This document shows positions 1 to 64,000 of a DNA stretch of 64,000 bases, piece by piece. Within the stretch, counting starts at the first letter, position 1. Each line of letters starts with the position of its first letter. The stretch lies in assembly GCA_033664045.1 (NCBI GenBank), contig GCA_033664045.1_3674.1, one strand, 5' to 3'. Position numbers and translations under genes: made by a program. The DNA comes from a phage. Below the pieces are notes generated by a model, which saw only the letters and a list, made by a program, of their open reading frames with translations, did no database searches and was not told the DNA's origin.

Positions 1-2
1 TT

Positions 3-182
3 GATGGTCTAGCCACTTTTGGGTACAGTGACAACATTGATGCAGCCAGAAGCTCGGGTTGGATTGGATTTAAGTTTCAGTGGAACCCTGGTGGTAGAAC
101 ATTAGGTGTTGCAAGCATAGGTGTTATGCTACCTGGTAACCAGCAATACCATCTCGAAGCTTATACAAACTTCCCTAGTTAA
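3..182 (+). CDS. 3' end of a plus-strand gene continuing from upstream of the window (partial, hypothetical)
   Basis: Frame 3 is open from the window edge to TAA at 180-182 (…QWNPGGRTLGVASIGVMLPGNQQYHLEAYTNFPS*); followed by a terminator. Confidence 0.4.
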   Translation, partial: DGLATFGYSDNIDAARSSGWIGFKFQWNPGGRTLGVASIGVMLPGNQQYHLEAYTNFPS

Positions 183-195
183 CAGGAGGAAAATA

Positions 196-226
196 AAAAG
201 GGGCCAAACGGCCCCTTTCTTTTTAT
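196..226. terminator. Bidirectional rho-independent terminator
   Basis: GC stem GGGGCC/GGCCCC (200-215) with loop AAAC, flanked by an A-tract upstream and TTTCTTTTT downstream; sits between convergent genes. Confidence 0.6.
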
Positions 227-228
227 AA

Positions 229-429
229 TTAGTAATATTCCCAACACGACCCATCTTCAGACGGCTGGACACGTTTACCTTCATGATCGACATAGGTGTA
301 ACCACAGCCTTCACAGATAACAGGGGCCGCATAACCTTCCTTCCACTGGTCTTCTGTGATCAGTCCTTTCAGATCTCCGCAGTCACGACCAAACAACTCT
401 TCAGAACAATCTTTGCAAAAATCAGCCAT
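229..429 (-). CDS. Small Cys-rich protein (zinc-ribbon-like)
   Basis: Track ORF; CKDC…CEGC motifs; packed against the next gene; terminator immediately 3'. Confidence 0.5.
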   Translation of the reverse strand: MADFCKDCSEELFGRDCGDLKGLITEDQWKEGYAAPVICEGCGYTYVDHEGKRVQPSEDGSCWEYY

Positions 430-432
430 TTC

Positions 433-840
433 TCAGTCCTCGTATTTAACAAATTTTTCTACAGATCCACCAAGCACAGCTTGTTGTTTGATGGCACTTT
501 CTTCATCATAGTGGATAGACTTATGTTCCGTACCTCCAAACTTACCTGTGTGGAAGGTGTGCACCCAAATCTCTTTAGGAAGGGATTTATTCTCTTCCTC
601 CACCAACTCCCACATACCCCACAGGTGGTCTGTAATATCTTTGATGAAATATCCCTCACCAAGATTTGTATTCACACTATAGGCCGATTCGTGATCTCCG
701 CAAATATAACGGAAGGCAGTGTACTCTTTTCCTGGTGTGAAGTGGGTGTCCATTAGTATAGCTGTTAGAGAATAAGGATCTCGAAAACCTAAAAATTTTA
801 GTTTGACAATTTCAACCTTTATATCTGCAAGACTATCCAT
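433..840 (-). CDS. Hypothetical protein
   Basis: Track ORF, co-oriented and tightly packed. Confidence 0.5.
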   Translation of the reverse strand: MDSLADIKVEIVKLKFLGFRDPYSLTAILMDTHFTPGKEYTAFRYICGDHESAYSVNTNLGEGYFIKDITDHLWGMWELVEEENKSLPKEIWVHTFHTGKFGGTEHKSIHYDEESAIKQQAVLGGSVEKFVKYED

Positions 841-1009
841 ACTGCACCTCCGGCTTGTTTGTTATCGATATGGAGAATAATACTTCGCGAGGTGGAAGAT
901 GTCAAGATTAATTTTAAGCAATTTGAGAGGGTATTTTATTCAGGGGGGTAATCACATAGGGTATGGCAATTTATGAAGGCACAGGCCTCTTTTGAGGCCT
1001 TAAAATCGA

Positions 1010-1390
1010 TTATGACACTTTGACGTAGCGCTCTGACATAGCTGGAAAGCCAAAAGCAGTACCTATACTACCATATGCTACCCACCATTGAAGTTCATCG
1101 TGACACCATTTTCCGATCAGAAAGGTGCTGGGGTAGCGGGTCAGTATTTTGGCATAAGCTTTAGGGTCTGCATCCTCTGGGATAATGATACTTGGAACAT
1201 CTTTGTTATGACCACAGCAGCAGTTTAGAGTTTTCAATCCTGCCGCCCATAGACTCATGATAGGCTTAGCCATGCACTTATCAAGGCATACACGTTTTTT
1301 GCCGTCACGGAGCTTTTTAGGCACATCAACGATAACATTTTGATGCTTGGCACCTTTCACTTTCCAATTATAGGATTTACACTTGCACAT
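1010..1390 (-). CDS. Hypothetical Cys-rich protein
   Basis: Track ORF; GGAG ribosome-binding site upstream of ATG at 1390. Confidence 0.5.
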   Translation of the reverse strand: MCKCKSYNWKVKGAKHQNVIVDVPKKLRDGKKRVCLDKCMAKPIMSLWAAGLKTLNCCCGHNKDVPSIIIPEDADPKAYAKILTRYPSTFLIGKWCHDELQWWVAYGSIGTAFGFPAMSERYVKVS

Positions 1391-1420
1391 TCAATCAGTC
1401 TCCATCTATAAAGCAATACT

Positions 1421-1591
1421 TTACTTAAAATCTTTGTCACCTATTACAATTGCACGAATCCACTCATTGTGATGTTCAATGGCGGTAAGGTGTAACATAA
1501 TGTAGTGATTGTCATTACTAAACACGGTGCGGTAAGCTTTAGCAGCACCATGATATAACTTCCACATCAGGTAATGATATCTTCGCCTCAT
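1421..1591 (-). CDS. Small hypothetical protein (56 aa)
   Basis: Hand-translated ORF MRRRYHYLMWKLYHGAAKAY…; its ATG overlaps the stop of the upstream gene (ATGA). Confidence 0.3.
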   Translation of the reverse strand: MRRRYHYLMWKLYHGAAKAYRTVFSNDNHYIMLHLTAIEHHNEWIRAIVIGDKDFK

Positions 1592-2067
1592 GGCTCTTGC
1601 TCCGGTTCAGGGTCTGGGTAATCTTCAATAATAAAAGGCCATCCATTACGCTTTGCTTCAGACTTATACTTAATCTCCTTCATTGCAAACTCTAATTGAT
1701 TCTTAGCAGGAATGCAAGCCGGAGAATCATCCACCCAGATGTCGGGGTAGATATCGAACTGTGCCAAGTAGGCTGCCTTCTGCACACCTCCTGTATAGAA
1801 CACACCTACGTCCAACTCCTTGCGCCAATACTCAATGTCTACATTGTCTTGAGTGATGAATCGGAAAGTCACAAGGTATGGTGTCCACCCTTCCTTTTTC
1901 AAGTCCCTAATCAGGCGGGAGAAGATGAAAGGGCTCGCATTAAATGTCCCATCAAAGTCAATGGCAATGATGTGTGTTCCGTGGCGAGTCTCATATGGAT
2001 TGCTTGTGGTAAGATTGCTGTAGTTAAAAGGAACTTCTTCCCCGCAGTAGCTGTAGTCCATATTCAC
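1588..2067 (-). CDS. HAD-superfamily phosphatase-like protein (possible 5'-deoxynucleotidase)
   Basis: IIAIDFDGT resembles HAD motif I (DxDGT). Confidence 0.45.
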   Translation of the reverse strand: MNMDYSYCGEEVPFNYSNLTTSNPYETRHGTHIIAIDFDGTFNASPFIFSRLIRDLKKEGWTPYLVTFRFITQDNVDIEYWRKELDVGVFYTGGVQKAAYLAQFDIYPDIWVDDSPACIPAKNQLEFAMKEIKYKSEAKRNGWPFIIEDYPDPEPEQEP

Positions 2068-2339
2068 ACCTTCTCGTTGATAAATTTACGGGCGGTTTGG
2101 TGAGTTGTTTCTGCTGTCTTCAGAATGATATTAATTTTATTGTCAAGATCATTCATCTCAGCAGTTAATTCAGGAATCTCTCCGGCATGCATGGTGAAAT
2201 CATACATAGACATACTCAGGATCTCATTGATTCGGCGGTTGCATTCTGCAGCACGCTGGTTCATTTTCCAAGCTAACACCAGAGCCTCTTGCGTAGCCTC
2301 CAGTGCAAAGTCTAATACGTCAGCTTCTTCTTTCGTCAT
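2064..2339 (-). CDS. Hypothetical protein
   Basis: Track ORF; 4-nt overlap with neighbour. Confidence 0.5.
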   Translation of the reverse strand: MTKEEADVLDFALEATQEALVLAWKMNQRAAECNRRINEILSMSMYDFTMHAGEIPELTAEMNDLDNKINIILKTAETTHQTARKFINEKV

Positions 2340-2394
2340 CTCAGTTTCTCTTGTTGTATTGTTGATAGGTGCATGAACACCTTATATCTCACTT

Positions 2395-2961
2395 TTATTC
2401 AAACTGTAATAGCAAGTCCACCACCGCACTAGGCCTGTCAACAAATTCCCCAGGCCCACATGCCCATAGAGGGTATCCATCAACATACCGCCATATCCAA
2501 CCTGCAGTGTGGAGCTCAAGCAGGGCAGTGCCGTCCTTACTGTCAACTACTCTTTCCCACAGTGTTGGGCAGCGAAGCTTGAGAATAGGATCACCACCCT
2601 TATACCCATCCATGTAGATACCCATTGCAAAGTTCAGCATCATCTTTTTGTGCACTGATCTCTTATTGAGGGTGCTCATCACTTCTTCTTTGTGAATGTT
2701 TGTAAGCTTCTCCCTGGCTACCCGCAGATCGTTGCAACCATTGTTCAGCAGATCTTCCAGGCACTTGATCCGAAGGTCGTGAATGTCTTTGTCGTGTACC
2801 GTTGGCACAGGGTCGTAGCGGTATAGCACTGTTGATACAAGGTTGCTAGGGTGTGGGTCTGACAGCAACCCATAGCCCCAATACTCTTCTGTATCTGAAA
2901 GGACAAGACACCCAATGTCTCTGTCAAGCTTTCCTGTGTTGTAAGCCACATTGACAGCCAT
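2395..2961 (-). CDS. Hypothetical protein
   Basis: Track ORF, 188 aa. Confidence 0.5.
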   Translation of the reverse strand: MAVNVAYNTGKLDRDIGCLVLSDTEEYWGYGLLSDPHPSNLVSTVLYRYDPVPTVHDKDIHDLRIKCLEDLLNNGCNDLRVAREKLTNIHKEEVMSTLNKRSVHKKMMLNFAMGIYMDGYKGGDPILKLRCPTLWERVVDSKDGTALLELHTAGWIWRYVDGYPLWACGPGEFVDRPSAVVDLLLQFE

Positions 2962-2963
2962 GA

Positions 2964-3209
2964 CTATAGCTCCACTAGCAAAGTGCTTTCAAAGTGCCTC
3001 TCATGCAGACCGTTGTAAGGCACCACTTCCACAACGCCATCACGGACATATGGGGCCATCATGGTGGCATAATCTCCAAACGGGTTGGTATTGTCACTAA
3101 CCACAACCACCTTCTGTCCTTCCTTGGCAGAGTGCCAAATAGACCTGCACTTCATCAGGTGTTCGAGAGCTCCGGGTAAAATTTTGTTACGTTCTTTACG
3201 GGTCTTCAT
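2964..3209 (-). CDS. Hypothetical protein
   Basis: Track ORF, packed. Confidence 0.45.
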   Translation of the reverse strand: MKTRKERNKILPGALEHLMKCRSIWHSAKEGQKVVVVSDNTNPFGDYATMMAPYVRDGVVEVVPYNGLHERHFESTLLVEL

Positions 3210-3655
3210 AACAGGTATAGCTCCTTATGAAAGTAGTCTTTTAATTTCTCACTGAGAAACTTCTTGATACCTTCCTCTAAAGTGTTTTCGATGTAGTCCA
3301 GCTTAACTGCTTCGATGGACATATCATAGATCGCCAGCTCTAAGCTGTCAAGTCCCATCATAGCATGAACCATAAGATTTTCATCTTCAGATACATTCAA
3401 GGGACTTCCTATAACATCTGTAGGTAGGATAGTCTCCCAATTATTCTGGGGAGTAGTTCTCCCGCCATCCACTTTCCGGCGCAGTTCGAAGGTGTTCTTA
3501 GTGTAGAACACTTCATAAGAAACGATACGACTGTCACTCTCATAATAAACGAAGTTCAGGTAGGAGCCTAGCCGCAGTCGGCAAACTTCTACCCCAAACC
3601 ATTGTTTCTTATAGGAATTCAGGCTAATGCTGTCGCATTCACGTTTGCTCAACAC
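3206..3655 (-). CDS. Hypothetical protein
   Basis: Track ORF; 4-nt overlap with neighbour. Confidence 0.5.
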   Translation of the reverse strand: MLSKRECDSISLNSYKKQWFGVEVCRLRLGSYLNFVYYESDSRIVSYEVFYTKNTFELRRKVDGGRTTPQNNWETILPTDVIGSPLNVSEDENLMVHAMMGLDSLELAIYDMSIEAVKLDYIENTLEEGIKKFLSEKLKDYFHKELYLL

Positions 3656-3671
3656 GGCTCTCTCCTTTTTG

Positions 3672-3905
3672 TTAATCTTCGTAAATCAGGATTTCTGCTT
3701 TAGGTTTTCGTGCTTTCAAGTCCAGCTCTATCCAGTGCACCATAGCTGTTTCAAGAAAAACAGCTTGGATGCATCCGTCCTCAGCGTGCCCCACCAACAT
3801 AACAAGATCTTCACATTCGTCATCTGCATCACGAACATACAGAATCTCCCCAGATTCAAAGTCTTTCACAACCTGATTGCTGGATAATTTACGAATTTTT
3901 GCCAT
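3672..3905 (-). CDS. Hypothetical protein
   Basis: Track ORF. Confidence 0.45.
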   Translation of the reverse strand: MAKIRKLSSNQVVKDFESGEILYVRDADDECEDLVMLVGHAEDGCIQAVFLETAMVHWIELDLKARKPKAEILIYED

Positions 3906-3906
3906 A

Positions 3907-4170
3907 TCAGAAACCCTCTAAAAAGCTCTTGTAGAAAATAATTTCAGTATCAACACCAGTCACGATCTTGTCGTTCCTGATTTCATCGGTAAGATAGGTG
4001 TCAAAACGCAGAACCTGTGTGGTATTGTCGCACATCCACTCAGCTGTGACCATGGCGAAAATCTTAGCATCTTCATTATCTGGTGTAAATGTTACCACCT
4101 CACCACATTTAAATTTTTCGATAGGTTGCGTGTTAGCTTTCGGTTCTGCAATAGTGATTTTCGTGGTCAT
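3907..4170 (-). CDS. Hypothetical protein
   Basis: Track ORF. Confidence 0.45.
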   Translation of the reverse strand: MTTKITIAEPKANTQPIEKFKCGEVVTFTPDNEDAKIFAMVTAEWMCDNTTQVLRFDTYLTDEIRNDKIVTGVDTEIIFYKSFLEGF

Positions 4171-4436
4171 TACTCTTCCTCCATAGTTTCACCAAATACT
4201 TCGATACGAGCATCGAGCTCGGTTGCTTTCAGCTCCCCAACAAAGTATTTTAGTTCTTTCTCGTCCAGATCGTAAGCCCACACACAAGAAGAACATGCAG
4301 ATTTCACAATCAGCAGCGTAGATACACGACCTGACTCTGTGATCATGCTCACAATGGTTCCCACAGGGAACGTGTTGATAGCTTTTTTAACTGGGCGTTC
4401 AGCTTTAATTACTACCTCTGTTGCCATAAATAACAT
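4170..4436 (-). CDS. Hypothetical protein
   Basis: Track ORF. Confidence 0.45.
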   Translation of the reverse strand: MLFMATEVVIKAERPVKKAINTFPVGTIVSMITESGRVSTLLIVKSACSSCVWAYDLDEKELKYFVGELKATELDARIEVFGETMEEE

Positions 4437-4442
4437 CCTCTC

Positions 4443-5903
4443 TTACTTAGCGTACTCGATTAATTCCACAGTTTTCCCAAAGCTAGGGATATAATTTTTA
4501 TTATACCCTTCGGTGAGAACCCATAAAGTATCGTACTTTTTCCACTTGTTGTCAACAGCCTTTTGTTCAAAGTTATGCTCAAAGTATAGGTCGGTCAGGA
4601 CGATGACATCTTTTGCATTTGGTATGTTGGCATCCAGATACTCGAACACGCAAGCAGCTGTTGTGCCCCATGTTGAGTGGACCTCATAGTTGATCATCTC
4701 GTCTATGTTGCCGCGAGTATATACTTTAACCTCTCCGACTTCAGTTGACCAACAGAACATTGTAACCTTAAACTCTTTATACAGATTGCACAATCCGGTG
4801 ATTTCATTGAACATTTTCTTTAAAGTTCTTTGAGAGATCGAGCCAGAAACGTCTAAAGCTACCACAATATCTATGGTGTTTTCCGGATTACGACCAGGAA
4901 CAATAACGTGCTGGTTCTTGTTTATAGCCCCAACTTTTCGCATTGTGCTGGTCAAAGACCCAGATCGGCGACCAGGTTTTCTGTAGGTCAGTTCAGCCTT
5001 TCGTTTAGACAACATGCGTTGCTTAATGATGTCTATATAGTTGATTACAGGCTTGCCTCTGTTCTTGACAAACTCACGCACCGCCTCAGGGCAACGGCCT
5101 CCGGACGCTTGCATTGCTGCTTCCAGCATGTCACCAGAGTCTTGCATGGCCTGATCTTTATCAGATTGGCTGATTACAGGTTGTGGCTGATCATACCCCA
5201 TAGCCTTTCCAAGATCATCACTGGTACCACCGTTCCCACTCATGTGATCATCTGTTTGTCGCTTATCTCCTTGAGAGTTCTCACCTTTACCGCTCTTATT
5301 TTTACCGTTATTCTGATCTCTTTGCTTATCAAGAACTGCATAGACGTTCTCAGCAATCCATCCATGAAACCTCATGTCGCAGTAGCAGCTGGCTAAGAAA
5401 CCAAAAGGCTTACCTTTCACGAACGTAGTGCTTTTCCCCTTCGGGAAGAAAACACAAGGAGGCTTGCTAAAGTCAACCACAAGTCCTGTGTTGATAACGT
5501 GATCACAAGCAATATTGAACAGTTCCGGCTCAAAGCTTTTACCACGGACCAGGTGATCACAGATAATATGCCCCACCTCATGCGACAGAAGAAAGGCCAC
5601 CTCTTTCACAGATTTTGGGGAATAGAAAACTTCAGCCATCTCAAACTGCTCGTTAGTTAGAGAGGCCTTAAGAATAGCCTTGCGTTCATCAGCCAACCCC
5701 ATAATGAACTCAGGACTGTAATAGATACGTTTATGGTCGGTTGCCATGGTAGAGCACCATGTGTGGTTCTCTACGAACTGCAACCCTGACAGTAGTGTGC
5801 CATAAAACGGCAGCTTTTCAAGAAGATACATACGTGCAGCCTGCAACATTCTCAGGGCATCATCTTTCTGTGAGGCAATGATTTCTGAACTTCTGCTATC
5901 CAT
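4443..5903 (-). CDS. Metallopeptidase-like (HExxH) plus von Willebrand factor A domain protein
   Basis: HEVGHIICDH (HExxH) in the N-terminal half; DIVVALDVSGSIS MIDAS-like motif in the C-terminal half; start placed at ATG 5903 (track start 5924 is TTG) with GGAG site. Confidence 0.7.
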   Translation of the reverse strand: MDSRSSEIIASQKDDALRMLQAARMYLLEKLPFYGTLLSGLQFVENHTWCSTMATDHKRIYYSPEFIMGLADERKAILKASLTNEQFEMAEVFYSPKSVKEVAFLLSHEVGHIICDHLVRGKSFEPELFNIACDHVINTGLVVDFSKPPCVFFPKGKSTTFVKGKPFGFLASCYCDMRFHGWIAENVYAVLDKQRDQNNGKNKSGKGENSQGDKRQTDDHMSGNGGTSDDLGKAMGYDQPQPVISQSDKDQAMQDSGDMLEAAMQASGGRCPEAVREFVKNRGKPVINYIDIIKQRMLSKRKAELTYRKPGRRSGSLTSTMRKVGAINKNQHVIVPGRNPENTIDIVVALDVSGSISQRTLKKMFNEITGLCNLYKEFKVTMFCWSTEVGEVKVYTRGNIDEMINYEVHSTWGTTAACVFEYLDANIPNAKDVIVLTDLYFEHNFEQKAVDNKWKKYDTLWVLTEGYNKNYIPSFGKTVELIEYAK

Positions 5904-5936
5904 TAAAACTCCAGAAGGGGCCAATGGCCCCTGTCA

Positions 5937-6926
5937 TTATTTAACGTGTTTGAAAATACCTGCCAACTCGGTCATTGTCATGCGGGTGGTCTTCATAAGG
6001 TCTGTCATAGCCTTCTCCATAATTGGAGATACTACCATAAAGTTACCCTTGGTGAAACCTTTATTCCAGTCGGTCACTAATAGTGGTTTAAGTCCGACCC
6101 CGAGACGCTCACCAGTTAAAGCACAACATTTTCGAATGTACGTGCTCTTAAATTGACTGAATGACAGATCAACTTTCATACCTGCATCGTAGAACGTCTG
6201 ACAATAGAAAGTGTAAGCTTTGGCAATCTCAACATCGTCAGGCAGTGCAGGAACCTCTTCTGTGAGCTCTTCTTCGTCCCCTTGAGGCTCTTTTTCCTCT
6301 TCGTAAGCCTGTTGCGCCACTTCTTTAATCTCCTCTGCTGCAGGCTCGTTTACAATGTCAGAAATGTGCTTGTTGGCTCCACGGTTAGCCATGAAGTTTT
6401 TAAAATCCTGCATTGGTGACATATCTTCCTCCCATTCTTCGTCAAAGAGTGCCAGTTTATCCTCTTCCGTCCCATATTGCAAGATGAAATCTTCAAAAGT
6501 GTAATCACCTTTCAATTTCTCCATGCGCTCTTCGCTCAGGTGGAGCATCATCTGCTGGACAATTTTTCGATCAGTTTTGTCTTTAATCAAGATTGCGGTC
6601 TTTTTATCTACCAGGCAGTCTTTCAGAGAGTTACACCTCAATCCTACCACACAACAGTTATCAATTGCGTAAGGACCTTCATCATCTATCCGCTCCAGAG
6701 ATGGGTAGAAAGGATTCCCCAGCCCGTTTTCATCTGTGTGCATGTCGAAAGGTATAAGGGTATAGTCGCATACCCCCTCTCCTAAAAGTTTTTTACCAAA
6801 TAGGAGGTATTCTTCCCATGACAGGTTGAACTCTATATCTCGTTTCCGTGCATTATTTTGTTTGCGTCTGTATTTTTTGAGCAGGCGCTCTAACTCTTCT
6901 GGTGTATAATATTTTTCAAGATTCAT
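5937..6926 (-). CDS. Hypothetical protein (acidic central region)
   Basis: Track ORF 5937..7121 trimmed to the internal Met (MNLEKYY…) because the upstream part overlaps the divergent promoter region. Confidence 0.5.
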   Translation of the reverse strand: MNLEKYYTPEELERLLKKYRRKQNNARKRDIEFNLSWEEYLLFGKKLLGEGVCDYTLIPFDMHTDENGLGNPFYPSLERIDDEGPYAIDNCCVVGLRCNSLKDCLVDKKTAILIKDKTDRKIVQQMMLHLSEERMEKLKGDYTFEDFILQYGTEEDKLALFDEEWEEDMSPMQDFKNFMANRGANKHISDIVNEPAAEEIKEVAQQAYEEEKEPQGDEEELTEEVPALPDDVEIAKAYTFYCQTFYDAGMKVDLSFSQFKSTYIRKCCALTGERLGVGLKPLLVTDWNKGFTKGNFMVVSPIMEKAMTDLMKTTRMTMTELAGIFKHVK

Positions 6927-6957
6927 AAGTTGTCTCTTGTGCCCTGTAGGTGAAGAA

Positions 6958-6986
6958 ATCTTATCAAGTGCCTCGACAGATGTCAA
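6958..6986 (-). promoter_or_regulatory. Sigma70-like promoter for the leftward block
   Basis: Minus strand: TTGACA (6986-6981), 17-bp spacer, TAAGAT (6963-6958). Confidence 0.45.
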
Positions 6987-6999
6987 CCTCAAAAACGTG

Positions 7000-7028
7000 T
7001 TGACTTTACTATAAATCCACGATATAGT
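7000..7028 (+). promoter_or_regulatory. Sigma70-like promoter for the rightward block
   Basis: TTGACT (7000-7005), 17-bp spacer, TATAGT (7023-7028). Confidence 0.5.
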
Positions 7029-7068
7029 GCACCCATTCGAAAGAAAACGAACACAGGAGCACTTAATC

Positions 7069-7968
7069 ATGGCAAATCTTAACAGCTTTAGCACTCGGTG
7101 GAAACAAGATATCACAACCAATCTCTCAGCAGGTGATATCCTTTCTGCAATTTACGAGGCTTTGGATGATAAAGCTACTTCAAAATCGGTTTGTACCAAC
7201 CCGCTAATTCCTGTAGTAATGAAGGTTATTGAGCGTAGGCTGGTATCCGGATCTGATAAGTGGACATATCTGGATAATGGAGGCCACACTTACTCCAACG
7301 GCTATGTCGATATAAAAGTAGAATATGCGGTATCATATCGCCGGAGCGGCTCTGTAACTTTCAACTTCTCTGGTGGTTTCCGATCTCTGGCAACTTCACC
7401 TTTTGTTTCCTCAGAGGAGAAGTTTGAACTTCCGTTCCTTTGGATGATGGCTAACGCGACAGGCAAAACCCCTGTAAGCATTCGCGTAAAATACAACTAC
7501 AATGGATCTAGTAAGATCTATGCCGAGAGTGTCTCAGCAAGTTTTTATTTTGTGATGGGGGATGGAATCCTCAAACATATAAAGATGTGTGATATGCATG
7601 ATGTTATAAATGAAGTGACTGATAAGAATGTTCTGGTGAAGGATCTCAACAATTTTTATACACCGGGAGACTATTACGTCAACCGTCCACTGTGCATCTT
7701 TAATGCTGCACACCCTTTAGGTGAGTATTTGATTGCCAATAGTGATATTGCCAATAACCGCTTCGAGGTATCAAGAGTACAGAATGAGGTGTTGACATCT
7801 TGCAAGAGCGGTGATAAGTTTACCGAAGAAGAGATGGGTGTTTTAGAGATGATGGGATATAAGTGTAGCCTTTGGGTAGATGAGGTGTTTAATGACGGCA
7901 TCTATGGACAGGATATTTACCCGTTAAAGAAGTACACTGATTCCAGTTTAATTTACGCGGAGATTTGA
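7069..7968 (+). CDS. Hypothetical protein (299 aa)
   Basis: Track ORF; start at ATG 7069 after AGGAG site, downstream of the promoter. Confidence 0.55.
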   Translation: MANLNSFSTRWKQDITTNLSAGDILSAIYEALDDKATSKSVCTNPLIPVVMKVIERRLVSGSDKWTYLDNGGHTYSNGYVDIKVEYAVSYRRSGSVTFNFSGGFRSLATSPFVSSEEKFELPFLWMMANATGKTPVSIRVKYNYNGSSKIYAESVSASFYFVMGDGILKHIKMCDMHDVINEVTDKNVLVKDLNNFYTPGDYYVNRPLCIFNAAHPLGEYLIANSDIANNRFEVSRVQNEVLTSCKSGDKFTEEEMGVLEMMGYKCSLWVDEVFNDGIYGQDIYPLKKYTDSSLIYAEI

Positions 7969-7970
7969 CT

Positions 7971-8243
7971 ATGATGAAGTCATGTGGTAGTGTATATTAT
8001 GTTGGTGAGAATGTTCAGGCAGATAGTGTGTGGAAATCCATTAAGTCCACCACCGATGATGCCTTCTTGAGCGGGTTATGTTTCCCCAATCCCGGAGACA
8101 TTCTCCCTCACCCTGGGGATTTTGTTGTCAACAAGACGGACGGTTATACAGTGTGCCTGATGGTTGAAAAAATCTTTTTAGACACTAGACACAATCACCG
8201 TCTTGTGTTAAAATTTCAAGAATGTAAAATGACAATTGCCTAA
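7971..8243 (+). CDS. Hypothetical protein
   Basis: Track ORF; ATG 7971 preferred over TTG 7965. Confidence 0.5.
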   Translation: MMKSCGSVYYVGENVQADSVWKSIKSTTDDAFLSGLCFPNPGDILPHPGDFVVNKTDGYTVCLMVEKIFLDTRHNHRLVLKFQECKMTIA

Positions 8244-8256
8244 GGAGGCCTTACCT

Positions 8257-8613
8257 ATGTCTAAAGTTACTTATCGTGCAGCTATTTACTGCAATGAGCA
8301 CCCAATCAATAATGATGGTCACTGCCTTTTTAAAGAAAATCAGTTGGGCTGCATTGTCCTCCCTGATGAAGGGGAAGGTTATCTGATTGCATTGACAGGG
8401 TTTGAGCCTGAAGCTCTGGAAGCCAATCTGGACTACCTGGTGGAAGAGGGTGCTGCAGACTTGGTTGCCAATGGCCTCTCTGTAAGCCTTGACGAAGTGG
8501 AGCGCTTCATGGGCAATTACCGTGTAGTGCGTGAGTTTACTATCGAGGTGGAAACTCCAGAGTGGGGTAGCACTGAAACTAATGCCGAAGAAAAAGAAGA
8601 GGAGGTAGAATAA
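8257..8613 (+). CDS. Hypothetical acidic protein
   Basis: AGGAGG site then ATG 8257. Confidence 0.55.
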   Translation: MSKVTYRAAIYCNEHPINNDGHCLFKENQLGCIVLPDEGEGYLIALTGFEPEALEANLDYLVEEGAADLVANGLSVSLDEVERFMGNYRVVREFTIEVETPEWGSTETNAEEKEEEVE

Positions 8614-8870
8614 TGAAAGTACAGATCTTGACTAATGCCGAGAAGATGTTTATTGAAGATACACCTTTTGAAGCTGGTGAGCTCCAGTTTGTTTATTTTG
8701 TTGACTTAGATAAGGTGTTTCCTGCACTGAATCTGGGTCTGGATGAAGTTCCTCATAAGGTTTTGTGTCAAGTTGTTCGTGCCTTAGCGGCAGATGGAGA
8801 GTTCCACACCCTTCAAGATATCCAGACCTACGGGTATCTTGAACTACAACGAGAAGAAGAGGTGAACTGA
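8613..8870 (+). CDS. Hypothetical protein
   Basis: GAGGAGG site; overlapping stop/start. Confidence 0.55.
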   Translation: MKVQILTNAEKMFIEDTPFEAGELQFVYFVDLDKVFPALNLGLDEVPHKVLCQVVRALAADGEFHTLQDIQTYGYLELQREEEVN

Positions 8871-8872
8871 TA

Positions 8873-9253
8873 ATGGCCCGGTGGAAGACAACAGTTGACC
8901 TGCATGATCAGTGGTTAGGACGCATCACTGAAGACGGGAAACTAGCGGAGTGGGACAATAAGCATGTTAGCGAGTTGGCAAGCATTGTGGCTGGCAAGTT
9001 ACGCTCCAAGTTCCCTGAACAACTGAATCCTGATAGTTCAAAGTTCGATCCTGAGTTGGAGGATGTTGTATACTACTTCGATACCGTGGATGACTACGAT
9101 GCGTGGCTTGCAGCACGGGAGCTTTACCCACAAGGCTCTGCTATGCGCCAGATGGAAGAAGATTATCCTCCGTGCGAGCAATTTAATAGCGCAATGACTT
9201 GCCTCTACGATTGGGCAGATAAGAACCTTGTCTGGATTCGGACTGCATTCTAG
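8873..9253 (+). CDS. Hypothetical protein
   Basis: Track ORF. Confidence 0.5.
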   Translation: MARWKTTVDLHDQWLGRITEDGKLAEWDNKHVSELASIVAGKLRSKFPEQLNPDSSKFDPELEDVVYYFDTVDDYDAWLAARELYPQGSAMRQMEEDYPPCEQFNSAMTCLYDWADKNLVWIRTAF

Positions 9254-9259
9254 CAGGCG

Positions 9260-9562
9260 GTGGCAAGGATGCCACTTAAAAGAGTAATGAACATGTTATA
9301 CCAGAAACACGAACTTTGTGCAGAAAAAGAGTTAAATTTTGACAAAGTTATCCACAGATATTGTTATGGAAAAACCGGAAGACAACTAAGAAGATGCACT
9401 CCAGCATTCTTTCACCCCAGCAGGCGGCTAAGTCCTGAAGAGGCGACAGCAGAAAGGGTTGCATACAACTGGGAAGTTGTGTACGATATTGACAGATCCG
9501 ATGTGACATCTGTTTTGGAAAACTTTGAAAACACTTACACACAAGTAGAGGACTTTTACTAA
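9260..9562 (+). CDS. Hypothetical protein
   Basis: Track ORF; exact start uncertain. Confidence 0.4.
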   Translation: MARMPLKRVMNMLYQKHELCAEKELNFDKVIHRYCYGKTGRQLRRCTPAFFHPSRRLSPEEATAERVAYNWEVVYDIDRSDVTSVLENFENTYTQVEDFY

Positions 9563-10746
9563 TGTCAAGAAACGTATTTGAAAGTGGTCAAATCACTGTC
9601 CGTGAGTTGCCAGCTATCATTCAGTTCGCCCAGCGTCATAACCGATCTGTCCTGATTTTAGGACCAATGGGCGTGGGTAAGAGCCAGGTGATGAAGCAGA
9701 TTGCAGATAATATGTTCGGTGAGCGAGATGACAACCTGGTTGACGTGCGACTGTCAGATAAAGATCCTGCTGACTTATCTGGGCTACCTATCCCTGTAGA
9801 AGCGGATGGAACTACACGTACAGTGTTTGCAATTCCAGAATTTTGGCCTGCAGATCCGGACTGGAGCGGAATTATCTTTCTAGATGAGCTTACCCATGCA
9901 GATAATTACCTGCAGAAGGTTGCAATGCAAATTATGCTCGACCACAAGTGCGGCACTTATGCATTCCCTAAGGGCTCTGTTTTTGTAGCTGCAGGTAACC
10001 GTTCTACAGATGGTGCTGTTCTTTCAGCGCTTGAAGCACCTCTGGCTAACCGCTTTATCATTGTAGAGGTTACAAGCAATGCAGAGGTGTTTATTGAGGA
10101 CTATGCATTCCTCAACGGGGTGCACTCCTCTGTAATTGGGTATTTGAAAAGAGTTCCATCAGCTATCGATAATTATGAGGCTATGGCTGAGATTAATTGT
10201 CCATCTTTTGCCACACCGCGATCTTGGGTTGCTGCATCTGATATCTTGCACGATTTTGACAGCGGTATTATTTCTGACGCTATGGCCCGTGTTCTTCTGC
10301 AAGGTGCTATTGGTCACACTGCAGCGGTAGAGATCTGGACTTACCACACCAAAAAACGCAACTTACCGGAAATCGGTCGGATTATGGCAGGAGGTTGCAA
10401 AGAATACGTAGGTCCTAAACAGCCAGACATCTTGTGGATTCTTGGATCTGAAGGTTGTATCGCTATTCGTAATATGATGGAAAATGCAAGTATCTCCGAC
10501 GAAGATCTTGTTAGCTGTGTGGCAAACTTCCTCGATTTCCTTTGGGAAAATTTCAAGGACGAGAACCGAGATTTTGTATTCTCAGTCTTTATGGCGATGA
10601 TGAAACCTAATGCCTTAGGAAATGCCTTGCTTATCGGTAAAGGGCGTGACAAGATTGTTGCTCAGCTGATCAAAGCATACCCAAACCTGATGAAGATTGT
10701 AAAAGAGTTTGGTGAAGAGTTTAGCGCCATTTTGGCTAAAGCTTGA
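9562..10746 (+). CDS. MoxR-like AAA+ ATPase
   Basis: Walker A GPMGVGKS, Walker B IIFLDEL, sensor/Arg-finger-like AAGNRS and LANRF. Confidence 0.8.
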   Translation: MSRNVFESGQITVRELPAIIQFAQRHNRSVLILGPMGVGKSQVMKQIADNMFGERDDNLVDVRLSDKDPADLSGLPIPVEADGTTRTVFAIPEFWPADPDWSGIIFLDELTHADNYLQKVAMQIMLDHKCGTYAFPKGSVFVAAGNRSTDGAVLSALEAPLANRFIIVEVTSNAEVFIEDYAFLNGVHSSVIGYLKRVPSAIDNYEAMAEINCPSFATPRSWVAASDILHDFDSGIISDAMARVLLQGAIGHTAAVEIWTYHTKKRNLPEIGRIMAGGCKEYVGPKQPDILWILGSEGCIAIRNMMENASISDEDLVSCVANFLDFLWENFKDENRDFVFSVFMAMMKPNALGNALLIGKGRDKIVAQLIKAYPNLMKIVKEFGEEFSAILAKA

Positions 10747-10755
10747 GGAGGTTGT

Positions 10756-11136
10756 ATGGCTAAAGTAGGTAAGCGGGGAAACTACTTGGTAGTATTGACC
10801 GAGGAGCCGGAGAAGGAGTACGAATGCAGCTCCACTTGCGTGATCGATATCCGAGAAAAAGATGTAGATGAAATCTGGTTTGAAATATTAGATGCTTGCG
10901 ACAGCAGTGATTATTTCTTCATCTATGTCAACGATAAAGCTGGGTTCTTCCATGACGACGGAGAGTTGCCGTATGAAATCTATGAACTTGTAGAGGCTTG
11001 CCATCGTGGAGATGCGGAGTTGTTTGGCTTACGGCTGAAAAGCGGTAAATTCTTCTATCAAGATGAGTGCATGAATCTTCATAACTTTGTAGAGGGAACT
11101 TGCAACGATGGAGAGATTTTGGCACACTACGATTAA
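10756..11136 (+). CDS. Hypothetical protein
   Basis: GAGGAGG site; terminator follows. Confidence 0.55.
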   Translation: MAKVGKRGNYLVVLTEEPEKEYECSSTCVIDIREKDVDEIWFEILDACDSSDYFFIYVNDKAGFFHDDGELPYEIYELVEACHRGDAELFGLRLKSGKFFYQDECMNLHNFVEGTCNDGEILAHYD

Positions 11137-11148
11137 TTTCTAAGACCA

Positions 11149-11175
11149 CCCCGCTTCGGCGGGGATTTTCTATTT
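11149..11175 (+). terminator. Rho-independent terminator
   Basis: CCCCGC-TTCG-GCGGGG hairpin followed by ATTTTCTATTT. Confidence 0.65.
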
Positions 11176-11184
11176 GGAGTTATT

Positions 11185-11685
11185 GTGAAAATTAAGATCT
11201 TTGCTATTATTTTGAGCGCATTTTTATCGCTGCCTGTTGTTGCAGCACCAAAACAAAAAGTATACCATACTTGCAAGCCATCAGATACTAAGGAAAACAT
11301 TCTAGCATGCAATATCTACAGGGAAGCTAGAGGGGATGGCACGATGGGTATGCTGGCATCTGGGTTTGCCACATTAAACAGGAAATCTCACCCTAAATAC
11401 CCAGACACTATAAGAAAGATTGTCTACCAGCCTAACCAGTTTTCGTGGACAAACCACGGCAAAACTTTTAAGGTGACAGAAAAAGATTCATGGGATCACG
11501 CTAAAAGTCTTGCAAAGATGCTTCTAAAGGTCTACAATAACAACCATGTTGCATACATGGCTATGGACATAACAGGTGGAGCAACACACTACCATACAAC
11601 CAAAGTACGACCGAAATGGGCAAAAAAGATGCAGAGGACAGCTCAATTCGGGAGTCATATCTACTACAAGGAGCGCAATAAATGA
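11185..11685 (+). CDS. Secreted SleB-like cell-wall hydrolase (Hydrolase_2 family)
   Basis: N-terminal signal peptide MKIKIFAIILSAFLSLPVVAA; NIYREARG…LNRKSHPKYPDTIRKIVYQPNQFSW matches conserved SleB/CwlJ motifs; GTG start. Confidence 0.6.
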   Translation: MKIKIFAIILSAFLSLPVVAAPKQKVYHTCKPSDTKENILACNIYREARGDGTMGMLASGFATLNRKSHPKYPDTIRKIVYQPNQFSWTNHGKTFKVTEKDSWDHAKSLAKMLLKVYNNNHVAYMAMDITGGATHYHTTKVRPKWAKKMQRTAQFGSHIYYKERNK

Positions 11686-13664
11686 TTGTAAACAGTAATG
11701 AAACTAAAGCAGTACTAACCGGAAATATGGAGGTCACCAGGGGCTCAATTTCTCTGAACAAAGAGACTTTTGGGCTAATCATTAAAGGGATTTACGAAGA
11801 TAAGGTGCTGGCAAGCTGCCGTGAACCAATCTTCAATGCTGTGGACTCTCATGTTGAGTCTGGACGGAGTGATGTACCGATCATCATTCACTCTCCTACA
11901 GACCTTGAACCATACTTCTTTGTGCAGGACGTTGGATTGGGCATGTCAGAAGAGATGGTCCGCAACACGTTCATGAACCTTGGAGAGTCAACCAAACGCA
12001 ACAGCAACGCCCTGGTAGGTAATAAAGGTGTTGGCTCAAAGGCTCCGTTCAGCATGGTGGACACTTTCGATGTTATCAGTGTGCACAATGGTGTTGAAAG
12101 CACATATCTATTGTTCTTGGATCAGGGTATCCCAAACGTTACCAAGATCCGAGAGCGGAAGACTGAAGAGCACAACGGGGTAAAAGTTCAGTTCCATGTT
12201 AAGAAAGAGCATGTCCTGAAATATCGCACCGCTATTGCATCATGCCTACGCTATGCAAAATTCCCGTTCACCGTCACTGATCCGATGACGAGCAAGATGC
12301 TAGAGGGTGACAAGGTAGAGGCGCAATACTATTACGAAAAAGATGGTTGGAAGATGACCATCTTGAAGGGCTATACCAGCTCTGACGAGAGTCGTGTGGT
12401 AATGGGCCACCAACCTTACCGCTCTAAGTTCCTGGAGACATTGACCGATTACCCTGCAATCTGCGTGGAAATTCCTATTGGGGATTGCAATATTAACCCT
12501 GGGCGTGAATGGACCATAGAGGGCCATGACGACGGTGGATTCCAGGATCGCCTGGAGGCCTTTGTCAAAGAAGGTATACGTCTTCGCGGGGCAGAAGTTG
12601 TTGCAGAACTGGAGACGGCAAAAACCTCCGCAGAAGCACGTGAGATGATGAAGAACAGTGGAGTGTTCGGGCACATCTTCGGTAAGAATTTTATGTGGGA
12701 CCGATGGGAAGAGACAGGACTAGGAAGTTTGGGAGATTGTGAGATCTTCGCTGGAGGCTTAAATAAAGGCCGCATAGGTTACGCTTGTTACGGAAAGGTA
12801 GAATTCTTACGGGGAGTCTATTTAGTATTTAACGACGGAGACGGCAAATATAACCGAAATAAGTGTAACTACTTAAGCGAGATCACCGGACGCAACGTTT
12901 TCTATTGCCGTAACACGGATCTGGTGAAAGAGTTTAAAGAGGCGGCACACCATCCGTTCTTTGCAGATACGGTAAAATTGTTATCAGAGCTACCTCGCCG
13001 ACCTGCGAAGAAAGGTGAAACAAAAACTCATTATGAGCCAGGTTATTGGGTTAAAAAACTTGAGAAGGATGGTTACTTCCGTCGTGAGCGTATTACTAAG
13101 GCAGAGTTCAAGAAGATTAAGCACTGCATTCCTTATGAGGGTGATATCCAACGTGGAAGTTGTTGGCTGGGACAGCTGAGTAACATCTACCAGCAAAATT
13201 ATGATCGTGTGCGTGCGGCACTCCAGATTCCTGAAGGGGAAGATCTGTACCTGGTATCAGAATCCCGTCTGCTTTGGACTGATCCTGATTGCCAGTATGT
13301 TACAGAGAAAAATGTGGAACATTTGTTGAAAGAGGACGCCTGGAAATTCTTACTGACTCGCGCAGCAAATGAAACTTCATATGACAGCCTGTATAGACAA
13401 TTAGGGAAAATTATCCCCATGCAAGATTTTGGAAATTATCGGCCACATTTCCACAAGTGGGAAGGTAACACCGCGTGGAAGCACAGTGAGCTAAATCATC
13501 GTGCCAAAATCTTAATCGCCAACCGAGTCAAGTGCGGGAAGGCCTATATTGCAAGATTGGAAAAGAAATACCCACTTTTGAAGCATGTAGGCTTGAAATA
13601 TTGGGACACTCCTGCTATGATTGAATACCGTGAACTGATCGATACAAAGAATAACATCAAATAA
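11682..13664 (+). CDS. GHKL/Hsp90-like ATPase domain protein, possibly rIIA-like
   Basis: N-box REPIFNAVDS, G1 box DVGLGMS, G2 box GNKGVGSKAPF; 660 aa; followed by a 401-aa partner as in rIIA/rIIB. Confidence 0.55.
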   Translation: MIVNSNETKAVLTGNMEVTRGSISLNKETFGLIIKGIYEDKVLASCREPIFNAVDSHVESGRSDVPIIIHSPTDLEPYFFVQDVGLGMSEEMVRNTFMNLGESTKRNSNALVGNKGVGSKAPFSMVDTFDVISVHNGVESTYLLFLDQGIPNVTKIRERKTEEHNGVKVQFHVKKEHVLKYRTAIASCLRYAKFPFTVTDPMTSKMLEGDKVEAQYYYEKDGWKMTILKGYTSSDESRVVMGHQPYRSKFLETLTDYPAICVEIPIGDCNINPGREWTIEGHDDGGFQDRLEAFVKEGIRLRGAEVVAELETAKTSAEAREMMKNSGVFGHIFGKNFMWDRWEETGLGSLGDCEIFAGGLNKGRIGYACYGKVEFLRGVYLVFNDGDGKYNRNKCNYLSEITGRNVFYCRNTDLVKEFKEAAHHPFFADTVKLLSELPRRPAKKGETKTHYEPGYWVKKLEKDGYFRRERITKAEFKKIKHCIPYEGDIQRGSCWLGQLSNIYQQNYDRVRAALQIPEGEDLYLVSESRLLWTDPDCQYVTEKNVEHLLKEDAWKFLLTRAANETSYDSLYRQLGKIIPMQDFGNYRPHFHKWEGNTAWKHSELNHRAKILIANRVKCGKAYIARLEKKYPLLKHVGLKYWDTPAMIEYRELIDTKNNIK

Positions 13665-13674
13665 GGAGACCAAG

Positions 13675-14880
13675 ATGATTTTCATCTACGAACATTTCAA
13701 AACCCGTAAAGAAGCACGAGACCGCCGTGCAGAACTGGAGAAAAAGGGTTTCACATGTGCCATTGAGAAAGGCGACACAACCTGGACACTGGCAGTGGGT
13801 GCCCCAGAGTTGTTCGATCCTGACCGTGACAGCGTCTGCTACACCCGTGAGGATTTTGAAACCCGCGAAGAGGCCCGTTTATTTCGATATGGTCTGGAAG
13901 ATAACGGCAAGTACGCTATGATCTTAGATTTAGGCGAAGGTTCCGTTAAACGTTGGGGCGTGGTATATCCCCTGTGTGTTGTTCACGGTGTGGGGTTCAC
14001 TGGGGTGGCAATCAAGTCAGAAGAACCTTTAGTAGAAGTCAAAGATCCGGTGCTGGAGGTGGTGAGCAGTGTGTCTCAGCAACAGACTCGAAGCATCGAG
14101 CCTTTGGTAGTTATTTGTGGGGAACTCCTCCAGATCACCTGCAACGAAGGTATTTTTGAAATTCGCCGCAGTGAAAGTGAGGAAGTTTACCAGAAAGTCT
14201 TCGACCATATCTCTGTTCAGGAATATGATGAGGCAATTGGTGAAATCCTTGTCTGGCTGGAACGCAAGAATGAGTTCACCACACTTGCAGACAACCTGAT
14301 CATGAAAGATGGTAAGCTCTACTACTACGGTGTAGAGATGCGATCCACCATTGCAAAGAAAATTGAGAAAGACTATGCAGACGGAACACTGGATGACCGC
14401 TATGTGAAATTCCTCGTTCGCCTGCTACGCAATCCTTCTGCAAAATCTGTAAACATGCTCTACGATTTTATGCAGGCCAACGATATCCAGATTGCAGAAG
14501 ATGGTCGAATCGTTTGCTACAAAGGTGTTCAGTTTAACGGCAGCAAGTGGGTGGATTGGCACAGTGGTAAAGTTCCACAATACCAGGGTGCTTTTGTATC
14601 CATGCCTCGTAACTTTGTAGAGGATGATCCGGAAGCTGCGTGCTCCTATGGCTTACACTGCGCCAGCAAAGAGTATGCAAAAAGCTACGGCACTGTAATG
14701 ACTGTTATGGTTGACCCTGCAGATGTGGTTAGTGTGCCATACCAACACAATAGCGCCAAGTGCCGTGCATGCCGCTATGAGATTGTGGTAGCTCCGGAAG
14801 CACGCAAGGACGGAGACCCGATTGAATACGTGGTTGACAGAGATGGTAACACTATCGACATTCTTTACGAGGAGGTGTAA
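13675..14880 (+). CDS. Hypothetical protein with N-terminal tandem repeat, possibly rIIB-like
   Basis: Track ORF; two repeats FKTRKEARDRRAELEKKGF / FETREEARLFRYGLEDNGK; translationally coupled to both neighbours. Confidence 0.5.
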   Translation: MIFIYEHFKTRKEARDRRAELEKKGFTCAIEKGDTTWTLAVGAPELFDPDRDSVCYTREDFETREEARLFRYGLEDNGKYAMILDLGEGSVKRWGVVYPLCVVHGVGFTGVAIKSEEPLVEVKDPVLEVVSSVSQQQTRSIEPLVVICGELLQITCNEGIFEIRRSESEEVYQKVFDHISVQEYDEAIGEILVWLERKNEFTTLADNLIMKDGKLYYYGVEMRSTIAKKIEKDYADGTLDDRYVKFLVRLLRNPSAKSVNMLYDFMQANDIQIAEDGRIVCYKGVQFNGSKWVDWHSGKVPQYQGAFVSMPRNFVEDDPEAACSYGLHCASKEYAKSYGTVMTVMVDPADVVSVPYQHNSAKCRACRYEIVVAPEARKDGDPIEYVVDRDGNTIDILYEEV

Positions 14881-16250
14881 TGGAAAAAGGGCAGTATGAT
14901 GTAGGCACAGATGCTGCCCTCGTTGCAATCATGAGCGGTGAGAATGTCTTCGTTTCAGGACCCGCAGGTTGTGGGAAGACGTACCTCATCAACATGATCC
15001 AGTCAATGTATGGAGACTCTTGCATAACGGTTGCCCCGACAGGGGTAGCCGCTTTAAACGTTAATGGAGCAACAGCACACCGAACCTTCGATCTTGCAGC
15101 AGGTGTGAGCATGGAGTCAGACTGGACCGCAATAAGGGCAAAAACAGCAAAGCCTTTGAAAAGCAAGGCATTTACCATCCTAATTATCGATGAAATCTCT
15201 ATGATCCGTGCTGATAAGTTTATAGAGATGGATAGGAAACTTCGCTTCCTTCGAAAAAATGACAAACCTTTCGGAGGCATACAGGTCATATTGTTTGGCG
15301 ACTTTTACCAGGCACCTCCTGTTGTCTCTTCTATGGAGAAGGAAGCCTACTTCAACTTCTACCATACGGACCTGTGTTGCTATACCGAATCTTGGAAAGA
15401 GCTTGACCTCCACAACATAGCCCTAGTAGATCAGTTCCGACAGGAGTCTATTCGATTTGCCACAATGCTCAACTGTGTTCGTGAGGGTCGTCGCATAAAA
15501 GAGGTTGTAGCAGAGCTTAATGCTCGCTGTTACAAAGGCGGTGTACCAACAGACGCTCTCACAATTTGCGCCACCAACAAACAAGCAGAGGAAGTGAACA
15601 GAAGGTTCTATGATGCCATCAACGCCCCAGAGAAGGTATACACTGGTGAAATGAAGGGTAAGTTTCCCTCCACCCTACCAGTTGAGCAGGAGATGAAGTT
15701 GAAAATTGGCATGAAAGTTATGATAACCGCCAACGATGTTGACCCAACGCACAAAGTACCTTATTATGTTAACGGAACACGTGCCACAATTGTTAAATTT
15801 AAGAACAAGGCAGTGGTGGTAGAGCTTGAAGATGGAACACAGGTTGACATAGAGCAGATGTTGTGGGAGAATAACGAATATAAGCCATCTCAGAGATACA
15901 ACATTGCAGAAAGGAAGATGGAGAAGTTTATAGAGAGGGTAGTGATCGGGTCATATAAGCAACTCCCTCTGAAATCTGGGTACGCCGTAACATCTCATAA
16001 AAGTCAAGGACTTACACTAGATTGTTACAACCTAGACCTTGGAAAGAACGGAGCTTTCTCTCCTGGGATGACGTATGTCGCTTTGAGTAGAGTTAAGACA
16101 ATACAAGGAATAAACTTGTTGCGTCCACTAAGAGAGGTTGACATTATTGTTGACCCGCGAGTCGTAGAGTTTTACAATACAACATTCCCTGACTTAGACA
16201 AAATTGTCAGGAAAGATTTTGAAACCAGAGCCGAAGAGGGGGACGTATGA
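14880..16250 (+). CDS. Pif1/RecD/Dda-like DNA helicase
   Basis: Walker A GPAGCGKT, Walker B LIIDEISM, GDFYQAPPV, VTSHKSQGLT. Confidence 0.85.
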   Translation: MEKGQYDVGTDAALVAIMSGENVFVSGPAGCGKTYLINMIQSMYGDSCITVAPTGVAALNVNGATAHRTFDLAAGVSMESDWTAIRAKTAKPLKSKAFTILIIDEISMIRADKFIEMDRKLRFLRKNDKPFGGIQVILFGDFYQAPPVVSSMEKEAYFNFYHTDLCCYTESWKELDLHNIALVDQFRQESIRFATMLNCVREGRRIKEVVAELNARCYKGGVPTDALTICATNKQAEEVNRRFYDAINAPEKVYTGEMKGKFPSTLPVEQEMKLKIGMKVMITANDVDPTHKVPYYVNGTRATIVKFKNKAVVVELEDGTQVDIEQMLWENNEYKPSQRYNIAERKMEKFIERVVIGSYKQLPLKSGYAVTSHKSQGLTLDCYNLDLGKNGAFSPGMTYVALSRVKTIQGINLLRPLREVDIIVDPRVVEFYNTTFPDLDKIVRKDFETRAEEGDV

Positions 16251-16588
16251 GTTTGTGGAGAAATATAGTTAACTACGTGTGCGGCAATCCAACTCCTGAA
16301 GAGAAGGATGTTGTGATTCACGATTTTACTAAAAGATCTCGTGAAAAAGATCTACTGCTAACAAAGGTGACTGATAAAGATCCTGCAGTAGGGGACTGGG
16401 CAGGTTTTGCGTTTACATCGGACAAATACACCTTTAACAAAGGTGACTACCTTGTTGTAGATTTTAACGAAGACATCGAGGGTGCTGAACCTTACTATCA
16501 GACCCTTATTGTTGCAGGGTGTGTTGATCTCTCTGCAGGCATGCACAGTTTGATTCTTTTTGAGCTTGACTCTGAAGACCTTGAGTAG
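16247..16588 (+). CDS. Hypothetical protein
   Basis: Track ORF; 4-nt overlap with helicase. Confidence 0.5.
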   Translation: MSLWRNIVNYVCGNPTPEEKDVVIHDFTKRSREKDLLLTKVTDKDPAVGDWAGFAFTSDKYTFNKGDYLVVDFNEDIEGAEPYYQTLIVAGCVDLSAGMHSLILFELDSEDLE

Positions 16589-16648
16589 TAAGATGTGAGT
16601 ATAAAGGGGAGGCACTCCTCCCCACAAAAACTAAGGAAGCACTAAACG

Positions 16649-16951
16649 ATGAAACGTTATAAACCATACACTTTTGAAATCGATTTCGAACTTGACGATA
16701 TGTTTACTGTAGAAGCTCAGGCAGTTGTCCAGTTGCCAGACCCGGAGTGCCGTGATTCTGATGTTGACTATTACGGATTTAGACAAATTACCGATGTGCA
16801 TGTTTACCACAACGGTGAAGAGGTGGACTTCCACCAACTGCCAAACGATTTGCGACACTCAATTTACAAACGTGCAGCCCGTGAACTAGAGTCCTATCTG
16901 GATGCAGCGACGACAGCAGCTGCATTTGCTGAAGAAGTGGGAGGTTTCTGA
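16649..16951 (+). CDS. Hypothetical protein
   Basis: Track ORF with ribosome-binding site. Confidence 0.5.
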   Translation: MKRYKPYTFEIDFELDDMFTVEAQAVVQLPDPECRDSDVDYYGFRQITDVHVYHNGEEVDFHQLPNDLRHSIYKRAARELESYLDAATTAAAFAEEVGGF

Positions 16952-17349
16952 TGATTACAGGTGTGAAGATTATCCAATACCACTTAACCAAATTGGAAGA
17001 TGCTGAAAAAGAGCTTGCAGAAGTTCTGAATAGTGGATATACTTTACTATCATGCGCCTGCTCAGACACCTACGTTGTGTGGACACTTATCCGGAAGGAA
17101 GAGCCTGCGGGGATCTTGGTGCCAAACCCTAAGATCCTTAGTGAGGTGGATGACTACGCTCAGGACGGCCTGCCAGAAGGCTGGGAAGTATGGGAAGGTG
17201 GTGAAAACCCTGCACCAGGTAAGTGGGTAAAATACAAACTACGTAGCGGTGCGCAGTACGCTGACTACTCTGATGACCTAGACTGGAGTCATTCTTCACC
17301 AGGATCGTCTGCAAGTTCATATGATATCGTTGCTTTTCAGGAAGAATAA
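16951..17349 (+). CDS. Hypothetical protein
   Basis: Track ORF. Confidence 0.5.
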   Translation: MITGVKIIQYHLTKLEDAEKELAEVLNSGYTLLSCACSDTYVVWTLIRKEEPAGILVPNPKILSEVDDYAQDGLPEGWEVWEGGENPAPGKWVKYKLRSGAQYADYSDDLDWSHSSPGSSASSYDIVAFQEE

Positions 17350-17361
17350 GGAGATAGTGTT

Positions 17362-17844
17362 ATGTCAGATTTTATGTGGAAAGTAGGTTACGCAGCTCCT
17401 GAAATGTGTGAGGCTTGCTTTGTGAAAATAGGCCGCGAGGATATCGACAAAGTGATCCTTAAGTTTCGTGATGTAGCTGTGATCGGCAACCGAGTGCTTA
17501 AGCACTTAAAGAATCTGAAGCTCACCAAAAAGAAGTTCTTCGGACTTTTCGAAGAGAAAGTTGATGCTTGGACCCATTGCATTCAGGAAGCTAAATCTCA
17601 CTACAGTGCTATCGTTACCCCAGAACGGGTAGCCAAGATGGAAGGACTCATCAACAGCACAGAGTTTGAGTGCCTAAAGGCTGCCCTTGATAGTTATCCG
17701 AAATGCCTCAAGCACTTGGACAAGTATGTGGAAAAGGATGGGGAAATGTATCTCACCCTGGACGCATATTATGAGATGCAAGAAATTTTAAATTTAGATT
17801 TGACATTGGTATCCACCGAGTATACAATAGGTATCCGGGTTTAA
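17362..17844 (+). CDS. Hypothetical protein
   Basis: AGGAGA site; terminator follows. Confidence 0.5.
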   Translation: MSDFMWKVGYAAPEMCEACFVKIGREDIDKVILKFRDVAVIGNRVLKHLKNLKLTKKKFFGLFEEKVDAWTHCIQEAKSHYSAIVTPERVAKMEGLINSTEFECLKAALDSYPKCLKHLDKYVEKDGEMYLTLDAYYEMQEILNLDLTLVSTEYTIGIRV

Positions 17845-17850
17845 CACTAG

Positions 17851-17878
17851 GCCCTGCCCGAAAGGGTGGGGCTTTTTG
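17851..17878 (+). terminator. Rho-independent terminator (copy 1 of a conserved hairpin)
   Basis: GCCCTGCCC-GAAA-GGGTGGGGC followed by TTTTT; identical 22-bp core at 28658. Confidence 0.7.
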
Positions 17879-17895
17879 CATTAGGAGACAGCAAA

Positions 17896-18657
17896 TTGAA
17901 ATTTATCTACAAAGAACACTACCACAAAGGTGTTGTGTGGAGTCTATTTGACGGGTCTGGTGGTGCAGTCATTGACTGGGCAAAAGCTGGATATCTGTGC
18001 CTGTGCTTTAATGCAGAAGGTGCTGATCACGGCAGCTATGCAGAGGTGATAACCGATCATCCCAACATTCACTACGTGGATTATTGGATTGACCCATGGT
18101 TCCCTCAGGAAACTTTTTGCATGTACCCAGCTCCAGACTTTATTCTTGCATTTCCTCCGTGCACGCATTTAGCGGTATCAGGTGCCGCACATTTTAAGAA
18201 AAAGCTGGCTAAGGACCCCATGATCCAAATTAATGCTGTAAAGGATGCTCGGGTTGCGGAAGAACTGGGAGAGATTTACGATTGCCCGTGGCATGTAGAG
18301 AATCCTGTTGGTGTTATGTCCACACTGTGGCGCAAACCTGATTACCGTTTTCATCCTTCTGACTATGGCGGGTATTTACCGGAGGATGATGTAAACCCCT
18401 GGTTTCCTGAATTTATAGCTCCACGTGATGCCTATCCAAAAATAACTTGCGGCTGGATAGGTAATGGATTTATAATCCCGGCCACAAAACCTGTCCCGCA
18501 AATAGTTGACGCGGTTAGCGGGTATTCCATGCAACACGCCAAGCTGGGTGGAAAGAGTGCAAGAACGAAGATGATCCGAAGCCTTACACCACGTGGCTGG
18601 GCAAAAGCCGTATTCTTAGCAAACGAGCCTGTAGTAAGGAGAAGGGCCAATGGTTGA
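17896..18657 (+). CDS. DNA cytosine-5 methyltransferase-like protein
   Basis: LFDGSGG (motif I-like), FPPCT (motif IV Pro-Cys-like), ENPVG (motif VI ENV-like); TTG start after AGGAGA; short for a canonical enzyme. Confidence 0.4.
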   Translation: MKFIYKEHYHKGVVWSLFDGSGGAVIDWAKAGYLCLCFNAEGADHGSYAEVITDHPNIHYVDYWIDPWFPQETFCMYPAPDFILAFPPCTHLAVSGAAHFKKKLAKDPMIQINAVKDARVAEELGEIYDCPWHVENPVGVMSTLWRKPDYRFHPSDYGGYLPEDDVNPWFPEFIAPRDAYPKITCGWIGNGFIIPATKPVPQIVDAVSGYSMQHAKLGGKSARTKMIRSLTPRGWAKAVFLANEPVVRRRANG

Positions 18658-19321
18658 CTGGAGCAAGTATTTCACCTACAGTGACGGCAAACTGTTCTGG
18701 GCGTACACTGCAAAAGCCGGAAGGGGCAGGGTTATACATTACGCAGGTGAGGAGGCCACAGGTACAGATAAAAATGGCTATAGAGTGATATATGTGTCAG
18801 GTGTTGGGAGTGTTCGTAGGCATAGAATAGTTTGGGAGATGCATTACGGGGAGATACCCGAAGGACTTGTTGTGCGGCACAAGAACGACATAGCAGGCGA
18901 TGATAGGGTAGAGAACTTAGTCCTAGGTACACAGGGCGATAATGCACGAGACATGATCTACAGTGACAAACTGAGCATTAACAATACCTCAGGGTGTCGA
19001 GGTGTACGCTACCATAAAGGCATAAAAAGATGGATTGCATCTGTTGGAGACATATACTTAGGATGTTTTAAGACAAAAGAGGATGCAATTGCATGCAGAA
19101 AGTTATGGGAGAAGGGAAAATTCGTCCCGCAAGAGTTGGATGTTAGAAACACTAGCGGTGTAACAGGAGTGTTCTATGTGCCGAGCTCTGGAAGGTGGAG
19201 AGTAAGAGTGCAAAGCGGCAAAAAGAGAAAGAGCTATGGCACTTACAATACTTTAGAAGAAGCAAAAGCTGTAAGAGATAGAGTGATGAAAGAGATTGAG
19301 GAGTTTAAAGATGGGGAATAA
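18650..19321 (+). CDS. HNH homing endonuclease with AP2 DNA-binding repeats
   Basis: HRIVWEMHYGEIPEGLVVRHKNDIAGDDRVENL (HNH); two AP2-like repeats (GCRGVRYHKGIKRWIASV…, GVTGVFYVPSSGRWRVRV…). Confidence 0.75.
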   Translation: MVDWSKYFTYSDGKLFWAYTAKAGRGRVIHYAGEEATGTDKNGYRVIYVSGVGSVRRHRIVWEMHYGEIPEGLVVRHKNDIAGDDRVENLVLGTQGDNARDMIYSDKLSINNTSGCRGVRYHKGIKRWIASVGDIYLGCFKTKEDAIACRKLWEKGKFVPQELDVRNTSGVTGVFYVPSSGRWRVRVQSGKKRKSYGTYNTLEEAKAVRDRVMKEIEEFKDGE

Positions 19322-21389
19322 GTTTATATCCTCTGCATATAGCCGCTATGGAGAACCCAACCCGGTTGCAACAAGATACAAAAGTGGGGGCAGTATGAAA
19401 CGAGACTATCGTGATGAAAAAGAGGTTGAAACTGTAGAGACTGTTTTAGAAAATACTAAAATTGTCCCTGTTCCACAACAGAATATAGGGCTAATGGCTG
19501 CTCAATATTTTGGTGTGCGATCAGCATTATCCCAAGAAGATGGTGTGACAGTCACTGCAACATATTTTCCATATTATGACCGCTACGGAAATCTGTCTGG
19601 TTTCAAAAAACGTGATTGGTCTAAGCCGAAAGAGCAGAAAGGACACTGGTCTGTAGTAGGCATCGTAAAGGCTAACTCCCAGATGTTTGGTCAAAAGCTG
19701 TGTGCATCTTCCAACAACCGTAAGCAGATTAACGTTTGTGAGGGGGAAGGTGATGTTATTGCAGCATGGCAGGCTGCATATCAGATACAAGTAAAAGGGA
19801 TTCTCACCAACGCTAAAGCCCCGGCAAAGGTGAAGCAGTGGGCTAAAGAGGTCCAAGACGGGATCGACGCAGTTATCAACGGTGGTGATCTGGCAGGAAA
19901 ACCCTGCCTGCCTTTTGTTGGAATTAACTGTGGATGTGCAAACGCAGTAGATACTTTTGCAAACAATGAGAAGTTTATCCGTAGCTATGGAACAGTTGTG
20001 CTGGCAATGGATAACGATGCAGCTAACGAGGTAGAGAAGCAAAAACACGTCATCAAAGGTGTTGAGGCCACGCACAATATCGCAGCATTTTTGATGGCTG
20101 ATAACGTTTACCACGTAGAATACCCCGGTGAAGTAAACGACCCTGATGGTGTAAAAGATATCCGAGACATGCTGAAGGCTAAAAAGCTGGAAGATATTGT
20201 CAACATGTTCCGGCATCCTGTTAAATATGTACCTGATGCTGTGTCGGATTTAGAAGACTTCTCTATCGAGTCTTTGCGGAAAAAGACTTCCAACGGGGTA
20301 GATATCAGTGCAGAGTTCCCAAAACTGCAAAAAATGCTAAAAGGCTTGCACAAAGGGACACTCGTAATGCTTACAGGTCCATCAGGCGGCGGTAAAACAA
20401 CCGTGGCTAAAAAACTGGAACACTGTATTGCAAGATACCTAATGGACCCGACATGCCCGAAGGCCGATGACTATGAAGAGGATGATCGTCTATGTATGAT
20501 CCATCTTGAGGAGGATCCAGAGGAAGCAATTAACTCCTTGTATGCAAACCAGTTAGGGTTTGATGTTAAAGAGTTTGTTGAAGATCCTAGCCAGTTTTTA
20601 ACTGATCAAGAACACGCAGAGATTCACCAATCATGGGCAAAAGCTGGAAAAATCAAAGTGTTCAAACATTTCGGGTCTATTCCGGTGGACGAGTTGATTA
20701 CCAAGCTTAAGCAAATGGTTTGCCTGTACCATTGTCGTTATATTGTGCTGGATCACCTGTCCATGGTAATTTCAGGGCTTAATGTTAAGGATGAGCGAAA
20801 AGAACTGGACATGGCTATGACCCAACTGGCTGCGTTTTGTAAGCAGTTTAACGTGTTTATCTTGGTGATCGCTCACCTCAAACGTACAGAGATTGTGCCT
20901 CCTAAAGACAAGGATGGTAACCCGTTACCTTTCTGGTATCCTGTGCGAAAAGAGAATTTGCGAGGATCGGCTGGGCTTGAACAGTTGAGTTGGGTAGTCA
21001 TAGGTGTCGAGGCCGAAGAAATGGTGGATCGTTCTCGTGGGCGTGTCCGTTTAGTAGGTCTTAAAAACCGTCCAGCAAAAACATTGGGTATTGCAGACAC
21101 TTTGGTTATGGACCCACATACAGGTAAGTTCCATGATGCCAGTAATTGGTACTGGGACAAAGAAATGCAAATGTTTACAGATGGAGAAGGTGGGGAGGTT
21201 GTTTGGAGACCTCAGGCTATGTTTGAGGATCAGGAGCATGCAGTTGTAGAAACACCTATGGGCAAGGTTGTGGCTGATAAGGTTGTAACTCCTACTGTTA
21301 AGCCTGTTGACACGCAGGAAGACCTCCAGTACGATGATCCGTCCTCTGACCATGTTCCTGGTTTTGAGGATGATGAAACACCTTTTTAA
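19311..21389 (+). CDS. Primase-helicase (T7 gp4-like)
   Basis: TOPRIM-like EGEGDVIAAW / AMDNDAANE; helicase motifs LTGPSGGGKTT, YIVLDHLSMV, LVIAHLKR. Confidence 0.85.
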   Translation: MGNKFISSAYSRYGEPNPVATRYKSGGSMKRDYRDEKEVETVETVLENTKIVPVPQQNIGLMAAQYFGVRSALSQEDGVTVTATYFPYYDRYGNLSGFKKRDWSKPKEQKGHWSVVGIVKANSQMFGQKLCASSNNRKQINVCEGEGDVIAAWQAAYQIQVKGILTNAKAPAKVKQWAKEVQDGIDAVINGGDLAGKPCLPFVGINCGCANAVDTFANNEKFIRSYGTVVLAMDNDAANEVEKQKHVIKGVEATHNIAAFLMADNVYHVEYPGEVNDPDGVKDIRDMLKAKKLEDIVNMFRHPVKYVPDAVSDLEDFSIESLRKKTSNGVDISAEFPKLQKMLKGLHKGTLVMLTGPSGGGKTTVAKKLEHCIARYLMDPTCPKADDYEEDDRLCMIHLEEDPEEAINSLYANQLGFDVKEFVEDPSQFLTDQEHAEIHQSWAKAGKIKVFKHFGSIPVDELITKLKQMVCLYHCRYIVLDHLSMVISGLNVKDERKELDMAMTQLAAFCKQFNVFILVIAHLKRTEIVPPKDKDGNPLPFWYPVRKENLRGSAGLEQLSWVVIGVEAEEMVDRSRGRVRLVGLKNRPAKTLGIADTLVMDPHTGKFHDASNWYWDKEMQMFTDGEGGEVVWRPQAMFEDQEHAVVETPMGKVVADKVVTPTVKPVDTQEDLQYDDPSSDHVPGFEDDETPF

Positions 21390-21447
21390 TGTTTAACAAA
21401 GAGTGGGAGGGGTAGTACAACCGCCTCCCCTTTAAGGAGAACACTTT

Positions 21448-24225
21448 ATGAGTATGTATAGCTTCGATTTTGAGGCCTCTGGGCTTTTGGAAGATCCAGA
21501 CCTTTATTATCACTGCGGCCTGTTTAAAGCGTTGAATAAGAACCGTTTTATGCTGTTCCTTCCTCTGAATGACCGCACACACTACTCCGAGGAGGATATA
21601 GAGAAGGCTAAGAACTTTATTCTGGCAAAGAAAACTCTTTATAAGGATTTTGAAGTTCGCATAGCAGATTTTTCGGAGTTGGAAGGGTGGCTTACAGGAA
21701 ATTCTGACTGGTCACCCACAGCTTTGAACTGCCACAACTGCTACAGCTACGACTTTATGCTGATGGAGAGATTGTCCGGTATTCATTTTGATATGTTCCG
21801 TGATCCTAAGTGTATGGGGACTATCAACGACCACCAGGTTAATCTGTTTGATACATTGGCTATGAGCCGAATTTTGTGGCCTGACCGACCTTTGCCAAAA
21901 GGTTGTCCAGACGCTGTATTCAACCCGGTTACTAAGAAAATGCAGCCTGTTGGTCCTCACGGCCTTATGGCATGGGGCTACGCTCTTGGTAACCAGAAAG
22001 TTCAAATTGATGACTGGCGCGATCTTCCGTTGTGGAAGTATGTGGATCGTGTATTCGAGGACGTTATCATCCAGGAGCTGCTCTGGAAAGAGCTGGTAGC
22101 GGAATCAAAAGGTGTATTCTACGGCAAATCTGACATGCAGAACTTTATGTACGATCCTGCCAAAGAGAAGCCGAAAGGATTCAAGAAGATCACCTGGAAG
22201 AACGCATTACGTCGAGGCATGCTGCAGCACTTCCTGATGGAGCTGCAGGCCCGTCAGGGCGTATACTTCGACATAGATGGAGCTATTGCTTTACGTGACC
22301 GTTGCGATGCGTGGATGAAAGAAATCGCTGATCGTGTTGAACCACAACTGCCTTTAAAAGAGCTGTCAATGTCTCAGCGGCCCAAGTTCCCTGAAAAGCC
22401 GTTTAACCAAGACGGGACAATCTCCAATAATGGTTGGAAATGGTTAAAAGATAAGCTTGGCTATCCTGTAGACATGAGCGCTTTAGAGTTCAAAGCCCCG
22501 CCTAAGAGAGCATTTACCTCTACAGGAGATGTCAGCAAGATGGGGATAAAATGGTGTGAAGAGATGGGATGCAAAGACCCCGATAAGATGGCTGATTTCT
22601 TGAGAGGCTATATTAAGGGCACTTCCACACCACACCCTTTGCCTAAAGAGCTGATGGATCAGGCAATAAGTGATCTACAGCAGAAGCGAATGCCGGACTG
22701 CAAGATACCTATGAAAATCAGCAACCAGGACGACATTAAGCGATACCTGATCAGTGCTGGCTGGCTTCCGACAATGTGGAGAACTAAGGATGTAACTAAA
22801 GACAGCAAGAAGAAAGCTTTACCTGATGCAGATGTTGATGCACGAGTATATGCATATATGGACGAGCTTTTGGAGTCAGAGTATTGTGACCTAATTATCA
22901 ACTTCTGGAACAAAACTGATGCTAAGTTCCAGACAACCGTGCACAAGTTCCGAAGCTTTCCTAACTCCGAAAGGATTAAAAAGGAAGTATTCGGGAAAAT
23001 ACGTAGAAAAGCTAGGGCACTTATTACTTCTCCGCAACTGAAAGATACGTTTGGACACCTATGCCCAAATCTTGAAAAATTGAACGGAGAGATGGCTAAA
23101 GATATCGTCTTGTGGTTATCATTGCGAAACCGCAGATCGGTCCTTGATCCAATCAAGGAGGATAAGGTTGATACTGGTCTTCTTAATCACCCACGCTTGA
23201 AGATTGACCATAAGCTTCCTGCTAAAAGTTCTGGATTAACAAACACTTCCCGACAGAAACACAGTATTTGTGCAAACATGCCTAAACCATCTCCTAAAGT
23301 GGTTATGGGTAAAGAGATGCGTAGTCTGTGGGGTGTTCCTCCAGGATACTTTGAGATCGGTATTGACGGGTCCAACTTAGAGCAGCTTATCGGGGCTTGG
23401 GGTGCCTTTGAGTTCGACAACGGCTTGTATTATGATGTTGTAAGTAACGGGGACGCACACCAAAACAATGCTGAGGCATATACAAAAGTAGCAGGCAGAG
23501 AGGTGTCTCGTAACGACGGTAAACCTATCACGTATGGGGTTATGTACGGGGCACAAAAAGATAAAGTTGCAGACATGCTGGATATCTCTCCAGAGTTGGG
23601 GCAAAGGGTAATCGATGCGCTTTGGGATGCCAACCCAGGTCTTAAGGGGCGTAAAGAGGATCTGGAGAAATTCTGGGAAGCAACTGGTAAGAAGTTTATC
23701 TACTCTTTTGATGGTCATGCCATCTGGACCCGATCTAAACACTCTTTACTTAATGCATACCAACAAAATGGCGGTGCATCGTTGTGTGATTTAGTTGGGA
23801 TACTCATGCACCACCAAATGGTGAGGCGTGGGTGGTACGATGAAGGTGTTCGTCGTATTATCTATTACCATGACGAATATCAGCTTCAAGTACCTGACAC
23901 ACCGAAGTATAAGACTGTGTACACCTTCGACACAATTGAAGAATTGGAAGCATTTAAGGCAGAGCAGGAGGCCAAACTTCATGTGTTCGACGGTCATAAG
24001 TACAAAAAGGCACGCAAGGATGAAAACGGAAACGAAGTGGTTGACAGAGACGGAAACACGGTGTACGATCCTATCTTGAACGATGACGGAAAGCTTGAAC
24101 TTATCTGGAGTCCTGTGGGCGAAATGGTGGTACATTGCTTCTGGCAAGCTTCTAAAATGATGGGAGTCCCGTTCCAGATCACAGGTGAATACTTGTGTGG
24201 TCGTAATTGGGGTGATTGTCACTAA
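21448..24225 (+). CDS. Family A DNA polymerase with 3'-5' exonuclease domain
   Basis: Exo I-like FDFEASGL; motif B RNDGKPITYGVMYG; motif C YYHDEYQLQV; 925 aa. Confidence 0.9.
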   Translation: MSMYSFDFEASGLLEDPDLYYHCGLFKALNKNRFMLFLPLNDRTHYSEEDIEKAKNFILAKKTLYKDFEVRIADFSELEGWLTGNSDWSPTALNCHNCYSYDFMLMERLSGIHFDMFRDPKCMGTINDHQVNLFDTLAMSRILWPDRPLPKGCPDAVFNPVTKKMQPVGPHGLMAWGYALGNQKVQIDDWRDLPLWKYVDRVFEDVIIQELLWKELVAESKGVFYGKSDMQNFMYDPAKEKPKGFKKITWKNALRRGMLQHFLMELQARQGVYFDIDGAIALRDRCDAWMKEIADRVEPQLPLKELSMSQRPKFPEKPFNQDGTISNNGWKWLKDKLGYPVDMSALEFKAPPKRAFTSTGDVSKMGIKWCEEMGCKDPDKMADFLRGYIKGTSTPHPLPKELMDQAISDLQQKRMPDCKIPMKISNQDDIKRYLISAGWLPTMWRTKDVTKDSKKKALPDADVDARVYAYMDELLESEYCDLIINFWNKTDAKFQTTVHKFRSFPNSERIKKEVFGKIRRKARALITSPQLKDTFGHLCPNLEKLNGEMAKDIVLWLSLRNRRSVLDPIKEDKVDTGLLNHPRLKIDHKLPAKSSGLTNTSRQKHSICANMPKPSPKVVMGKEMRSLWGVPPGYFEIGIDGSNLEQLIGAWGAFEFDNGLYYDVVSNGDAHQNNAEAYTKVAGREVSRNDGKPITYGVMYGAQKDKVADMLDISPELGQRVIDALWDANPGLKGRKEDLEKFWEATGKKFIYSFDGHAIWTRSKHSLLNAYQQNGGASLCDLVGILMHHQMVRRGWYDEGVRRIIYYHDEYQLQVPDTPKYKTVYTFDTIEELEAFKAEQEAKLHVFDGHKYKKARKDENGNEVVDRDGNTVYDPILNDDGKLELIWSPVGEMVVHCFWQASKMMGVPFQITGEYLCGRNWGDCH

Positions 24226-24274
24226 TGTAAACTATCAACACATGGAAGTGTTGTTGAGCAAAGAGGAGACTTTT

Positions 24275-24559
24275 ATGGTAGTAGAGCCAACAAAAACATT
24301 TACATCCATGACCATTCCTGTTATTATGCAGGTGGAGTGTGTTCAGGTATCTCAAGTGTGGCCTGGCACCAAAATCCCAACAGGGCCTGATTTCTTTCAG
24401 GTTGGGAAAGTGTACAATGTCTGGAAGGCACCAGATTGTTACCCTTTCATTAAAGATGACCGTGGGATGCTGTGGTATCTTGGAAATGACTTGACACTGC
24501 ACCTTGGGAATGCTATTATTGCAGTATTCAGACTTAACAAGAAGGAGACCGATCAATGA
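24275..24559 (+). CDS. Hypothetical protein (paralog set, KDxxGxxWF motif)
   Basis: AGAGGAG site; IKDDRGMLWYL motif shared with the next two genes. Confidence 0.5.
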   Translation: MVVEPTKTFTSMTIPVIMQVECVQVSQVWPGTKIPTGPDFFQVGKVYNVWKAPDCYPFIKDDRGMLWYLGNDLTLHLGNAIIAVFRLNKKETDQ

Positions 24560-24783
24560 CGACTTTGGTTAAAGCTACCTTTGTAGAAGAAAAGATGACA
24601 GACCTGTCATTCTTTAAAGAAGGAAAGACCTACGAGGTTTATTACGATAAAAATCGTGCAAACAAGATGATTAAAGACGAGGAAGGGATTGCCTGGTTTA
24701 TCTCCCATCTGGCAAACGGTGAGTATCATATCTACGGAACCACCCTGCTTGCCAAGTTTGTAGCTGTTGAAGAGGGCCTATGA
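24556..24783 (+). CDS. Hypothetical protein (paralog set, KDxxGxxWF motif)
   Basis: IKDEEGIAWFI motif; overlapping stop/start. Confidence 0.5.
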   Translation: MTTLVKATFVEEKMTDLSFFKEGKTYEVYYDKNRANKMIKDEEGIAWFISHLANGEYHIYGTTLLAKFVAVEEGL

Positions 24784-24974
24784 AAGTAAAGTATCTGGCT
24801 GAGGGTATGAGTAGGTATTTCACCCTTGGTGAAGAATATTGGCCCTTTACAAGCAACGGCGATGTCTACGTGAAAGATAATTCCGGCACGCCGTGGTTTC
24901 TGCACTTTAATGGGCTGGGATACTCCATTTACTGCGGTGCAGTGAACAACACAACACTTGCAGAGTTTGTATAG
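24780..24974 (+). CDS. Hypothetical protein (paralog set, KDxxGxxWF motif)
   Basis: VKDNSGTPWFL motif. Confidence 0.5.
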   Translation: MKVKYLAEGMSRYFTLGEEYWPFTSNGDVYVKDNSGTPWFLHFNGLGYSIYCGAVNNTTLAEFV

Positions 24975-24984
24975 GGGAGGCAGG

Positions 24985-25356
24985 ATGTTAGTAAAAGGTA
25001 CTCACACAGTCAAACAGCGTATTGAAGTTGAGATTGATGATTGTGAGCTGAAGCATATTCTACGGTCATGTTCTAACGTTTTGCTCCTTAGCATTCTTCA
25101 GGAGCGAGCAGAGAACGAGTTCTTAAATGCACTGGCAGGCCGTCCTGGTGACTTCTGTGTGCGTAAGCGTGGTGACAACAAGTCATGGCTGTGGGAAATC
25201 GATGCCGACTGGGATTACCACAAAAATGAGGGTATAGATGAGCCTATTCGTGAATTGACAGACAAAGAGGTTCAGATGTACAATGAAGTTTGTCATTGGG
25301 CAACACGCCAACAAATTTACCTCGACCCTGTGTGGCTGATTGAAAATAGTCATTGA
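24985..25356 (+). CDS. Hypothetical protein
   Basis: GGGGAGG site then ATG 24985. Confidence 0.5.
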   Translation: MLVKGTHTVKQRIEVEIDDCELKHILRSCSNVLLLSILQERAENEFLNALAGRPGDFCVRKRGDNKSWLWEIDADWDYHKNEGIDEPIRELTDKEVQMYNEVCHWATRQQIYLDPVWLIENSH

Positions 25357-25432
25357 CAAGAAGTAAGATTAGATATAAGATGTTTCACACAAACAGAGCG
25401 TTGATTTTTAAATAACTAAGGAGACTGCCAAG

Positions 25433-25687
25433 ATGAAAATTACTTTGAAGCCAGAATGCGTTGAAAATGACCGAGCTTTTAAAGATTGCACAGTCGGTGC
25501 AATTTATGAAGCAGAGTTTTGTGAGAACCCTCTGGTAAAAGCCCTTCTGGAAGAAGGGGCCCCTTTATCACAAGAAGAGATCGATGAGCTGGAAAACTCA
25601 GCACAGTGCCTTACCTTTAAAGATGATGAAGGAGACTCTGTCTGGTGCACTGTTAATGAAGTAGTTTTTGTAAAACCTGAACATTAA
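25433..25687 (+). CDS. Hypothetical protein (paralog of 25751..26023)
   Basis: Shares AFKDCT…KDDEGD…CT pattern with the next gene. Confidence 0.5.
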   Translation: MKITLKPECVENDRAFKDCTVGAIYEAEFCENPLVKALLEEGAPLSQEEIDELENSAQCLTFKDDEGDSVWCTVNEVVFVKPEH

Positions 25688-25690
25688 TAC

Positions 25691-25719
25691 TTGACAACAG
25701 TGATAGGGCCTAATATAAT
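25691..25719 (+). promoter_or_regulatory. Sigma70 consensus promoter
   Basis: TTGACA (25691-25696), 17-bp spacer, TATAAT (25714-25719). Confidence 0.65.
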
Positions 25720-25750
25720 GGCCCTATCAAAACGAAAGGGGACCACAGCA

Positions 25751-26023
25751 ATGACCAAACAATATCAACGAATTAAAGCCAAGGTTAAGCCAGACTATCT
25801 GGAGAAGGACTCTGCTTTTCGGGACTGCACAGCTGACAAAGTTTACACAGGTGCCGTCCTGTTGAACGATGAACTTGAAGTAGATATTCTGGGTAAAGAG
25901 GCCACTATTAAGGACGACCAAGGCGATTATGTTTGCTGCACCACACGTGAGCTAGAAATCTTAGAATACTTCGGTGAAATCTTCACCTCTCTTGATGATT
26001 ACTTAGACGACGAGGAAGCGTAA
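25751..26023 (+). CDS. Hypothetical protein (paralog of 25433..25687)
   Basis: Start ATG 25751 downstream of the promoter. Confidence 0.5.
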   Translation: MTKQYQRIKAKVKPDYLEKDSAFRDCTADKVYTGAVLLNDELEVDILGKEATIKDDQGDYVCCTTRELEILEYFGEIFTSLDDYLDDEEA

Positions 26024-26412
26024 TGAAAAATATTTGGGATATTGATATCTTTGAAGCCTCTAAGCTTGACGGTGCTGATGGAGTGATTATGGTGTCTGAT
26101 GGCAAGGCAACACTAACTTCCGGAGATATCATCTATGCCTTGGACGAGCTGGCGCTTCTGAAGTCTACCGGTAACACTCTAGAGGAGCGTCTTCAAGGCT
26201 TCGCCTTCAAAGAAGGCACAAATACCGCCATGATGTGCACCACACGGACAGTTCAGGTGGGTAACGGTGTCTATATGATTATTGCTGTGTGTCCTAAATT
26301 CAGCAACGTCAACAAAGATGATGCTGACGCGGTAAACGATGTGGTTGTTCTCTTCGTGGGTGACGCTATGGCAGATCTGATGAATGCAGGAGAAGCAGCA
26401 AATGAAGACTGA
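26023..26412 (+). CDS. Hypothetical protein
   Basis: Track ORF. Confidence 0.5.
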   Translation: MKNIWDIDIFEASKLDGADGVIMVSDGKATLTSGDIIYALDELALLKSTGNTLEERLQGFAFKEGTNTAMMCTTRTVQVGNGVYMIIAVCPKFSNVNKDDADAVNDVVVLFVGDAMADLMNAGEAANED

Positions 26413-26704
26413 AAACATCACCCCAGCAGGGTTCTTAAAAGTATACCGTGAACTGCTATATACTACAGAGGACAGTGTTCTGGAGTATCCAGAATATCTT
26501 TTGCTGTATAAGTATCTACAGGAGGCTGGTGAAAATCTGCCAGTTAATGCAGAAGGCGGTCCGAACTGGGTATACAGCGCATGGAGAAAGGTTGACATTC
26601 TCCCAGATCCAGGTAAAGATATGGTAGTTTGGCAGCTTATCAACAACATCGGGATTCCAATCTTCGATGAGGCTGTTAAAATCTATTTTGAACTTGACGA
26701 TTAA
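26402..26704 (+). CDS. Hypothetical protein
   Basis: AGGAGA site; start ATG 26402. Confidence 0.5.
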   Translation: MKTENITPAGFLKVYRELLYTTEDSVLEYPEYLLLYKYLQEAGENLPVNAEGGPNWVYSAWRKVDILPDPGKDMVVWQLINNIGIPIFDEAVKIYFELDD

Positions 26705-26721
26705 TATCAGGAGACCTTAAG

Positions 26722-26967
26722 ATGACTGAAGTAGTTGCTCGCGCAGGACAGAAAGTACGTTGTGTTGAAGTAGGTTTTGGTGGCAAAGGGTGTCAAAACT
26801 TGACTCAAGGTAAGGAATACGCTGTTATCTCTGGTGGTGGCGACGAAAGTATTGTGTTCGAGGGCCACATCCTGGATGCTGAAAACTTTGAAATCTTTGA
26901 CGACGATGGGGATCCGATCACCTGCCTGCTGGACGGGAATTGGGGAACTTTCGAAGTGATTGGCTAA
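26722..26967 (+). CDS. Hypothetical protein
   Basis: AGGAGA site. Confidence 0.5.
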   Translation: MTEVVARAGQKVRCVEVGFGGKGCQNLTQGKEYAVISGGGDESIVFEGHILDAENFEIFDDDGDPITCLLDGNWGTFEVIG

Positions 26968-27050
26968 CAAATACCTATTGTAATTTACAGAAGGGGATGC
27001 TAAAATAGTGTCTCCTTCTATGTTGTTCAAATAAAATCGGAGATTCCATA

Positions 27051-27416
27051 ATGGAACAAATGAACGATCAAGCGTCGGTTGCGATGAACGAGCAAGAACA
27101 ACCTCAAGAATTTTTCTTAGGGTTAAGTAAAGATCAAGTGTCTCTTCTGCTAGTGCTTTCTTCTTTCATGGGAAGACTTCAGGAGCTCACACAACAGCCA
27201 GAGGCTGAACAATTATTCCAAGCTTTGCGTGAAGAAGAAAAATATCGTCGTTTGGACTATGCCTTAGGTTGGGTAGCTCAACAACGAGATATGCTAATGG
27301 CCCTCTCTGGGACTACAAGTTTTGCAATGGGCCTGTTGGCTCAAGTTCAGGACAAATTAATTCAAGCAGGGTTTGCACACACGGCAAACACTAACGAAGA
27401 ACAAGGAGATAAATAA
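27051..27416 (+). CDS. Hypothetical protein (Q/E-rich)
   Basis: Track ORF. Confidence 0.5.
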   Translation: MEQMNDQASVAMNEQEQPQEFFLGLSKDQVSLLLVLSSFMGRLQELTQQPEAEQLFQALREEEKYRRLDYALGWVAQQRDMLMALSGTTSFAMGLLAQVQDKLIQAGFAHTANTNEEQGDK

Positions 27417-28642
27417 TGAGCGTTATTCAACAATTCGCTAACCCAATGAATCCGCGTGAAACTGTTTTACTGGCTCACGGCATGATTAAACGTGTTAGCA
27501 TCAAGCCTATCAAAGGTGCTGATCCTACAACAGGTATTAAAACCACTGTGTGGCAAGGTAAGAAAATTGAATCCAGCCACACCATCTCTTTACTGATTTC
27601 TGAACTGGATTCCTCTGATAACCTGCTTCAAGGTGGTGAAGAAGTCTGGATCAGCATGGGTGATAAGCTGCTTAAACCAGGTCATCAAGACTCTGTCTCT
27701 GTTAAGATTGATGACAAGTGGGAAACCGTAACGCCAGGATGGATCGTAAATATCCCTTTGAAGGCAAACGAGCATAACGGTAAGACCTATTACAAGGGCT
27801 CACTGGCTAAGATGGTTAAGCTGGGTGCAGGAGAGGCTCCAGCAGCGACTCAGCAGCAAAAACAGCAACAAGGTGCACAATCACAAGGCCAGAAGCAGAA
27901 ACCTCAGCAGAATGCCAATCAGGACGTTTTACGCATCTATGGTGATGTGACTCAGATTGTTGGCAACGTGGTTACTGTTAATGACCACAAGATTGGCGAA
28001 GGTGCTATGGTTGTAACTGATGAGCAGCTTAAAGACCTGGTGGTAGGTGGTCGTGTTGCAGCCATTGTTGACAAAGACACCGGAAACATTATCAGTGGTT
28101 TCAAGGCCTATCCCCCTAAGGCAGAGAACGGCACTCAAGGCTCTGGTGGCAAGCGTAAATCCTCTTACGACCCTATCGGTGTGGAAACGGGGCATAGCAT
28201 CAATGCGTTGCAGATCATCCTGGATCGCGGGTTTAAGGTAGACGACCCGCTGGGCGTGGCTAAAACACTGCACGTAGTCACCATTGAGCTTAAGAAAGAG
28301 TATGCTCAAGCCACCAACCGAACTGAAGATGAAGTAGGTGCCAGTGTCGGTAATGCGGTGTTGAACGCTTGTCGCCGTATTGACAAGAAAACGAAAGTTG
28401 ATGATTTTGCAGCGGCAATTACTGCAGAAGCAAAAGATGTCTTGACTAATCTGGCTGAACCGTTGTACGATTGGATCAAGAACGGTGCTGGGTCAACCGA
28501 CCATCAAGAACCTCAGGCTGCCAAACAGGAAGCAGCTCCACAGCAAAACACTGTAGACGCTCCTCCTGTAAATGATGAGGAAGATGACCCAATGGATCAG
28601 AATCCAGCACAGTACGCCTTTGATGATGACATCCCTTTTTAA
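27416..28642 (+). CDS. SSB-like ssDNA-binding protein candidate
   Basis: Ends …FDDDIPF, the same hexapeptide that ends E. coli SSB; Q-rich linker QQQKQQQGAQSQGQKQKPQQ; located beside polymerase and primase. Confidence 0.55.
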   Translation: MSVIQQFANPMNPRETVLLAHGMIKRVSIKPIKGADPTTGIKTTVWQGKKIESSHTISLLISELDSSDNLLQGGEEVWISMGDKLLKPGHQDSVSVKIDDKWETVTPGWIVNIPLKANEHNGKTYYKGSLAKMVKLGAGEAPAATQQQKQQQGAQSQGQKQKPQQNANQDVLRIYGDVTQIVGNVVTVNDHKIGEGAMVVTDEQLKDLVVGGRVAAIVDKDTGNIISGFKAYPPKAENGTQGSGGKRKSSYDPIGVETGHSINALQIILDRGFKVDDPLGVAKTLHVVTIELKKEYAQATNRTEDEVGASVGNAVLNACRRIDKKTKVDDFAAAITAEAKDVLTNLAEPLYDWIKNGAGSTDHQEPQAAKQEAAPQQNTVDAPPVNDEEDDPMDQNPAQYAFDDDIPF

Positions 28643-28657
28643 CAATTAGTTAACATA

Positions 28658-28686
28658 GCCCTGCCCGAAAGGGTGGGGCATTTTTG
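28658..28686 (+). terminator. Rho-independent terminator (copy 2 of the conserved hairpin)
   Basis: GCCCTGCCC-GAAA-GGGTGGGGC followed by ATTTTTG. Confidence 0.7.
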
Positions 28687-28704
28687 TATAAGGAGATCTG
28701 AAAA

Positions 28705-29121
28705 ATGACATTAGAAGATATCATTGTTAAACCTGAGAACTATGACCAATACAACCTGTCAACTCAATCTGTAGACCTCGGATGCGCCACAGTCAGTGCA
28801 TGGCTGGTTAACGGAAAAGAGCTTGACGAGTGCCTGGAAGCACACATGTCGGTGAATAAATTTCTTGATGAAAATACCCACTGGCTAGAGGGTGCAGGAG
28901 TATATGCTTCATGGTTGGAGAGTATGGGATTCGACTACCAATCTGAAGAGGGGTGGTGGAGCTATTTAGCTATCTGCCCAGAGACGCTGCAATGCTTCAT
29001 GAAATATTCTGAAGATTTGGAGTACCGGGCGGTGGTTGATAGTGCCATTGCCCGTTATAGCCGTAAACCTTTTTCCCACGACATTAAAACTGTGGAAGAA
29101 TTTGTTGAAGTTTTCTGTTGA
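28705..29121 (+). CDS. Hypothetical protein
   Basis: AAGGAGA site. Confidence 0.5.
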   Translation: MTLEDIIVKPENYDQYNLSTQSVDLGCATVSAWLVNGKELDECLEAHMSVNKFLDENTHWLEGAGVYASWLESMGFDYQSEEGWWSYLAICPETLQCFMKYSEDLEYRAVVDSAIARYSRKPFSHDIKTVEEFVEVFC

Positions 29122-29217
29122 CACAGGTTGAAAGGTGTGCAATTATAACTTCATATAACGGGAGGACGCGATGAACGAAGAAAACTGGGATGTATAACTA
29201 ACAGGAGGCCACTGCCC

Positions 29218-29415
29218 ATGATTTATCGAATCCGTGTAAGAGAAGATGCACCAGGCTGTTACTTTGACTGGCGTGGGTGGTGGTTTCTCCACCCAATGGA
29301 TGGACTCACAGATAGAATGCTGGATGCTGCCCTTTATACAGATATCGACATAGAATATAATCTCTATCTGAAGGACGGTATAGATAACGGCCTGTTTGAA
29401 GCAATTCCTGTATAA
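29218..29415 (+). CDS. Hypothetical protein
   Basis: AGGAGG site. Confidence 0.45.
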   Translation: MIYRIRVREDAPGCYFDWRGWWFLHPMDGLTDRMLDAALYTDIDIEYNLYLKDGIDNGLFEAIPV

Positions 29416-29483
29416 GAGACTGTGATAGCCATGTTTTATGATCTCCCTGTAGCACCACCCCCTGTTGAACCCGGAGAACTAAG

Positions 29484-29909
29484 ATGATCTATGAAATGCC
29501 AAAACTGATTCGCGACGATGCCCAAAACGCTCACACCATTATTATGGGCAAGCGCATGGATATTATTTGTCATAAAGATTTCTGGGAAGGGAGTTACTTC
29601 ACAGAATATTTTGGTAAACTGGATAATGGTCTGCTGATCCAGTTCTACACCGATGCGGAAAACAACATTCACTGGGAGTTCGAAACTGAAGATATCCATA
29701 AACTTTTCACCTTCCTAGGTATTAAGGTTGAGGCCAAGTTCGAAGAAGGTGAGTGCGACGATTGTGGATTCTACGAGGTAACAGATTTCTATCTCCCAAG
29801 TGGTGAGAACCTTTACTATGAAAGCCACTTCGGCAACTCAAATATGCCACAAGGTTGGGATGAGTTTTTTGAAATTGCGGAAGAGGAGCTGGCATACCGT
29901 GATTATTGA
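29484..29909 (+). CDS. Hypothetical acidic protein
   Basis: Track ORF. Confidence 0.5.
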   Translation: MIYEMPKLIRDDAQNAHTIIMGKRMDIICHKDFWEGSYFTEYFGKLDNGLLIQFYTDAENNIHWEFETEDIHKLFTFLGIKVEAKFEEGECDDCGFYEVTDFYLPSGENLYYESHFGNSNMPQGWDEFFEIAEEELAYRDY

Positions 29910-30357
29910 TACTGTAGAGGGAGATCTAATCTCCATTTTCAAGAAAGGGTCAGGCCACATGATCCACGGTTGTAACTGCTTTCACACAATGGGTGCAGGT
30001 ATAGCGAAAGATATTGCCCGTGAGTTCCCTCAAGCACTGGCAGCCGACAAAGAGACTGCCTATGGTAATCTAGACAAGCTGGGTATGTTTTCTTGTTGGG
30101 AGCATTTTGCCAAGAACAGGGTTGTATATGGGATCAACCTGTATACCCAGTTCTACCCAGGGCCCAATGCTGAATACTTCTCAATCATGAAAGGTTTTGA
30201 GCGAGTCAACGAGGTATTCAAAGGTGTGTCATTGCCGTTCTACATCCCTAAGATCGGGTGCGGCATAGGCGGTTTGAAGTGGGAGCACGTGGAAGATGTC
30301 ATTAATCTTGCAACCACGGATATTGATGTGGTTGTAGTAGAGTACAAAAAGTGTTGA
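29899..30357 (+). CDS. Macro domain protein, TARG1/DarG-like (ADP-ribose processing)
   Basis: HGCNCFHTMGAGIAKDI and YIPKIGCGIGGLKWEHV match the TARG1 pattern (CxxxMGAGIA … PRIGCGLDRLxWExV); GTG start at 29899 with AAGAGGAG site. Confidence 0.75.
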   Translation: MIIDTVEGDLISIFKKGSGHMIHGCNCFHTMGAGIAKDIAREFPQALAADKETAYGNLDKLGMFSCWEHFAKNRVVYGINLYTQFYPGPNAEYFSIMKGFERVNEVFKGVSLPFYIPKIGCGIGGLKWEHVEDVINLATTDIDVVVVEYKKC

Positions 30358-30382
30358 CGACCATCTTCTGAGGTGATATATT
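30354..30382 (+). promoter_or_regulatory. Sigma70-like promoter
   Basis: TTGACG, 17-bp spacer, TATATT. Confidence 0.5.
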
Positions 30383-30411
30383 CTCCACAACGACTAAGAG
30401 AGGAGAGCGCT

Positions 30412-30582
30412 GTGGAGACTAAAATCTTAATTCTTGCTGTGGTAGATACAACCGAAGGAGCTATATTCGAATCTGCAGGAGGGTATTTCTATCTACCATA
30501 CGGAAAAAGAACTTCCGAGCCAAGTAAAGATTCAATCCTCAAAGTGTTCCCGTGTGCTTTCTGGCTGGAGATTTTGGTATAA
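30412..30582 (+). CDS. Small hypothetical protein
   Basis: GTG start after AGAGGAGAG site, downstream of the promoter. Confidence 0.3.
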   Translation: METKILILAVVDTTEGAIFESAGGYFYLPYGKRTSEPSKDSILKVFPCAFWLEILV

Positions 30583-30608
30583 GATTGCATAGGATTTGAG
30601 AGAGAATT

Positions 30609-30803
30609 ATGAGAAACAAGAGAGAGCTTTACTCTGGAGAGTGGATAAACGATCAACAGGTTGGAGAGGTAACCTGCTTCCGGTGTTTTACTCGGTACAA
30701 TCTTAAAACTGCACCAAAAAGTGTTCCAAAGACTGATGGTTATTACATAAAAGAACCTCATTGCCCAAAATGTAAATGCCGATTATACTGGAGTAACCTG
30801 TAA
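30609..30803 (+). CDS. Small zinc-ribbon protein
   Basis: CFRC…CPKCKC. Confidence 0.45.
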   Translation: MRNKRELYSGEWINDQQVGEVTCFRCFTRYNLKTAPKSVPKTDGYYIKEPHCPKCKCRLYWSNL

Positions 30804-30807
30804 AAGA

Positions 30808-30835
30808 TTGACATCTTAAAACTACAGTGTATAAT
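30808..30835 (+). promoter_or_regulatory. Sigma70 consensus promoter
   Basis: TTGACA, 16-bp spacer, TATAAT. Confidence 0.6.
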
Positions 30836-30866
30836 ATACGCACAGACTAACAGAGAGCGACGTATT

Positions 30867-31058
30867 ATGGTAATTTTTAACCGGGATGGCATCATAGTTA
30901 GACAGCACCCCTTCCTTGAATACTATCAAATTGAGCAATGGTGCTACGGAGATTGCAGTCACTCCTATGGGCAAAGTTGGGGATATCGCACAGTTTTTGA
31001 ATCAACAGACCTTGACAAAGTAAGACAGAAAGTTTTAGAACTTATTAACAACAAGTGA
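30867..31058 (+). CDS. Hypothetical protein
   Basis: Track ORF. Confidence 0.45.
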   Translation: MVIFNRDGIIVRQHPFLEYYQIEQWCYGDCSHSYGQSWGYRTVFESTDLDKVRQKVLELINNK

Positions 31059-31067
31059 GTATGACAT

Positions 31068-31400
31068 ATGGTAACATTAGAAAGACGTAAAGCTATCGCC
31101 GCAACACTGGCAGACATCTTTTGGGATTGCAACTTAAAAGATACCCGAAATTGTGGCGCATCTGTAGATGTATTATTCCCACGGCCCACCATTGTTGCAA
31201 TGGGAAACCTGTTAAACGTAGTGTACGGAGCATGGGACAAAGAAGGTGGATTCTATATCTGGCAACCTGACTACGGAGCCTGGAAAGAGGTAAGGGGTGC
31301 GGATGACTTTGGGCCTACAGTTGCTAAGATGGACGGCTGGGAAATTTATGTTGGAAACGACATGAAGCTGAAAGGCGAGATTGTTTACTGGCTACCTTAA
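31068..31400 (+). CDS. Hypothetical protein
   Basis: Track ORF. Confidence 0.5.
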   Translation: MVTLERRKAIAATLADIFWDCNLKDTRNCGASVDVLFPRPTIVAMGNLLNVVYGAWDKEGGFYIWQPDYGAWKEVRGADDFGPTVAKMDGWEIYVGNDMKLKGEIVYWLP

Positions 31401-31409
31401 GGGTAAAGT

Positions 31410-31655
31410 ATGAACACAGAGTGGACATCTGTAGACGGCGTTAAAAACATGCCTCTTGGAAAGTATATCGTAGCCATGGCTGATGAGGATGGCAATGTAG
31501 ATTTCGGAGCTTGCGAGGTTATTCTTGCAGGATCTGGTAACTATGTAGACAAAACCGGGATAATTAACGGTCAGTTCTACTTTGATCACAACCCTGTTGT
31601 AGCGTATATGGCTATGCCAGAGTTTAAGTTCCCAAAGGAGGGTGCTGATGTTTAA
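31410..31655 (+). CDS. Hypothetical protein
   Basis: Track ORF. Confidence 0.5.
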   Translation: MNTEWTSVDGVKNMPLGKYIVAMADEDGNVDFGACEVILAGSGNYVDKTGIINGQFYFDHNPVVAYMAMPEFKFPKEGADV

Positions 31656-31845
31656 GCTTAAATCCGCATGGAACATTGCTGTAGGTGACGAGATCCGTAT
31701 CCCCGGTGGGAAGACCATTATGAAGATATCTCGTATTGAGTACGAAGGTGACCGTGTATTCCACATCTTCGCAGAAGATGGTCGAGAAATTTATATACAG
31801 GCAGGTTCTCACATTTATATCCGTAAGAAAGGGGACGACAAATGA
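31642..31845 (+). CDS. Hypothetical protein
   Basis: Track ORF. Confidence 0.45.
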   Translation: MLMFKLKSAWNIAVGDEIRIPGGKTIMKISRIEYEGDRVFHIFAEDGREIYIQAGSHIYIRKKGDDK

Positions 31846-32171
31846 CAGAGATCATCATTTCAACTGCAGGGTATGTGTTCCTGACAATCATTGCACTGAC
31901 TATTTTGGTGACAGTGTATGGGTTTGTTATCCTTCCTATCCTTGAGACATTTAGTTTGTGTCGGTGTTGGAGAAAAGCTTACGGTCCACAACCATGGAAG
32001 GACTGGCCCCACCTGGTGCGCTTAGCGTTCTCTTATGCTTACGATCACTCCAGTAGTGCATGCATAACCGGATACCACGCCCACAACTGGAGCTGGGAAG
32101 GGTTGAGGAAATGGAATGTTACAAAGACCATACCTCTGCGCATGTACAAACCTAAAAACAAAGACAGCTGA
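31842..32171 (+). CDS. Membrane protein (N-terminal transmembrane helix)
   Basis: IISTAGYVFLTIIALTILVTVYGFVILPIL hydrophobic segment. Confidence 0.5.
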   Translation: MTEIIISTAGYVFLTIIALTILVTVYGFVILPILETFSLCRCWRKAYGPQPWKDWPHLVRLAFSYAYDHSSSACITGYHAHNWSWEGLRKWNVTKTIPLRMYKPKNKDS

Positions 32172-32480
32172 TACTTGAAAATTCCTGGCATATCAAGTAT
32201 AAGGGGGATTTCTAAAATGGATTTCCTCCTTTTGATATTTCACCGGGCTGGATATTTTAAAATTCTTAGAAAATCAGAAAATGGATCGAAAACTAAAATG
32301 GATTTTTCAGAGTAGGCGCGACAAGCTGAATAACTCATCCTATCGTTTGCACCATATTCCAGGCCACAATTACAGATTTCCAGCACATGCTCCCACCCTT
32401 CTACTAGAACTTCCTCCACTTACCCTTTACCTTCTATGGTAACAATCTAACCACTATCTTGAAGTTGCGGTGCAGCTTTC

Positions 32481-32665
32481 CAGGTACTCGATCTACTTTT
32501 CATTTCAGGGCTTGGATTTTCTGAAAATTTTTCTCGATAAATTTCTCAGTACTCGATCTGTTTTTCGTTTTCTGAATCGGATTTTCTGGAAATCGTTCCG
32601 GATCTCGACCTGAAATTTTTGGGGACGAAATCGATTTTTCGTTTTCAGAAATGGATTTTTAAAAT
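32481..32665. repeat. Iteron-like imperfect direct repeats (three copies of about 45 bp)
   Basis: CAGGTACTCGATCTACTTTTCATTTCAGGGCTTGGATTTTCTGAAAAT (32481), CAGTACTCGATCTGTTTTTCGTTTTCTGAATCGGATTTTCTGGAAAT (32546), partial copy at 32626. Confidence 0.6.
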
Positions 32666-32773
32666 TTGTATATGGAAATATTTTAGGAGGTATTATTTTA
32701 TATAGAATTGTCACGGTAGGTAATTAGCATGCTAACTAAATTTATGAAATGCGAAAAGTTCTCATTTAGAATT

Positions 32774-32792
32774 TTGAATGATAATCATTCTC
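32774..32792. promoter_or_regulatory. Fur-box-like site
   Basis: TTGAATGATAATCATTCTC, about 15/19 to the Fur consensus GATAATGATAATCATTATC. Confidence 0.4.
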
Positions 32793-32801
32793 GTTTGCAG
32801 A

Positions 32802-32830
32802 ATAACGGGCACCCCCGGTGATTGTCTCCC
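32802..32830. repeat. Left arm of a perfect 29-bp inverted repeat
   Basis: ATAACGGGCACCCCCGGTGATTGTCTCCC; exact reverse complement at 41615-41643; a degenerate direct copy at 32937-32965. Confidence 0.8.
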
Positions 32831-32893
32831 GGCCCCTACTGCCCCGGCTTGTTATTATAGTAACACACAGGACAAAGAAAGCAAGAAGTTTTT

Positions 32894-32929
32894 TGCATAA
32901 ATTTTTAGACGATAATGATAATCGTTCTC
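32894..32929 (+). promoter_or_regulatory. Candidate Fur-repressed promoter
   Basis: TTGCAT, 17-bp spacer, GATAAT; the -10 lies inside GATAATGATAATCGTTCTC (32911-32929), 17/19 to the Fur consensus. Confidence 0.45.
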
Positions 32930-33187
32930 ATTTTATGCAGCGCCCATCCCCGGTGGTTGTCTCCCTGTCACCGGTGCCTGCCGTCCTTTCGATATGTATA
33001 TTGTGCCACCTGGCGGGGCCGCTGTCAACACTTTTCAAAAAATTTTTCTAACCTGATGCGCTAACCGCTGCAACCTGGCGGGGCCAGCCTGGCAGGACCT
33101 AACTGACCAGGTAGGAGAGAATGAAGGCTTGCAAACCTGGTGGGCCTATGCTATAGGATAGGTAACAATTGAAGAGGAGGTACAAAA

Positions 33188-33364
33188 ATGAAAGGTAATA
33201 TAATCCCCCTGGAAAATGTAGCTATTAATGACGCTGAGGCTATCGCCCTGGTTGAAAAGGCTATGGCGGGAGCGTTGGAACATAAAGAAGAGTACGAAAA
33301 AATGATGGTTAACCTGGCAGGGGCGGCGGCTGGAGAATTCTACCCAAAAAATAATTTTAACTGA
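33188..33364 (+). CDS. Small hypothetical protein (58 aa)
   Basis: Hand-translated; GAAGAGGAGG site 7 nt before the ATG. Confidence 0.5.
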   Translation: MKGNIIPLENVAINDAEAIALVEKAMAGALEHKEEYEKMMVNLAGAAAGEFYPKNNFN

Positions 33365-33367
33365 TGG

Positions 33368-33396
33368 TTGACAGCTCGTACAGTTATTGTTATTCT
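33368..33396 (+). promoter_or_regulatory. Sigma70-like promoter
   Basis: TTGACA, 17-bp spacer, TATTCT. Confidence 0.45.
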
Positions 33397-33448
33397 TATC
33401 CTCGCAAGGTGAACAACACCACACCAATTAACAGAGAGGATAAAAATC

Positions 33449-33646
33449 ATGAACGCCTACGGAATCAAAGTACGTCGCAACACTCGCCAGGTGGTCACCG
33501 ATCAAATGGTTTGCCGGGTGGATGTAACCATCAACAACGGGCAAGGCCTTTATAAATTCCGTCGCGGTCAGAGCTATACCCGGCAGCAGCTTAATCGTTG
33601 CGCCCTGACAAAAGGTCAGATAAACCACTGGTTTAATAAAAAATAA
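33449..33646 (+). CDS. Small basic protein
   Basis: AGAGAGGA site. Confidence 0.5.
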   Translation: MNAYGIKVRRNTRQVVTDQMVCRVDVTINNGQGLYKFRRGQSYTRQQLNRCALTKGQINHWFNKK

Positions 33647-33649
33647 GTA

Positions 33650-33678
33650 TTGACATATAGTCCGACACCAAATACACT
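33650..33678 (+). promoter_or_regulatory. Sigma70-like promoter
   Basis: TTGACA, 17-bp spacer, TACACT. Confidence 0.5.
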
Positions 33679-33710
33679 AAAAGCACAAAAGACACTAAGA
33701 GGATAAAATC

Positions 33711-34109
33711 ATGAAAACCACTACCTTTAATTTTGATAATGCGGACTTTTCTTTTTCTGATGTCAAGAACTGCCGCCGTGATCGTGGATTTTACAAGGCC
33801 TATAATCTGGTGGGCCTGGACGATGACAATAATTTGCACGAAGTAGCTGAGATCCGGTATTATGCCGCCGCCAGCGGGAACACTCACTACTGCGTTTTTT
33901 GGATACACGACAACAAGAACAATAAGTACGGCTATACTGGAGGCAAGGCGAGCGGTCACGGTTATGATAAAGCCAACGCAGCACTTCAGAGCGCATTAAA
34001 TGCTATGGGGATCACTGCCGACGGCTGGATCTACGAAGAAGAGTTTTTGTCGGCACTTGCTGACCGCCTGGGCTATAAAAAGCACATTGTAACATGCGCC
34101 CACGAATAA
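33711..34109 (+). CDS. Hypothetical protein
   Basis: AAGAGGA site. Confidence 0.55.
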   Translation: MKTTTFNFDNADFSFSDVKNCRRDRGFYKAYNLVGLDDDNNLHEVAEIRYYAAASGNTHYCVFWIHDNKNNKYGYTGGKASGHGYDKANAALQSALNAMGITADGWIYEEEFLSALADRLGYKKHIVTCAHE

Positions 34110-34115
34110 AAATTG

Positions 34116-34143
34116 TTGACACGCTGCAAAATTCAAGTAAACT
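34116..34143 (+). promoter_or_regulatory. Sigma70-like promoter
   Basis: TTGACA, 16-bp spacer, TAAACT. Confidence 0.45.
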
Positions 34144-34191
34144 GGGCACAAAAGGCGGGAATGTTTCCCGCCAACATAAAGGAAAAAGATC

Positions 34192-34596
34192 ATGAATAAG
34201 AACGTACGCCGCATCATGAACGAACTGGCAAACGATGAAAAAATTATTGATATGCATTTGGTCAACATTTGCCGCCGTTGTGTAACATACAACAACCGCG
34301 CCGCAAAAGCGCGTGAGATGAACGCAAAAGGCACCTTAAAGCCATTCCAGGTGGTGGTAAAGGCCATTAAAGATGTAACTAATACGGCAAACCAGGTACA
34401 GGGGAACACCAACGAGAGTACCAATATTGATCCGTCTTACGTAATGAAACGGATCCGGACTTGCAAGAATAAAGAGCAGGTGTATAACGTCATAGATTGG
34501 CTGGACTCCCTGGGCGATGTGGTTTACAATAGGTTTTCTGCAGCTATTGAGATTCAGTTAGACAGGTTGGACGGGAAAGTACTAAAAACTTACTGA
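34192..34596 (+). CDS. Hypothetical protein
   Basis: AAAGGAAAAAG site. Confidence 0.55.
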   Translation: MNKNVRRIMNELANDEKIIDMHLVNICRRCVTYNNRAAKAREMNAKGTLKPFQVVVKAIKDVTNTANQVQGNTNESTNIDPSYVMKRIRTCKNKEQVYNVIDWLDSLGDVVYNRFSAAIEIQLDRLDGKVLKTY

Positions 34597-34643
34597 GTTT
34601 ATTTTTAGATGGCCTTGACTTCAGGGCCATCAATAAAGTAAAC
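34597..34643. repeat. Conserved intergenic element, copy 1
   Basis: ATTTATTTTTAGATGGCCTTGACTTCAGGGCCATCAATAAAGTAAAC with stem ATGGCC/GGCCAT; begins right after the stop codon. Confidence 0.75.
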
Positions 34644-34676
34644 TAGTCTCAACTAAGCGAAAAAGGGGGCTTTAAG

Positions 34677-34796
34677 ATGAGCACTACACGCCAATACACA
34701 AAGGTAACTATTATCGTTTGCGTTGTCGGTTACATCCTGGCGCAAATGTTAATGAGTAGCGCCAACAGTTTTGCAAAATTTTTCTTAAATTTTTAA
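34677..34796 (+). CDS. Small membrane peptide (39 aa)
   Basis: Hand-translated; AAAGGGGG site; hydrophobic core VTIIVCVVGYILAQMLM. Confidence 0.4.
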   Translation: MSTTRQYTKVTIIVCVVGYILAQMLMSSANSFAKFFLNF

Positions 34797-34825
34797 TTGA
34801 CAAGCTAACCCAAATCGGTATACTT
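34797..34825 (+). promoter_or_regulatory. Sigma70-like promoter
   Basis: TTGACA, 16-bp spacer, TATACT. Confidence 0.55.
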
Positions 34826-34875
34826 AAACACGTAAACGGGAAAACTTCCCAGAACACACAAAAGGAGAAAACACC

Positions 34876-35217
34876 ATGACTACTATGACCGCCACAGAAA
34901 AAGCTATGCAGATCGCCGCGCTGAAAAAACAGATCGCAGACCTTGAGAACAAGATCGATAACTTTGAAATCGACGAGGACAAGTACGACGAAAACTATGA
35001 CGAATGGTTAGACGAGATCTACGGCGAAATTATGATCGGAAACATTTCTTTTCTTCCGTCGCGTATCCTCAAGGAGCTGGATCCTATCGCTTACCGCTGC
35101 GGATTTAGCGACTACATCGACAGCTTGGATATTGAGGACGATGAAGAGTACCAAGAATTACAGACAGAGCTCGAAGAAGTGAAAGAAGAGCTTGCAGAAC
35201 TGGAAGAAAACGAGTAA
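34876..35217 (+). CDS. Highly acidic protein (DNA-mimic candidate)
   Basis: D/E-rich throughout with a coiled-coil-like N-terminus; AAGGAGAAAA site. Confidence 0.55.
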   Translation: MTTMTATEKAMQIAALKKQIADLENKIDNFEIDEDKYDENYDEWLDEIYGEIMIGNISFLPSRILKELDPIAYRCGFSDYIDSLDIEDDEEYQELQTELEEVKEELAELEENE

Positions 35218-35265
35218 AATTTATTTTTAGATGGCCTTGACTCCAGGGCCATCAATAAAGTAAAC
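35218..35265. repeat. Conserved intergenic element, copy 2
   Basis: AAATTTATTTTTAGATGGCCTTGACTCCAGGGCCATCAATAAAGTAAAC. Confidence 0.75.
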
Positions 35266-35307
35266 TTTATACTGTTAACACTGAACTAATGCATAGGAGT
35301 TAAAACC

Positions 35308-35553
35308 ATGGCAGCACTAATCACCAAATATTATGCCCCTACCAACACCAAAAGCGCCCGTATCATGGTAAAAGGCTTCGGACGTAAAAAGGTTTACACC
35401 TGGGATTATGCCTTAGACACAGAAGACAACTACACCAACGCGATGACCGATTTTATTAATGATCTGAACACGCGGATCTTGACAAATTATCAAATTACCG
35501 ATATTGCCTATATAGGGGAAGGCGGGATCTGTTTTGTCGGTATCGTCAAATAG
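35308..35553 (+). CDS. Hypothetical protein
   Basis: ATAGGAG site. Confidence 0.5.
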   Translation: MAALITKYYAPTNTKSARIMVKGFGRKKVYTWDYALDTEDNYTNAMTDFINDLNTRILTNYQITDIAYIGEGGICFVGIVK

Positions 35554-35630
35554 GCTGTTTTTTCGGTGGTCCTGGTAGCAGGGCCATCTATAAAGATAGT
35601 TTATCAACACAATGAAAGGAGAAAGTACAC

Positions 35631-35984
35631 ATGATCAGCGGGGCTAGTTTTATTATTGGCGCTATTGCTACGGCTTTAATTGTAAACAAGATCCAGGATA
35701 AAAAAGAAAGAGGAAGTACCGCCCTTGCAGAATATCCATTTTGGACATTCAACGATAACGAAGATTATATTATAAAGTATAAAAATAAAGAAGGCGACCA
35801 AGTAACACCGCGACCGATCCCGGCTTACAAAATGCAGGAAACACTATACCGCCTGGAGGCGGGGGGCGCAAAAATTGTGGACTTTTGGGGATACGACCAC
35901 ACAGATCAGGAAGTTATAAAGCGCCGTATCCGGGCTATTCAGGCCAATATTGAAGTTAGCAAGGGTGGAATATATGAAAATTAA
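35631..35984 (+). CDS. Membrane-anchored protein
   Basis: N-terminal helix ISGASFIIGAIATALIV; AAAGGAGAAA site. Confidence 0.5.
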   Translation: MISGASFIIGAIATALIVNKIQDKKERGSTALAEYPFWTFNDNEDYIIKYKNKEGDQVTPRPIPAYKMQETLYRLEAGGAKIVDFWGYDHTDQEVIKRRIRAIQANIEVSKGGIYEN

Positions 35985-36171
35985 TTTCGAGAAAATTGTA
36001 AAGCGCCCTCATGATTCCGAAGAGCTGCCAGAACGCCGACAGCGTAACAATAAACTGAATAAGCCAAAAAGATTTGGGAAGATCTGGCGGAATCATTATG
36101 ATCGTAAATTGCCCGGCCTACTTTTGGAACGTGAACGACAGGCAGAACGATACCGCCATAAAGACAAATAA
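35974..36171 (+). CDS. Small basic protein
   Basis: Overlaps the stop of the previous gene; R/K-rich; terminator follows. Confidence 0.4.
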   Translation: MKINFEKIVKRPHDSEELPERRQRNNKLNKPKRFGKIWRNHYDRKLPGLLLERERQAERYRHKDK

Positions 36172-36179
36172 CAACCAAC

Positions 36180-36206
36180 GCCCCGCCATTGTGCGGGGCT
36201 TTTTAT
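36180..36206 (+). terminator. Rho-independent terminator
   Basis: GCCCCGC-CATTGT-GCGGGGC followed by TTTTTATTT. Confidence 0.65.
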
Positions 36207-36330
36207 TTCTATCCTACGAATAGCGCCCCTGGTTGGCCCTGTAAGCGCCAAAAAGGCCCCCACCTATGCAATCGCCCCCCTTTAACCTGAAAACATCGCC
36301 CAGGGCCGTTTTATGGCGTTAAAAATATCA

Positions 36331-36358
36331 TTGACATCGTCAACAGGTTAGCTATACT
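36331..36358 (+). promoter_or_regulatory. Sigma70-like promoter
   Basis: TTGACA, 16-bp spacer, TATACT. Confidence 0.55.
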
Positions 36359-36390
36359 AACCACATCAAAGAGAGAAAGGAGTAAACGCC

Positions 36391-36651
36391 ATGCGTAAAT
36401 TAAAAAATTTTGATAAAGTTGATGTTATCCTGAATAATTTTTACTACTGCAACAATAAGGCTATTTGGTGGCGTGATAGTTCCACCGATAAAGTCAAGGC
36501 GCGCTTTCTTCAGGGGCACTGGCAAGGCCGCCCAGTGATTAAAATCATGGGGCAATTGGTAGCGTTTAAAAATTGCCGCCGTGTTGATGACGTTGAGGAG
36601 ATTTTAAACATTTTGCGCCACAATAATTTAAAAAATAGTGTTGACAAGTAA
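36391..36651 (+). CDS. Hypothetical protein
   Basis: AAAGGAG site. Confidence 0.5.
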   Translation: MRKLKNFDKVDVILNNFYYCNNKAIWWRDSSTDKVKARFLQGHWQGRPVIKIMGQLVAFKNCRRVDDVEEILNILRHNNLKNSVDK

Positions 36652-36668
36652 ATCTCAATAAGTATAAT
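36641..36668 (+). promoter_or_regulatory. Sigma70 consensus promoter
   Basis: TTGACA, 16-bp spacer, TATAAT. Confidence 0.6.
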
Positions 36669-36725
36669 TAAACACACAGGCGGGAAAACTTCCCGCCACT
36701 AACAAAGAAAACAGGAGAAAATATC

Positions 36726-37349
36726 ATGACCACCGTTAACATTACCACAGGTTACAATTTATCTTTCGACGTGCTGACCGATGAACAAAAAGAAAAAGCT
36801 ATTGAAATGGTCCGCGAAAGAGAAGAACACAGCGGGGATAACTTTTTTGCAGAAAGTGTAATTGAAGACTATAAAGAACATATCTTTCCAGAGTATGGCC
36901 TTGAAGATACCAAGGTACATTGGTCCGGATTTTGGTGCCAGGGCGACGGCGCATCAATCAGTGCGGAAAACGTGGATTTAGAAAAATTCTTGCGTAAAGT
37001 AAAGGCCCTTACCAAGTTCCGATCAATTCGTCACTTGTTCGGCACAATGCACGATGGCGAACTATCCGCAAGCGTTGAGCGTGATCCATATAGCCGCTAT
37101 AGTCACGAAAACACTGTAAGCGGGTACATCGATACTACATGGCTAGACCTGACCGCCAAACAAGAAAATAAAGTGGAAGATCTGGAAGAGCTGATCACCG
37201 AGACGGTACGGGAGCTATCCCGCAAGGTTTACGTAGACCTGGAGCAAGCTTATCTTGAACAATTTACTACCGAAAACCTGATCGGCCTTATCGAGGCCAA
37301 TGATTGGCGGTTTGATGTGGATGAATATGGCGAGATGACTTTTTCATAA
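36726..37349 (+). CDS. Hypothetical protein (207 aa)
   Basis: ACAGGAGAAAA site; largest gene of the small-gene block. Confidence 0.55.
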   Translation: MTTVNITTGYNLSFDVLTDEQKEKAIEMVREREEHSGDNFFAESVIEDYKEHIFPEYGLEDTKVHWSGFWCQGDGASISAENVDLEKFLRKVKALTKFRSIRHLFGTMHDGELSASVERDPYSRYSHENTVSGYIDTTWLDLTAKQENKVEDLEELITETVRELSRKVYVDLEQAYLEQFTTENLIGLIEANDWRFDVDEYGEMTFS

Positions 37350-37438
37350 ATAAAGTGTTGCAATAACCTAAAAACCTGCTATATTAAAACTCAAGGGGCA
37401 AGACGTTTGCCCCCACACAAAACAAAGAGGAAAACATC

Positions 37439-37819
37439 ATGAAAAACACCACTAAAGCTATTGACACCGTTATGTTTAACCTGGTTACCTTTCGCGAGGA
37501 TATGAAAGATCTTCCGCGTGAAACAGTGTGCGACCATATCGAAAACTATCGCAAACTAATCAAAGAGTTGCCTTTAAAACGTGATCAGTATGCGGCTAAC
37601 GCCATGCTTAATGCCATGATCAAAAAGATGATCCAGTGTGATTTAACTCTGGCCTATGACTATGCGGGTGGTCGTTTTGCAGTATACAATCAGCCCGTGC
37701 CTGGTATGAGCACCACCGAAGAATTGCACGCGCTCAATCTAAAACAAGACGTGTGGGATAGTATGCCTCGCGTGGTGGTATGGGTAGAAAGCGGAAAGAT
37801 TTACGGCGATAATTTTTAA
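37439..37819 (+). CDS. Hypothetical protein
   Basis: AAGAGGAAAA site. Confidence 0.5.
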   Translation: MKNTTKAIDTVMFNLVTFREDMKDLPRETVCDHIENYRKLIKELPLKRDQYAANAMLNAMIKKMIQCDLTLAYDYAGGRFAVYNQPVPGMSTTEELHALNLKQDVWDSMPRVVVWVESGKIYGDNF

Positions 37820-37883
37820 TCAGGTAACAGGCGGCATATTTGCCGCCTTATTGTTAATCAGAACTGTAAAAGAGGTACATAGA

Positions 37884-38255
37884 ATGGAATTTATTATTTT
37901 GGCTGTACTGGTTGCCTTGTTTAACGCCTGGATCGCTGGCAAGATGGGAAGATCCGCCTTTTTATGGTTTATTATATCTATTTTCCTGGGGGTGGTTGCA
38001 ACTATTGTATTGGTTATCCTTGCAATTGTTGACAAGGGGAATAATAGAAAGGGTAAAGTATTTTCAGACCTGTACGACGCTCAAACGTTTGTCAACGCCT
38101 ATTATAGTGATCTCCCAGTCTCCCTACGTTGCAGCCTTGCACAACAGGTTTTCGATGAAGCTAAAACCAGAGATCACGCCCATGAGATTTGTTTAACTGA
38201 GGCGGATCGCTTATTTGAGAGGAATAGAAAATATGTGGGCCAGCCGTTTAAATAA
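37884..38255 (+). CDS. Membrane protein (two transmembrane helices)
   Basis: MEFIILAVLVALFNAWIA and FLWFIISIFLGVVATIVLVILAIV; AGAGG site. Confidence 0.5.
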   Translation: MEFIILAVLVALFNAWIAGKMGRSAFLWFIISIFLGVVATIVLVILAIVDKGNNRKGKVFSDLYDAQTFVNAYYSDLPVSLRCSLAQQVFDEAKTRDHAHEICLTEADRLFERNRKYVGQPFK

Positions 38256-38454
38256 TACCACGTTAATTAATCCGCTTAGTGAAGATTTGAGGCCAGCCGC
38301 CTGGCGGGATGGATTCAATAATGAAAGCTTTATTTTCAGGCCTGATCTTAAGGAATTTTATAACAATGGATCGGACAACGACAGAGATAATTTTTCTTGT
38401 AATGTGCGTGGTGATAATACTCCTGGGGGCCATTGCAAACCACGTAACTGCTAA
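38233..38454 (+). CDS. Hypothetical protein (uncertain)
   Basis: Track ORF trimmed to ATG 38233; overlaps the neighbour; competes with another ORF in a different frame. Confidence 0.3.
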   Translation: MWASRLNNTTLINPLSEDLRPAAWRDGFNNESFIFRPDLKEFYNNGSDNDRDNFSCNVRGDNTPGGHCKPRNC

Positions 38455-38474
38455 CAGGGGGAAGGGGGGAGACG

Positions 38475-38594
38475 ATGACAACCAAGGATAAGCCCCGCAC
38501 CGATAAGGCGCGCCGTGCTATGGTATGGCTTGAGATCATCGCCCTTGAAATATTGTTAGGTGTAGGGATGTATTTTATCGCTGTAAGTAACTGA
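38475..38594 (+). CDS. Small membrane peptide (39 aa)
   Basis: Hand-translated; GGGGGGAG site; hydrophobic WLEIIALEILLGVGMYFIAV; terminator follows. Confidence 0.4.
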   Translation: MTTKDKPRTDKARRAMVWLEIIALEILLGVGMYFIAVSN

Positions 38595-38598
38595 TAAC

Positions 38599-38640
38599 GG
38601 CCCCCGATCCCTGGGGGCCTAACTTTTTAAAATTTTTTTC
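38599..38640 (+). terminator. Rho-independent terminator
   Basis: GGCCCCC-GATCCCT-GGGGGCC followed by TAACTTTTTAAAATTTTTTT. Confidence 0.6.
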
Positions 38641-38650
38641 TCCTTGGGTG

Positions 38651-38678
38651 TTGCAATCCGATCCAGAATATGGATAAT
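38651..38678 (+). promoter_or_regulatory. Sigma70-like promoter (conserved AATATGGATAATA core)
   Basis: TTGCAA, 16-bp spacer, GATAAT; nearly identical -10 region at 39482-39497. Confidence 0.5.
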
Positions 38679-38737
38679 AACAATCAACGGGGAGACACTC
38701 CCCACCACACAGACAAAATTCCAAAAGGAGAAACAAA

Positions 38738-38938
38738 ATGAGCAACAATATCCGCGTTATTAACTTCAAAAAAGAAGAAAAAATTGCTGTGCTGGTTGAT
38801 GGTCAAGAAATCTTCAAGGGCGACTATGAAGATCATCAAACGGCGATTAGTATCACTCGCGTGATCGGTTACCATAATTTCTACCCCCAAGGCGCTGAGG
38901 CAGCAGTTAAACGAATCAAAGAGATTGTAGGCCTGTAA
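38738..38938 (+). CDS. Hypothetical protein
   Basis: AAAGGAGAAA site. Confidence 0.5.
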   Translation: MSNNIRVINFKKEEKIAVLVDGQEIFKGDYEDHQTAISITRVIGYHNFYPQGAEAAVKRIKEIVGL

Positions 38939-38986
38939 AATTTATTTTTAGATGGCCTTTACTTCAGGGCCATCAATAAAGTAAAT
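38938..38986. repeat. Conserved intergenic element, copy 3
   Basis: AAATTTATTTTTAGATGGCCTTTACTTCAGGGCCATCAATAAAGTAAAT. Confidence 0.75.
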
Positions 38987-39029
38987 TTAAACCCTGTTAA
39001 AATAATCAGTGCAAAAAGGAGTAATGATC

Positions 39030-39329
39030 ATGTTTATACCCGCCAATAATCTTTATTTCTTTGATGGTCAGATCGTAGACGGTGTGGAAGTGGAGATCAC
39101 TGGGTGCCCTGGTGGTCAGGCTATGACTTTTCGGAATAATGCCTTTGATGATTCTCATATCGTTATGAGAATGGAAGTTACAAAGCTGGACGACAAGAAA
39201 ACGCTTATTGACTATTCCGTGAAAGATCATCCAGACTACCACATGATCTATGGTGATTTGTGTATTGTTGACCGTGACAAGGTGGGCGGCATTGTGATCG
39301 CTATTGTGAACGATGTTTTCTCTGAATAA
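39030..39329 (+). CDS. Hypothetical protein
   Basis: AAAAGGAG site; ATG 39030. Confidence 0.5.
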   Translation: MFIPANNLYFFDGQIVDGVEVEITGCPGGQAMTFRNNAFDDSHIVMRMEVTKLDDKKTLIDYSVKDHPDYHMIYGDLCIVDRDKVGGIVIAIVNDVFSE

Positions 39330-39469
39330 TTCCGGCAAATGATGCAAAATAAGGCCCCTAGCAGGGCCTGCAGCGATATAATCACATAAAGGCTATGCGG
39401 TTGCATGGCCTTTATTATTTTAGCGTTACAGCGGCCCCCAAGGCGCTTAAAAAATTTTTAAAGAAGTAC

Positions 39470-39497
39470 TTGCATCAAGCCCTACAATATGGATAAT
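39470..39497 (+). promoter_or_regulatory. Sigma70-like promoter (conserved AATATGGATAATA core)
   Basis: TTGCAT, 16-bp spacer, GATAAT. Confidence 0.5.
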
Positions 39498-39553
39498 AGG
39501 ACGTGTCAGGGGGGCGGCCCCAATCATTAACCGGATAGATAGGAGTTAAAACC

Positions 39554-39838
39554 ATGGCTATTGTTACTGCTGGCGATGTAGTAGAAATGGAAGCAAAATA
39601 CTTAAAAGCGGGTATGCATATCCTACGGAATGATCAAGAGTTATTATTAACGATGGTCGACTATAATCCCGGCCAGGATTATCCAAGCATCGACTACTTT
39701 TTTGAGTATGTTGATGAAGAATTAAAAGAGGATGAGGCCTATTGCGGTGAGTTCTGCAATTTCTTTTGTCCTGATGAGGTTGTAAAGGTTATCTATCAAC
39801 CTGGCGTAGCTTTCCCTCTGCACGCTATCAATAAATAA
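39554..39838 (+). CDS. Hypothetical protein
   Basis: TAGGAG site. Confidence 0.5.
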   Translation: MAIVTAGDVVEMEAKYLKAGMHILRNDQELLLTMVDYNPGQDYPSIDYFFEYVDEELKEDEAYCGEFCNFFCPDEVVKVIYQPGVAFPLHAINK

Positions 39839-39903
39839 ACCTGGCGGGGCCGAAAAGGCCCCTACAGCATAAAATCATAAAAAATAAAGAGAGGCAAATC
39901 ATC

Positions 39904-40137
39904 ATGATGGAACAAATTAAACGCGCTGAGGCTATTAATGGCAATGTGATCTATTTTGTCAGCAAAAACGAAAAAGGCGTACCATATGCGGCGGTAATAG
40001 TACAGCCTGACGGAGATTATTGGTTTACTGTATACGGATCTTATTCTTTTGGGCGTCCAGTGCATGATAAAATTTTGAAAGTAGCGAACCCCACCGGGAA
40101 GAATATCACGGCAGAAAAATTTTTTGAAAAGTGTTGA
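39904..40137 (+). CDS. Hypothetical protein
   Basis: AAAGAGAGG site. Confidence 0.5.
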   Translation: MMEQIKRAEAINGNVIYFVSKNEKGVPYAAVIVQPDGDYWFTVYGSYSFGRPVHDKILKVANPTGKNITAEKFFEKC

Positions 40138-40164
40138 CATGACCATATAAAACTGTAGTATATA
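40134..40164 (+). promoter_or_regulatory. Sigma70-like promoter
   Basis: TTGACA then an AGTATATAA -10 region. Confidence 0.45.
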
Positions 40165-40212
40165 AATCAAAGGGGGCAACAAGCCCCACCAACCACAAAG
40201 AGGATAAAAATC

Positions 40213-40392
40213 ATGGCTATTATTGCAAAAACTGAGATCGTAGGCTTAGATTCTATTCTCCTCGCATATGAGGAAGCTATAGAAATGTATGTGGTTTCCT
40301 ATGGTGAGTATATCCGTGAATATAAATCTATTGATCTGGCTTTTGAATGTTATATTCGCCAGGTAAATAAAGCATATGATGATTATCGTTAA
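40213..40392 (+). CDS. Small hypothetical protein (59 aa)
   Basis: Hand-translated; AAGAGGATAAAAA site. Confidence 0.45.
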   Translation: MAIIAKTEIVGLDSILLAYEEAIEMYVVSYGEYIREYKSIDLAFECYIRQVNKAYDDYR

Positions 40393-40488
40393 AATAGTTT
40401 GACAACAAACAACCATCTAACAAAGCATAATACATAAGGTGGTAGAATGATCTGATCCGCCACCTGGAACAAAGAAGAGGTAAACACC

Positions 40489-40593
40489 ATGAAACAGAAA
40501 TTAATTGATGCAGTGATCTTGGTTATTGCCCTAGGTATTGGCCTGATTGCAACCATGGCTAATGTGATCTTGTCTTCCAACGGTATCGGGTGA
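40489..40593 (+). CDS. Small membrane peptide (34 aa)
   Basis: Hand-translated; AAGAAGAGG site; AVILVIALGIGLIATMANVIL. Confidence 0.4.
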   Translation: MKQKLIDAVILVIALGIGLIATMANVILSSNGIG

Positions 40594-40602
40594 GGTTGAC
40601 AA

Positions 40603-40818
40603 ATGATCACTAACAAAACAGGCAAAACGGAATTTTTACGCAACTTGCAGATCGGCAAGCCTGAGATCTGGTATTGCACTAAAACACCACGTGACGAAAT
40701 GAAAGACTTCACCGCCACGCTGCAACGGGTAAAGATATCTATCACGCAGAAAAAGGCCTTACTAGTGGTGGAAGGGGAGATCCCCCAAACCGTTGTTATA
40801 GTTGAGCGTACAGCATAG
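40603..40818 (+). CDS. Hypothetical protein
   Basis: Track ORF. Confidence 0.45.
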   Translation: MITNKTGKTEFLRNLQIGKPEIWYCTKTPRDEMKDFTATLQRVKISITQKKALLVVEGEIPQTVVIVERTA

Positions 40819-40907
40819 TTTAATCTATACCGTACGCCCCATTAACTAACAAAGCATAAACAGGCGGCGGTAACCGCCTTAAACGCAGCAGAAAGAGGAT
40901 AGACAAC

Positions 40908-41192
40908 ATGAAAAAGATGATCGCAGTGGTTGCCCTGGTTATTGGACTTAATGCGCCTGTAATGGCTAAAGAGCTGGCAAAAGAGGTAGATCTAACTGAT
41001 ATCCATGCCGTCAATCAAATCGGTGTTACTTATCGGTTATGCCTTGCCGCAAAAACTTTCCAGGATGGCACAACAGAGTACTACGGATTCGAAGGCATCC
41101 GGTGCGGTGAGCTTGCTCGCGACCTTAAAGAAGATCCAGACCTGGAGGATCTGCCGATAACCGTAAACGGGAAAACTTACGTGAACCGTTAA
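40908..41192 (+). CDS. Secreted small protein (signal peptide)
   Basis: MKKMIAVVALVIGLNAPVMA signal-like N-terminus; AAAGAGGA site. Confidence 0.5.
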   Translation: MKKMIAVVALVIGLNAPVMAKELAKEVDLTDIHAVNQIGVTYRLCLAAKTFQDGTTEYYGFEGIRCGELARDLKEDPDLEDLPITVNGKTYVNR

Positions 41193-41194
41193 CC

Positions 41195-41329
41195 ATGAGA
41201 AAGATAATTATCACCATGGGGATCGTGGCGGGATCGCTGGCGCTCTTTCTCCTTATGGTTAGGTATGTGCTGATCAGTATTGTCCTGACAGTCAGTGATC
41301 TATTGGAAACGGTTGGCACCTTGTTTTAA
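41195..41329 (+). CDS. Small membrane peptide (44 aa)
   Basis: Hand-translated; starts 3 nt after the previous stop; two hydrophobic segments. Confidence 0.4.
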   Translation: MRKIIITMGIVAGSLALFLLMVRYVLISIVLTVSDLLETVGTLF

Positions 41330-41342
41330 AGAGCGATAGAAA

Positions 41343-41534
41343 ATGAATATCGAACAAGTTAGAAAGGTATTAACGGTACTGCGTTATCATAATCATAGAA
41401 AGGTCATAGACGATCCTGATTATGTTGATTCAAGCCTGGAAGGGGATACACTGCAAGCCATAAGCAACATGCAAGAATTGCTCAAGCGCATGACAGAGAA
41501 AAACCGACCGGACTACATAGGCGAAAAAATATAA
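41343..41534 (+). CDS. Hypothetical protein
   Basis: Track ORF. Confidence 0.45.
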   Translation: MNIEQVRKVLTVLRYHNHRKVIDDPDYVDSSLEGDTLQAISNMQELLKRMTEKNRPDYIGEKI

Positions 41535-41550
41535 TCCTTATAAACTACAA

Positions 41551-41580
41551 AACAGGGCTTGCAATGGTCCTGTTTTTTGT
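41551..41580 (+). terminator. Rho-independent terminator
   Basis: AACAGG-GCTTGCAATGGT-CCTGTT followed by TTTTTG. Confidence 0.6.
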
Positions 41581-41614
41581 TATACTTGTTTCACGGGTGG
41601 CACCTGGCGACGGG

Positions 41615-41643
41615 GGGAGACAATCACCGGGGGTGCCCGTTAT
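41615..41643. repeat. Right arm of the perfect 29-bp inverted repeat
   Basis: GGGAGACAATCACCGGGGGTGCCCGTTAT is the reverse complement of 32802-32830. Confidence 0.8.
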
Positions 41644-41663
41644 ATAAAAAACTATAAAAACCG

Positions 41664-41692
41664 TTGACATCTGCCGGGTGGTGGGGTAGCAT
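41664..41692 (+). promoter_or_regulatory. Sigma70-like promoter
   Basis: TTGACA, 17-bp spacer, TAGCAT. Confidence 0.55.
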
Positions 41693-41746
41693 TTACCTTG
41701 AAGGGGCAAAAGTGCCCACACAACAACCAGAAGAGAGGAAAACACT

Positions 41747-42019
41747 GTGTCAAGCTGGATTAATCAAGAAGTAGAATCACGTTTTAATGCTATTTGGGAT
41801 CTCATCGAAAAAGAGGACGGAACATCAAGCCCCTACCTCAACAATTTGGAATTCCATTTTGTGGAAGCGATGAACGCAGAACATGATCACGAAGGTGGCG
41901 CGGATGATTTCGCTAAAGGTTATGGCTTTAACAATGCCAACGAAATGATCGAGTCGGTCGTACTCCAGGCTGAGGAAGATTATCAATTAAAAACGCTTGA
42001 ATTCTGCCGCCATAAGTAA
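41747..42019 (+). CDS. Hypothetical protein
   Basis: GTG start; AGAGAGGAAAA site. Confidence 0.5.
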   Translation: MSSWINQEVESRFNAIWDLIEKEDGTSSPYLNNLEFHFVEAMNAEHDHEGGADDFAKGYGFNNANEMIESVVLQAEEDYQLKTLEFCRHK

Positions 42020-42080
42020 TAAGATAATGACACGGGCCAAAAGGCCCACCAATCAGAACCGCACAAAGAGGAAAAACATC

Positions 42081-42344
42081 ATGAAACGTCTTGACCAGCT
42101 CAAATTAGTTCAATATATGGCTTATCGTGTTCTTGAAGTCCAAAAAGGTAGCAAAAAAGAGGTTTGCGAGAAAGCATATAAGATCTTTACCCGTAAAAAA
42201 GATGATTGGATGTTACGCCAGACCAAAAAGGCTGACATCTTGGGGTACCTGGAAGAAGAGATCCGGCTTGAAGAACAAGAAGAGATCCGCCGCAGTGAGG
42301 CAGATTATCAGGCAGCTTGGGAAAACTGGATGAGCAACAAATAA
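42081..42344 (+). CDS. Hypothetical protein
   Basis: AAGAGGAAAAA site; ATG 42081. Confidence 0.5.
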   Translation: MKRLDQLKLVQYMAYRVLEVQKGSKKEVCEKAYKIFTRKKDDWMLRQTKKADILGYLEEEIRLEEQEEIRRSEADYQAAWENWMSNK

Positions 42345-42411
42345 TACAACAAGTTACATGGTCAGGGGGCAATAAAGCCCCTTTATCGCATAAAAATTAT
42401 GCTATCCTTGG

Positions 42412-42440
42412 TTGACAGGGATCGGCAGTTTTGCTATATT
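42412..42440 (+). promoter_or_regulatory. Sigma70-like promoter
   Basis: TTGACA, 17-bp spacer, TATATT. Confidence 0.6.
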
Positions 42441-42489
42441 CTTTTTTGAAGGGAAGTTGTAAGAAAATTAACTAAGAGGTAAAAACACC

Positions 42490-42909
42490 ATGAACATTAA
42501 ATCTAATAATCCGGCATATAGCTTTGATAACGCTTTTTGTCACGGTCCGGCGGCGAAAGGATTCGAAATCGATGGTAAACTAATTATTGTCAATGTTGAC
42601 GGGGAAGAGGTTGCAGTATATCCGGTGGCAGACGTTAAAAGCCGTTTGCAATGCCGCATGGATGTTACCGCCTATCAGCTTGATCCGGTCCGCATAGTTG
42701 CCCTGGTCCTGGAAGAAGAAATTAAAGCCATGCACCATAGCAACAGGTTTATTGGTGACGCACAGGATAATATGAAGGTATGCCGCCATAAAGTTAATGA
42801 AGTGCTTAAAGAATATGGCTTTAAAGATCTGATGATCAAACGTGAGGAAAAATTCCGTTATCGTAACGACCTGGCAAATCGGATTTTTGAAATATACGAA
42901 TCATTATAA
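42490..42909 (+). CDS. Hypothetical protein
   Basis: AAGAGGTAAAAA site; terminator follows. Confidence 0.55.
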   Translation: MNIKSNNPAYSFDNAFCHGPAAKGFEIDGKLIIVNVDGEEVAVYPVADVKSRLQCRMDVTAYQLDPVRIVALVLEEEIKAMHHSNRFIGDAQDNMKVCRHKVNEVLKEYGFKDLMIKREEKFRYRNDLANRIFEIYESL

Positions 42910-42929
42910 TTTATTAACTGAATTATCAA

Positions 42930-42954
42930 GGGGCTTAAGGCCCCTTTCTTTTTG
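42930..42954 (+). terminator. Rho-independent terminator ending the rightward small-gene block
   Basis: GGGGC-TTAAG-GCCCC followed by TTTCTTTTTG. Confidence 0.65.
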
Positions 42955-43570
42955 TTTGCTCTTTTCCTACCACAAACGGCCCAGCCTGGCAAGTGGAATA
43001 ATTGACTAGCCATCAATCCCGCACACTGTACAAATATACATATAAAATAGATATTGCATAACCTTTCATTGTGTGGTAGCAGGGCCATTTTTACACGTTT
43101 TTCCTTCCAAAATTGCACGTAATGCAGCTATTGCACAAAATTTAACCTGATGCACATCTTCAGTATACTGTCAACAATTAAAAACCCTTATAAGTCATAC
43201 ACTTACACAAACCAAAAAGCGTGTCCTACGTGAAAAATCGGGTGTAACTATAGCCGACAGATCTCAGAATCCACGTACGATCACCATTCTATAGCCTGCA
43301 AAGTATTTATTCCAACCACAGAATAACGGAATAGTCAATACCTGTATAAAATAATTATTCGTATAAACTGCATAACATAAACCCGCCCAGGTGTCAACAT
43401 TTTTCGTAAACAGTCCGAAATTGTCACGGTGAGTTATCATAAATAGAGAAATATTTAGTCGTCTAATGTTTACTGTACATTACTATACTGACTGGAATCA
43501 TTAGATGACTAAGAGAAAGATAAGAAATAATTAACAATGTAAGTATTTTACCTGCAACAATAAGGCAACT

Positions 43571-43803
43571 ATGCAAACGAATGTCATGGCGCGACGGAGT
43601 CGCGACATAATATAAAAGCAGTAACCATCACCCCCGTGATAGTTTGTCTGCAAACTATTAATCAGATCATAGTTGCCTTGTATTTAGTTAATCATGACAT
43701 AACAAGCAAGGCAACTATAGATCTTCTAATAGTTGCCCTGCTTTTATATTATGTCATCTATTGTAAATCAGTTAATTGTTTTCATGCAAACGAATGTCAT
43801 GGC
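43571..43803. repeat. 20-bp perfect direct repeat pair and ATAGTTGCC repeats
   Basis: ATGCAAACGAATGTCATGGC at 43571-43590 and 43784-43803; ATAGTTGCC / GGCAACTAT at 43564, 43669, 43710, 43729; palindrome AGTTTGTCTGCAAACT at 43641. Confidence 0.7.
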
Positions 43804-43830
43804 TTATCATTTTTGAGTAAATAGTTTGTT

Positions 43831-44030
43831 TGTAAACAATCTATACGTAAACAGTTAACTATGTAAACTATTAGATATGTAAACTATTGGTTATGTAGAC
43901 TATCAGGAATGTAAACAGTAAAGCGAGTGAATAGTGAGAGCGTAAACAGTCAGGCATGTCAATTATGTTTAATGTGCCCAGTATGTCACTATTGTGTCTA
44001 AAGTGTCATAGTATGTCACAGTATGTCAGA
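43831..44030. repeat. Arrays of short direct repeats
   Basis: Seven copies of TGTAAAC-like motif at about 15-bp spacing (43831-43950), then four to five copies of GTATGTCA (43955-44030). Confidence 0.7.
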
Positions 44031-45446
44031 CAAGTTTTTCTCCTCTTTGTCAAGTGCTGCATGAAAAATTTACAAACTGGTATGGTAGCATTTTTGCGGC
44101 CCTGTTTACATTCAGTAATGTATGTATAATCCTTGTTGTGTGGGCGTTTGGACGTCTAGACGGTTGGAAGTCTGCAGGTCAATATCTAATCTATTGGCTG
44201 CTAACTATATCCCACACAAATAGTAAGAAATATGATTGTTATATGCGTAAACAGTAACTCATGTTATCAATCCCTGTATGTATCGCCAGTGGTGCGCATA
44301 ATGGGTATTATGTTAAATTGCCCGTAATGATAACTATTCTCACAATGATAGGTATTCTCATTCACCCCCACAAGATAGGTTGCAAATGTTGTGCCACTGT
44401 GTGAACGGCCTCACCTATTAATTTGCCTCACTGCCTCGATATTTGAGAATTGTTATAAGAATGAGAAGTATTCCCATTCCGTCCGCCTGGCAGCACTCCA
44501 GTCGCTACGGCTCATAACAGGGCAGAACTGGGTCCATTCAGATATTTCTGGCTGGCTCTTCAGGTCTGTGTGGGAAAAGCCAACCTCTCCTGCGGCGGGG
44601 AGGGGGTCAATTAAAAAATTTACGTGGTATATGTAGCGCTGTTCAGGTAAGGCATGTATTATGGGATGAAATCCTCTTCAGGCAATGATATTTGTGGGTG
44701 TGATATTTGCTGGAAAGCCAGATATGACGGGACTCCCGGCGGGGCAGGGGTGGTACAGACAGGGAAAATATGGAGGATGTGGTTGGGTGAATTGATCAGA
44801 CAGGTAGAGTATGGAATATGTTACAAGTATGTTAAATATGAAGGGTGAATATCTGTAGGATTTGTGTGTAAAATCAAAGACTTAAGTAGTGTTGTGGTAT
44901 TTTCTATAAATAATTCAAGTTTAATAGGTAATATTTGTCTCTATCCACTTTGTGTGGTAAACAAATTCAGATGAGATTGGTTTACAAGTGTATACATAAT
45001 ATACAAATTAAAGATACAAGAAACCCCCCTCCCCCTTCGGCTACCATTCACCTTTTCCTCTGACTGGTACTTAAACACTTATTCAGACTCTTCAGGTTAT
45101 CACCCATATATCATATGGCAGTGACTGGTGTCCTCCGGCCCCTCTTTCGTCACCCGTCCGCTTCGCCATGCTAATGCCATAGCCAAATGTTCGGTTGTTC
45201 ACCCTGTTCACTCAGGTGTATCTCCATACCCCTTCAAACCGAAGAGAACAGAAAACCCGAATTACTCGGTAAAAGAAAAGAGAAGAACTTAATTTTATCA
45301 AGATAGGCAAGAATGTCAAGGCATGACTGCTCACTAAACAAGCAAACAGTCATGTGCGGTAGGTAAGTGATTGTGGTTGTAGGAAATTTAATTGAAAGAT
45401 GTGTTATAGGTGCTTCCAGCACTTTAGCCTGGCAGCTAATTGTGTG

Positions 45447-45662
45447 TCAGTCCAGCGGTTCATCCTCTACTTCACTGAAATCAATGTTCATGGTCTCTTC
45501 CCAACCATCGATCTCAGCACAAGAGTGGAGTTCTTTAGGGTTTACTCCCAAAGCCTCAGCAACAGAGTCTATATTTAACACCTCTGGCAGGTATGATTCA
45601 TCGAATTCAAGGTAAATCAGGCCACGAGTGTTGTCAGCTCCACCAAATATTTCTATCTTCAT
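45447..45662 (-). CDS. Hypothetical acidic protein
   Basis: Track ORF; last gene of the leftward block. Confidence 0.45.
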   Translation of the reverse strand: MKIEIFGGADNTRGLIYLEFDESYLPEVLNIDSVAEALGVNPKELHSCAEIDGWEETMNIDFSEVEDEPLD

Positions 45663-45783
45663 GAAATCTCCTCTGGAAATGAGAGTGTGAACAGGGTTTC
45701 ATACGTTCCAGTGCACAGGAATTATGCACGTTTGCCTCTTCAGGCCATGCTTTAGCATGAGAAACCTGTGTGGGCTCGGTGCT

Positions 45784-46089
45784 TCATAGTCTACCACCTC
45801 TGAACTCCTCGTGCTCAGGCATAATAGAGAACCAGATATCTACGATGTCTTCCCACGTTAAGTCATCAGCCTCAGGATCTACCTGGAGCGAAGATGGAGA
45901 ATCTTCAGAATCGAAGTTTTCCTCTTTAACTGGCTCATCCAAGGGACATATAGTCACTCCTTTGGATGTCTCTTCAGATGCATGTGTGTTGATCATGTTC
46001 CACCAGTGAGTATTCCTGCAACAGCCGCTATGGACGTAATGATCATCAGGATCACCACTAAAACTTCGGACAATGTTTTCATTGTGCAC
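45784..46089 (-). CDS. Hypothetical acidic protein
   Basis: Track ORF; candidate minus-strand promoter at 46115-46143. Confidence 0.45.
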   Translation of the reverse strand: MHNENIVRSFSGDPDDHYVHSGCCRNTHWWNMINTHASEETSKGVTICPLDEPVKEENFDSEDSPSSLQVDPEADDLTWEDIVDIWFSIMPEHEEFRGGRL

Positions 46090-46299
46090 TCCATATTCTC
46101 CAGACTATGTGTGGATACTATCACGAGAGTAGCAATGTGTCAACAGAAACGCCGCGAGGGTTTGGTTAAAATCCGAGCGTATGGTGATTTGGGTCAAAAC
46201 GGACGTGCGTTCTCGCTACGCTCGAAATATGGAGTTGTTTGTAGAAAGCTCTTAAACGCTCTATAATGAGATTATCTGTCCAAGGTATGCAATCGTGCA

Positions 46300-46331
46300 C
46301 TAGATAAAGAAAAGGACGCCACAGAGCGTCC
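46300..46331 (-). terminator. Rho-independent terminator (minus strand)
   Basis: Minus strand GGACGC-TCTGTG-GCGTCC followed by TTTTCTTT. Confidence 0.55.
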
Positions 46332-46356
46332 TAGGTGTCTTAAATTTGATATTTTG

Positions 46357-46668
46357 CTATACCCATGAGGGCTTATCAAGGTTGGAGTAGCTGAAAGGTG
46401 TCAAAAGGTGATTGTCAAAATCTCTCAAACTATCCAGATCTTTTTCCTCGTCCTGACACCATCTGTGCCTACATTTATTGTTGTAGTGCATAGAATGCAT
46501 AGCGTTCTGCAACTTAACAGGCACAAGTGATTCGGGAGTAGATAGTATTGTTGGGTATGCCAGAACCACCTCAAACAGTGGAAACACATCGAAACTAAAG
46601 TCTACCTCTGCAGAGGTTGATGGCATGTAGGAGTATTTAGCCGCCTTTGTAGACATAATCCACCTCAC
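46357..46668 (-). CDS. Hypothetical protein
   Basis: Track ORF. Confidence 0.5.
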   Translation of the reverse strand: MRWIMSTKAAKYSYMPSTSAEVDFSFDVFPLFEVVLAYPTILSTPESLVPVKLQNAMHSMHYNNKCRHRWCQDEEKDLDSLRDFDNHLLTPFSYSNLDKPSWV

Positions 46669-46991
46669 ACAGGTTTGATAATACCTTCACCGAATAGCTC
46701 TTCGTATCTAATCTTGTCAGGATCCCACTCCTGGATAATTTCGAAGACAATATCCAACCCTGGGATAATCACTTCTCCAGTGTCAAGTTTAGCAAGAACA
46801 AAACCAGAAGGCTGAATGGTTTCCCAGTTGCGACGATTGGAATAGAAGACCTCGAAAATATCACCGACCTTGATCTGTTGATCAAGATGTTCAAGATTCT
46901 CTTTCATGTAGACGCAGCGTATTTTTCGTGCAGGCCATAGACCACCTGCATCACGTTCATTTAATTCTTTTACAGTGATCGGTATACCCAT
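46665..46991 (-). CDS. Hypothetical protein
   Basis: Track ORF; 4-nt overlap. Confidence 0.5.
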   Translation of the reverse strand: MGIPITVKELNERDAGGLWPARKIRCVYMKENLEHLDQQIKVGDIFEVFYSNRRNWETIQPSGFVLAKLDTGEVIIPGLDIVFEIIQEWDPDKIRYEELFGEGIIKPV

Positions 46992-47009
46992 CTCAAATCT
47001 CCTTCATAG

Positions 47010-47037
47010 ATAGTAAAAGAGGGGCCCAAGCCCCTCT
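47010..47037 (-). terminator. Rho-independent terminator (minus strand)
   Basis: Minus strand AGAGGGGC-TTGG-GCCCCTCT followed by TTTTACT. Confidence 0.55.
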
Positions 47038-47045
47038 CTTTGTCA

Positions 47046-47351
47046 TTATTCCACAGAGCGTTTGAACAGAATGTCTGCCTCGGACATGTGCTCAACCTCT
47101 TCTTCGATTTTAGCTCGACGTTTTTCAGCCTCATATCGAATATCGAACTCGGTAGCCACCAGAGATTTGATGAATTTAGGAGAATACAGATGATCCTGCT
47201 TCTCAACGAGAATGATATCCTTGATGGCATCTTTCAGATCTTTAATCTGAAGTTGGAGTTCCACCAGTTCTTCGATTGTTTTGCGAAGGCGATCACGTTC
47301 TGCAGTGTCAGAAGGAAGAGAGGTGAACAGTTCAACTTTAGATTTAGCCAT
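47046..47351 (-). CDS. Hypothetical coiled-coil protein
   Basis: Track ORF; charged heptad-like sequence. Confidence 0.5.
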   Translation of the reverse strand: MAKSKVELFTSLPSDTAERDRLRKTIEELVELQLQIKDLKDAIKDIILVEKQDHLYSPKFIKSLVATEFDIRYEAEKRRAKIEEEVEHMSEADILFKRSVE

Positions 47352-47379
47352 AGTAAGAGTCTCCTTATGTTGTTTTAAA

Positions 47380-47631
47380 TTAACGTTCTACAAAAATACC
47401 GTTCAGTTCAATAACCAGGAATTTCTGATCTTCACTATCGTCTCGTGCCAGCACCTCACATACGTATCGGTCATCCCCATCATCATCGCAGTCAAATACA
47501 AGACTGAGAACTTTATCATGGTAAACCTTCGCCACTACCGCCTCGTAAGTATTGCCGATTGTGAATCCAAGATAATCTCCGATGCATTTGACAACAACAT
47601 GGTCTCCAGCATTTAAGTCAATCTTCGTCAT
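47380..47631 (-). CDS. Hypothetical protein
   Basis: Start placed at the internal Met (MTKIDL…) preceded by AAGGAG. Confidence 0.5.
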   Translation of the reverse strand: MTKIDLNAGDHVVVKCIGDYLGFTIGNTYEAVVAKVYHDKVLSLVFDCDDDGDDRYVCEVLARDDSEDQKFLVIELNGIFVER

Positions 47632-47786
47632 TACTGCGCTCCTTGGGTAATAATACTGTATGTAAAACTTTAACCAGAGATGTGAATAACGCCCCAAAAC
47701 ACACCGATAGCGCTAAAACAGACAAGGCCATCATTAAAGCTTCAGTAAAATCAGTCATTCCTCACCTCTTGTTAGTCACTATACTA

Positions 47787-48050
47787 TCATTTATCCTCGC
47801 CGTCAAGAACTTTTTTAAATCTTTCAGGTATATCACCCGTTCTTAGATAGTTCATGACCTCACAAGGTTCCCACTTGAATTTCTTACAGAGCAGGGCGGC
47901 TGAGATTGTTTCATTGCGAAAAGAAAGGATATTAATATCCCACTCTGAGAACCCCAACTTCCGAAGGGTAGCTACAGAAATCCTCACCGCAACCCAGCAG
48001 CAAAAACATGCAACAAAAGCCACTGCTACAACCCACATCAGGATGTTCAT
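47787..48050 (-). CDS. Membrane protein
   Basis: MNILMWVVAVAFVACFCCWVAV transmembrane segment. Confidence 0.5.
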   Translation of the reverse strand: MNILMWVVAVAFVACFCCWVAVRISVATLRKLGFSEWDINILSFRNETISAALLCKKFKWEPCEVMNYLRTGDIPERFKKVLDGEDK

Positions 48051-48139
48051 ATAAGCACCTTACTGAAATACAAGACATAGGGTTAAGGTTACTGACCAGC
48101 AAATAATTAACAGTGCCGTTGCAACCTTGGCAAGATTTA

Positions 48140-48427
48140 TCATAGTGCCTCTAAGATTTCATATCCTTCGGGTCGGAATACAAGCCACTCCGTGGCTCCG
48201 TTTGGTCGATACGCTTTATACAGAACAACCTGATCTCGGCACATGCACATAGCTACATAGTTTTCATCCACACCTGCAGCCTGCATTGCAGCTTCTTCTC
48301 CGGCAACTGCTTTGCTTACAACCTCTTTGGTAGGCAGGTGTGCGATCAGCTCGTCACCATCATTAATTCCAAAATGGCTGAGTTCTCCATTGGTATCTTT
48401 AATCTTAATCTTAACCAGATCTTTCAT
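48140..48427 (-). CDS. Hypothetical protein (loose member of the MKxK…VEE family)
   Basis: Track ORF. Confidence 0.5.
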   Translation of the reverse strand: MKDLVKIKIKDTNGELSHFGINDGDELIAHLPTKEVVSKAVAGEEAAMQAAGVDENYVAMCMCRDQVVLYKAYRPNGATEWLVFRPEGYEILEAL

Positions 48428-48756
48428 TAGTCTTCCTCCAGGTTCAAAGGTCCTAAGATTTCATATGCCAGATTAGAAGTTACCAGAGGATCTTCTGCAT
48501 CTTTAGTATTATACCACCCGTGAATAACCAGAGTCCCACTCTGTTTCATATCTAACTGGAACTGTTCTGCAGTTTCCTCATCCATCTCTAAGATCTCCAT
48601 AAGGTATTTGATGTTAGGGAGGTATGCAGCTGTTACAGTCCCCTCTACCAGACCTTCAGGCCAACCTACATCTGGATGACAAGTAGGAACCAGGTTGGTC
48701 AGCTTAATGGTGTACGCTTTTTCTGCACGAGCCTTCAGTAACGGGTCAATCTTCAT
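48427..48756 (-). CDS. Hypothetical protein
   Basis: Track ORF; 1-nt overlap. Confidence 0.5.
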   Translation of the reverse strand: MKIDPLLKARAEKAYTIKLTNLVPTCHPDVGWPEGLVEGTVTAAYLPNIKYLMEILEMDEETAEQFQLDMKQSGTLVIHGWYNTKDAEDPLVTSNLAYEILGPLNLEED

Positions 48757-49106
48757 TATTCGTCCTCCTCTTCGGTGCCTGCTTCCAGTAATAAGTTAAG
48801 AATATCTTCTGCACAAGGCTCATAGAACTCTTGGCCTTCATTATCGATGATTTTGTAGTCATCTCCACGAATAATCAGTGGATCACTCTCAAAATTATCG
48901 AGACCTTTAACAACGACAACACGATCGATTGCCATCATTGTAAGAACTTTATCGACATTTTCCTCTGCTACACCATACTGCAGCAGAATGTCTTTGGTAG
49001 GAGGAACAGCATCCACAACAACACCGTTACCAAAACCTTCCGGAAGTTTAGCTAAAATATCTTCCGGAACCGCATTCACATCAAAACCGGTAATTTCTAC
49101 TTTCAT
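48756..49106 (-). CDS. Hypothetical protein (MKVE… acidic-tail family)
   Basis: Track ORF. Confidence 0.5.
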   Translation of the reverse strand: MKVEITGFDVNAVPEDILAKLPEGFGNGVVVDAVPPTKDILLQYGVAEENVDKVLTMMAIDRVVVVKGLDNFESDPLIIRGDDYKIIDNEGQEFYEPCAEDILNLLLEAGTEEEDE

Positions 49107-49367
49107 TTACAGCACCTCTTCGTCAACTACTTCATAAAAATGGCTTGGGATTGCAATAGCGTTCTCACCTTCACCTACAAACACAGTTCCGTCAAGAATC
49201 AACATCATAAGAATTTCTGGAATATCCTCTTCCGGAACGTTGCCAAAACCTTTAATCAGCTTGTAGGTTGGAAGATTTACCTCTAAGATGTCACCATCTT
49301 TAGAGCGGAAATCAACACCATCCTGAATCTCTGCCATTTCAAGGTTTTTCAGTTTAATCTTCATCAA
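49107..49367 (-). CDS. Hypothetical protein (MKIK… acidic-tail family)
   Basis: Track ORF. Confidence 0.5.
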   Translation of the reverse strand: MMKIKLKNLEMAEIQDGVDFRSKDGDILEVNLPTYKLIKGFGNVPEEDIPEILMMLILDGTVFVGEGENAIAIPSHFYEVVDEEVL

Positions 49368-49443
49368 TCAGTCTCCCGTCTTGTTAAGATGAAGGTATTA
49401 TTTCACACAGGGTTGGCGTTGTCAACACCTGTGTGCAAGAAAA

Positions 49444-49839
49444 TTACTGAAACAGTGCGGATAAATTACCTTCTGGTGGGAACTTATCTGCCAAAAACGG
49501 TGTTAGCACAGTAGCCTTCTGAAGATCTGGGGTCCACTCGTTGTTCAGAACATCCCAGTAGTACGCAATGTTGCTGTGTGGGTGCCGCATTACGAACTTT
49601 TTCCCTTCGTAGTCATCTGAAACCTCTACAGAAGAAATAACAACAGAATCTTCAAGGGTTTCTTCATAGAAAGATCCACCTTCAAATTTCCAACGAGATG
49701 CAAGAGCCCCTGCCTTGAACGCTGCAGATAACGGACTGTCGGCAAGAACATACATTTCTTGCACTCTGTCGCTGCGATCTTTGCTTCTTACGTTGTATAC
49801 AGTATCTGAGCTATACTCAACACGGTATAGGCTTACCAT
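49444..49839 (-). CDS. Hypothetical protein (paralog of 51649..52047)
   Basis: Shares the …FV(I/M)xHPxS…YWxxxxxxWTP pattern with 51649..52047. Confidence 0.5.
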   Translation of the reverse strand: MVSLYRVEYSSDTVYNVRSKDRSDRVQEMYVLADSPLSAAFKAGALASRWKFEGGSFYEETLEDSVVISSVEVSDDYEGKKFVMRHPHSNIAYYWDVLNNEWTPDLQKATVLTPFLADKFPPEGNLSALFQ

Positions 49840-50198
49840 TACCGCACCTCCTCAATAACTTCCACATCTGAACCTACCACAAATGCAAAAGGACAGGTTT
49901 CATGAAAGATATCCGGATCGCCGCCAAGCTTGCTAACAATTTCTCCACCACTAATAAACACAAGCTCACCGATATTCATCAGATTGCTGAAATAGTACCC
50001 ATAATGATTAAAGAATGCAGCAGGGTCAGGTAGACTAGTGGCCTCAAGCACTACATCGGTTGAGGTTACTTTCTTATCATAACCTCTCGCCTTTTGAGAT
50101 GCAAGATCTGCAGAATCCTCAGGAGACCGGAGATGCACAGGAATTGTTTCACCAATAAAGCGTACTTTCATATTATCACCCAACAACCATAGCTTCAA
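49839..50198 (-). CDS. Hypothetical protein
   Basis: Track ORF; true start may be the internal MKVRFIG at 50171. Confidence 0.45.
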   Translation of the reverse strand: MKLWLLGDNMKVRFIGETIPVHLRSPEDSADLASQKARGYDKKVTSTDVVLEATSLPDPAAFFNHYGYYFSNLMNIGELVFISGGEIVSKLGGDPDIFHETCPFAFVVGSDVEVIEEVR

Positions 50199-50439
50199 AA
50201 GGAGTCATGAACGAATAAACGGCATCATCATCTGCTTCAGGGAATGCTCCCAAAGACTTCATGTCTGAGCCCTTGACAAATACAAGGTTTTGATCAAAAG
50301 CTTCTTGGGGGTCAATCCGATACATATTTCGTAGAATATCGCTTACCTCCTCATCAAGAGGTGAGTATGCTGTGCACGTTTTTCCGATCAAGCTTTGAGA
50401 ATCAGGGTAGCCACCTGAAGTTTTAAAATAAACAATCAT
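50176..50439 (-). CDS. Hypothetical protein (loose family member; KGSDMKSLGA)
   Basis: Track ORF. Confidence 0.5.
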   Translation of the reverse strand: MIVYFKTSGGYPDSQSLIGKTCTAYSPLDEEVSDILRNMYRIDPQEAFDQNLVFVKGSDMKSLGAFPEADDDAVYSFMTPFEAMVVG

Positions 50440-50533
50440 ATAGTATCACCTCTGGTAAGAGATTGGGATTCCTTTCCCATAAATAATTACAAATCTTCCT
50501 TAGCGAGGAAGTAGTATGCTAATCCAAGCAGGA

Positions 50534-50803
50534 TTATTCCTCTACAATCTCATACACATCAGGAGTTACAATCAACTCTTCTCCGTTACCCGGTGCAACA
50601 AACACCACCATTCCTTCAGGTGTGTGCTTTTTAGCCATCTCGATAACATCTTCTCGCAGAGCTGGCTCCATCAGATCAAAACCTTCACCCAGGGCATCAC
50701 GAACCACCTTCATATAGTCAACTGGTTGTGCTTCGACAATCATGCCTTCAACCAGTCCACAGTTTTTGTCTGCCAGCTCAGTTTTGAATAATTTAATTTT
50801 CAT
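50534..50803 (-). CDS. Hypothetical protein (MKIKLF… acidic-tail family)
   Basis: Track ORF. Confidence 0.5.
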   Translation of the reverse strand: MKIKLFKTELADKNCGLVEGMIVEAQPVDYMKVVRDALGEGFDLMEPALREDVIEMAKKHTPEGMVVFVAPGNGEELIVTPDVYEIVEE

Positions 50804-50940
50804 TTAGAGGTCTCCTCAATTATTTGATATTAATAGCCGTAACCTAACACATTAACTACAACTGCGATTGCAAACATAATTTCAAAGCATGCAATCTCTA
50901 CATTTGGGACTAATTTCTTAATCACGCCCATTGTAGCACC

Positions 50941-51258
50941 TCATTCTCCAAAGTCAATCTTTACTTTGCCTTTCCTCTTACCTTTCTTTCCACCACATTT
51001 AGCCAGCTGACGTGCTGCAACATCTACCATACGGTCAGTTGCCTCGTAAGCATCACCTCCTTTAGCCTTGGCAATAACTTCTTTTCCAGAATTGTCAAAA
51101 ATGAACGCCATAACTTCCTGGCGATCATTTTCAACTTTTACACTCACACGTGCATGATTTACAGAAGGATGTAGACGCTCCAGTTTTGACATTTTTTGGG
51201 AAATGAAAGACACCATGCCTTCGGTGATTTCTACGTTGCCAGTGATCTCAATTTGCAT
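50941..51258 (-). CDS. hpf: Ribosome hibernation promoting factor (HPF/RaiA family)
   Basis: MQIEITGNVEITEGM…KLERL…VSVKVE…AKGGDAYEATD…AARQLAK aligns along its length with E. coli HPF (MQLNITGNNVEITEAL…KLEQY…VVLKVE…AEGQDMYAAID…LARQLTK); basic C-terminal extension. Confidence 0.8.
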   Translation of the reverse strand: MQIEITGNVEITEGMVSFISQKMSKLERLHPSVNHARVSVKVENDRQEVMAFIFDNSGKEVIAKAKGGDAYEATDRMVDVAARQLAKCGGKKGKRKGKVKIDFGE

Positions 51259-51340
51259 AACGTGTTCCTTTTAAAGAAGAGGGAACCAAACCCTCTTTGA
51301 AAACAATGATACTAAATCTGAAGCGTTGTGTCAACAGTTT

Positions 51341-51631
51341 TTACAGCTTGTTGTCGATAGTATCCAAAATATCTACAGCAAGATCTGCCATTTTTCGAAC
51401 ATACTCTGCAAACTCAACAGGGTCCTTGATTAAAGAATTCACAGGGTCGTACCCTAGAGCGTTCAAAATGGCTGCAGCATCTACAACCTTCTCATCATTT
51501 GCAAAGATCTCTCCGTCAAACTTATAGGTCCCTTTTGAGTCAATCTTGGCAGGGCATGGTTGGTCCATGCTTATTACACCATCTTTTTTAAACGATTCGG
51601 TGTTATCAGTATCCAAAACTAAATCCATCAT
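51341..51631 (-). CDS. Hypothetical protein
   Basis: Track ORF. Confidence 0.5.
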   Translation of the reverse strand: MMDLVLDTDNTESFKKDGVISMDQPCPAKIDSKGTYKFDGEIFANDEKVVDAAAILNALGYDPVNSLIKDPVEFAEYVRKMADLAVDILDTIDNKL

Positions 51632-51648
51632 GTAAGTACCCCACTGTT

Positions 51649-52047
51649 TCAGCTTATTTTTTCTTCAACAACCCCGTAGCTCGGGGCAGAGTCAAGAGCT
51701 TTCTGGTTTAAAAGTGGTGTAGCAGAATCTGCAAACGGTGTCCAGGTTTTTGTTCTGGCATTCCAGTAATGCTTCACTCTGGAATCAGGATGCACTATAA
51801 CAAAAACTTTTTCACTTGTCAACACATTAATTTCTTCCACACCCCTGCTGATAATTTCTCCGTCATATCCCCCGGTCTGGTATCCTTCGTACCAGGTTCT
51901 TGCATAGGCATAGCCAGCCTGCCAGCATGCAGCCTCCTCCGAGGTGGAGACTACGTAGAAGTCTTTCTCAAATTCTGGGATACGCCCTTGCTTTACGCTC
52001 CAAGCTCCGCGAATTTTCATTGTAACTTTGAACAGTTTATTTTTCAC
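51649..52047 (-). CDS. Hypothetical protein (paralog of 49444..49839)
   Basis: Track ORF. Confidence 0.5.
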   Translation of the reverse strand: MKNKLFKVTMKIRGAWSVKQGRIPEFEKDFYVVSTSEEAACWQAGYAYARTWYEGYQTGGYDGEIISRGVEEINVLTSEKVFVIVHPDSRVKHYWNARTKTWTPFADSATPLLNQKALDSAPSYGVVEEKIS

Positions 52048-52059
52048 AACGGTTACCCA

Positions 52060-52314
52060 TCACAGCTCTACAATATCTGCATCTGACCCTGCCCCAAAGG
52101 CATAATATGACTCTTCCCCGAAATAATATTCCGGTGCACCAGCCGCGATCAGGTCTGATCCCAAGATGAACACCACATTGTGGCCTACATAGCTGTGATT
52201 TTGCCGCACAGGATCATCCCACGGCAACCCTTCGAAGTATACAGCAGGTACGATCTTTCCCTTCAGGAATGATTGCCCCAAGTAGACGTTAGAGTCAAGA
52301 ATTTTAACCTTCAT
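52060..52314 (-). CDS. Hypothetical protein (MKVKIL…GSDLIAAGA family)
   Basis: MKVKILDSNVYLGQ…GSDLIAAGAPE. Confidence 0.55.
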   Translation of the reverse strand: MKVKILDSNVYLGQSFLKGKIVPAVYFEGLPWDDPVRQNHSYVGHNVVFILGSDLIAAGAPEYYFGEESYYAFGAGSDADIVEL

Positions 52315-52528
52315 GATCGTCCTCCACTACCTCTACATCCTCGCCTAGGGCAAAGTTGTAATTCCACTGACTGTCAAAGCATTCCTGAGATGCGCCAGCG
52401 GCAATAAGATCTGACCCTTTTATTTTTAAAAGGTCAGGGTAATCTTCATTAGGAACAGCGGTAAACACTTTTCCAACCAAAGGCTCTTGACCAATATAGA
52501 AGTTTGAATCTAAAACTTTAACTTTCAT
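52304..52528 (-). CDS. Hypothetical protein (MKVKVL…GSDLIAAGA family)
   Basis: MKVKVLDSNFYIGQ…GSDLIAAGASQ. Confidence 0.55.
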   Translation of the reverse strand: MKVKVLDSNFYIGQEPLVGKVFTAVPNEDYPDLLKIKGSDLIAAGASQECFDSQWNYNFALGEDVEVVEDDHEG

Positions 52529-52812
52529 CAGCGGTCTCCATCGGGCGGCTGTGGAACGTAAACACTGTTACGAATCTCGTCAGCAGTGTAGTAACAAGTT
52601 TTCCCCTCTCTGTCTCTGGCAGCAATGTATTCAGCTATACCAATAAGTGCCATAGACTTGGTGGCGTATCTTTTAAGCTCGTTAGCTCCCCAGCAAAATC
52701 TCTGCCAAAACGGTATGAAACCGAATAGGTACACCTTCTGTTTCACTATCCAATAAGTTCCTTTACAGATCACTTTAAACTCTGCAGCACTGTTACTGAC
52801 ACCATTGCTCAT
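52528..52812 (-). CDS. Hypothetical protein
   Basis: Track ORF. Confidence 0.5.
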   Translation of the reverse strand: MSNGVSNSAAEFKVICKGTYWIVKQKVYLFGFIPFWQRFCWGANELKRYATKSMALIGIAEYIAARDREGKTCYYTADEIRNSVYVPQPPDGDR

Positions 52813-52824
52813 TATCTTCTCCTT

Positions 52825-53109
52825 TTATTTTTCTAGGTTTGGCAGATATTGCACATTGGCAGGAGGAACACCGGATAGCTCCCAAACAACCATAGTGCTA
52901 TACCCTGGCACACTTCTAACATTTAAAAGAGTAGGAGCACCAACACATTTAAACTTCCTTTTCCCAAATCCGTTCTCCATCATAACCCAGTATCCGGTAT
53001 CCTGATCACCTGGAATTTGTGTTCCATCATCGTCCACCCAGCGGACGGTCCATTTCGATACAGCAACTGATCGGTATTTAAACTTTTTAAACCACTCAAA
53101 CAGTTTCAT
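52825..53109 (-). CDS. Hypothetical protein
   Basis: Track ORF. Confidence 0.5.
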   Translation of the reverse strand: MKLFEWFKKFKYRSVAVSKWTVRWVDDDGTQIPGDQDTGYWVMMENGFGKRKFKCVGAPTLLNVRSVPGYSTMVVWELSGVPPANVQYLPNLEK

Positions 53110-53204
53110 AATTCAGCCTCGCATAGCCATAATAACTATAAACAGACAAATAATGAATCCGAATGCCACGCCACCCATAAACGTTAATATTGATGCGACC
53201 ATAA

Positions 53205-53390
53205 TCAATCATCCTCGTTTGGCAGCTCTTCCATTTTGACATACCGAAAAGTGTTGCCGTAATAGTTGATCCATGACATCAGCTCGCTTTCTTGCTCTTC
53301 CTCTGGAATTGACTCTCGGATACTGACAAGTTTTAAGAAAATCCAATCACAATCCACACCCATCCTACCAGACAGGCAATAGTGCTTCAT
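53205..53390 (-). CDS. Hypothetical protein
   Basis: Track ORF. Confidence 0.4.
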   Translation of the reverse strand: MKHYCLSGRMGVDCDWIFLKLVSIRESIPEEEQESELMSWINYYGNTFRYVKMEELPNEDD

Positions 53391-53408
53391 AGAACCCTCC
53401 CGCCTGGT

Positions 53409-53603
53409 TTAGAATATTGCTTCTTCCATTACGCCTGAGAGCAATAAAGAGGTAATATGACTAACATTCATCTCAGACTCTACTTCCTCTCCTTTGAAAG
53501 GTTCGCGGCAGAATAGGACTGTTTCAGGACTTTTACTTCGAACAATATAATACAAATCATTCAAAGTGTTGTAGTAATAAGTGTTAAAACGTAAGTTTTT
53601 CAT
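53409..53603 (-). CDS. Hypothetical protein
   Basis: Track ORF. Confidence 0.45.
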   Translation of the reverse strand: MKNLRFNTYYYNTLNDLYYIVRSKSPETVLFCREPFKGEEVESEMNVSHITSLLLSGVMEEAIF

Positions 53604-53887
53604 TTTCTAGTCCCCTTCTTAGATTTTTGTGCAGAAACGCTTTCTGCAATACGAGACAGGCGTTCTTCTGAAGCTTTACCTACCCCAGGTTTCTTGAGCG
53701 GGTTATCTTTATGACCGCAATCCAATTGGATGCTAGATACCTCCCCAACCTTGTAAGTCAATTCTAACAAAAGGTTGTCGTCCTTGTCAAATGTTTTTAC
53801 GATAAATTTTTTATCGTCCTCCTGAACTTCGTACCTAGTACCTGCAGTATACAGCATGGTGCCATCAGCATAGGATATCCAGATCAT
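53600..53887 (-). CDS. Hypothetical protein
   Basis: Track ORF; 4-nt overlaps on both sides. Confidence 0.5.
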   Translation of the reverse strand: MIWISYADGTMLYTAGTRYEVQEDDKKFIVKTFDKDDNLLLELTYKVGEVSSIQLDCGHKDNPLKKPGVGKASEERLSRIAESVSAQKSKKGTRK

Positions 53888-54249
53888 TGAGCCTCCTTCT
53901 GCTGCAACAGCATTAACTCTTTGTTAGAGATCTTTACTGCTGTTTTTATTGTTCCATCTTTGCGGAACCACGACCAGAACTCTACAGTGTCCCCATTATC
54001 AAGCAAAGCATACCCGTGGTAGAAGTCTTTGTCCTTAGACAGTTTCTCATCTATGTCTGCATCGACACATTCGTGATCCATAGCATTTTGCCTGAATGCA
54101 TCGGTTATGCCAATGCACGCCTTGCTCTCAAGACTGGTATATCCAGTATCTTTTAATTCGGTTTCCCAAACCCAGTATCCTACAAAAGCTACGACGGTTA
54201 CCAGCCCCATAGCAGCTACCCACATTAATATCGACTTAATATTTGGCAT
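53884..54249 (-). CDS. Membrane-anchored protein (N-terminal helix)
   Basis: ILMWVAAMGLVTVVAFVGYWVW. Confidence 0.5.
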   Translation of the reverse strand: MPNIKSILMWVAAMGLVTVVAFVGYWVWETELKDTGYTSLESKACIGITDAFRQNAMDHECVDADIDEKLSKDKDFYHGYALLDNGDTVEFWSWFRKDGTIKTAVKISNKELMLLQQKEAQ

Positions 54250-54309
54250 TCTCTCTACCTCTTTCTTAGTTTAATTAATCATGGCACATCCTTTGTGCCT
54301 TGTTGTACA

Positions 54310-54771
54310 CTACTTAAACAACAGTTCAAGATAGTGCAAAATTAACAGAAGTTGAATTACGCCTAGCACAACGGCGAGTATGTTAATCTTAGAATCAAAA
54401 AACTTCTTAACTTTTACCCTAAAAGGCTCTTTAATGTCCTTTACGATCCTATTTATAGATGATTTCATATCCCTGATTACCATCCTAAACATTAGAGACG
54501 GATCCTCCTTCTCTGTAACAGAATCGAAAACATACTCTCTTCGGTCATAAGGCCCTCCAGATCTGCGTATTAACCTCTCCACAGAGACCTCGTACGACAC
54601 ACCTGTAACGTAATCATCTATGACAAGTAGTGACGGGTCTTTATCATCCAAGGGTATTAAAGTTATCTTTCCAGATTTTGTTAAAATTTCTCCTTTTTCA
54701 AGCAAGGTGTACCAATGCTCTCTACCAAGATTGTTGAGGCACGTTTTTACATATTTAACAAACATCGTCAC
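54310..54771 (-). CDS. Tail-anchored membrane protein (C-terminal helix)
   Basis: C-terminal ILAVVLGVIQLLLILHYL. Confidence 0.5.
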   Translation of the reverse strand: MTMFVKYVKTCLNNLGREHWYTLLEKGEILTKSGKITLIPLDDKDPSLLVIDDYVTGVSYEVSVERLIRRSGGPYDRREYVFDSVTEKEDPSLMFRMVIRDMKSSINRIVKDIKEPFRVKVKKFFDSKINILAVVLGVIQLLLILHYLELLFK

Positions 54772-54971
54772 CCCTCATCGCACGTCTGATATAACCATTC
54801 TATGAAATCTTGATACCACTCTCCCTCTGAGCGCTCCGTAGGCCAATAATCTTCCCCCTCTCTTGCATTAAAATCTGAGTATTCAACTTTCCACTCCTTT
54901 ACCAGCTCGTGGAGAAGGTTTTCGGCCTGTTCTAAGGATTTATTTTTTGTCATTACTGTCCCCTTTTTCAA
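54768..54971 (-). CDS. Hypothetical protein
   Basis: Track ORF. Confidence 0.45.
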   Translation of the reverse strand: MKKGTVMTKNKSLEQAENLLHELVKEWKVEYSDFNAREGEDYWPTERSEGEWYQDFIEWLYQTCDEG

Positions 54972-55173
54972 GATAATTATACATCAGTGCCGCGCCACCC
55001 AAAATGGCTACTAGCAGTAATACTCCAGAGAGCATTTCAATAAACATGGCTTGAAACATTAGAAGGCCCCCTCTAATTTTACGCACCATTTTAAATACAC
55101 ACTCTTTTCCCATGAAGATGCTGAACTAAGGTCTGTATGGAATGCAATCTCCCTAAGAATAGTGTAAACAGTT

Positions 55174-55410
55174 TCAGGCACTGTTACCATCCTTATCTGC
55201 CTCCTTCATTTTCCTGACGGTTTTACAGTGATCTACCAAGCACATAACAACAATGAAGAGAACGACAGGCCAAAAAGGTGCGGCAGTGATTATAGTTATA
55301 AAGTCGTCAAACTTAATTTTTCTACAAGATATGATGCAAAGAGTTGCTAAAACAACCATTGTCAGAAAGGTCAATGCGCAATACCAAACCAACACAGTAT
55401 CTATGGCCAT
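55174..55410 (-). CDS. Membrane protein (two hydrophobic helices)
   Basis: VLVWYCALTFLTMVVLATLCII and AAPFWPVVLFIVVMCLV. Confidence 0.5.
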   Translation of the reverse strand: MAIDTVLVWYCALTFLTMVVLATLCIISCRKIKFDDFITIITAAPFWPVVLFIVVMCLVDHCKTVRKMKEADKDGNSA

Positions 55411-55411
55411 A

Positions 55412-55939
55412 TCACATCTCCTGGTTCAAACTGTTAAGAAAGGATACTCTGTCTTCGCTATTTTTCTCTGTGATATACCCTCCAAACATGGAAAGAATCA
55501 CATGCTTCAAGTAATCTTTTTCTGGGTCGCTTAGATGATTGCGTGGCTTTATTTCCACATCATGGTAGTCATACAATCCACAATCATGATACCCCCAGTA
55601 TCGACACACCTCAATACTGATCGGGAGTTTTTTGTCACACGAAACTTTCCAACGGGTTACGTTGTTACCAGGGGATAAATCCTCGCCCACCTTCACGAAT
55701 GACAAATCGTAATTCATAAACTTTTCGTACAGTTTAAGTACAAAACCCTCGACCTGTGGAGAAACACCAGCCACTAGCTGGGCGTATCTATATTTACTTT
55801 CAATAATTTTTCGGCGCTTTGCTGTAAGGTTTATTGCAGCAATTTGACTCTCTGAGTATCTCCAAGGCTTGTATATAAATGCTTTCGGGTCTTTATCGCC
55901 ATAAAAATCTTTCCAATCAACTAGCAGCATACCTGTCAC
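55412..55939 (-). CDS. Hypothetical protein
   Basis: Track ORF. Confidence 0.5.
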   Translation of the reverse strand: MTGMLLVDWKDFYGDKDPKAFIYKPWRYSESQIAAINLTAKRRKIIESKYRYAQLVAGVSPQVEGFVLKLYEKFMNYDLSFVKVGEDLSPGNNVTRWKVSCDKKLPISIEVCRYWGYHDCGLYDYHDVEIKPRNHLSDPEKDYLKHVILSMFGGYITEKNSEDRVSFLNSLNQEM

Positions 55940-56169
55940 TCCTCCACAACTTCAAGGCCTTTTCCGCCTCGTTCTGGTAGATTACTTAAAGACAGGTAAT
56001 ACGTATAGTCAGGAGAGATCCTGCCAGACTCTGCACCTGCAGATAGTAAATCTTTTCCCTTAACCATGACAACATTATCGTTTGCAGATAGTCGTTTTGC
56101 TTCCACAATTTTACCAACGCAGTCAACCAAGGAAGGGTACCCTAAATCTGTAAGAAATTTAACTTTCAT
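55936..56169 (-). CDS. Hypothetical protein (MKVKFL…GKDLLSAGA family)
   Basis: MKVKFLTDLGYP…GKDLLSAGAES…EVVEE. Confidence 0.55.
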   Translation of the reverse strand: MKVKFLTDLGYPSLVDCVGKIVEAKRLSANDNVVMVKGKDLLSAGAESGRISPDYTYYLSLSNLPERGGKGLEVVEE

Positions 56170-56208
56170 GCTACCTCCTACTTCTACCGTCCCTGGTAAG
56201 ATAAATTA

Positions 56209-56607
56209 TTACTGAACAGAGCGCGGAGCTGGGAAGGATAACTCTTCTAAAGAGAAGATTTCATTCCCCACAATCCATGTTGCAGGATCATCTGGGTTTA
56301 CTGGATAGATAATCATCACCTCGTCAGTGTTACATACCCGCTTTTTACCTGTGGAGTCATCAGCAACCAGCATGCGCGGTTCTTCAGAAATGCACAGGTA
56401 GCCTCCTCGGCCCACTGTTCCTTCCACAGGATCTTGTCCTTTGATCACGATGATTATCTTCTCTCCTGAGGCGATATTACCTTGCACACTCACCGTTTGA
56501 CCAACCTTGGATGTGCCAATCTTAGTGACTTCGAACATTACATCCCGAATTACTGTTGCATAATCGCCAGACACTTTCTTACCTTCTTTAGTGATCTCAA
56601 TCTTCAT
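56209..56607 (-). CDS. Hypothetical protein
   Basis: Track ORF. Confidence 0.5.
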   Translation of the reverse strand: MKIEITKEGKKVSGDYATVIRDVMFEVTKIGTSKVGQTVSVQGNIASGEKIIIVIKGQDPVEGTVGRGGYLCISEEPRMLVADDSTGKKRVCNTDEVMIIYPVNPDDPATWIVGNEIFSLEELSFPAPRSVQ

Positions 56608-56870
56608 ACACTGGGCTCCTTAAATGAATCTATGTAATCAATTAAATCCCAAGCATCCCTATGACCTGTCAGAGGGTATACTTCTCCAAGAGGGATCATA
56701 GCAATAAGTCTATCAAAAACCCAATCTGGACGCAACATTTTATGGTGATATTCCCACTCACCTTCTACAGATTTTTTCTGAGTAATCAGGATCTCTGTGT
56801 AGTGTTTCGCCTGTCTTGAGTAAATTGAAAATGACTTGTACATAAATGACCCCCTTGTTGAGAACAACAA
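56604..56870 (-). CDS. Hypothetical protein
   Basis: Track ORF. Confidence 0.5.
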   Translation of the reverse strand: MLFSTRGSFMYKSFSIYSRQAKHYTEILITQKKSVEGEWEYHHKMLRPDWVFDRLIAMIPLGEVYPLTGHRDAWDLIDYIDSFKEPSV

Positions 56871-56877
56871 TACACAA

Positions 56878-57162
56878 CTACCAAGTTACTGTCAAGTAGG
56901 CAACAGTGTTATTTTTCTCTGGAGAGATGCCAACAACATCTACCTGCAGACCTCCTGCCCTCAAATCCCCAACAATATGCGGGAAGTAATCTGAGAGATG
57001 CGAGGGTAGATTTATCGAAAATCCGCATCCCAGAAAGCCTGCTAACGCTTTATTTTGTATCTCCCCTACAATCGCATCATAAATGGAGTTAAGCTCGTCA
57101 GGGAGCGTTACAGGACGTTTTAGCGCTAACTGGTGTAATTTGTCCTTAGCACTCATTTTCAT
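56878..57162 (-). CDS. Hypothetical protein
   Basis: Start placed at the internal Met that overlaps the Dam stop (ATGA). Confidence 0.5.
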   Translation of the reverse strand: MKMSAKDKLHQLALKRPVTLPDELNSIYDAIVGEIQNKALAGFLGCGFSINLPSHLSDYFPHIVGDLRAGGLQVDVVGISPEKNNTVAYLTVTW

Positions 57163-57692
57163 TTCAGGTCTACCTCTGGGGGTGCCAACCACATAAACGG
57201 CGGCAAGTCTAAACGGTTTTTCTTATCCCACACAAAATATGCATATGCTTGCCCGTCAGTTCTGCCATTTGATTGAAATGATGGACGCTTAGATATTGTG
57301 ATCACAGTGGTAGGTGCATTATCAAGCCACCATTCAAATCTGGCTTTGCTTTCCAGAAAATTAAGACGCAAAAGCATAATAACTACGTCAGCATCTTTCA
57401 ACGCCTTGTCTACGAACTCACGAGCCAGACTGTACGGTGGGTTGGTGATAATACAGTCAACATGGTTGTATTCTGTATTCAGATAGTCAACACCTTCTTG
57501 GATTTCTCCCCATGCAGATCCTAACGGCATACGGGAGTAGAACACACCTGAGGCACTATTCCTGCAAGGCTCTAAGTAGGTCCAGTCCTCTGGGAACGGA
57601 ATAAGGTCATACAGCCCTTCTGCACACCACTCCGGTGTCACATACTCATCGTATGCGTTACGTTGTTCATCAGGTTTTCTAGCACAAGTCAT
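57159..57692 (-). CDS. dam: DNA N6-adenine methyltransferase (phage Dam-like)
   Basis: Catalytic motif IV ITNPPYS; about 177 aa. Confidence 0.7.
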   Translation of the reverse strand: MTCARKPDEQRNAYDEYVTPEWCAEGLYDLIPFPEDWTYLEPCRNSASGVFYSRMPLGSAWGEIQEGVDYLNTEYNHVDCIITNPPYSLAREFVDKALKDADVVIMLLRLNFLESKARFEWWLDNAPTTVITISKRPSFQSNGRTDGQAYAYFVWDKKNRLDLPPFMWLAPPEVDLK

Positions 57693-57705
57693 GCAAATCT
57701 CCAGA

Positions 57706-57731
57706 TCATAAAAGCCCTCCGAAGAGGGCTT
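57706..57731 (-). terminator. Rho-independent terminator (minus strand)
   Basis: Minus strand AGCCCTC-TTCG-GAGGGCT followed by TTTATGATC. Confidence 0.5.
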
Positions 57732-57743
57732 TAGAATTAATGT

Positions 57744-58793
57744 TTAAGCTTCTTCGACAATTCCTGCACCCAGGATTTTTTCATTGAGCTCTTTTGCTGT
57801 TTTAATGATATTGTCCATCAGACGCTTGCGGGTCTTATCTTTCACCTTAATCTCTTCACCGCCGTTCAGAGTAGTCTTCAATTGAGACAGAATATCCTGA
57901 AGTTCGACGACAGAGAATCGCTGCAGATCTTCTGAAGTAATTTCACCCAAGGCGATCCGGACGGTCTCGCCACTTTCCATCTGCAGATTCAGGAACACAG
58001 TGTGAACATCGCCTTTCGTACCATTTGCTTTTGCAGACTCAACAGCATGAACCAGCTCGTCCAGAGATGTGCATTGGTGAATCTCTGGCAGGCCTGCTTC
58101 GCCTAGCACACCTTCTTCATCACTTTTTGCCAAAAGCTTTTTCGGTTTCTGTCCATTCTGAATGCGCTGAATGTTTTCATCGTCCAGAATGATAGCACCA
58201 GTTCTAGATGCCAGCTCTTCTCCATCTAACCACACTTCACCGCCAGCTGTAATGGATGCGATCTCATCTTCTGTTAGCACCCCACCGTAGTATTTTTCAA
58301 TCAGGCGTTCAAAACGTTTCTTCCAGTAGTTGATCTGAGTATTCATGTTCACACCGTTACCATAGGTGCCACCTTGATAGTAGTGGAACATAAACTCTGT
58401 GTCCGGAGCCACAGTGCGTTCTTTGCAACCCAGCCATAGGATTGTTCCAGCAGAGCAGCACATACCTTCAGCATGTGCAACAACGCTTGCCTGAGACTCG
58501 CGGAATGCCTGCAGATAAGCCATTGCAATGTGCACGCAACCACCAGGACTATTGATGATCACCCGAATGCTTTCTTCAGGCTGAGCCATACGGATCGTCT
58601 GCAGACGAGACATATGATCTTGTAAGTCTTCCAGATCGTCGATATAAAGAACGTGGTCAACAACAGGTGTTGGGTAGCTGTATGTCTCCATAATACCACC
58701 CGGCATACCAAACATTTTATTACTCATAGGTTCAAAACCGTTCTGTTTTTCTTTCATACCGTGTACCATGGTGCTGCGAGGTGTTAAATTCAT
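57744..58793 (-). CDS. ClpP-like serine peptidase with C-terminal extension
   Basis: VIINSPGGCV, GMCCSAGT, FMFHYY resemble the ClpP core; AAGGA site. Confidence 0.7.
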   Translation of the reverse strand: MNLTPRSTMVHGMKEKQNGFEPMSNKMFGMPGGIMETYSYPTPVVDHVLYIDDLEDLQDHMSRLQTIRMAQPEESIRVIINSPGGCVHIAMAYLQAFRESQASVVAHAEGMCCSAGTILWLGCKERTVAPDTEFMFHYYQGGTYGNGVNMNTQINYWKKRFERLIEKYYGGVLTEDEIASITAGGEVWLDGEELASRTGAIILDDENIQRIQNGQKPKKLLAKSDEEGVLGEAGLPEIHQCTSLDELVHAVESAKANGTKGDVHTVFLNLQMESGETVRIALGEITSEDLQRFSVVELQDILSQLKTTLNGGEEIKVKDKTRKRLMDNIIKTAKELNEKILGAGIVEEA

Positions 58794-58852
58794 GAGAAAT
58801 CCTTAATATTGGAAGTTGAAAGCTATTTATTAAACCTGATTCACATTTACCT

Positions 58853-59164
58853 TTATTTAGCAATCACTATAGAATACTTACGATTGTCAGAAGCATCACA
58901 GCTCAAGGATTGCCAGTCTACCACATACCACGTATCATTGTCAACAATTACTTTATCGCCTGTTCTGTAGCAGGTGCTGCTTTCAATAATCCGAGACTCG
59001 ATAAAGAATCTGTGTCGGCGCTCACGTAGCAACGCTAAGTTGATTATATTACCACCACTGTCCTTGATCCACACATTCTTGGATCCTTTATTTGCCAAAA
59101 TTGTCTCTCCGTTATAGACAAACAGGCAGTATATTTTATTCAGTCTCTCTTGTATTGTAGCCAT
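58853..59164 (-). CDS. Hypothetical protein
   Basis: Track ORF. Confidence 0.5.
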   Translation of the reverse strand: MATIQERLNKIYCLFVYNGETILANKGSKNVWIKDSGGNIINLALLRERRHRFFIESRIIESSTCYRTGDKVIVDNDTWYVVDWQSLSCDASDNRKYSIVIAK

Positions 59165-59267
59165 ACTATCTCCTTCTACTTGTCTTGTCCGATAATAATA
59201 TCTAAAGCTTACCTGTTTGTCAACAACTGTTTTAGATATTTAAGGGTGGAATAACCACCCTTCTGTA

Positions 59268-60056
59268 TTACTCGGAAACAGGGGTCCAAATATGATTTGC
59301 ACGATCCTCGATAAGATTGAGTGCAATCTGACGACCCAACCCGGAACGAACGACATCATCTGGACTATCAAAGCTGATCATTCCAACCTCAGGATCTGGA
59401 TGGCGAGTAAAGAAATCCGTCACCCATGCAAGGCCAGATTTACCAGGGATGTCACGTTGGCTATTATCGCCCATAATTACAAGGGTGGCCTGATCAGAGA
59501 TCCTTGTGATAATTGACAACATTTCTTCAGGGTTAGTTTGCTGTGCCTCGTCAATCAGGACAAAGCATCGCTCATCGAAACTACGACCACGAATGCTTTC
59601 AACTTCACAAATCTCGATACGGCTGTTCTGACCGTCTCCCAGCATTGCGGCAAAAGCACCTTTGCCAACACGACGACAAATAGTGTCCATCATACTACGA
59701 AGGTAAGGCCAAAGCTTCTGCATTGACGTTCCCGGTTTGTATCCGCTTGATTTTCCGGTCTGTACATAAGGACGTGCAACAATGATCTTATCAATCTCGT
59801 TCTTACGCAGAAGATCACCTGCATATGCAGATGCCATGAACGTCTTACCAGACCCAAACACACCGTTTACAATAATAATCTTACGTGACCCTAGATAATC
59901 AAGATACTTTTGCTGCTTCTTATTCATTGGTCGGAGAGCTGGAGCGGTGTGCTCTCGTTCGTCAGCAAATTTCTCAGCAGCCTTGCGCAAGCGATCAGAT
60001 TTGCGAGCCTCTCTAGCTTCATCACGCATGCGTTTTGTTTCTTTAGCTCGACCCAT
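59268..60056 (-). CDS. phoH: PhoH-like ATPase
   Basis: Walker A GVFGSGKT, Walker B VLIDEAQ; AAAGGAG site. Confidence 0.85.
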   Translation of the reverse strand: MGRAKETKRMRDEAREARKSDRLRKAAEKFADEREHTAPALRPMNKKQQKYLDYLGSRKIIIVNGVFGSGKTFMASAYAGDLLRKNEIDKIIVARPYVQTGKSSGYKPGTSMQKLWPYLRSMMDTICRRVGKGAFAAMLGDGQNSRIEICEVESIRGRSFDERCFVLIDEAQQTNPEEMLSIITRISDQATLVIMGDNSQRDIPGKSGLAWVTDFFTRHPDPEVGMISFDSPDDVVRSGLGRQIALNLIEDRANHIWTPVSE

Positions 60057-60094
60057 GTTGGGACTCCTTTCAGATTGAGATGTGCCAAGTACTT

Positions 60095-60445
60095 TTACTG
60101 CAACAGTTTTTCAATAGCCGCTTCCATGCTGCTTGCAACAGCCTGAACTCGGATATTCATCTCTTCTTGGTGGATCAGCTCCTTAAGCTCTTTAATGGTA
60201 AATTCTTTAGAGAAACCTTCCACCATAATCTTGTGTAAGGCTTCTTGCGTATCTACTTGCAAGAACTTTTCCAGTTTGTCGGCAGAGGCTTCTAAATCAG
60301 CCCGAATACGAGGGTCATCTGTGCGATTCAGCATTAGACGTAAGCCATCAAGATTAGTAGAAATAGCGTCTGCATGTTGAGTAACTAACCGTGGCAAAAT
60401 GAGATCTACAAACTTATTAGCCAAATCGATACGTTCTTGTGTCAC
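60095..60445 (-). CDS. Hypothetical protein
   Basis: Track ORF; GTG start. Confidence 0.45.
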   Translation of the reverse strand: MTQERIDLANKFVDLILPRLVTQHADAISTNLDGLRLMLNRTDDPRIRADLEASADKLEKFLQVDTQEALHKIMVEGFSKEFTIKELKELIHQEEMNIRVQAVASSMEAAIEKLLQ

Positions 60446-60555
60446 TGCTGCACCCCCTCTTCATCCTCATGATGTTTCTTTTCACGCTTGTGTTTTTTCT
60501 TAAGCTCAAGCGCAATCTCTTTTTTGTACGCCTTCTTCAAGGCTTTTTTAGCCAT
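60442..60555 (-). CDS. Lys-rich mini-protein (37 aa)
   Basis: Hand-translated MAKKALKKAYKKEIALELKKKHKREKKHHEDEEGVQQ; GGAGG site 6 nt upstream; stop overlaps the next start. Confidence 0.4.
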   Translation of the reverse strand: MAKKALKKAYKKEIALELKKKHKREKKHHEDEEGVQQ

Positions 60556-60619
60556 TTGGCACCTCCTCTGCTTTCATTTTACGATAATTATACCTATCTA
60601 AACAAAGCTTTGTCAACAA

Positions 60620-61093
60620 CTAGTCTACCTGGACCCAACCGCCTGCTACTTTTTTAAACATTCTTTGGTTATCGCTACCTCGGAACGGTTTCTTGGTTGG
60701 TAAGTCTTTTACATACTTACCGTCAATGATGATATCAGCCAGTTTAAGAACATCACTAGAGATATGGTCAAATGTGAACCCAGTATATACAAGAATAGTT
60801 TTCTTGTCACCAAATTTTTCCTTAATTTTCTCCATCAGACTAATAATATCTGGCTCATTATAGTATGCTAAGGGTTCTCCACCCAGCAGAGAGATACCGC
60901 ACACAGACGGGTTATCTAAATCTGACAAGATTTTTTGCAAGTCTTCTTCAGTAAACTCTCTCCCCTTATCTTTTGACCAAAATGCCTGATTAAAGCAACC
61001 AGGGCAAGCGTGTGGGCACCCAGATACCCATAAGGCAGTTCTAATACCTGGCCCTTCGGTGTAAGATATTTCTGTGTATCCGGCAATGTTCAT
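60620..61093 (-). CDS. nrdG: Anaerobic ribonucleotide reductase activating protein (radical SAM)
   Basis: CPHACPGC radical-SAM cluster motif and GGEP; size and context match NrdG. Confidence 0.85.
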   Translation of the reverse strand: MNIAGYTEISYTEGPGIRTALWVSGCPHACPGCFNQAFWSKDKGREFTEEDLQKILSDLDNPSVCGISLLGGEPLAYYNEPDIISLMEKIKEKFGDKKTILVYTGFTFDHISSDVLKLADIIIDGKYVKDLPTKKPFRGSDNQRMFKKVAGGWVQVD

Positions 61094-61206
61094 AGATACT
61101 CCGCATCACATTTAGGGCAATGCCAAATAAAATCGTCCAGTGCCTTGCACCAACGAAGATTACAATGACAACCGCACTTGCAGATTTTATAGATACCCGA
61201 TGACAT
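61090..61206 (-). CDS. Cys-rich mini-protein (38 aa) coupled to nrdG
   Basis: Hand-translated MSSGIYKICKCGCHCNLRWCKALDDFIWHCPKCDAEYL; AAGGAGGTG site; ATGA overlap with nrdG. Confidence 0.4.
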   Translation of the reverse strand: MSSGIYKICKCGCHCNLRWCKALDDFIWHCPKCDAEYL

Positions 61207-61258
61207 ACTGCACCTCCTTAGTTAATAGCATATTTAAGATATGCATATCTTTCTACGA

Positions 61259-62191
61259 TCATTTACCACAAATCTTCTTGTATACCTCTTCTACCGTGTC
61301 AAACACTTCAGGCCTGTAGTAGAAAAACTCAGTGCTACCGTCAAATTTTACAGGAAAGTTTATTTTATACTTGCTGAAGGCCTTATGCACAGATTTTTCT
61401 AAATCTACCATGTTTTGAGTTGATCCGCTCCATGTTTTTACTACGTGAAGAGTGTGGACACCTGCGCCAGATTTACGAGCACTGTTAAGCACCTCATTTT
61501 TCCTCCTGTGCATTTTAACGCATACACCGATTTTCATAAGTGTTGGCACTTCTAAGTCATCAACCATAATGTAGAGTTTACCGTACTCATGAGATAAGAA
61601 TCCATTTTGTGCGCATTTACAGCAGCCACGACCACTTTTTAGGTTATTAGGTTTAGCAGACCACTTATACCCACAAATTTTGCACCTACATTGCACTTTT
61701 GTGTTATCATTGGCAATTTCCTCTAATATTTCTATATCTGGGTTGGCTTTGTGGATAATTGCAGCATGCTCCTTATGGGTTAACGCTTGACTTTGCCCAC
61801 GTCTTAAGTCATAGCACTCTGGGCAGCCGTTTCTTTGGTATAAGTGGTTTTCAGGGTATTGTTCAAACACACCGTGTTCAGGGCAAACAATTTTTACAGG
61901 CGTTCTCATGTTCACATATTTGACTAATGAGTAATCGTACTTGTCCCCATGAACAGCCATAGCCTCTTTTATGAACTCTTCAGTGTTCTTTTTCGCTGAC
62001 CCACCACACCTTGGACAACCATGCTTCTTGAAAGCATGTGCCACAGGGGTTTGCCAGAACTCACCGTGCTCAGGACAAATTATGCACACAGGTGTCTTGT
62101 TGTTTTTATACTCCACTTTGAAGTAATCATATTTGTCACCATGTATAGTCTGAGCTTTTTCTATAAACTCTTCGGTTGTTAGTCTCCTCAT
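61259..62191 (-). CDS. Free-standing homing endonuclease-like protein (GIY-YIG-like/T5orf172-type C-terminus, two zinc-binding repeats)
   Basis: Two repeats …EEFIxKAxxxHGDKYDYxxVxY…CPEHGxFxQ…GCPxC; C-terminal KLYIM…MKIGV…R…E…H pattern. Confidence 0.55.
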   Translation of the reverse strand: MRRLTTEEFIEKAQTIHGDKYDYFKVEYKNNKTPVCIICPEHGEFWQTPVAHAFKKHGCPRCGGSAKKNTEEFIKEAMAVHGDKYDYSLVKYVNMRTPVKIVCPEHGVFEQYPENHLYQRNGCPECYDLRRGQSQALTHKEHAAIIHKANPDIEILEEIANDNTKVQCRCKICGYKWSAKPNNLKSGRGCCKCAQNGFLSHEYGKLYIMVDDLEVPTLMKIGVCVKMHRRKNEVLNSARKSGAGVHTLHVVKTWSGSTQNMVDLEKSVHKAFSKYKINFPVKFDGSTEFFYYRPEVFDTVEEVYKKICGK

Positions 62192-62230
62192 TACCAGACC
62201 AGACCCTTCCGCTATTCACTTTATATTGCA

Positions 62231-62259
62231 TACTATAGAAAAGAGGAATAGAAGTCAAT
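62231..62259 (-). promoter_or_regulatory. Sigma70-like promoter for the endonuclease gene
   Basis: Minus strand TTGACT, 17-bp spacer, TAGTAT. Confidence 0.45.
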
Positions 62260-62289
62260 AAAAACAAAAATGAGAGCATCCTTGCTCTC
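62253..62289 (-). terminator. Rho-independent terminator after nrdD (minus strand)
   Basis: Minus strand GAGAGCA-AGGA-TGCTCTC followed by ATTTTTGTTTTT. Confidence 0.55.
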
Positions 62290-62300
62290 AATCTCTTTCC

Positions 62301-63602
62301 TTATTTACTCAACGGACAACAGTCTACATTCCCAACATGTTTAACACGTTCGATAACCTCTGCTTGTTTACCTGTGTTATACGGTCTACTGTTCGGGCTG
62401 GAGAGATAGCCAGACACTCTTCGGATCACTGAGATATATTGTTCATCGTGGCATCCACACGCAGGGCAGCAGAACCCTTTAGCTGTTGCACTGAACTCAC
62501 CAGAGAAACCACACTTAAGACATTTATCCACAGGTTGGTTAATACCAAAATACATAATGTGTTTATACCCGAAATCGACAAGGGCTTCCAAAGCATCCAA
62601 GTTGTTTTTCAGGTTAGGTGTTTCTATGTATCCAATGTTGCCGCCAGAAGAGATCATAGCAAAACCTTCCTCATACTTCCACTTATCAAAAGGCGAGCTG
62701 TTGATCCATACTGGCTGATGGAAACTGTTGGTGAGGTATTCATGCTCGTGCTTCAACACTTCTGGGTATTCACGATCCAGACAGGTTGCAGCTTTATAGC
62801 ATAAACTCTCAGAAGGTGTGCCGTACAAGCTAAATGCTAGTCCACTTTCCTTCTTATATCGATCACAAGCATCTTTCATATGCTGAAGGATTCCAAGAGC
62901 TAAAGCCTTGTCACCCTCTCTGCCCAAAATTTGGCAGGTTTCATACACACCAATATACCCAATACTGATGGAAGCGTACCCGTCATAGAAGAGTTTATCG
63001 ATACTCTCTTCAGGATCCAGGCGAGCAAGAGCTCCTTCACACCACATGATAGGGTTCTGCCCAGCCTTGGTGCCTTTCAAACGATTAACTCTTACAAGGT
63101 GAGCCTCATATGCCAAATCCAAGTATTCGTCAAGAACGGCAAAGAAATCAACACCTTCCGTCTTAGCTTTTGCCGCAATCATTGGCAGGTTAAGACTAAC
63201 AACCCCCAAGTTGAATCTGCCGAGGTATTTCTCCTCACCTGTTTCCAAGTCATTGTATTTGCTAAGAAAACTCCGGCAACCCATGCTCGTTACTTTGCCA
63301 TCTGTAGAGCCTGTCACTTTACGATTTAGTGGAACAGAAACAAAGTCAGGATAAATCCGCTCTGCAGAGCATTCCAGAGCTAATCGTTTCAAATCATAGT
63401 TAGGATCTCCAGGGTTCATGTTGACACCTTCTTCTAGGAAGAACAGCACTTTAGGGAACACAGGTGTGATACGTTCTTCACCAAGACCCATTTTGTGGAC
63501 TTTCAAGTAGTTTTTGGTAATCATTCTACCAAATACTGAGGTGTCCAGACCTAAACTTAATGTGATGAATGGAGTCTGCTGTCTCCTCCCCTGTGTTTCC
63601 AC
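62301..63602 (-). CDS. nrdD: Anaerobic ribonucleoside-triphosphate reductase, C-terminal portion only
   Basis: C-terminal zinc ribbon CLKCG…CPACGC and glycyl-radical motif RRVSGYLS; ORF begins at a GTG three codons after an in-frame stop and is shorter than a complete NrdD. Confidence 0.8.
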   Translation of the reverse strand: METQGRRQQTPFITLSLGLDTSVFGRMITKNYLKVHKMGLGEERITPVFPKVLFFLEEGVNMNPGDPNYDLKRLALECSAERIYPDFVSVPLNRKVTGSTDGKVTSMGCRSFLSKYNDLETGEEKYLGRFNLGVVSLNLPMIAAKAKTEGVDFFAVLDEYLDLAYEAHLVRVNRLKGTKAGQNPIMWCEGALARLDPEESIDKLFYDGYASISIGYIGVYETCQILGREGDKALALGILQHMKDACDRYKKESGLAFSLYGTPSESLCYKAATCLDREYPEVLKHEHEYLTNSFHQPVWINSSPFDKWKYEEGFAMISSGGNIGYIETPNLKNNLDALEALVDFGYKHIMYFGINQPVDKCLKCGFSGEFSATAKGFCCPACGCHDEQYISVIRRVSGYLSSPNSRPYNTGKQAEVIERVKHVGNVDCCPLSK

Positions 63603-63618
63603 AGGGCCAGACTATCTC

Positions 63619-63951
63619 TTACTCTACTTCAATAAGATAATAACCCTTTATTGTGAGATGCTTACCTTCGGCATTTCCTTCGATAGCCCTATGAACGTTA
63701 CCTACGTTCAAATTTAAGGCTTTTGCACAGGCATAGAGTGAAGGATATTCACCCACCAAGGTTTTCCCTTTGTATGCCTGCACTTTCCTATAGCACTTGC
63801 CTGGGCAAAGCCCTGTTCGGAAAGCATGTCTCTTATTATCTTCCGGCAAAACCCACTCTAGGTTAGACGGATGATCATTCAATGTATTGCCGTCTTTATG
63901 ATTCACTTCCCAGTTTTCAGGGTCTTCTGGGACATCTGGCAAACAATACAA
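63619..63951 (-). CDS. HNH homing endonuclease
   Basis: WEVNHKDGNTLNDHPSNLEWV HNH motif; ends 16 nt before the nrdD fragment, in a different frame. Confidence 0.7.
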   Translation of the reverse strand: MYCLPDVPEDPENWEVNHKDGNTLNDHPSNLEWVLPEDNKRHAFRTGLCPGKCYRKVQAYKGKTLVGEYPSLYACAKALNLNVGNVHRAIEGNAEGKHLTIKGYYLIEVE

Positions 63952-64000
63952 GGCAACAATCCTTGAGGTTTGGATTCGAATCTTTTTACCTTTGTGGTTG

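Follow-up and report, generated by a model that had tools for sequence, protein, structure and literature searches.

The sole experiment on a homolog of the protein considered here comes from phage K42 (Drexlerviridae), and in it 5mC alone was assayed (10.1101/2023.08.16.553469). In that study (a preprint, bioRxiv 10.1101/2023.08.16.553469), the K42 escapers of retron Ec86 all disrupted a 711-bp gene for a 'Dcm-like C5 cytosine methyltransferase', expression of which raised 5mC in msDNA (measured by LC-MS) and activated the retron, whereas a mutant altered at four residues (C82A/E128A/K175A/K176A) gave neither the rise in 5mC nor retron activation. The authors of the preprint aligned their model of the K42 enzyme to DNMT3A; its CCWGG specificity was assumed from the host Dcm, and the experiments were carried out in a dcm+ host (10.1101/2023.08.16.553469). 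The K42 genome is 95.4% identical to that of KarlJaspers (Bas06) (10.1101/2023.08.16.553469), and the claim made for its methyltransferase has been treated as established in a 2025 Nature Communications paper (PMC12673091). In the Vequintavirinae, a homologous gene had been called a cytosine methylase from HHpred matches in two earlier papers (PMC7344957, PMC11370258); our search of the literature found no mapped motif or virion methylome for any Vequintavirus or short Dcm-like enzyme. A different phage enzyme, CmoX of Synechococcus phage S-B43 (PDB 8YF3), is a DNA cytosine C5-carboxymethyltransferase defined by an SPPC motif, an arginine at the position of the motif-X asparagine (Arg350) and a neighbouring phage cmoA gene (PMC12783734).

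The window studied here (that is, the whole stretch of 64,000 nucleotides of phage DNA) belongs to a Vequintavirus (rV5-like) phage of E. coli: its region 17000–21500 matches Phage 203 and Phage 206 over the full length at 96.8% identity, EmilHeitz (Bas49) at 96.7% and HeinrichReichert (Bas58) at 95.7%, and nearly all of the 121 phage records that match this region are rV5-like Vequintavirus. The genes run from a Pif1/Dda-like helicase through small ORFs, a short methyltransferase-like ORF and an HNH ORF to a primase/helicase and a family A DNA polymerase, and this block is the replication module of rV5-like phages. Within it, we consider it probable that 17896–18657 encodes a minimal orphan AdoMet-dependent DNA C5-methyltransferase (PHROG 757) and that 18650–19321 encodes an unrelated, selfish homing endonuclease of the HNH-AP2 type. 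Both genes are already known, the same functions being annotated in near-identical GenBank genomes, and for the methyltransferase family both an activity and the role of trigger of retron Ec86 (Retron-Eco1) have already been reported. The methyltransferase of EmilHeitz (bas49_0074, QXV77976.1) is 99.6% identical at the protein level, shares the TTG start, the length of 253 aa and the position before the HNH and primase/helicase genes, and is annotated, as in other BASEL GenBank records, as 'Dcm-like C5 cytosine methyltransferase'; the HNH protein of the same phage is 98.2% identical and annotated as 'putative homing endonuclease'. EmilHeitz, which carries both genes, is a BASEL Vequintavirus isolate.

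The methyltransferase ORF lies on the plus strand and extends from a TTG start at 17896 to a TGA stop at 18655–18657. Upstream of it on the same strand are a sigma-70-like promoter match at 17800–17828 (TTGACA, 17 nt, TACAAT; 11 of 12 positions; a consensus match only) in the 3′ end of the upstream gene, a G+C-rich hairpin followed by a T-run (17849–17874; terminator-like) between the upstream ORF and the ribosome-binding site of the methyltransferase, and that site itself, read from the sequence as AGGAG at 17883–17887, 8 nt upstream of the TTG. A start at GTG 17866, which gives a 263-aa reading, was rejected: the terminator-like hairpin encloses it, and no ribosome-binding site precedes it. 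We therefore prefer TTG 17896, given that the alternative falls within the hairpin; it is also the start annotated in EmilHeitz and in MaxBurger, a relative without the HNH gene.

The first-pass annotation, made from the letters alone, had described a 253-aa ORF with blocks resembling motifs I, IV and VI of C5-methyltransferases, and these are present as FDGSGG, PPC and ENP. Motif I (F18-D-G-S-G-G) follows strand E13-17 and is matched in the alignments by the corresponding loop of DNMT3B and M.HaeIII; its second glycine varies in close relatives (FDGSE, FNGSD), and motif I of DNMT3, FDGIATG, shows comparable variation. In motif IV (P87-P88-C89-T90), C89 aligns with the Pro-Cys of DNMT3B and M.HaeIII, and motif VI (E135-N136-P137-V138) has proline in place of the valine of Glu-Asn-Val. 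The protein thus has PCT and ENP where canonical C5-methyltransferases have PCQ and ENV. That it is short and has PCT instead of PCQ had been seen correctly; T90 is found in at least 90% of the family, so that PCT is the family norm and no sign of new chemistry.

Its 253 residues compare with 324–472 in M.HaeIII, M.HhaI and Dcm, and relative to the canonical PF00145 enzymes taken together (M.HhaI, M.HaeIII, E. coli Dcm and the catalytic domain of DNMT3A/3B) it is about 70–220 residues shorter. Approximately 40 residues (about 190–228) separate strand 7 (E184-189) from the C-terminal helices, which is far below the typical size of a target-recognition domain, and, unlike the canonical enzymes, the protein carries an ADHG block after strand 2 that is invariant in the A2 set. 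Given the short recognition region, which is more like that of DNMT3 than those of type II enzymes of bacteria, and the FDG-type motif I, we regard DNMT3 as its closest counterpart among these enzymes. Candidates for motifs VIII and X are R177, D178 and K182, which precede strand 7, and the helix R228-S-L-T-P-R-G-W near the C terminus; the alignments obtained covered motifs I–IV only.

Scanned as the 263-aa reading, the protein had no Pfam or NCBIfam match even at E values of up to 1, PF00145 included, whereas PHROG 757 ('DNA methyltransferase') matched residues 10–261 of this reading with an E value of 3.6e-87. The profile search against C5-methyltransferase families that had been proposed as a check thus came out negative for Pfam PF00145 and positive for PHROG 757; moreover, three homologs that are 55–57% identical do pass the PF00145 gathering score of 22 (24.7–28.5 bits, motifs I–IV only). 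Sequence searches of the PDB (phmmer and two profile searches) gave weak matches, with E values of 0.05–1 and over motifs I–IV only, that consistently brought DNMT3B and M.HaeIII into register; for the profile matches to solved C5-methyltransferases, the E values were 0.05–0.5. The C-terminal 72 residues searched alone returned nothing relevant, and with hhalign the family alignment could be matched to E. coli Dcm at motif IV alone (probability 0.3%). As the Pfam and NCBIfam scans were empty, we draw the methyltransferase assignment from PHROGs, structure and homologs.

In terms of structure, the protein has a class I methyltransferase fold of the C5 type, and the predicted structures of the window protein and of the K42/KarlJaspers Dcm both model best onto DNMT3A. 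Among homologs, the product of KarlJaspers bas06_0055 (711 bp, 236 aa), which stands in here for that of K42, shares 54% identity with the window protein across 235 residues (E value of 2e-86), and the two belong to the same short family. The catalytic cysteine, the glutamate and the first lysine of the K42/KarlJaspers Dcm (C82, E128 and K175) align with C89, E135 and K182 of the window protein, and K176 is replaced by Ile183. The suggestion that the 253-aa protein could modify cytosine is supported to this extent, in that it is an enzyme of the C5-methyltransferase fold and has a family member at this level of identity with reported 5mC-forming activity.

The family is large and uniform in length. 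A word-indexed database held 3553 homologs, nearly all of 225–260 aa, and an exhaustive search of 1.84 billion representatives gave 2082 clusters at 50% identity (E values of up to 1e-3), the best 150 of which contained only short proteins of the same family and no bridge to canonical enzymes. By tblastn, a family protein is encoded in 1506 phage records (Vequintavirinae, Drexlerviridae, Dhillonvirus, Klebsiella siphoviruses, Phapecoctavirus-like myoviruses and others), in which annotations vary between DNA methyltransferase, cytosine methyltransferase and hypothetical; copies at least 95% identical to the window protein occur in at least 117 phage records. Members of the short Dcm-like family are very frequent among therapeutic-type coliphages and among phages of Klebsiella; a motif derived from a methylome would annotate thousands of genes.

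Conservation within the family bears on whether the protein acts as an enzyme. In 70 diverse members, C89 and E135 are invariant (70 of 70); at least 90% of these members share F86, P87, T90, N136, P137 and K182 as well as the C-terminal R228-S-x-T-P-x-G block, whereas R233 falls below 90%. At the nucleotide level, 27 codons of the gene differ from their MaxBurger counterparts synonymously and 2 non-synonymously (pN/pS of about 0.02), and 25 differ from those of EmilHeitz, all of them synonymously; judged from these sequences, the gene is functional and constrained. A catalytically inactive, methyltransferase-like protein that binds DNA or flips bases, and serves in regulation or as a decoy against host defence, would agree with the empty Pfam scan, the minimal recognition region, the motif-I glycines that vary in close relatives and the sensitivity of these phages to restriction–modification (RM). 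However, invariance of both Cys89 and Glu135 across such diverse sequences is unexpected for a non-enzyme, and the homolog loses its effect when its catalytic site is mutated; the strong purifying selection points the same way, though taken alone it is compatible with either reading. We regard such an inactive protein as very improbable and continue with an active C5-methyltransferase.

For the window methyltransferase itself, we infer activity, timing, target and benefit as follows. By fold homology, the enzyme would run through the canonical C5 cycle, in which the target cytosine would be flipped out, Cys89 of the PPC motif would attack C6, Glu135 of the ENP motif would protonate N3, and the methyl group would pass to C5 from an AdoMet that the F18-D-G-S-G-G loop and the C-terminal helix would keep in place, with the cysteine eliminated last. 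Methylation would most likely fall on newly replicated phage DNA, given that the gene lies in the replication module, directly upstream of the primase/helicase and DNA polymerase genes, and would be directed to a short sequence motif. In this placement, the window differs from KarlJaspers (Drexlerviridae), in which the gene lies among small ORFs with no adjoining primase/helicase. The benefit would be site-specific, that is, protection against those restriction enzymes whose sites hold the methylated cytosine, without any broad anti-restriction effect. As for the motif, CCWGG occurs 132 times in the window (observed/expected ratio of 0.85, no avoidance), which is compatible with CCWGG methylation and no evidence for it. 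EcoRI, EcoRV and GATC sites are at expectation, and the site statistics hold no clue to specificity.

Two departures from this scheme can be envisioned. The short Dcm-like family may differ from a plain CCWGG methylase, in that its members could recognize a very short or degenerate context, act on replication intermediates, or use host Cx-SAM beside AdoMet through the arginine in the C-terminal TPRGW; we regard this as unlikely, and if it were true, a cytosine mark that has gone unrecognised would be present in common coliphages. Alternatively, the C5-methyltransferase fold could serve another group or substrate altogether: a carboxymethyl group from host Cx-SAM (yielding 5-carboxymethylcytosine, as in CmoX), tRNA (as in DNMT2), or single-stranded or replicating DNA with little specificity. 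In comparison with CmoX, the window protein has FPPC in place of SPPC, R233 is at most a candidate counterpart of Arg350, and no CmoA homolog was found in the 64-kb window. Such a change of group or substrate seems to us quite improbable, and methylation of cytosine in phage DNA remains our preferred reading.

The first-pass annotation had gone on to propose DNA modification by the phage as a defence against restriction, and as a general statement this finds no support. In the BASEL experiments, Vequintavirinae were 'exceptionally susceptible' to RM systems, which speaks against broad protection and not against activity of the enzyme: site-specific 5mC would not protect against the enzymes tested in BASEL unless the sites overlap. 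The BASEL paper likewise describes methyltransferase genes of Drexlerviridae that have no simple link to restriction phenotypes. Given the exceptional RM sensitivity of phages so closely related to that of the window, the presence of methyltransferase genes in a phage should not be taken to mean that it resists restriction. The second enzyme on which the proposal had leaned, a 'Dam-like' protein of 177 aa at 57159–57692 on the minus strand, has an NPPY motif and matches PHROG 799 ('DNA methyltransferase', E value of 8e-67), but it falls short of the Pfam cut-offs of both Dam and EcoRI_methylase. A further methyltransferase, of 441 aa and the N6_N4 (N6-adenine) type (PF01555, E value of 1.5e-42), is present in most relatives (88 of them) between ORFs of 113 and 100 aa; the window has about 60 bp at this place (16588–16649) and no copy elsewhere in its 64 kb.

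Downstream of the methyltransferase gene, the HNH ORF runs on the plus strand from ATG 18650 to the TAA that ends at 19321 and overlaps the methyltransferase stop by 8 nt. Its 223-aa product matches Pfam HNH_3 over residues 56–100 (E value of 5e-17; 61.7 bits, cut-off 24.8) and AP2 in two stretches (E value of 5.8e-11; 43 bits, cut-off 33.3), and belongs to PHROG 99 (E value of 2.7e-53), with whose free-standing phage endonucleases it shares the domains, the sporadic intergenic occurrence and a diverged flank. That an HNH-AP2 gene is inserted between the methyltransferase and primase–helicase genes, as had been proposed, was confirmed by its position and by its absence from about 116 of the 121 otherwise collinear relatives. 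Copies at least 93% identical occupy the same site in five records (Phage 203, Phage 206, a 1.4-kb fragment record, EmilHeitz and HeinrichReichert), whereas in about 116 relatives the match to the region falls into two pieces and the HNH gene is missing. This copy and its junction site are thus confined to five Vequintavirus records; other HNH-AP2 genes of the same phages are no more than 37% identical and lie elsewhere.

This distribution also bears on whether the two genes work together. They are adjacent and, given the 8-nt overlap, appear translationally coupled, as would suit an RM-like or self-protection module in which methylation shields the phage's own DNA from the endonuclease. Yet a methyltransferase at least 95% identical is present in at least 117 records and the HNH gene in five, the family is common in phages without an HNH neighbour, paralogous HNH-AP2 genes (at most 37% identical) lie at unrelated loci in the same phages, and the flank on the primase side has diverged, as expected of a homing site. 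On the grounds of gene distribution, we reject a functional pair, which we hold to be extremely improbable, in favour of a homing endonuclease with no apparent functional tie to the methyltransferase.

Comparison with MaxBurger delimits the insert. In the alignment the insertion is clean. Identity to this HNH-less genome drops to 68–80% at 19311–19400 (plus strand), the stretch that directly follows the insert and opens the primase/helicase gene, whereas most of the remaining 60-nt windows in the 4.8-kb comparison are 97–100% identical and a few others dip to 73–93%. The N terminus of the primase reads MGNKFISSAYSRYGEP in the window and MGSKFMASAYNRFGEP in MaxBurger. On the other side, the last five methyltransferase codons differ from those of MaxBurger, and the protein ends in RRRANG, in contrast to RSRINGK in HNH-less relatives such as MaxBurger. 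We suggest that the tract at 19311–19400 is probably a product of co-conversion or a cleavage-resistant variant of the target. A clean, sporadic insert with a diverged flank is what free-standing homing endonucleases usually leave behind, and this is the kind of enzyme that we predict the HNH protein to be.

The HNH gene is served by the AGGAG that in empty genomes belongs to the primase, and a new GAGGAG for the primase is found at the 3′ end of the HNH gene. The element most likely inserted exactly at the methyltransferase/primase junction, taking over the ribosome-binding site of the primase and supplying a new one, and remodelled the last methyltransferase codons together with the first 30 or so codons of the primase. 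The primase/helicase gene itself (PHROG 239, E value of 1.3e-159; Pfam DnaB_C and AAA_25) most likely begins at ATG 19311, and not at TTG 19296 as in the ORF list, and so occupies 19311–21389 on the plus strand. This ATG overlaps the HNH stop by 11 nt, and we chose it because the overlap mirrors the one annotated between the methyltransferase and primase genes in HNH-less relatives (MaxBurger), and on the basis of the annotation of relatives.

In the window, the DNA polymerase is encoded by a single uninterrupted ORF of 925 amino acids (21448–24225), whereas its counterpart in the near-identical phage EmilHeitz (positions 10446–14065 of the sequence used for comparison, L001) is annotated as a join of two segments that enclose a ‘putative homing endonuclease’ (L001 13010–13516). 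Here, too, a mobile endonuclease is present in one and absent from another of two near-identical phages.

A gene for an N6_N4 adenine methyltransferase of 441 amino acids (PF01555) lies between a 113-aa and a 100-aa ORF in the relative MaxBurger and 87 other records, is apparently truncated in EmilHeitz and is cleanly absent from the window at 16588–16649, with no copy at any other place in the 64 kb. Because AAAYGATGA is found at both of its junctions in occupied genomes, the gene resembles a cassette gained or lost as an indel. The 100-aa ORF directly 3′ of the missing cassette (16649–16951) matches PHROG 4240 (unknown function) and, weakly, PHROG 1573 ‘DNA methyltransferase’ (E = 3.1e-5).

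Upstream of the short Dcm-like cytosine methyltransferase gene, a sequence close to the sigma-70 promoter consensus (TTGACA, 17 nt, TACAAT) is followed directly by a strong hairpin with a T-run (17800–17874). The promoter match, which could itself be a chance occurrence, is upstream of the hairpin, and the terminator-like structure would therefore lie within the methyltransferase mRNA leader (5′) rather than ahead of the promoter. If the promoter is genuine, the hairpin in this leader could serve for attenuation or, as a stem-loop, stabilise the transcript. Some distant members of this methyltransferase family are fusions with other modules: P0262 (348 aa) includes a nuclease domain of the HNH_2 type, P0249 and P0254 are extended at the N-terminus by about 180 residues, and the BFVD entries A0A6J5SE15 and A0A6J5NPY6 (1100–1400 aa) include a helicase.

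The ‘Dam-like’ protein that the first-pass annotation had raised as a second modification candidate (57159–57692, minus strand) carries ITNPPY and matches PHROG 799 (E = 8e-67), the alignment being confined to the C-terminal part of the 458-position profile. Its Pfam scores for Dam (19.2 bits, threshold 28.1) and EcoRI_methylase (20.1 bits, threshold 26.4) are both too low to pass. Its length of 177 aa would be exceptionally short among N6-adenine methyltransferases. Across the whole window, GATC, EcoRI and EcoRV sites are not depleted, their counts being at expectation, and the most under-represented 4-base palindromes are CTAG (64 observed, 125.2 expected; O/E 0.51) and GTAC (120 observed, 193.9 expected; O/E 0.62).

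Among the GenBank records matching this E. coli rV5-like region are 16 unannotated ‘Campylobacter phage’ entries (within MG065644–MG065669; 95.5–95.9% identity for the four among the matches listed), the Campylobacter jejuni host labels of which look doubtful.

Follow-up and report, generated by a model that had tools for sequence, protein, structure and literature searches.

What does a small, free-standing macrodomain protein do for the phage that encodes it? The window (the whole 64,000-nucleotide stretch of DNA analysed here) comes from an rV5-like Vequintavirus, an E. coli phage, and carries on its plus strand, at positions 29899-30357, a gene for a stand-alone macro protein of 152 amino acids, just where a reading of the sequence alone (below, the sequence-only reading) had placed it. 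The gene is the ortholog of rV5 gp204, annotated as "tk.4" in the rV5 genome record since 2008, and is of the Tk.4/AdfM type. It begins with a GTG at 29899 and ends with a TGA stop at 30355-30357, and a Shine-Dalgarno-like GAGGAG (29883-29888, plus strand), read off the sequence, lies 10 nt 5' of the GTG. This 459-nt frame is the same as that in annotated relatives. A later ATG start is disfavoured because the N-terminal β-strand (residues 2-8) is modelled by AlphaFold2 with a pLDDT of ~97, and a longer mechanical ORF that starts at 29800 found no support as the macro gene. The gene is kept in about 110 Vequintavirus genomes, and comparison with rV5 gives 19 synonymous and 1 non-synonymous codon changes, which indicates purifying selection. 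Its family is represented by 2,832 phage records, whose hosts are many; an older annotation of the family is "phosphatase / A1pp motif", and some relatives have been annotated automatically as O-acetyl-ADP-ribose deacetylases.

Between the start of the macro gene and the stop codon of the gene upstream of it (TGA, 29907-29909) there is an 11-nt overlap, which makes translational coupling of the two genes plausible. The upstream gene (29484-29909, plus strand) encodes a 141 amino acid protein of PHROG 8157 ("unknown function"), and a pI of 4.27 bears out its earlier description as acidic. The sequence-only reading had made this coupling part of its argument; the overlap holds, but it is no evidence of partnership because the two genes adjoin only in Vequintavirus. 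Outside that genus the acidic gene was found only in Krischvirus, where it and tk.4 are kilobases apart, and as a lineage-limited gene that does not stand beside tk.4 there it was rejected as a functional partner. Its protein has only 3 full-length homologs in a large protein database and no match in Pfam, NCBIfam or PADLOC, and its AlphaFold2 model is poor (pLDDT 68) and gave no Foldseek match with a TM above 0.3. The phrase "replication block", which had also been applied to this region, is loosely right in that SSB-like genes lie about 1.3 kb upstream of the macro gene and the DNA polymerase and primase genes a few kb upstream, all on the same strand. A GC-rich hairpin followed by a T-run (28658-28679, plus strand), 3' of an SSB-like gene and found by a consensus scan only, is a possible upstream boundary of the macro gene's transcription unit, although such terminator-like sites are not enriched over shuffled sequences. 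An Rfam scan of 27.0-33.5 kb found no RNA elements.

Is the protein indeed a macrodomain? It scores 25.9 bits against Pfam Macro (PF01661), above the gathering cut-off of 22, and matches PHROG 335 with an E-value of 1.7e-59, while a profile of its family matches BT1257, SCO6735, DarG and TARG1 in the PDB at E-values of 1e-13 to 4e-15. Chance would not give agreement of this order, and the matches place the protein in the ALC1-like/TARG1-like class of the macro superfamily. Its AlphaFold2 model has a pLDDT of 95.9 and a pTM of 0.91, and Foldseek matches the model with probability 1.0 to TARG1, Poa1p, DarG, BT1257 and SCO6735, with TARG1 as the top structural match (TM 0.75-0.81). The profile search and the structural comparison with TARG1 and DarG that the sequence-only reading had called for thus both came out in its favour, and sequence and model together confirm the predicted three-layer α/β/α macro fold, in which two glycine-rich loops would bind ADP-ribose/phosphate.

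Both of the motif blocks named in that reading, CxxxMGAGIA and IGCGxxxLxWExV, are present in the translation, and their glycine-rich loops are conserved in an alignment of 92 homologs that are 34-98% identical. The loop-1 block, H23-G-C-N26-C-F-H-T-M-G-A-G-I-A36 (29965-30006; this and the following features are on the plus strand), is invariant or nearly so; it includes C27-FHT-MGAGIA36, the first of the two motif blocks, in which MGAGIA is by sequence the predicted first ADP-ribose/phosphate-binding loop, and in alignments to SCO6735, TARG1 and DarG its H23 and N26 fall on His24 and Asn27 of SCO6735. Asp50 (codon at 30046-30048) is invariant in the phage Tk.4/Adpp family and absent from TARG1, DarG and SCO6735. 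Profile alignments and a motif table show that in N80-L-Y-T-Q84 (30136-30150), which is followed by the short loop FYPGPN, residues N80, Y82, T83 and Q84 are invariant, and that Gln84 sits where TARG1 has Lys84, DarG has Lys80 and SCO6735 has Gln85. In the second phosphate-binding loop, I119-G-C-G122-I-G124-G-L-K-W-E-H-V131 (30253-30291), G122 aligns with SCO6735 G128 and TARG1 G123, and G124 replaces TARG1 Asp125. Asp50 and the pair C25/C27 are invariants peculiar to this family.

Which of the known ADP-ribosyl hydrolases does this site resemble? Human TARG1/OARD1 (PDB 4J5R/4J5S) has the same glycine-rich blocks, MGAGIA and IGCG...L.WE.V, but is only about 23-26% identical to the macro protein, and its catalytic pair is not kept (K84 is the invariant Q84 and D125 is G124), so TARG1-like Lys/Asp catalysis is ruled out. 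The macro domain of DarG is the sole PADLOC match and the sole significant NCBIfam match (E 1e-12 and 7e-12). The macro protein is nevertheless not a true DarG: it is a single domain that matches only positions 3-144 of the 338 in the DarG2 profile (NCBIfam NF048014) and scores 45.2 bits where the equivalog cut-off is 250, it has no equivalent of the C-terminal DarT-binding domain of DarG, and the DarG catalytic Lys (Taq K80) is not kept, "infpTK" aligning with "nlyTQ". In a close relative's genome annotation, no darT is annotated near the macro gene. The best PDB profile matches are instead SCO6735 and BT1257 (PDB 5E3B and 2FG1; E 4e-15 and 2e-14), which form a subclass of the ALC1-like macrodomains. 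SCO6735, from Streptomyces coelicolor, strips DarT-installed ADP-ribose from thymidine in ssDNA and rescues cells from DarT, and it loses this activity with Q85A or N27S, so that a Gln at the catalytic-Lys site is a functional residue in this enzyme (PMC9411070). The macro protein likewise has Gln in place of the catalytic Lys and keeps the equivalents of Asn27, His24 and Gly128, but the identity between the two is only about 24%, and the features with which the SCO6735/BT1257 subclass handles DNA, namely a mobile loop five residues longer than that of DarG/TARG1 and the DNA-contacting Lys89 (with Lys34), are missing: its loop is the short QFYPGPN, it lacks Lys89 and Ala33 occupies the Lys34 position. 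It also has Thr-Gln where SCO6735 has Gly-Gln, and Cys25, Cys27 and Asp50 are specific to its own family. The sequence-only reading had counted loss of the Lys/Asp equivalents against itself; both are lost (Q84 and G124), and yet the idea of a macro enzyme stands, because the Gln of SCO6735 is functional and T4 Tk.4 has the same Gln.

T4 Tk.4 is 38% identical to the macro protein over its full length (E 1e-42), and the Krischvirus Tk.4, which is encoded at the canonical, syntenic vs-tk.4-tk locus, is 67.5% identical. In a neighbour-joining tree, a small one with 16-18 sequences, the macro protein, the Krischvirus protein, the T-even T4/RB69 Tk.4 and other Tk.4-type proteins form a clade with 100% bootstrap support that leaves out the Adpp-type proteins, SCO6735, TARG1 and DarG. 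The macro protein carries the signature of the Tk.4 type, HGCNCFHTMG ... ADK ... N-x-Y-T-Q together with a short PG loop, and T4 Tk.4 is like it a stand-alone, mildly acidic protein (about 152-155 amino acids; pI about 5.9, against 5.9) in which HGCNCFHTMG, ADK, NLYTQ-short-loop-PGPN and IGxGIG recur unchanged, including the same Gln. The two belong to different phage families, Straboviridae and Vequintavirinae, and their neighbourhoods differ, T4 tk.4 lying by vs and the macro gene downstream of SSB-like genes and overlapping the acidic ORF. In T4, tk.4 is conditionally essential: on DarTG2, and on no other challenge, transposon insertions in it are depleted, there it is the single significant hit, and a clean tk.4 knockout is DarTG2-sensitive, hence the name AdfM (anti-DarT factor Macrodomain); the biochemical activity of T4 Tk.4 is inferred in that preprint (bioRxiv 10.1101/2025.11.20.689424). 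For Vequintavirinae we found no DarTG2 tests in the literature, and the transposon library of Bas54, a member of this group, did not go through a DarTG2 challenge (bioRxiv 10.1101/2025.11.20.689424).

We infer that the Vequintavirus macro protein resembles T4 Tk.4 in substrate and in phenotype alike. On these comparisons it is probably (we would put this at roughly 0.6) a counter-defence enzyme of the AdfM type, which takes off the ADP-ribose placed by DarT2 on thymidines in phage ssDNA, and most likely it acts much as an orphan antitoxin would. The central proposal of the sequence-only reading, a phage macrodomain of the TARG1/DarG fold directed against ADP-ribosylation of phage DNA, is supported by the fold, by membership of the Tk.4 clade and by the DarTG2 phenotype of its T4 member. 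The proposed course of events is as follows: infection of an E. coli that carries DarTG2 would free the DarT2 toxin, which would ADP-ribosylate thymidines of single-stranded phage DNA and block replication; the macro protein would then hold the ADP-ribose moiety by its conserved loops MGAGIA and IGCGIGG and hydrolyse the thymidine-ribose bond, releasing ADP-ribose and letting replication go on. Catalysis would be of the SCO6735 type, Gln-centred and water-mediated, without the TARG1 Lys/Asp pair, with Gln84 positioned by Asn26 and with His23 and the loop-1 backbone close by. Direct steric inhibition of DarT2 may contribute.

Could the protein instead act on a nucleotide? Its closest enzymatically characterised homolog, of the same PHROG-level family, is Adpp of Vibrio phage Gary, which turns ADPR-1P into ADPR in vitro as the phosphatase of the NARP1-AP operon (bioRxiv 10.64898/2026.01.28.702374). 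An Adpp/Poa1p-like ADP-ribose-1''-phosphate phosphatase would dephosphorylate ADPR-1''P that arises from RES-type NADases (aRES defence) or from RNA-repair chemistry, and would in this way help the cell's NAD+ to recover or a toxic metabolite to be removed. Apart from the historical annotation (above), several comparisons point this way: Vibrio phage River4 gp177, whose product is 79% identical to Gary Adpp and is encoded inside an Adps-macro-Namat operon, is 33% identical to the macro protein; Poa1p ranks near the top in both the sequence and the fold searches, and its IHSCNC resembles the IHGCNC found here (the Poa1p sequence used agrees with the fragments displayed by the sequence search); and Adpp and the macro protein have HxCNC, D50 and NxYxQ in common, so that these catalytic-site motifs fail to discriminate a DNA hydrolase from a phosphatase. 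Only in the residue that precedes the Gln, in loop length, in charge and in genomic setting do the Tk.4 and Adpp types differ, and in each of these the macro protein departs from Adpp. The NARP1-linked macrodomains (River4 and Pakpunavirus IQPL) do not group with the 100%-supported Tk.4 clade, nor does a Bas62 homolog encoded beside a putative phosphoribosyltransferase gene; all three have Gly-Gln rather than Thr-Gln and a basic-rich loop extended by 3-7 residues, and the pI of River4 Adpp is on the basic side (8.9, against 5.9 here). (We claim no NARP1 linkage for the Bas62 gene because its neighbour shows no detectable homology to River4 Adps by BLASTP.) Moreover, Adpp works only together with NARP1, all three genes being needed (bioRxiv 10.64898/2026.01.28.702374), and Adpp genes are found in Adps/Namat operons or beside them, the defining position being within two genes of Adps and Namat, but tblastn with River4 Adps and Namat gave no match at E<=1 in the window or the relatives' loci, and neither gene appears in the annotation of the close relative JLBYU08 at positions 1-131.9 kb (all but the last ~5 kb). 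An Adpp role within NARP1-AP was rejected on these grounds, and, with a DarTG2 phenotype known for the T4 member of the clade, we consider phosphatase activity in general distinctly unlikely.

A second kind of alternative keeps the hydrolase and changes its target, which would be ADP-ribosylated RNA or protein (Glu/Asp-linked, as with TARG1 and SCO6735), O-acetyl-ADP-ribose, or an immune signal derived from ADPR; the enzyme would then counter another ADP-ribosyltransferase of the host or a TIR-type defence. TARG1 and SCO6735 do take both DNA and protein substrates (PMC9411070), the invariants D50 and C25/C27 have no assigned role, the family's 2,832 phage records extend far beyond the phages known to have been tested on DarTG2, and the deacetylase annotations (above) would fit; those annotations are automatic, however, no Tk.4-type protein has experimental support for such a target, tk.4 was the single significant DarTG2 hit in the T4 screen, and the JLBYU08 annotation (1-131.9 kb) includes no ADP-ribosyltransferase gene that would need to be balanced. 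We regard this alternative as unlikely. It is very improbable, in turn, that the protein is a non-catalytic antitoxin mimic, one whose effect on DarT2 would come chiefly from binding the toxin, or from binding and shielding ADP-ribosylated sites, even though the canonical Lys/Asp residues are missing, the catalytically dead SCO6735 Q85A, DarG K80A and TARG1 K84A still inhibit DarT in vitro, SCO6735 most strongly (PMC9411070), and binding to DarT is how AdfA and AdfB work. The strict conservation of N26, Q84, G122 and H23 among the homologs (above) indicates conserved catalysis, and in 152 amino acids, against a 338-position profile, there is no counterpart of DarG's DarT-binding domain.

A more speculative extension, which we think doubtful, is that the Tk.4-type proteins are a mechanistically distinct phage class of ADP-ribosyl hydrolase, perhaps with wider substrates than the products of DarT2. 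Their active site would be unlike the TARG1 Lys/Asp dyad, the DarG Lys and the long-loop Gln type of SCO6735, its hallmarks being a short loop with Thr-Gln and the invariant His23, Cys25, Asn26, Cys27 and Asp50; the missing acid/base might come from Asp50 or from the two Cys residues, and the enzymes might accept, beside ADPr-thymidine DNA, ADPR-1''-phosphate or some other conjugate of ADPr. If so, one small enzyme, present in about 5% of sequenced phages, would disarm several NAD+-based defences.

Macrodomain counter-defence is no longer a new idea, since a tk.4/macro domain annotation has been available from the rV5 record onwards and anti-DarT macrodomains were published in 2025-2026; as both the concept and the phenotype of the T4 ortholog are in print, the gene opens no new kind of biology. 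If the AdfM-type assignment is true, phages of the genus Vequintavirus, common choices as candidates for O157 typing and therapy, hold a built-in DarTG2 antidote, and this helps to predict their host range on DarTG2-positive E. coli. The comparisons also divide the PHROG 335 "phosphatase" macrodomains into at least two context-defined types, the Tk.4/AdfM type with Thr-Gln, a short loop and no NARP1 genes nearby, and the Adpp type with Gly-Gln, a long basic loop and a place beside NARP1 genes, and this split is a simple re-annotation rule. A third type lies outside PHROG 335: the Lys-type, DarG-like AdfM of chimalliviruses, a separate lineage that has the same name as the Tk.4 type. Removal of DarT2 ADP-ribose from DNA has been demonstrated for it and for the DarG2 macrodomain (PMC13309987). 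Its representative, PhiKZ gp104, has the macro fold, as does the DarG2 macrodomain (PDB 5M3E/5M3I), and is, like the macro protein, a stand-alone phage protein with the same proposed role, but the two are only about 21% identical (E 0.002), and gp104 (N23/K78) groups with DarG in a clade of its own with 100% bootstrap support.

The macro gene (window 29899-30357, + strand) is an ORF of 152 codons that runs from a GTG at 29899 to a TGA at 30355-30357, with a GAGGAG Shine-Dalgarno sequence 10 nt 5' of the GTG and an 11-nt overlap between its start and the stop of the preceding gene (29484-29909). A mechanical ORF list also offers a GTG further 5', at 29800, but it is not supported as the start: all annotated relatives have the 459-nt frame, and the first beta-strand (residues 2-8) is modeled with high confidence. 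The phage is a Vequintavirus, an rV5-like myovirus of E. coli, and the 6 kb around the gene (27000-33000) are 95-96% identical to phages PDX, Murica, JES2013 and others. Its ortholog in rV5 is gp204, and the label varies from record to record: "tk.4: phosphatase", "macro domain protein" or "O-acetyl-ADP-ribose deacetylase". Its codon differences are 19 synonymous and 1 non-synonymous relative to rV5, and 22 and 5, respectively, relative to the close relative JLBYU08; it is under purifying selection. Over 27000-33000, ~95% identity to rV5-like phages of E. coli is also found in sixteen GenBank records that bear the name "Campylobacter phage" (MG0656xx) and give C. jejuni as host; probably either these host labels are wrong or the lysates were contaminated.

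The macrodomain assignment of the sequence-only reading was borne out by searches against macro families and by structure prediction compared with TARG1 and DarG, and both of its motif blocks are present (C27-FHT-MGAGIA36 and I119-GCG-IGG-L-K-W-E-H-V131), so the feature is real and was correctly read. Pfam Macro matches the protein at 25.9 bits (gathering score 22) and PHROG 335 ("phosphatase") at E 1.7e-59, while PADLOC and NCBIfam give a match to DarG that is confined to its macro half (E 1e-12; 45 bits, equivalog cut-off 250). A profile built from 92 homologs found the solved structures of BT1257 (4e-15), SCO6735 (2e-14), DarG (1e-13), TARG1 (4e-13) and yeast Poa1p (4e-12). The AlphaFold2 model (mean pLDDT 95.9, pTM 0.91) gave TARG1 as its top Foldseek match (TM 0.75-0.81), followed by Poa1p, DarG, BT1257 and SCO6735, each with probability 1.0.

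Which residues occupy the active site? In the 92-sequence alignment G24, N26, C27, G34, A36, D50, N80, Y82, T83, Q84, P117, G120 and G122 are invariant, and H23, C25 and M31-A33 nearly so. The catalytic Lys/Asp pair, whose loss the sequence-only reading had listed as refuting its idea, is absent, since Gln84 stands at the position of TARG1 Lys84 and DarG Lys80, and Gly124 at that of TARG1 Asp125. The idea nevertheless survives, because a Gln (Gln85) also stands at the TARG1-Lys84 position in SCO6735, a Streptomyces macrodomain that strips DarT-installed ADP-ribose from ssDNA thymidine more quickly than DarG or TARG1, rescues cells from DarT, and is inactivated by Q85A and by N27S (PMC9411070). 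The equivalents of its active-site residues are kept in our protein (Q84, N26, H23 and G122). Membership in the named groups was rejected in each case: the protein has neither the five-residue-longer mobile loop that defines the SCO6735 subclass nor its Lys34 and Lys89, it lacks the Lys/Asp dyad of TARG1, and it lacks the catalytic Lys and second domain of DarG.

Homologs were found by tblastn in 2,832 of 50,697 phage records, and two phage relatives studied by experiment matter here. In T4, tk.4 was the sole significant conditionally essential gene on DarTG2 by transposon sequencing, and a clean knockout was DarTG2-sensitive; the gene was named adfM, with enzymatic activity inferred (bioRxiv 10.1101/2025.11.20.689424). 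In Vibrio phage Gary, an extended NARP1 operon has the gene of the macrodomain Adpp flanked by those of Adps and Namat, and Adpp converts ADPR-1''-phosphate to ADPR, thereby overcoming aRES defence (bioRxiv 10.64898/2026.01.28.702374). The identity of our protein is 38% to T4 Tk.4 across the full length (126-128 bits) and 33% to River4 gp177 (65 bits); River4 gp177 in turn shares 79% identity with Gary Adpp, and its gene is part of an Adps-macro-Namat operon. The nearest relative of our protein beyond Vequintavirus (67.5% identity) is from Krischvirus JK32, whose gene lies between vs and tk, as is canonical for T-even phages. In two neighbour-joining trees (200 bootstraps) it falls in a 100%-support clade with Tk.4 of JK32, T4 and RB69 and with Providencia, Acinetobacter and Delftia phage proteins (plus a Felixounavirus protein in the second tree). 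The NARP1-linked River4 and Pakpunavirus IQPL proteins and the Bas62 protein lie outside it, SCO6735/BT1257 come next, and DarG and PhiKZ-type AdfM form a separate Lys-type clade (100% support). Some phage homologs carry fused extra domains: that of Felixounavirus pinkbiff (locus L007, 3995-4780) has a C-terminal extension of ~100 aa, and that of Justusliebigvirus Bas62 (L013, 3722-4456) an N-terminal one of ~85 aa. The latter gene adjoins a putative phosphoribosyltransferase gene, whose product has no detectable relation to River4 Adps.

We favor, at a probability of roughly 0.6, an AdfM-type, orphan-antitoxin-like enzyme that would free phage ssDNA thymidines of DarT2 ADP-ribose. In DarTG2 hosts DarT2 would ADP-ribosylate thymidines of phage ssDNA and so stall replication; the two glycine-rich loops of the macrodomain would hold the ADP-ribose, and the base-ribose bond would be hydrolysed by a water-mediated mechanism positioned by Gln84 and Asn26, as in SCO6735. 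The gene, fold, conserved site, clade membership and the failure to find NARP1 genes were seen here; the T4 knockout phenotype and SCO6735 chemistry, both the work of others, would carry over to the query by analogy. The HxCNC, Asp50 and NxYxQ motifs do not separate this activity from that of an ADPR-1''-phosphate phosphatase, since Tk.4-type and Adpp-type proteins have them in common. The types differ in that in Tk.4-type proteins a short PG loop comes after Thr-Gln (pI ~5.9 for both query and T4 Tk.4), whereas in Adpp-type proteins Gly-Gln precedes a Lys/Arg-rich loop 3-7 residues longer (pI 8.9 for River4 Adpp). In each of these features the query is of the Tk.4 type, and clade membership likewise places it with T4 Tk.4/AdfM. 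No Adps or Namat homolog was found in the window (tblastn, E<=1) or in the JLBYU08 annotation (1-131.9 kb), so an Adpp role would be without its pathway partners; Adpp identity was rejected on this and the different loop, and we regard the phosphatase as improbable. Hydrolysis of some other ADP-ribose conjugate or signal is unlikely. It is likewise unlikely that Thr-Gln proteins of the short-loop class, in which Asp50 and a Cys pair are invariant, have a distinct mechanism or a substrate range beyond DarT2 products. That the protein is mainly a non-catalytic DarT binder seems quite improbable, although SCO6735, DarG and TARG1 inhibit DarT in vitro even when catalytically dead.

Macrodomain anti-DarT factors have already been published, from T4 (bioRxiv 10.1101/2025.11.20.689424) and, as an independent Lys-type lineage, from chimalliviruses (PMC13309987), and the window gene would, from its sequence, add a Vequintavirus member to the known Tk.4/AdfM kind. 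We found no DarTG2 challenge of a Vequintavirus macrodomain in the literature, and the Bas54 library of the T4 study was not put on DarTG2.

The macro gene lies 3' of helicase, primase, DNA polymerase and two SSB-like genes, all on the same strand. Consensus matching alone gives a terminator-like hairpin 3' of an SSB-like gene (28658-28679), two perfect 12/12 sigma-70 promoters (TTGACA, 16-17 nt spacer, TATAAT) on the + strand at 25691-25719 and at 30808-30835, with weaker promoter-like matches in the interval. The two perfect promoters suggest early transcription of these gene blocks by host RNA polymerase, and the one at 30808-30835 is probably the counterpart of P205, a sigma-70-type promoter that the rV5 record places just 3' of the macro gene. 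One SSB-like gene (27416-28642, + strand) encodes a 408-aa protein, called "putative SSB" in a relative, that has a weak ssb-family match at residues 331-408 only and ends in ...YAFDDDIPF. The acidic C-terminal tip of E. coli SSB, DDDIPF, recruits SSB-interacting proteins, and the phage protein may borrow this host interaction tail. In rV5 (L001, 4660-5283), JES2013, SophiaRose, navn and others, a ~640-bp endonuclease gene (endo VII/HNH-like) separates the SSB-like gene from the ORF that follows. The window lacks it (~28643-28704), apparently through a presence/absence polymorphism of a homing endonuclease.

The overlapping upstream gene (29484-29909, + strand) does encode an acidic protein (141 aa, pI 4.27), as the sequence-only reading noted in proposing translational coupling, but the 11-nt overlap is not evidence of joint function: the acidic gene occurs only in Vequintavirus, adjoining the macro gene, and in Krischvirus, kilobases from tk.4, and its product's poor model (pLDDT 68) has no fold match. 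The overlap is a lineage-specific arrangement. No family annotation was found for this protein; Cys29, Cys91, Cys94 (ECDDCG) and His17/His115 are invariant among its few homologs, which makes a small metal site possible.

Divergent gene blocks flank a large intergenic region (43570-44280) in which a GTAAAC-centred word occurs seven times on the + strand, with three copies spaced exactly 16 nt apart (43847, 43863, 43879). The region also has a perfect inverted repeat of 18 nt (43604/43738) and, at 43639 and 43821, near-palindromic 20-mers (ATAGTTTGTCTGCAAACTAT and a variant); it gave no Rfam match. According to the HIDEN-SEQ preprint, the corresponding ~2 kb of Bas54 tolerate no transposon insertions, and 43570-44280 is a candidate origin or regulatory hub.

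Follow-up and report, generated by a model that had tools for sequence, protein, structure and literature searches.

Candidate host Fur operators on facing predicted promoters in a conserved gene-free region of an rV5-like phage

The phage examined here is an rV5-like virulent coliphage, and the question raised by positions 32172–33187 of the window (the whole 64-kb stretch of DNA that was analysed) is what a kilobase apparently lacking genes is for. The region was found to be non-coding and, in an alignment of six genomes, to be conserved above the level of the adjacent genes. The original prediction had seen no convincing ORF here, and this held up. In the GenBank records of relatives, the stretch is annotated as mutually inconsistent small 'hypothetical proteins' or left blank, and in the six-genome alignment each of the minus-strand ORFs is interrupted by a stop codon in several genomes, while the start codon of a 47-aa plus-strand ORF is not conserved. 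A single ORF remains open throughout the six genomes (bases 32281–32442, 53 aa); it was rejected as its evolution is unlike that of coding sequence, with 21, 19 and 10 variable sites at codon positions 1, 2 and 3, respectively, the lowest number falling at position 3, compared with 6, 6 and 13 in the upstream gene. A 30-aa ORF at 32729–32821, preceded by GGAGG in some relatives, was dropped because it is not conserved outside Vequintavirus. In Pfam and PHROG searches the flanking genes matched families whose function is unknown, the one exception being a weak upstream match to a Macro domain.

The gene block on the left, which ends with the gene at 31842–32171, is followed by a predicted Rho-independent terminator on the plus strand (32201–32240), consisting of a hairpin at 32201–32231 (RNA fold −14.9 kcal/mol, z = −2.57) and a U-rich tail. 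A G-to-A change in L126, L006 and L073 makes a G.U pair of this hairpin an A-U pair. Since the terminator would end transcription of the upstream block, the downstream genes would need new promoters. A near-invariant block of short repeats (32209–32310) includes two copies of GATATTT as well as AAAATGGAT at 32214, 32279 and 32295, and only one column is variable between 32250 and 32299 in the six genomes. The repeated short motif of the original prediction was found as AAAATGGATTT, exact at 32214 and 32295 and with one mismatch at 32648, and a related sequence, AAATGGAT, is at 32279. AAAATGGATTT has eight matches across the 64-kb window versus 3.7 expected, a count equalled in three of 100 shuffles. 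Comparable GATATTTG and GAAATC/AAATGG repeats are found at the equivalent position in other genera. The block is followed by a variable spacer (32311–32473), with 17–21 variable columns per 50 nt in the six genomes.

Operators for Fur are a textbook feature of iron regulons in bacteria, and two Fur-like sites had been proposed in this region. They proved to be the top two matches in the 64-kb window to the classical 19-bp Fur consensus, GATAATGATAATCATTATC. The second of them, box 2 (32911–32933), consists of the 19-mer GATAATGATAATCGTTCTC (32911–32929), confirmed as a 17/19 match, and the 21-mer TAATGATAATCGTTCTCATTT (32913–32933). No other site in the window comes within three mismatches of the consensus, where 0.03 are expected. 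Box 1 (GAATGATAATCATTCTCGTTT, 32776–32796) corresponds in the classical 19-mer register to TTGAATGATAATCATTCTC at 32774–32792, a 15/19 match, and shares the 15-mer TAATCATTCTCGTTT with the Fur box of Escherichia coli fhuA. A third, weaker box that was not part of the original prediction, box 0 (AAATGCGAAAAGTTCTCATTT, 32747–32767, 16.6 bits), precedes box 1 by 29 bp, which is also the period of the tandem boxes in other genera.

Sites were scored with a matrix built from 13 sites in Fur-regulated promoters of E. coli K-12. On this matrix, which leans towards the consensus because its training sites were picked as the best 7-1-7 consensus match in each promoter, box 2 scored 25.9 bits and box 1 24.2 bits, level with the gpmA, fecI and ryhB sites, and the training sites themselves scored 9.6 to 24.9 bits in leave-one-out (n=13). 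None of 300 shuffles contained a site of 24 bits or more. As controls, 45 kb of a related phage had nothing scoring 14 bits or higher, and the known Fur sites were the only ones to reach 20 bits in 94.5 kb of E. coli DNA. The half-site ATTCTCATT is common to the phage boxes and those of ryhB, gpmA, exbB, fhuA and fepB. In Fur clusters the sites typically overlap, with offsets of 3 or 6 bp (Chen et al. 2007, PMC2189734), and sites with a 6-bp offset were found at 32907 beside box 2 (14.6 bits) and at 32770 beside box 1 (8.3 bits). The identity of the boxes as Fur operators is strongly supported in silico.

When related phages were compared, the operator AAATGAGAATCATTCTCATTT was found in all 11 of the others examined, which represent six named genera of Vequintavirinae and Stephanstirmvirinae. 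The relatives have between one and seven copies, most at a 29-bp period, and their boxes score 14.6–27.7 bits on the E. coli Fur matrix. Phages with boxes have hosts belonging to Escherichia, Salmonella, Klebsiella, Cronobacter, Pectobacterium, Serratia and Erwinia. Between genera, alignment is still possible only at about 32745–32832, and the Fur operators are the best-conserved piece of the region across the six genera. Most matches from a metagenome scan with a degenerate promoter pattern were due to chance, true relatives being a handful of loci.

No Fur homologue was found in any Vequintavirinae record when a phage collection was searched with E. coli Fur using tblastn, and host Fur is therefore the likely ligand of the boxes. 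The frequency matrices of the phage operators and the E. coli Fur sites are correlated (r = 0.91), as are their information-content profiles (r = 0.88). A departure from this match concerns position −4/+4, where the phage operators favour G (0.69) and the E. coli sites T (0.68), and it counts against host Fur, as does the spacing. Separate palindromes at a strict 29-bp period are atypical of chromosomal Fur clusters, in which sites usually overlap at 3 or 6 bp, and such regular spacing could fit a phage protein instead. The palindromes would then be operators of a phage-encoded dimeric DNA-binding protein with a merely Fur-like specificity, an early or middle repressor or activator for which 29-bp arrays, of up to seven copies, would permit cooperative binding. 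Small helix-turn-helix proteins are encoded by these phages, for example WZX10687 in EC152, and evolved EC152 was mutated in a gene named by its authors as a transcriptional regulator (which had no significant Pfam match) alongside mutations in this region. We nevertheless regard a phage ligand as distinctly unlikely, as the motif agrees with that of Fur at all informative and uninformative positions, the boxes score like the best chromosomal Fur sites, and so exact a coincidence would have to last across two subfamilies. Nor has any candidate protein been linked with this locus.

The boxes lie on predicted promoters. The rightward promoter P1 consists of TTGAAT (32774–32779) and CAGAAT (32798–32803) separated by 18 nt, with a predicted start at about 32809, and box 1 overlies its −35 hexamer and spacer. 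TTGAAT and CAGAAT (or CTGAAT) are kept in all Vequintavirinae genera examined, and the TTG of the −35 is present in no box but the promoter-proximal one. At the rightward P2, made up of TTGCAT (32893–32898) and GATAAT (32917–32922), the overlap of a Fur box with the −10 hexamer was as originally predicted, with box 2 overlying GATAAT, but the spacer is 18 nt long rather than 17. P1 and P2 are mediocre predicted promoters, each matching eight of 12 consensus positions, and P2 is absent from the promoter-scan output because this is below the threshold of 9/12. On the minus strand, a perfect TATAAT (32854–32859, predicted start about 32847) faces P1, and TTGACA-N17-CACAAT with an upstream TG (33028–33000, 10/12 consensus positions plus the TG, predicted start about 32993) faces P2; both are invariant in the six genomes. 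A conserved element, here called X (CCCCGGTGATTGTCTCC), is located about 25 nt from each operator, between the box-bearing predicted rightward promoter and the opposing predicted leftward promoter. X1 (CCCCGGTGATTGTCTCCC, 32813–32830, plus strand) is conserved beside the Fur box in all relatives, and X2 (CCCCGGTGGTTGTCTCCC, 32948–32965, plus strand) was found by a repeat search. The terminator at 32201–32231, the two leftward promoters and X are additions to what had been recognised earlier.

Taken on balance, the region is somewhat more probably than otherwise a conserved cis-regulatory hub of rV5-like phages, with operators for host Fur forming an iron-responsive promoter switch. The in silico basis for this is the quality and rarity of the sites, their conservation, their position relative to the promoters and the lack of a phage Fur homologue; the reading would involve Fur binding, active promoters, iron dependence and interference between the facing promoters. 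Upstream transcription would stop at the terminator and rightward transcription would restart from P1 and P2, both of the sigma-70 type. In an iron-replete host, Fe2+-Fur dimers would occupy the boxes and occlude both promoters, which would open when iron is scarce or when the Fur pool has been titrated by replicating phage genomes. Each Fur-gated promoter would be opposed by a leftward promoter 45–65 bp away, with X in the overlap of each pair. Fur occupancy would thus decide the winning direction of transcription, either rightward into the small genes from 33188 or leftward across the boxes into the iteron-like repeats described below.

Several observations count against such a switch. P1 and P2 are weak matches, and the −35 hexamer of P1 has been lost in Phapecoctavirus. 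The promoters predicted in the rV5 genome paper do not include any in this region, and the boxes of module 1 have been lost in the relative L012. Pfam and PHROG searches gave no indication that the downstream genes are linked to iron. A literature search found no transcriptome for these phages, nor any other report of expression or Fur binding.

Convergent promoters under a repressor have a precedent in coliphage 186 (P2-like), where pR and pL form a face-to-face switch about 62 bp apart. The arrangement predicted here is similar, with convergent sigma-70 promoters 45–65 bp apart and a repressor operator on one of them, but differs in that there is no lysis-lysogeny decision, the repressor would presumably be that of the host, the unit is duplicated in tandem and four promoters are predicted. 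The Fur-regulated promoters of E. coli (ryhB, fhuA, gpmA, fecI and entC) have the same operator sequence, including the TAATCATTCTCGTTT that box 1 shares with fhuA and the half-site common to ryhB, gpmA and exbB, and their boxes likewise overlap −35 and −10 hexamers and are accompanied by weaker sites offset by 6 bp (PMC2189734). The phage sites differ from them in lying in a gene-free control region of a virulent phage, in being separate boxes at 29 bp, in having downstream genes with no known iron function and in being placed on opposing promoters across X.

A different role for the same boxes would be as a sponge for Fur. Multicopy Fur boxes titrate Fur, which is the principle of the FURTA assay, and hundreds of phage genomes with three to ten strong boxes each might titrate host Fur, de-repressing host iron uptake (and RyhB) to the benefit of the phage and making control of phage promoters secondary. 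The four to seven tandem boxes of Certrevirus and Phapecoctavirus, which are not accompanied by extra promoters, fit this role. So does a second Fur-like cluster at 44325–44479, within another gene-free region of 2.5 kb, with sites at 44325, 44343 and 44459 (17.7, 17.0 and 13.2 bits, respectively); this cluster is kept in phage MaxTheCat. However, the proximal box always lies exactly on a promoter, and its distance from X is fixed, neither of which a sponge needs, and PVP-SE1 and Hena1 have a single box in the locus of about 3 kb that was examined. We consider it very unlikely that titration is the main role.

The X element raises the possibility that the locus encodes small regulatory RNAs. 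Three copies of X are present in the 64-kb window versus 0.05 expected, the third, X3, being on the minus strand at 41615–41632, between the genes at 41343–41534 and 41747–42019. X3 has no Fur box, the top score on the Fur matrix around it (41501–41800) being 2.6 bits. X might form a conserved 5' domain shared by related phage small RNAs, of which two would be controlled by Fur and the third, at 41.6 kb, would be followed by a terminator; the exposed UUGUCUCC loop of X would pair with ribosome-binding sites. In keeping with this, X begins a few nucleotides past the predicted start of P1, and X3, which folds slightly better than shuffled sequence (z-score −1.7), is accompanied by a promoter-like site, a terminator hairpin and a linker rich in A. 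Four further copies were found in an unrelated 46.8-kb phage contig, which had no match in blastn and PHROG searches, and here too X is placed between promoter-like sites and terminators. Variation is also seen in the stem on either side of the conserved loop, from CCGG/CCGG to CCCGG/CCGGG, GCG/CGC and TCG/CGA.

Other observations point the other way. X1 and X2 have no convincing terminator, and in both orientations they fold like shuffled sequence (z-scores −0.4 to +0.5). In a MAFFT alignment of 17 X copies, the two variable pairs of the outer stem show all four combinations and there is therefore no covariation there, and the inner stem is only partly compensated. No Rfam family matched the region, the loci of six relatives or the 41–46.5 kb segment; a match to the Lst thermometer (E = 0.26) was at chance level and was rejected. 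The strongest promoter signals near X, of the form TGnTATAAT, read its opposite strand. A TATAAT-like hexamer is found 22–29 nt from the reverse complement of every X copy (38 nt at X2), and three of the four copies in the unrelated contig have TGnTATAAT. A scan of bacterial genomes for TATAAT-N-X gave three matches in unrelated taxa, judged to be at chance level. We regard a small RNA locus as highly improbable.

The other conserved element of the region is the set of three direct repeats of about 45 bp described in the original prediction. They were recovered as a 47-nt family at 32474, 32539 and 32613 (70–74 % identity, spacing 65 and 74 bp), the full units being about 65–75 bp long. The array occupies 32474–32659 on the plus strand, with cores GGTACTCGATC at 32483 and AGTACTCGATC at 32548 and a degenerate third at about 32623. 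TRF misses these iteron-like repeats because their identity is too low and reported no array except one of 12 bp. Every unit contains T-tracts, and the GC content is 31 % over 32500–32799. GATC sites were not enriched (four in the region versus 331 in the 64-kb window). Rather than being non-conserved low-complexity sequence, the array is conserved in relatives: three-unit arrays with the core consensus GGGTWCTCGATCGATTTTTC..ATCGTATTTTTTCT..GAAAAAATTTTT were found in nine other phages, from three named genera plus an unclassified Serratia phage. The iteron-bearing phages examined belong to Seunavirus, Certrevirus, Mydovirus and Vequintavirus, together with the Serratia phage, which is of the subfamily.

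This conservation keeps alive the idea that the region is a replication origin or a packaging-initiation site, though we judge it unlikely. In this reading a phage initiator or terminase would be assembled on the iterons and short repeats, with the promoters serving to activate transcriptionally or to prime, and with Fur in an accessory role. Consistent with an origin, the three-unit arrays share a core of CTCGATC, TTTTC, ATCGTAT and A6T6 in the four Vequintavirinae genera examined and the Serratia phage, at least three direct repeats in the same orientation lie beside an AT-rich segment with T-tracts, both predicted leftward promoters aim into the iterons, and the conservation of the region exceeds that of the neighbouring genes. 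In evolved EC152 lines the changes 4 C>T and 23 G>T recur, and each brings the sequence back to the iteron consensus (PMC13307863). The GenBank record of EC152 is linearised within iteron 1, but the ends of this record may reflect an assembly break at a repeat.

Other observations count against an origin. No DnaA box was found in the region, nor any TTWTNCACA match between 17.7 and 44.8 kb, and there is no lasting shift in GC skew, only a local dip at 32200–32650 with cumulative skew rising on either side. GATC sites were not enriched (four in the region versus 331 in the 64-kb window). No adjoining initiator or terminase gene was recognised, the Pfam and PHROG matches being to families of unknown function. 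Phapecoctavirus and Hena1 have Fur boxes and X without iterons, and the 2.5-kb gene-free region at 42.9–45.4 kb, about 10 kb away, is richer in repeats and an equally good candidate. The lambda ori, P1 oriR and theta plasmids resemble this region in having at least three repeats in the same orientation, an AT-rich flank, phased T-tracts and inward promoters. They differ in the size of their units (17–22 bp versus 65–78 bp here), and the phage region has neither a recognised adjoining initiator gene nor DnaA boxes.

The promoter switch and the iterons could be parts of one system. A duplicated face-to-face switch set by Fur would send leftward transcripts into the iterons and so make replication or packaging conditional on iron, while the box arrays would drain host Fur and switch on iron uptake. 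We think this combined scheme decidedly unlikely, but if it is true, an entire group of virulent phages of Enterobacterales would have a host metal sensor serving as a developmental checkpoint.

Fur boxes have been placed on phage DNA before. One is found upstream of stx1 in Shiga-toxin phages. Another lies upstream of the sitABCD prophage cargo genes of lambdoid coliphages (PMC6969025). These too are host Fur operators on phage DNA, but they belong to accessory host-fitness genes of temperate phages, whereas the top-scoring boxes reported here are in a core control region of strictly virulent phages from two subfamilies. No published description of a Fur-operator switch of this kind was found in a literature search. 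The presence of candidate Fur sites on conserved predicted promoters suggests that the whole phage group may read host iron status, which would be new for this group. Among the phages concerned are the rV5-, PVP-SE1-, CR3- and phAPEC8-like groups, for which uses in therapy and biocontrol are widely considered. If Fur binds, phage gene expression, and possibly replication, would be tied to the iron status of the host; in this respect laboratory broth is sharply unlike gut, urine and blood, and phage efficacy in vivo could be affected. Mutants of fur, iron chelators and mutations in the boxes would then provide a direct experimental handle. The three-unit iteron array and X emerge as two further conserved elements of the non-coding DNA.

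The right-hand end of the region, upstream of the gene starting at 33188, is a leader with ACCTGGCGGGGCC repeats on the plus strand (33007–33150), at 33007, 33072 and 33134. About 50 nt of this leader are absent from L073.

The region at 32172–33187 is best explained, with slightly better than even confidence, as a promoter switch that would be controlled by the Fur protein of the host and that lies within a conserved control region of several elements. A terminator hairpin with a U-rich tail (32201–32231; −14.9 kcal/mol, z = −2.6) closes the upstream gene block, so transcription of the small-gene block must restart downstream of it. To its right come, in order, short repeats with almost no variation (GATATTT and AAAATGGAT), a variable spacer of ~160 bp and three iteron-like units (32474–32659), which form the most AT-rich and T-tract-rich segment (GC 0.31). 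Two modules come next, identified in a repeat search as a tandem duplication (families D6 and D8). Module 1 contains Fur-like boxes at 32747 and 32776, a predicted rightward promoter (P1), a copy of a conserved element (X1) and a perfect minus-strand TATAAT at X1 (32859–32854). Module 2 contains a second predicted rightward promoter (P2), a Fur-like box (32911–32933), X2 and, at X2, a predicted minus-strand promoter, TTGACA-N17-TGgCACAAT (33028–33000), matching 10 of 12 consensus positions. A leader of ~190 nt with ACCTGGCGGGGCC repeats precedes gene 33188. The motif AACCTGGCGGGGCC was found at 33007, 33072, 33134 (a weaker copy), 33311 and 39838; allowing two mismatches, there are four matches where 0.23 would be expected. 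At 39838 the motif makes up the 5′ half of GGGGCC-GAAA-GGCCCC, a terminator-like hairpin.

More than 100 genomes of rV5-like coliphages (Vequintavirus) match positions 32100–33250 at 94–97% identity. In GenBank records of relatives the region is either without annotation or carries small 'hypothetical proteins' that differ in position and strand between records, and the real genes flanking it are all on the plus strand. The original prediction that this ~1 kb holds no convincing ORF was upheld in an alignment of six genomes 89–96% identical to the window. Each minus-strand ORF is broken by stops in several of the six, and the start codon of a 47-aa plus-strand ORF is not conserved. A single ORF (32281–32442) is open throughout the alignment; it has no Shine-Dalgarno sequence, and its variable sites at codon positions 1/2/3 number 21/19/10, the opposite of a coding pattern; the upstream gene has the usual one (6/6/13). 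Conservation in large parts of the region exceeds that of the flanking genes, with 1–4 variable columns per 50 nt in 32250–32299, 32550–32599 and 32750–33049 and 13–16 in the coding flanks. What is constrained is thus DNA or RNA rather than protein. Sixteen unannotated records named 'Campylobacter phage' (MG0656xx) are 94–96% identical to the coliphage region and are probably rV5-like coliphages, mislabelled or contaminants. Upstream, a 179-aa protein (29818–30357) matches the Macro domain (PF01661) weakly, scoring 25.5 bits (cutoff 22) over only 32 residues.

The site at 32911 matches the classical Fur consensus at 17 of 19 positions, as originally predicted, and is the sole site in 64 kb with three or fewer mismatches (0.03 expected); the second-best, at 32774, matches at 15 of 19. 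Both were also scored with a symmetrised 21 bp Fur matrix, built from the best 7-1-7 motif match in each Fur-regulated E. coli K-12 promoter region (13 sites: fepA-fes, entS, entC, fepB, fhuA, feoA, ryhB, cirA, exbB, fecI, two in fhuF, and gpmA). The boxes at 32913, 32776 and 32747 reached 25.9, 24.2 and 16.6 bits and the E. coli sites 9.6–24.9 bits in leave-one-out scoring, on a matrix that is not independent of the consensus since its training sites were picked by similarity to it. The 17/19 match is independent of the matrix and so unaffected by that choice. In 300 shuffles of the window no site reached 24 bits, and sites of at least 16 bits occurred at 0.10 per shuffle; 45 kb of a related phage contained none of at least 14 bits, and in 94.5 kb of E. 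coli DNA known Fur sites alone reached 20 bits. The phage boxes share their half-site, ATTCTCATT, with the ryhB, gpmA, exbB, fhuA and fepB operators, and the box at 32776 has 15 consecutive bases in common with the fhuA box. Overlapping sites at a 6 bp offset, at 32907 and 32770, scored 14.6 and 8.3 bits; this offset is a signature of Fur clusters (Chen et al., PMC2189734). In the searchable literature no earlier description of Fur boxes in a virulent phage genome was found, and phage-linked mentions of Fur concern only the sit operons and stx of temperate phages.

A sensitive blastn search with the region returned 215 phage records, and outside the genus only ~32745–32832, comprising boxes, P1 and X1, aligned (80–89% identity). 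Eleven loci from other genera were retrieved, belonging to Seunavirus (PVP-SE1, GAP31, 4MG), Certrevirus (CR3, POP15, KaOmega), Mydovirus (KNP2), Henunavirus (Hena1), an unclassified Serratia phage (ChuuTotoro) and Phapecoctavirus of the subfamily Stephanstirmvirinae (ukendt, phiWec190). In all 11 the match lies within a gap of ~0.7–1.3 kb that is devoid of genes apart from, at most, a single short minus-strand ORF call, and all 11 carry the Fur-like palindrome AAATGAGAATCATTCTCATTT, in 1–7 copies of 14.6–27.7 bits, most exactly 29 bp apart. A phage matrix built from boxes chosen by their position in the 29 bp register, not by score, correlates with that of E. coli Fur (r = 0.91 for base frequencies, 0.88 for information content). 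The sole difference is at position −4/+4, where the phages prefer G over T and E. coli T over G, both being restricted to G or T. A tblastn search with E. coli Fur found none of the phages in these groups to encode a homologue, which makes host Fur the simplest ligand; a phage protein with Fur-like specificity is a rival reading. The recorded hosts are all Enterobacterales, which we take to share the same Fur box. Multiple boxes might also act as a Fur sponge. Of the Fur-controlled switch and its rivals, several are compatible with one another.

P1 (TTGAAT 32774–32779, 18 nt spacer, CAGAAT 32798–32803) and P2 (TTGCAT, GATAAT) each agree with the consensus at 8 of 12 positions; the spacer of P2 is 18 nt, not 17 nt as first described. 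A TTG start is confined to the promoter-proximal box of each array, the distal boxes having A or G and then AAATGA at their start, which argues that the P1 hexamer is a real −35. Among 33 promoters predicted in the rV5 genome none lies inside the region, the nearest being P195A, corresponding to 33368 (PMC3606486 Table S4). In the proposed switch, Fur would bind the boxes and P1 and P2 would be active in an iron-dependent manner; roles for X and the iterons are likewise proposals.

The window has three copies of element X (CCCCGGTGRTTGTCTCCC), where 0.05 would be expected. A Fur box lies ~25 nt from X1 and another from X2, and the copy adjoining the proximal box is kept in all relatives; X3 (41615–41632) is on the opposite strand and has no Fur box. 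Four further copies are in an unrelated 46.8 kb IMG/VR contig (L007 and L010, IMGVR_UViG_3300027123_000194), for which blastn against the phage collection gave no match and six ORFs gave none in PHROGs, so X is a portable phage element not tied to Fur boxes. These copies are intergenic, in the form TATAAT-N22-25-GGAGACAAWCACCGGGG. On the reverse strand a TATAAT-like hexamer precedes every X copy, 22–29 nt away in most and 38 nt at X2, and in the foreign contig it reads TGnTATAAT at three of four copies; a TATAAT-N-X scan of bacterial genomes gave only three matches in unrelated taxa, judged to be at chance level. With these hexamers facing P1 and P2 across X, each module looks like a Fur-gated rightward promoter opposed by a leftward promoter 45–65 bp away, X lying where the two overlap. 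A small-RNA locus is another rival reading of the region, and X may work as RNA, from either strand, or as DNA; it had no Rfam match, fold energies equal to shuffled sequence and inconsistent covariation. At 41540–41700, X3 lies on the minus strand between two plus-strand genes, adjoining a bidirectional terminator (AAAACAGG...CCTGTTTT) and rV5 promoter P168, a layout like that of a small-RNA gene standing alone, or else of a leader element belonging to gene 41747.

Low-complexity noise does not account for the direct repeats. Three tandem units of 63–78 bp (in POP15 possibly more) are present at the same place in nine other Vequintavirinae phages, upstream of the box array by between a few tens of bp and ~130 bp; Phapecoctavirus and Hena1 lack them. 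The common consensus is GGGTWCTCGATCGATTTTTC..ATCGTATTTTTTCT..GAAAAAATTTTT, and in 21 aligned units from seven phages its cores CTCGATC, TTTTC and ATCGTAT show conservation of at least 90%. An exact TCGATAAATT, the sole copy in the window, lies between units 1 and 2 (32534–32543); we take it to be the high-affinity H-NS nucleation motif reportedly described by Lang and colleagues in 2007. The GenBank record of Enterobacter phage EC152 (Seunavirus; PP681140.1; L168/L169) starts and ends inside iteron 1, and ~8 nt of the iteron core (TACTCGAT) is absent from the junction relative to GAP31. Six of the eight EC152 lines evolved in a published experiment carried 4 C>T and 23 G>T (PMC13307863), and in our alignment both restore the iteron consensus. 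These signs hint at iteron function, though an assembly break, or variation already present in the phage stock, could also explain them. A replication origin or pac site is a further rival reading. Against an origin, the region has no DnaA boxes, its skew shift does not last, no initiator gene is recognisable nearby and a second gene-free region is more repeat-rich. DnaA-box matches (TTWTNCACA) in the window are at chance level (10 against 8.2 expected), and five cluster within 2.4 kb (61383–63729).

The second gene-free region (42950–45450, ~2.5 kb) lies where plus- and minus-strand gene blocks converge, matches the box marked 'non-coding' in the rV5 paper and may itself be where the origin or pac site lies. 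It contains TGTAAACNRT at least eight times (43840–43950), GTATGTCA four to five times (43960–44030) and CATGCAAACGAATGTCATGG twice, and has no Rfam match. A second cluster of Fur-like boxes at 44325, 44343 and 44459 (17.7, 17.0 and 13.2 bits) is conserved in phage MaxTheCat.

In all genera examined except Vequintavirus, module 2 is replaced by CTTTACAAATCTTTACAAA and then a highly conserved block of ~100 nt, Y (GAACTACCGGCGATCCACCTTCC...GGTACGTTAGCCCCGCCTTTTCGCCGTGGGGTGGCG in L013–L018 and L160–L164), located ~130–240 nt downstream of the proximal Fur box (e.g. L013 1636–1740). Y had no Rfam match. One stretch of it, GATCCACCTTCC, resembles the anti-Shine-Dalgarno end of 16S rRNA, and one hairpin has compensated changes (CCAGG/CCTGG, CCAG/CTGG, GCCG/CGGC). 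Y is a candidate structured RNA.
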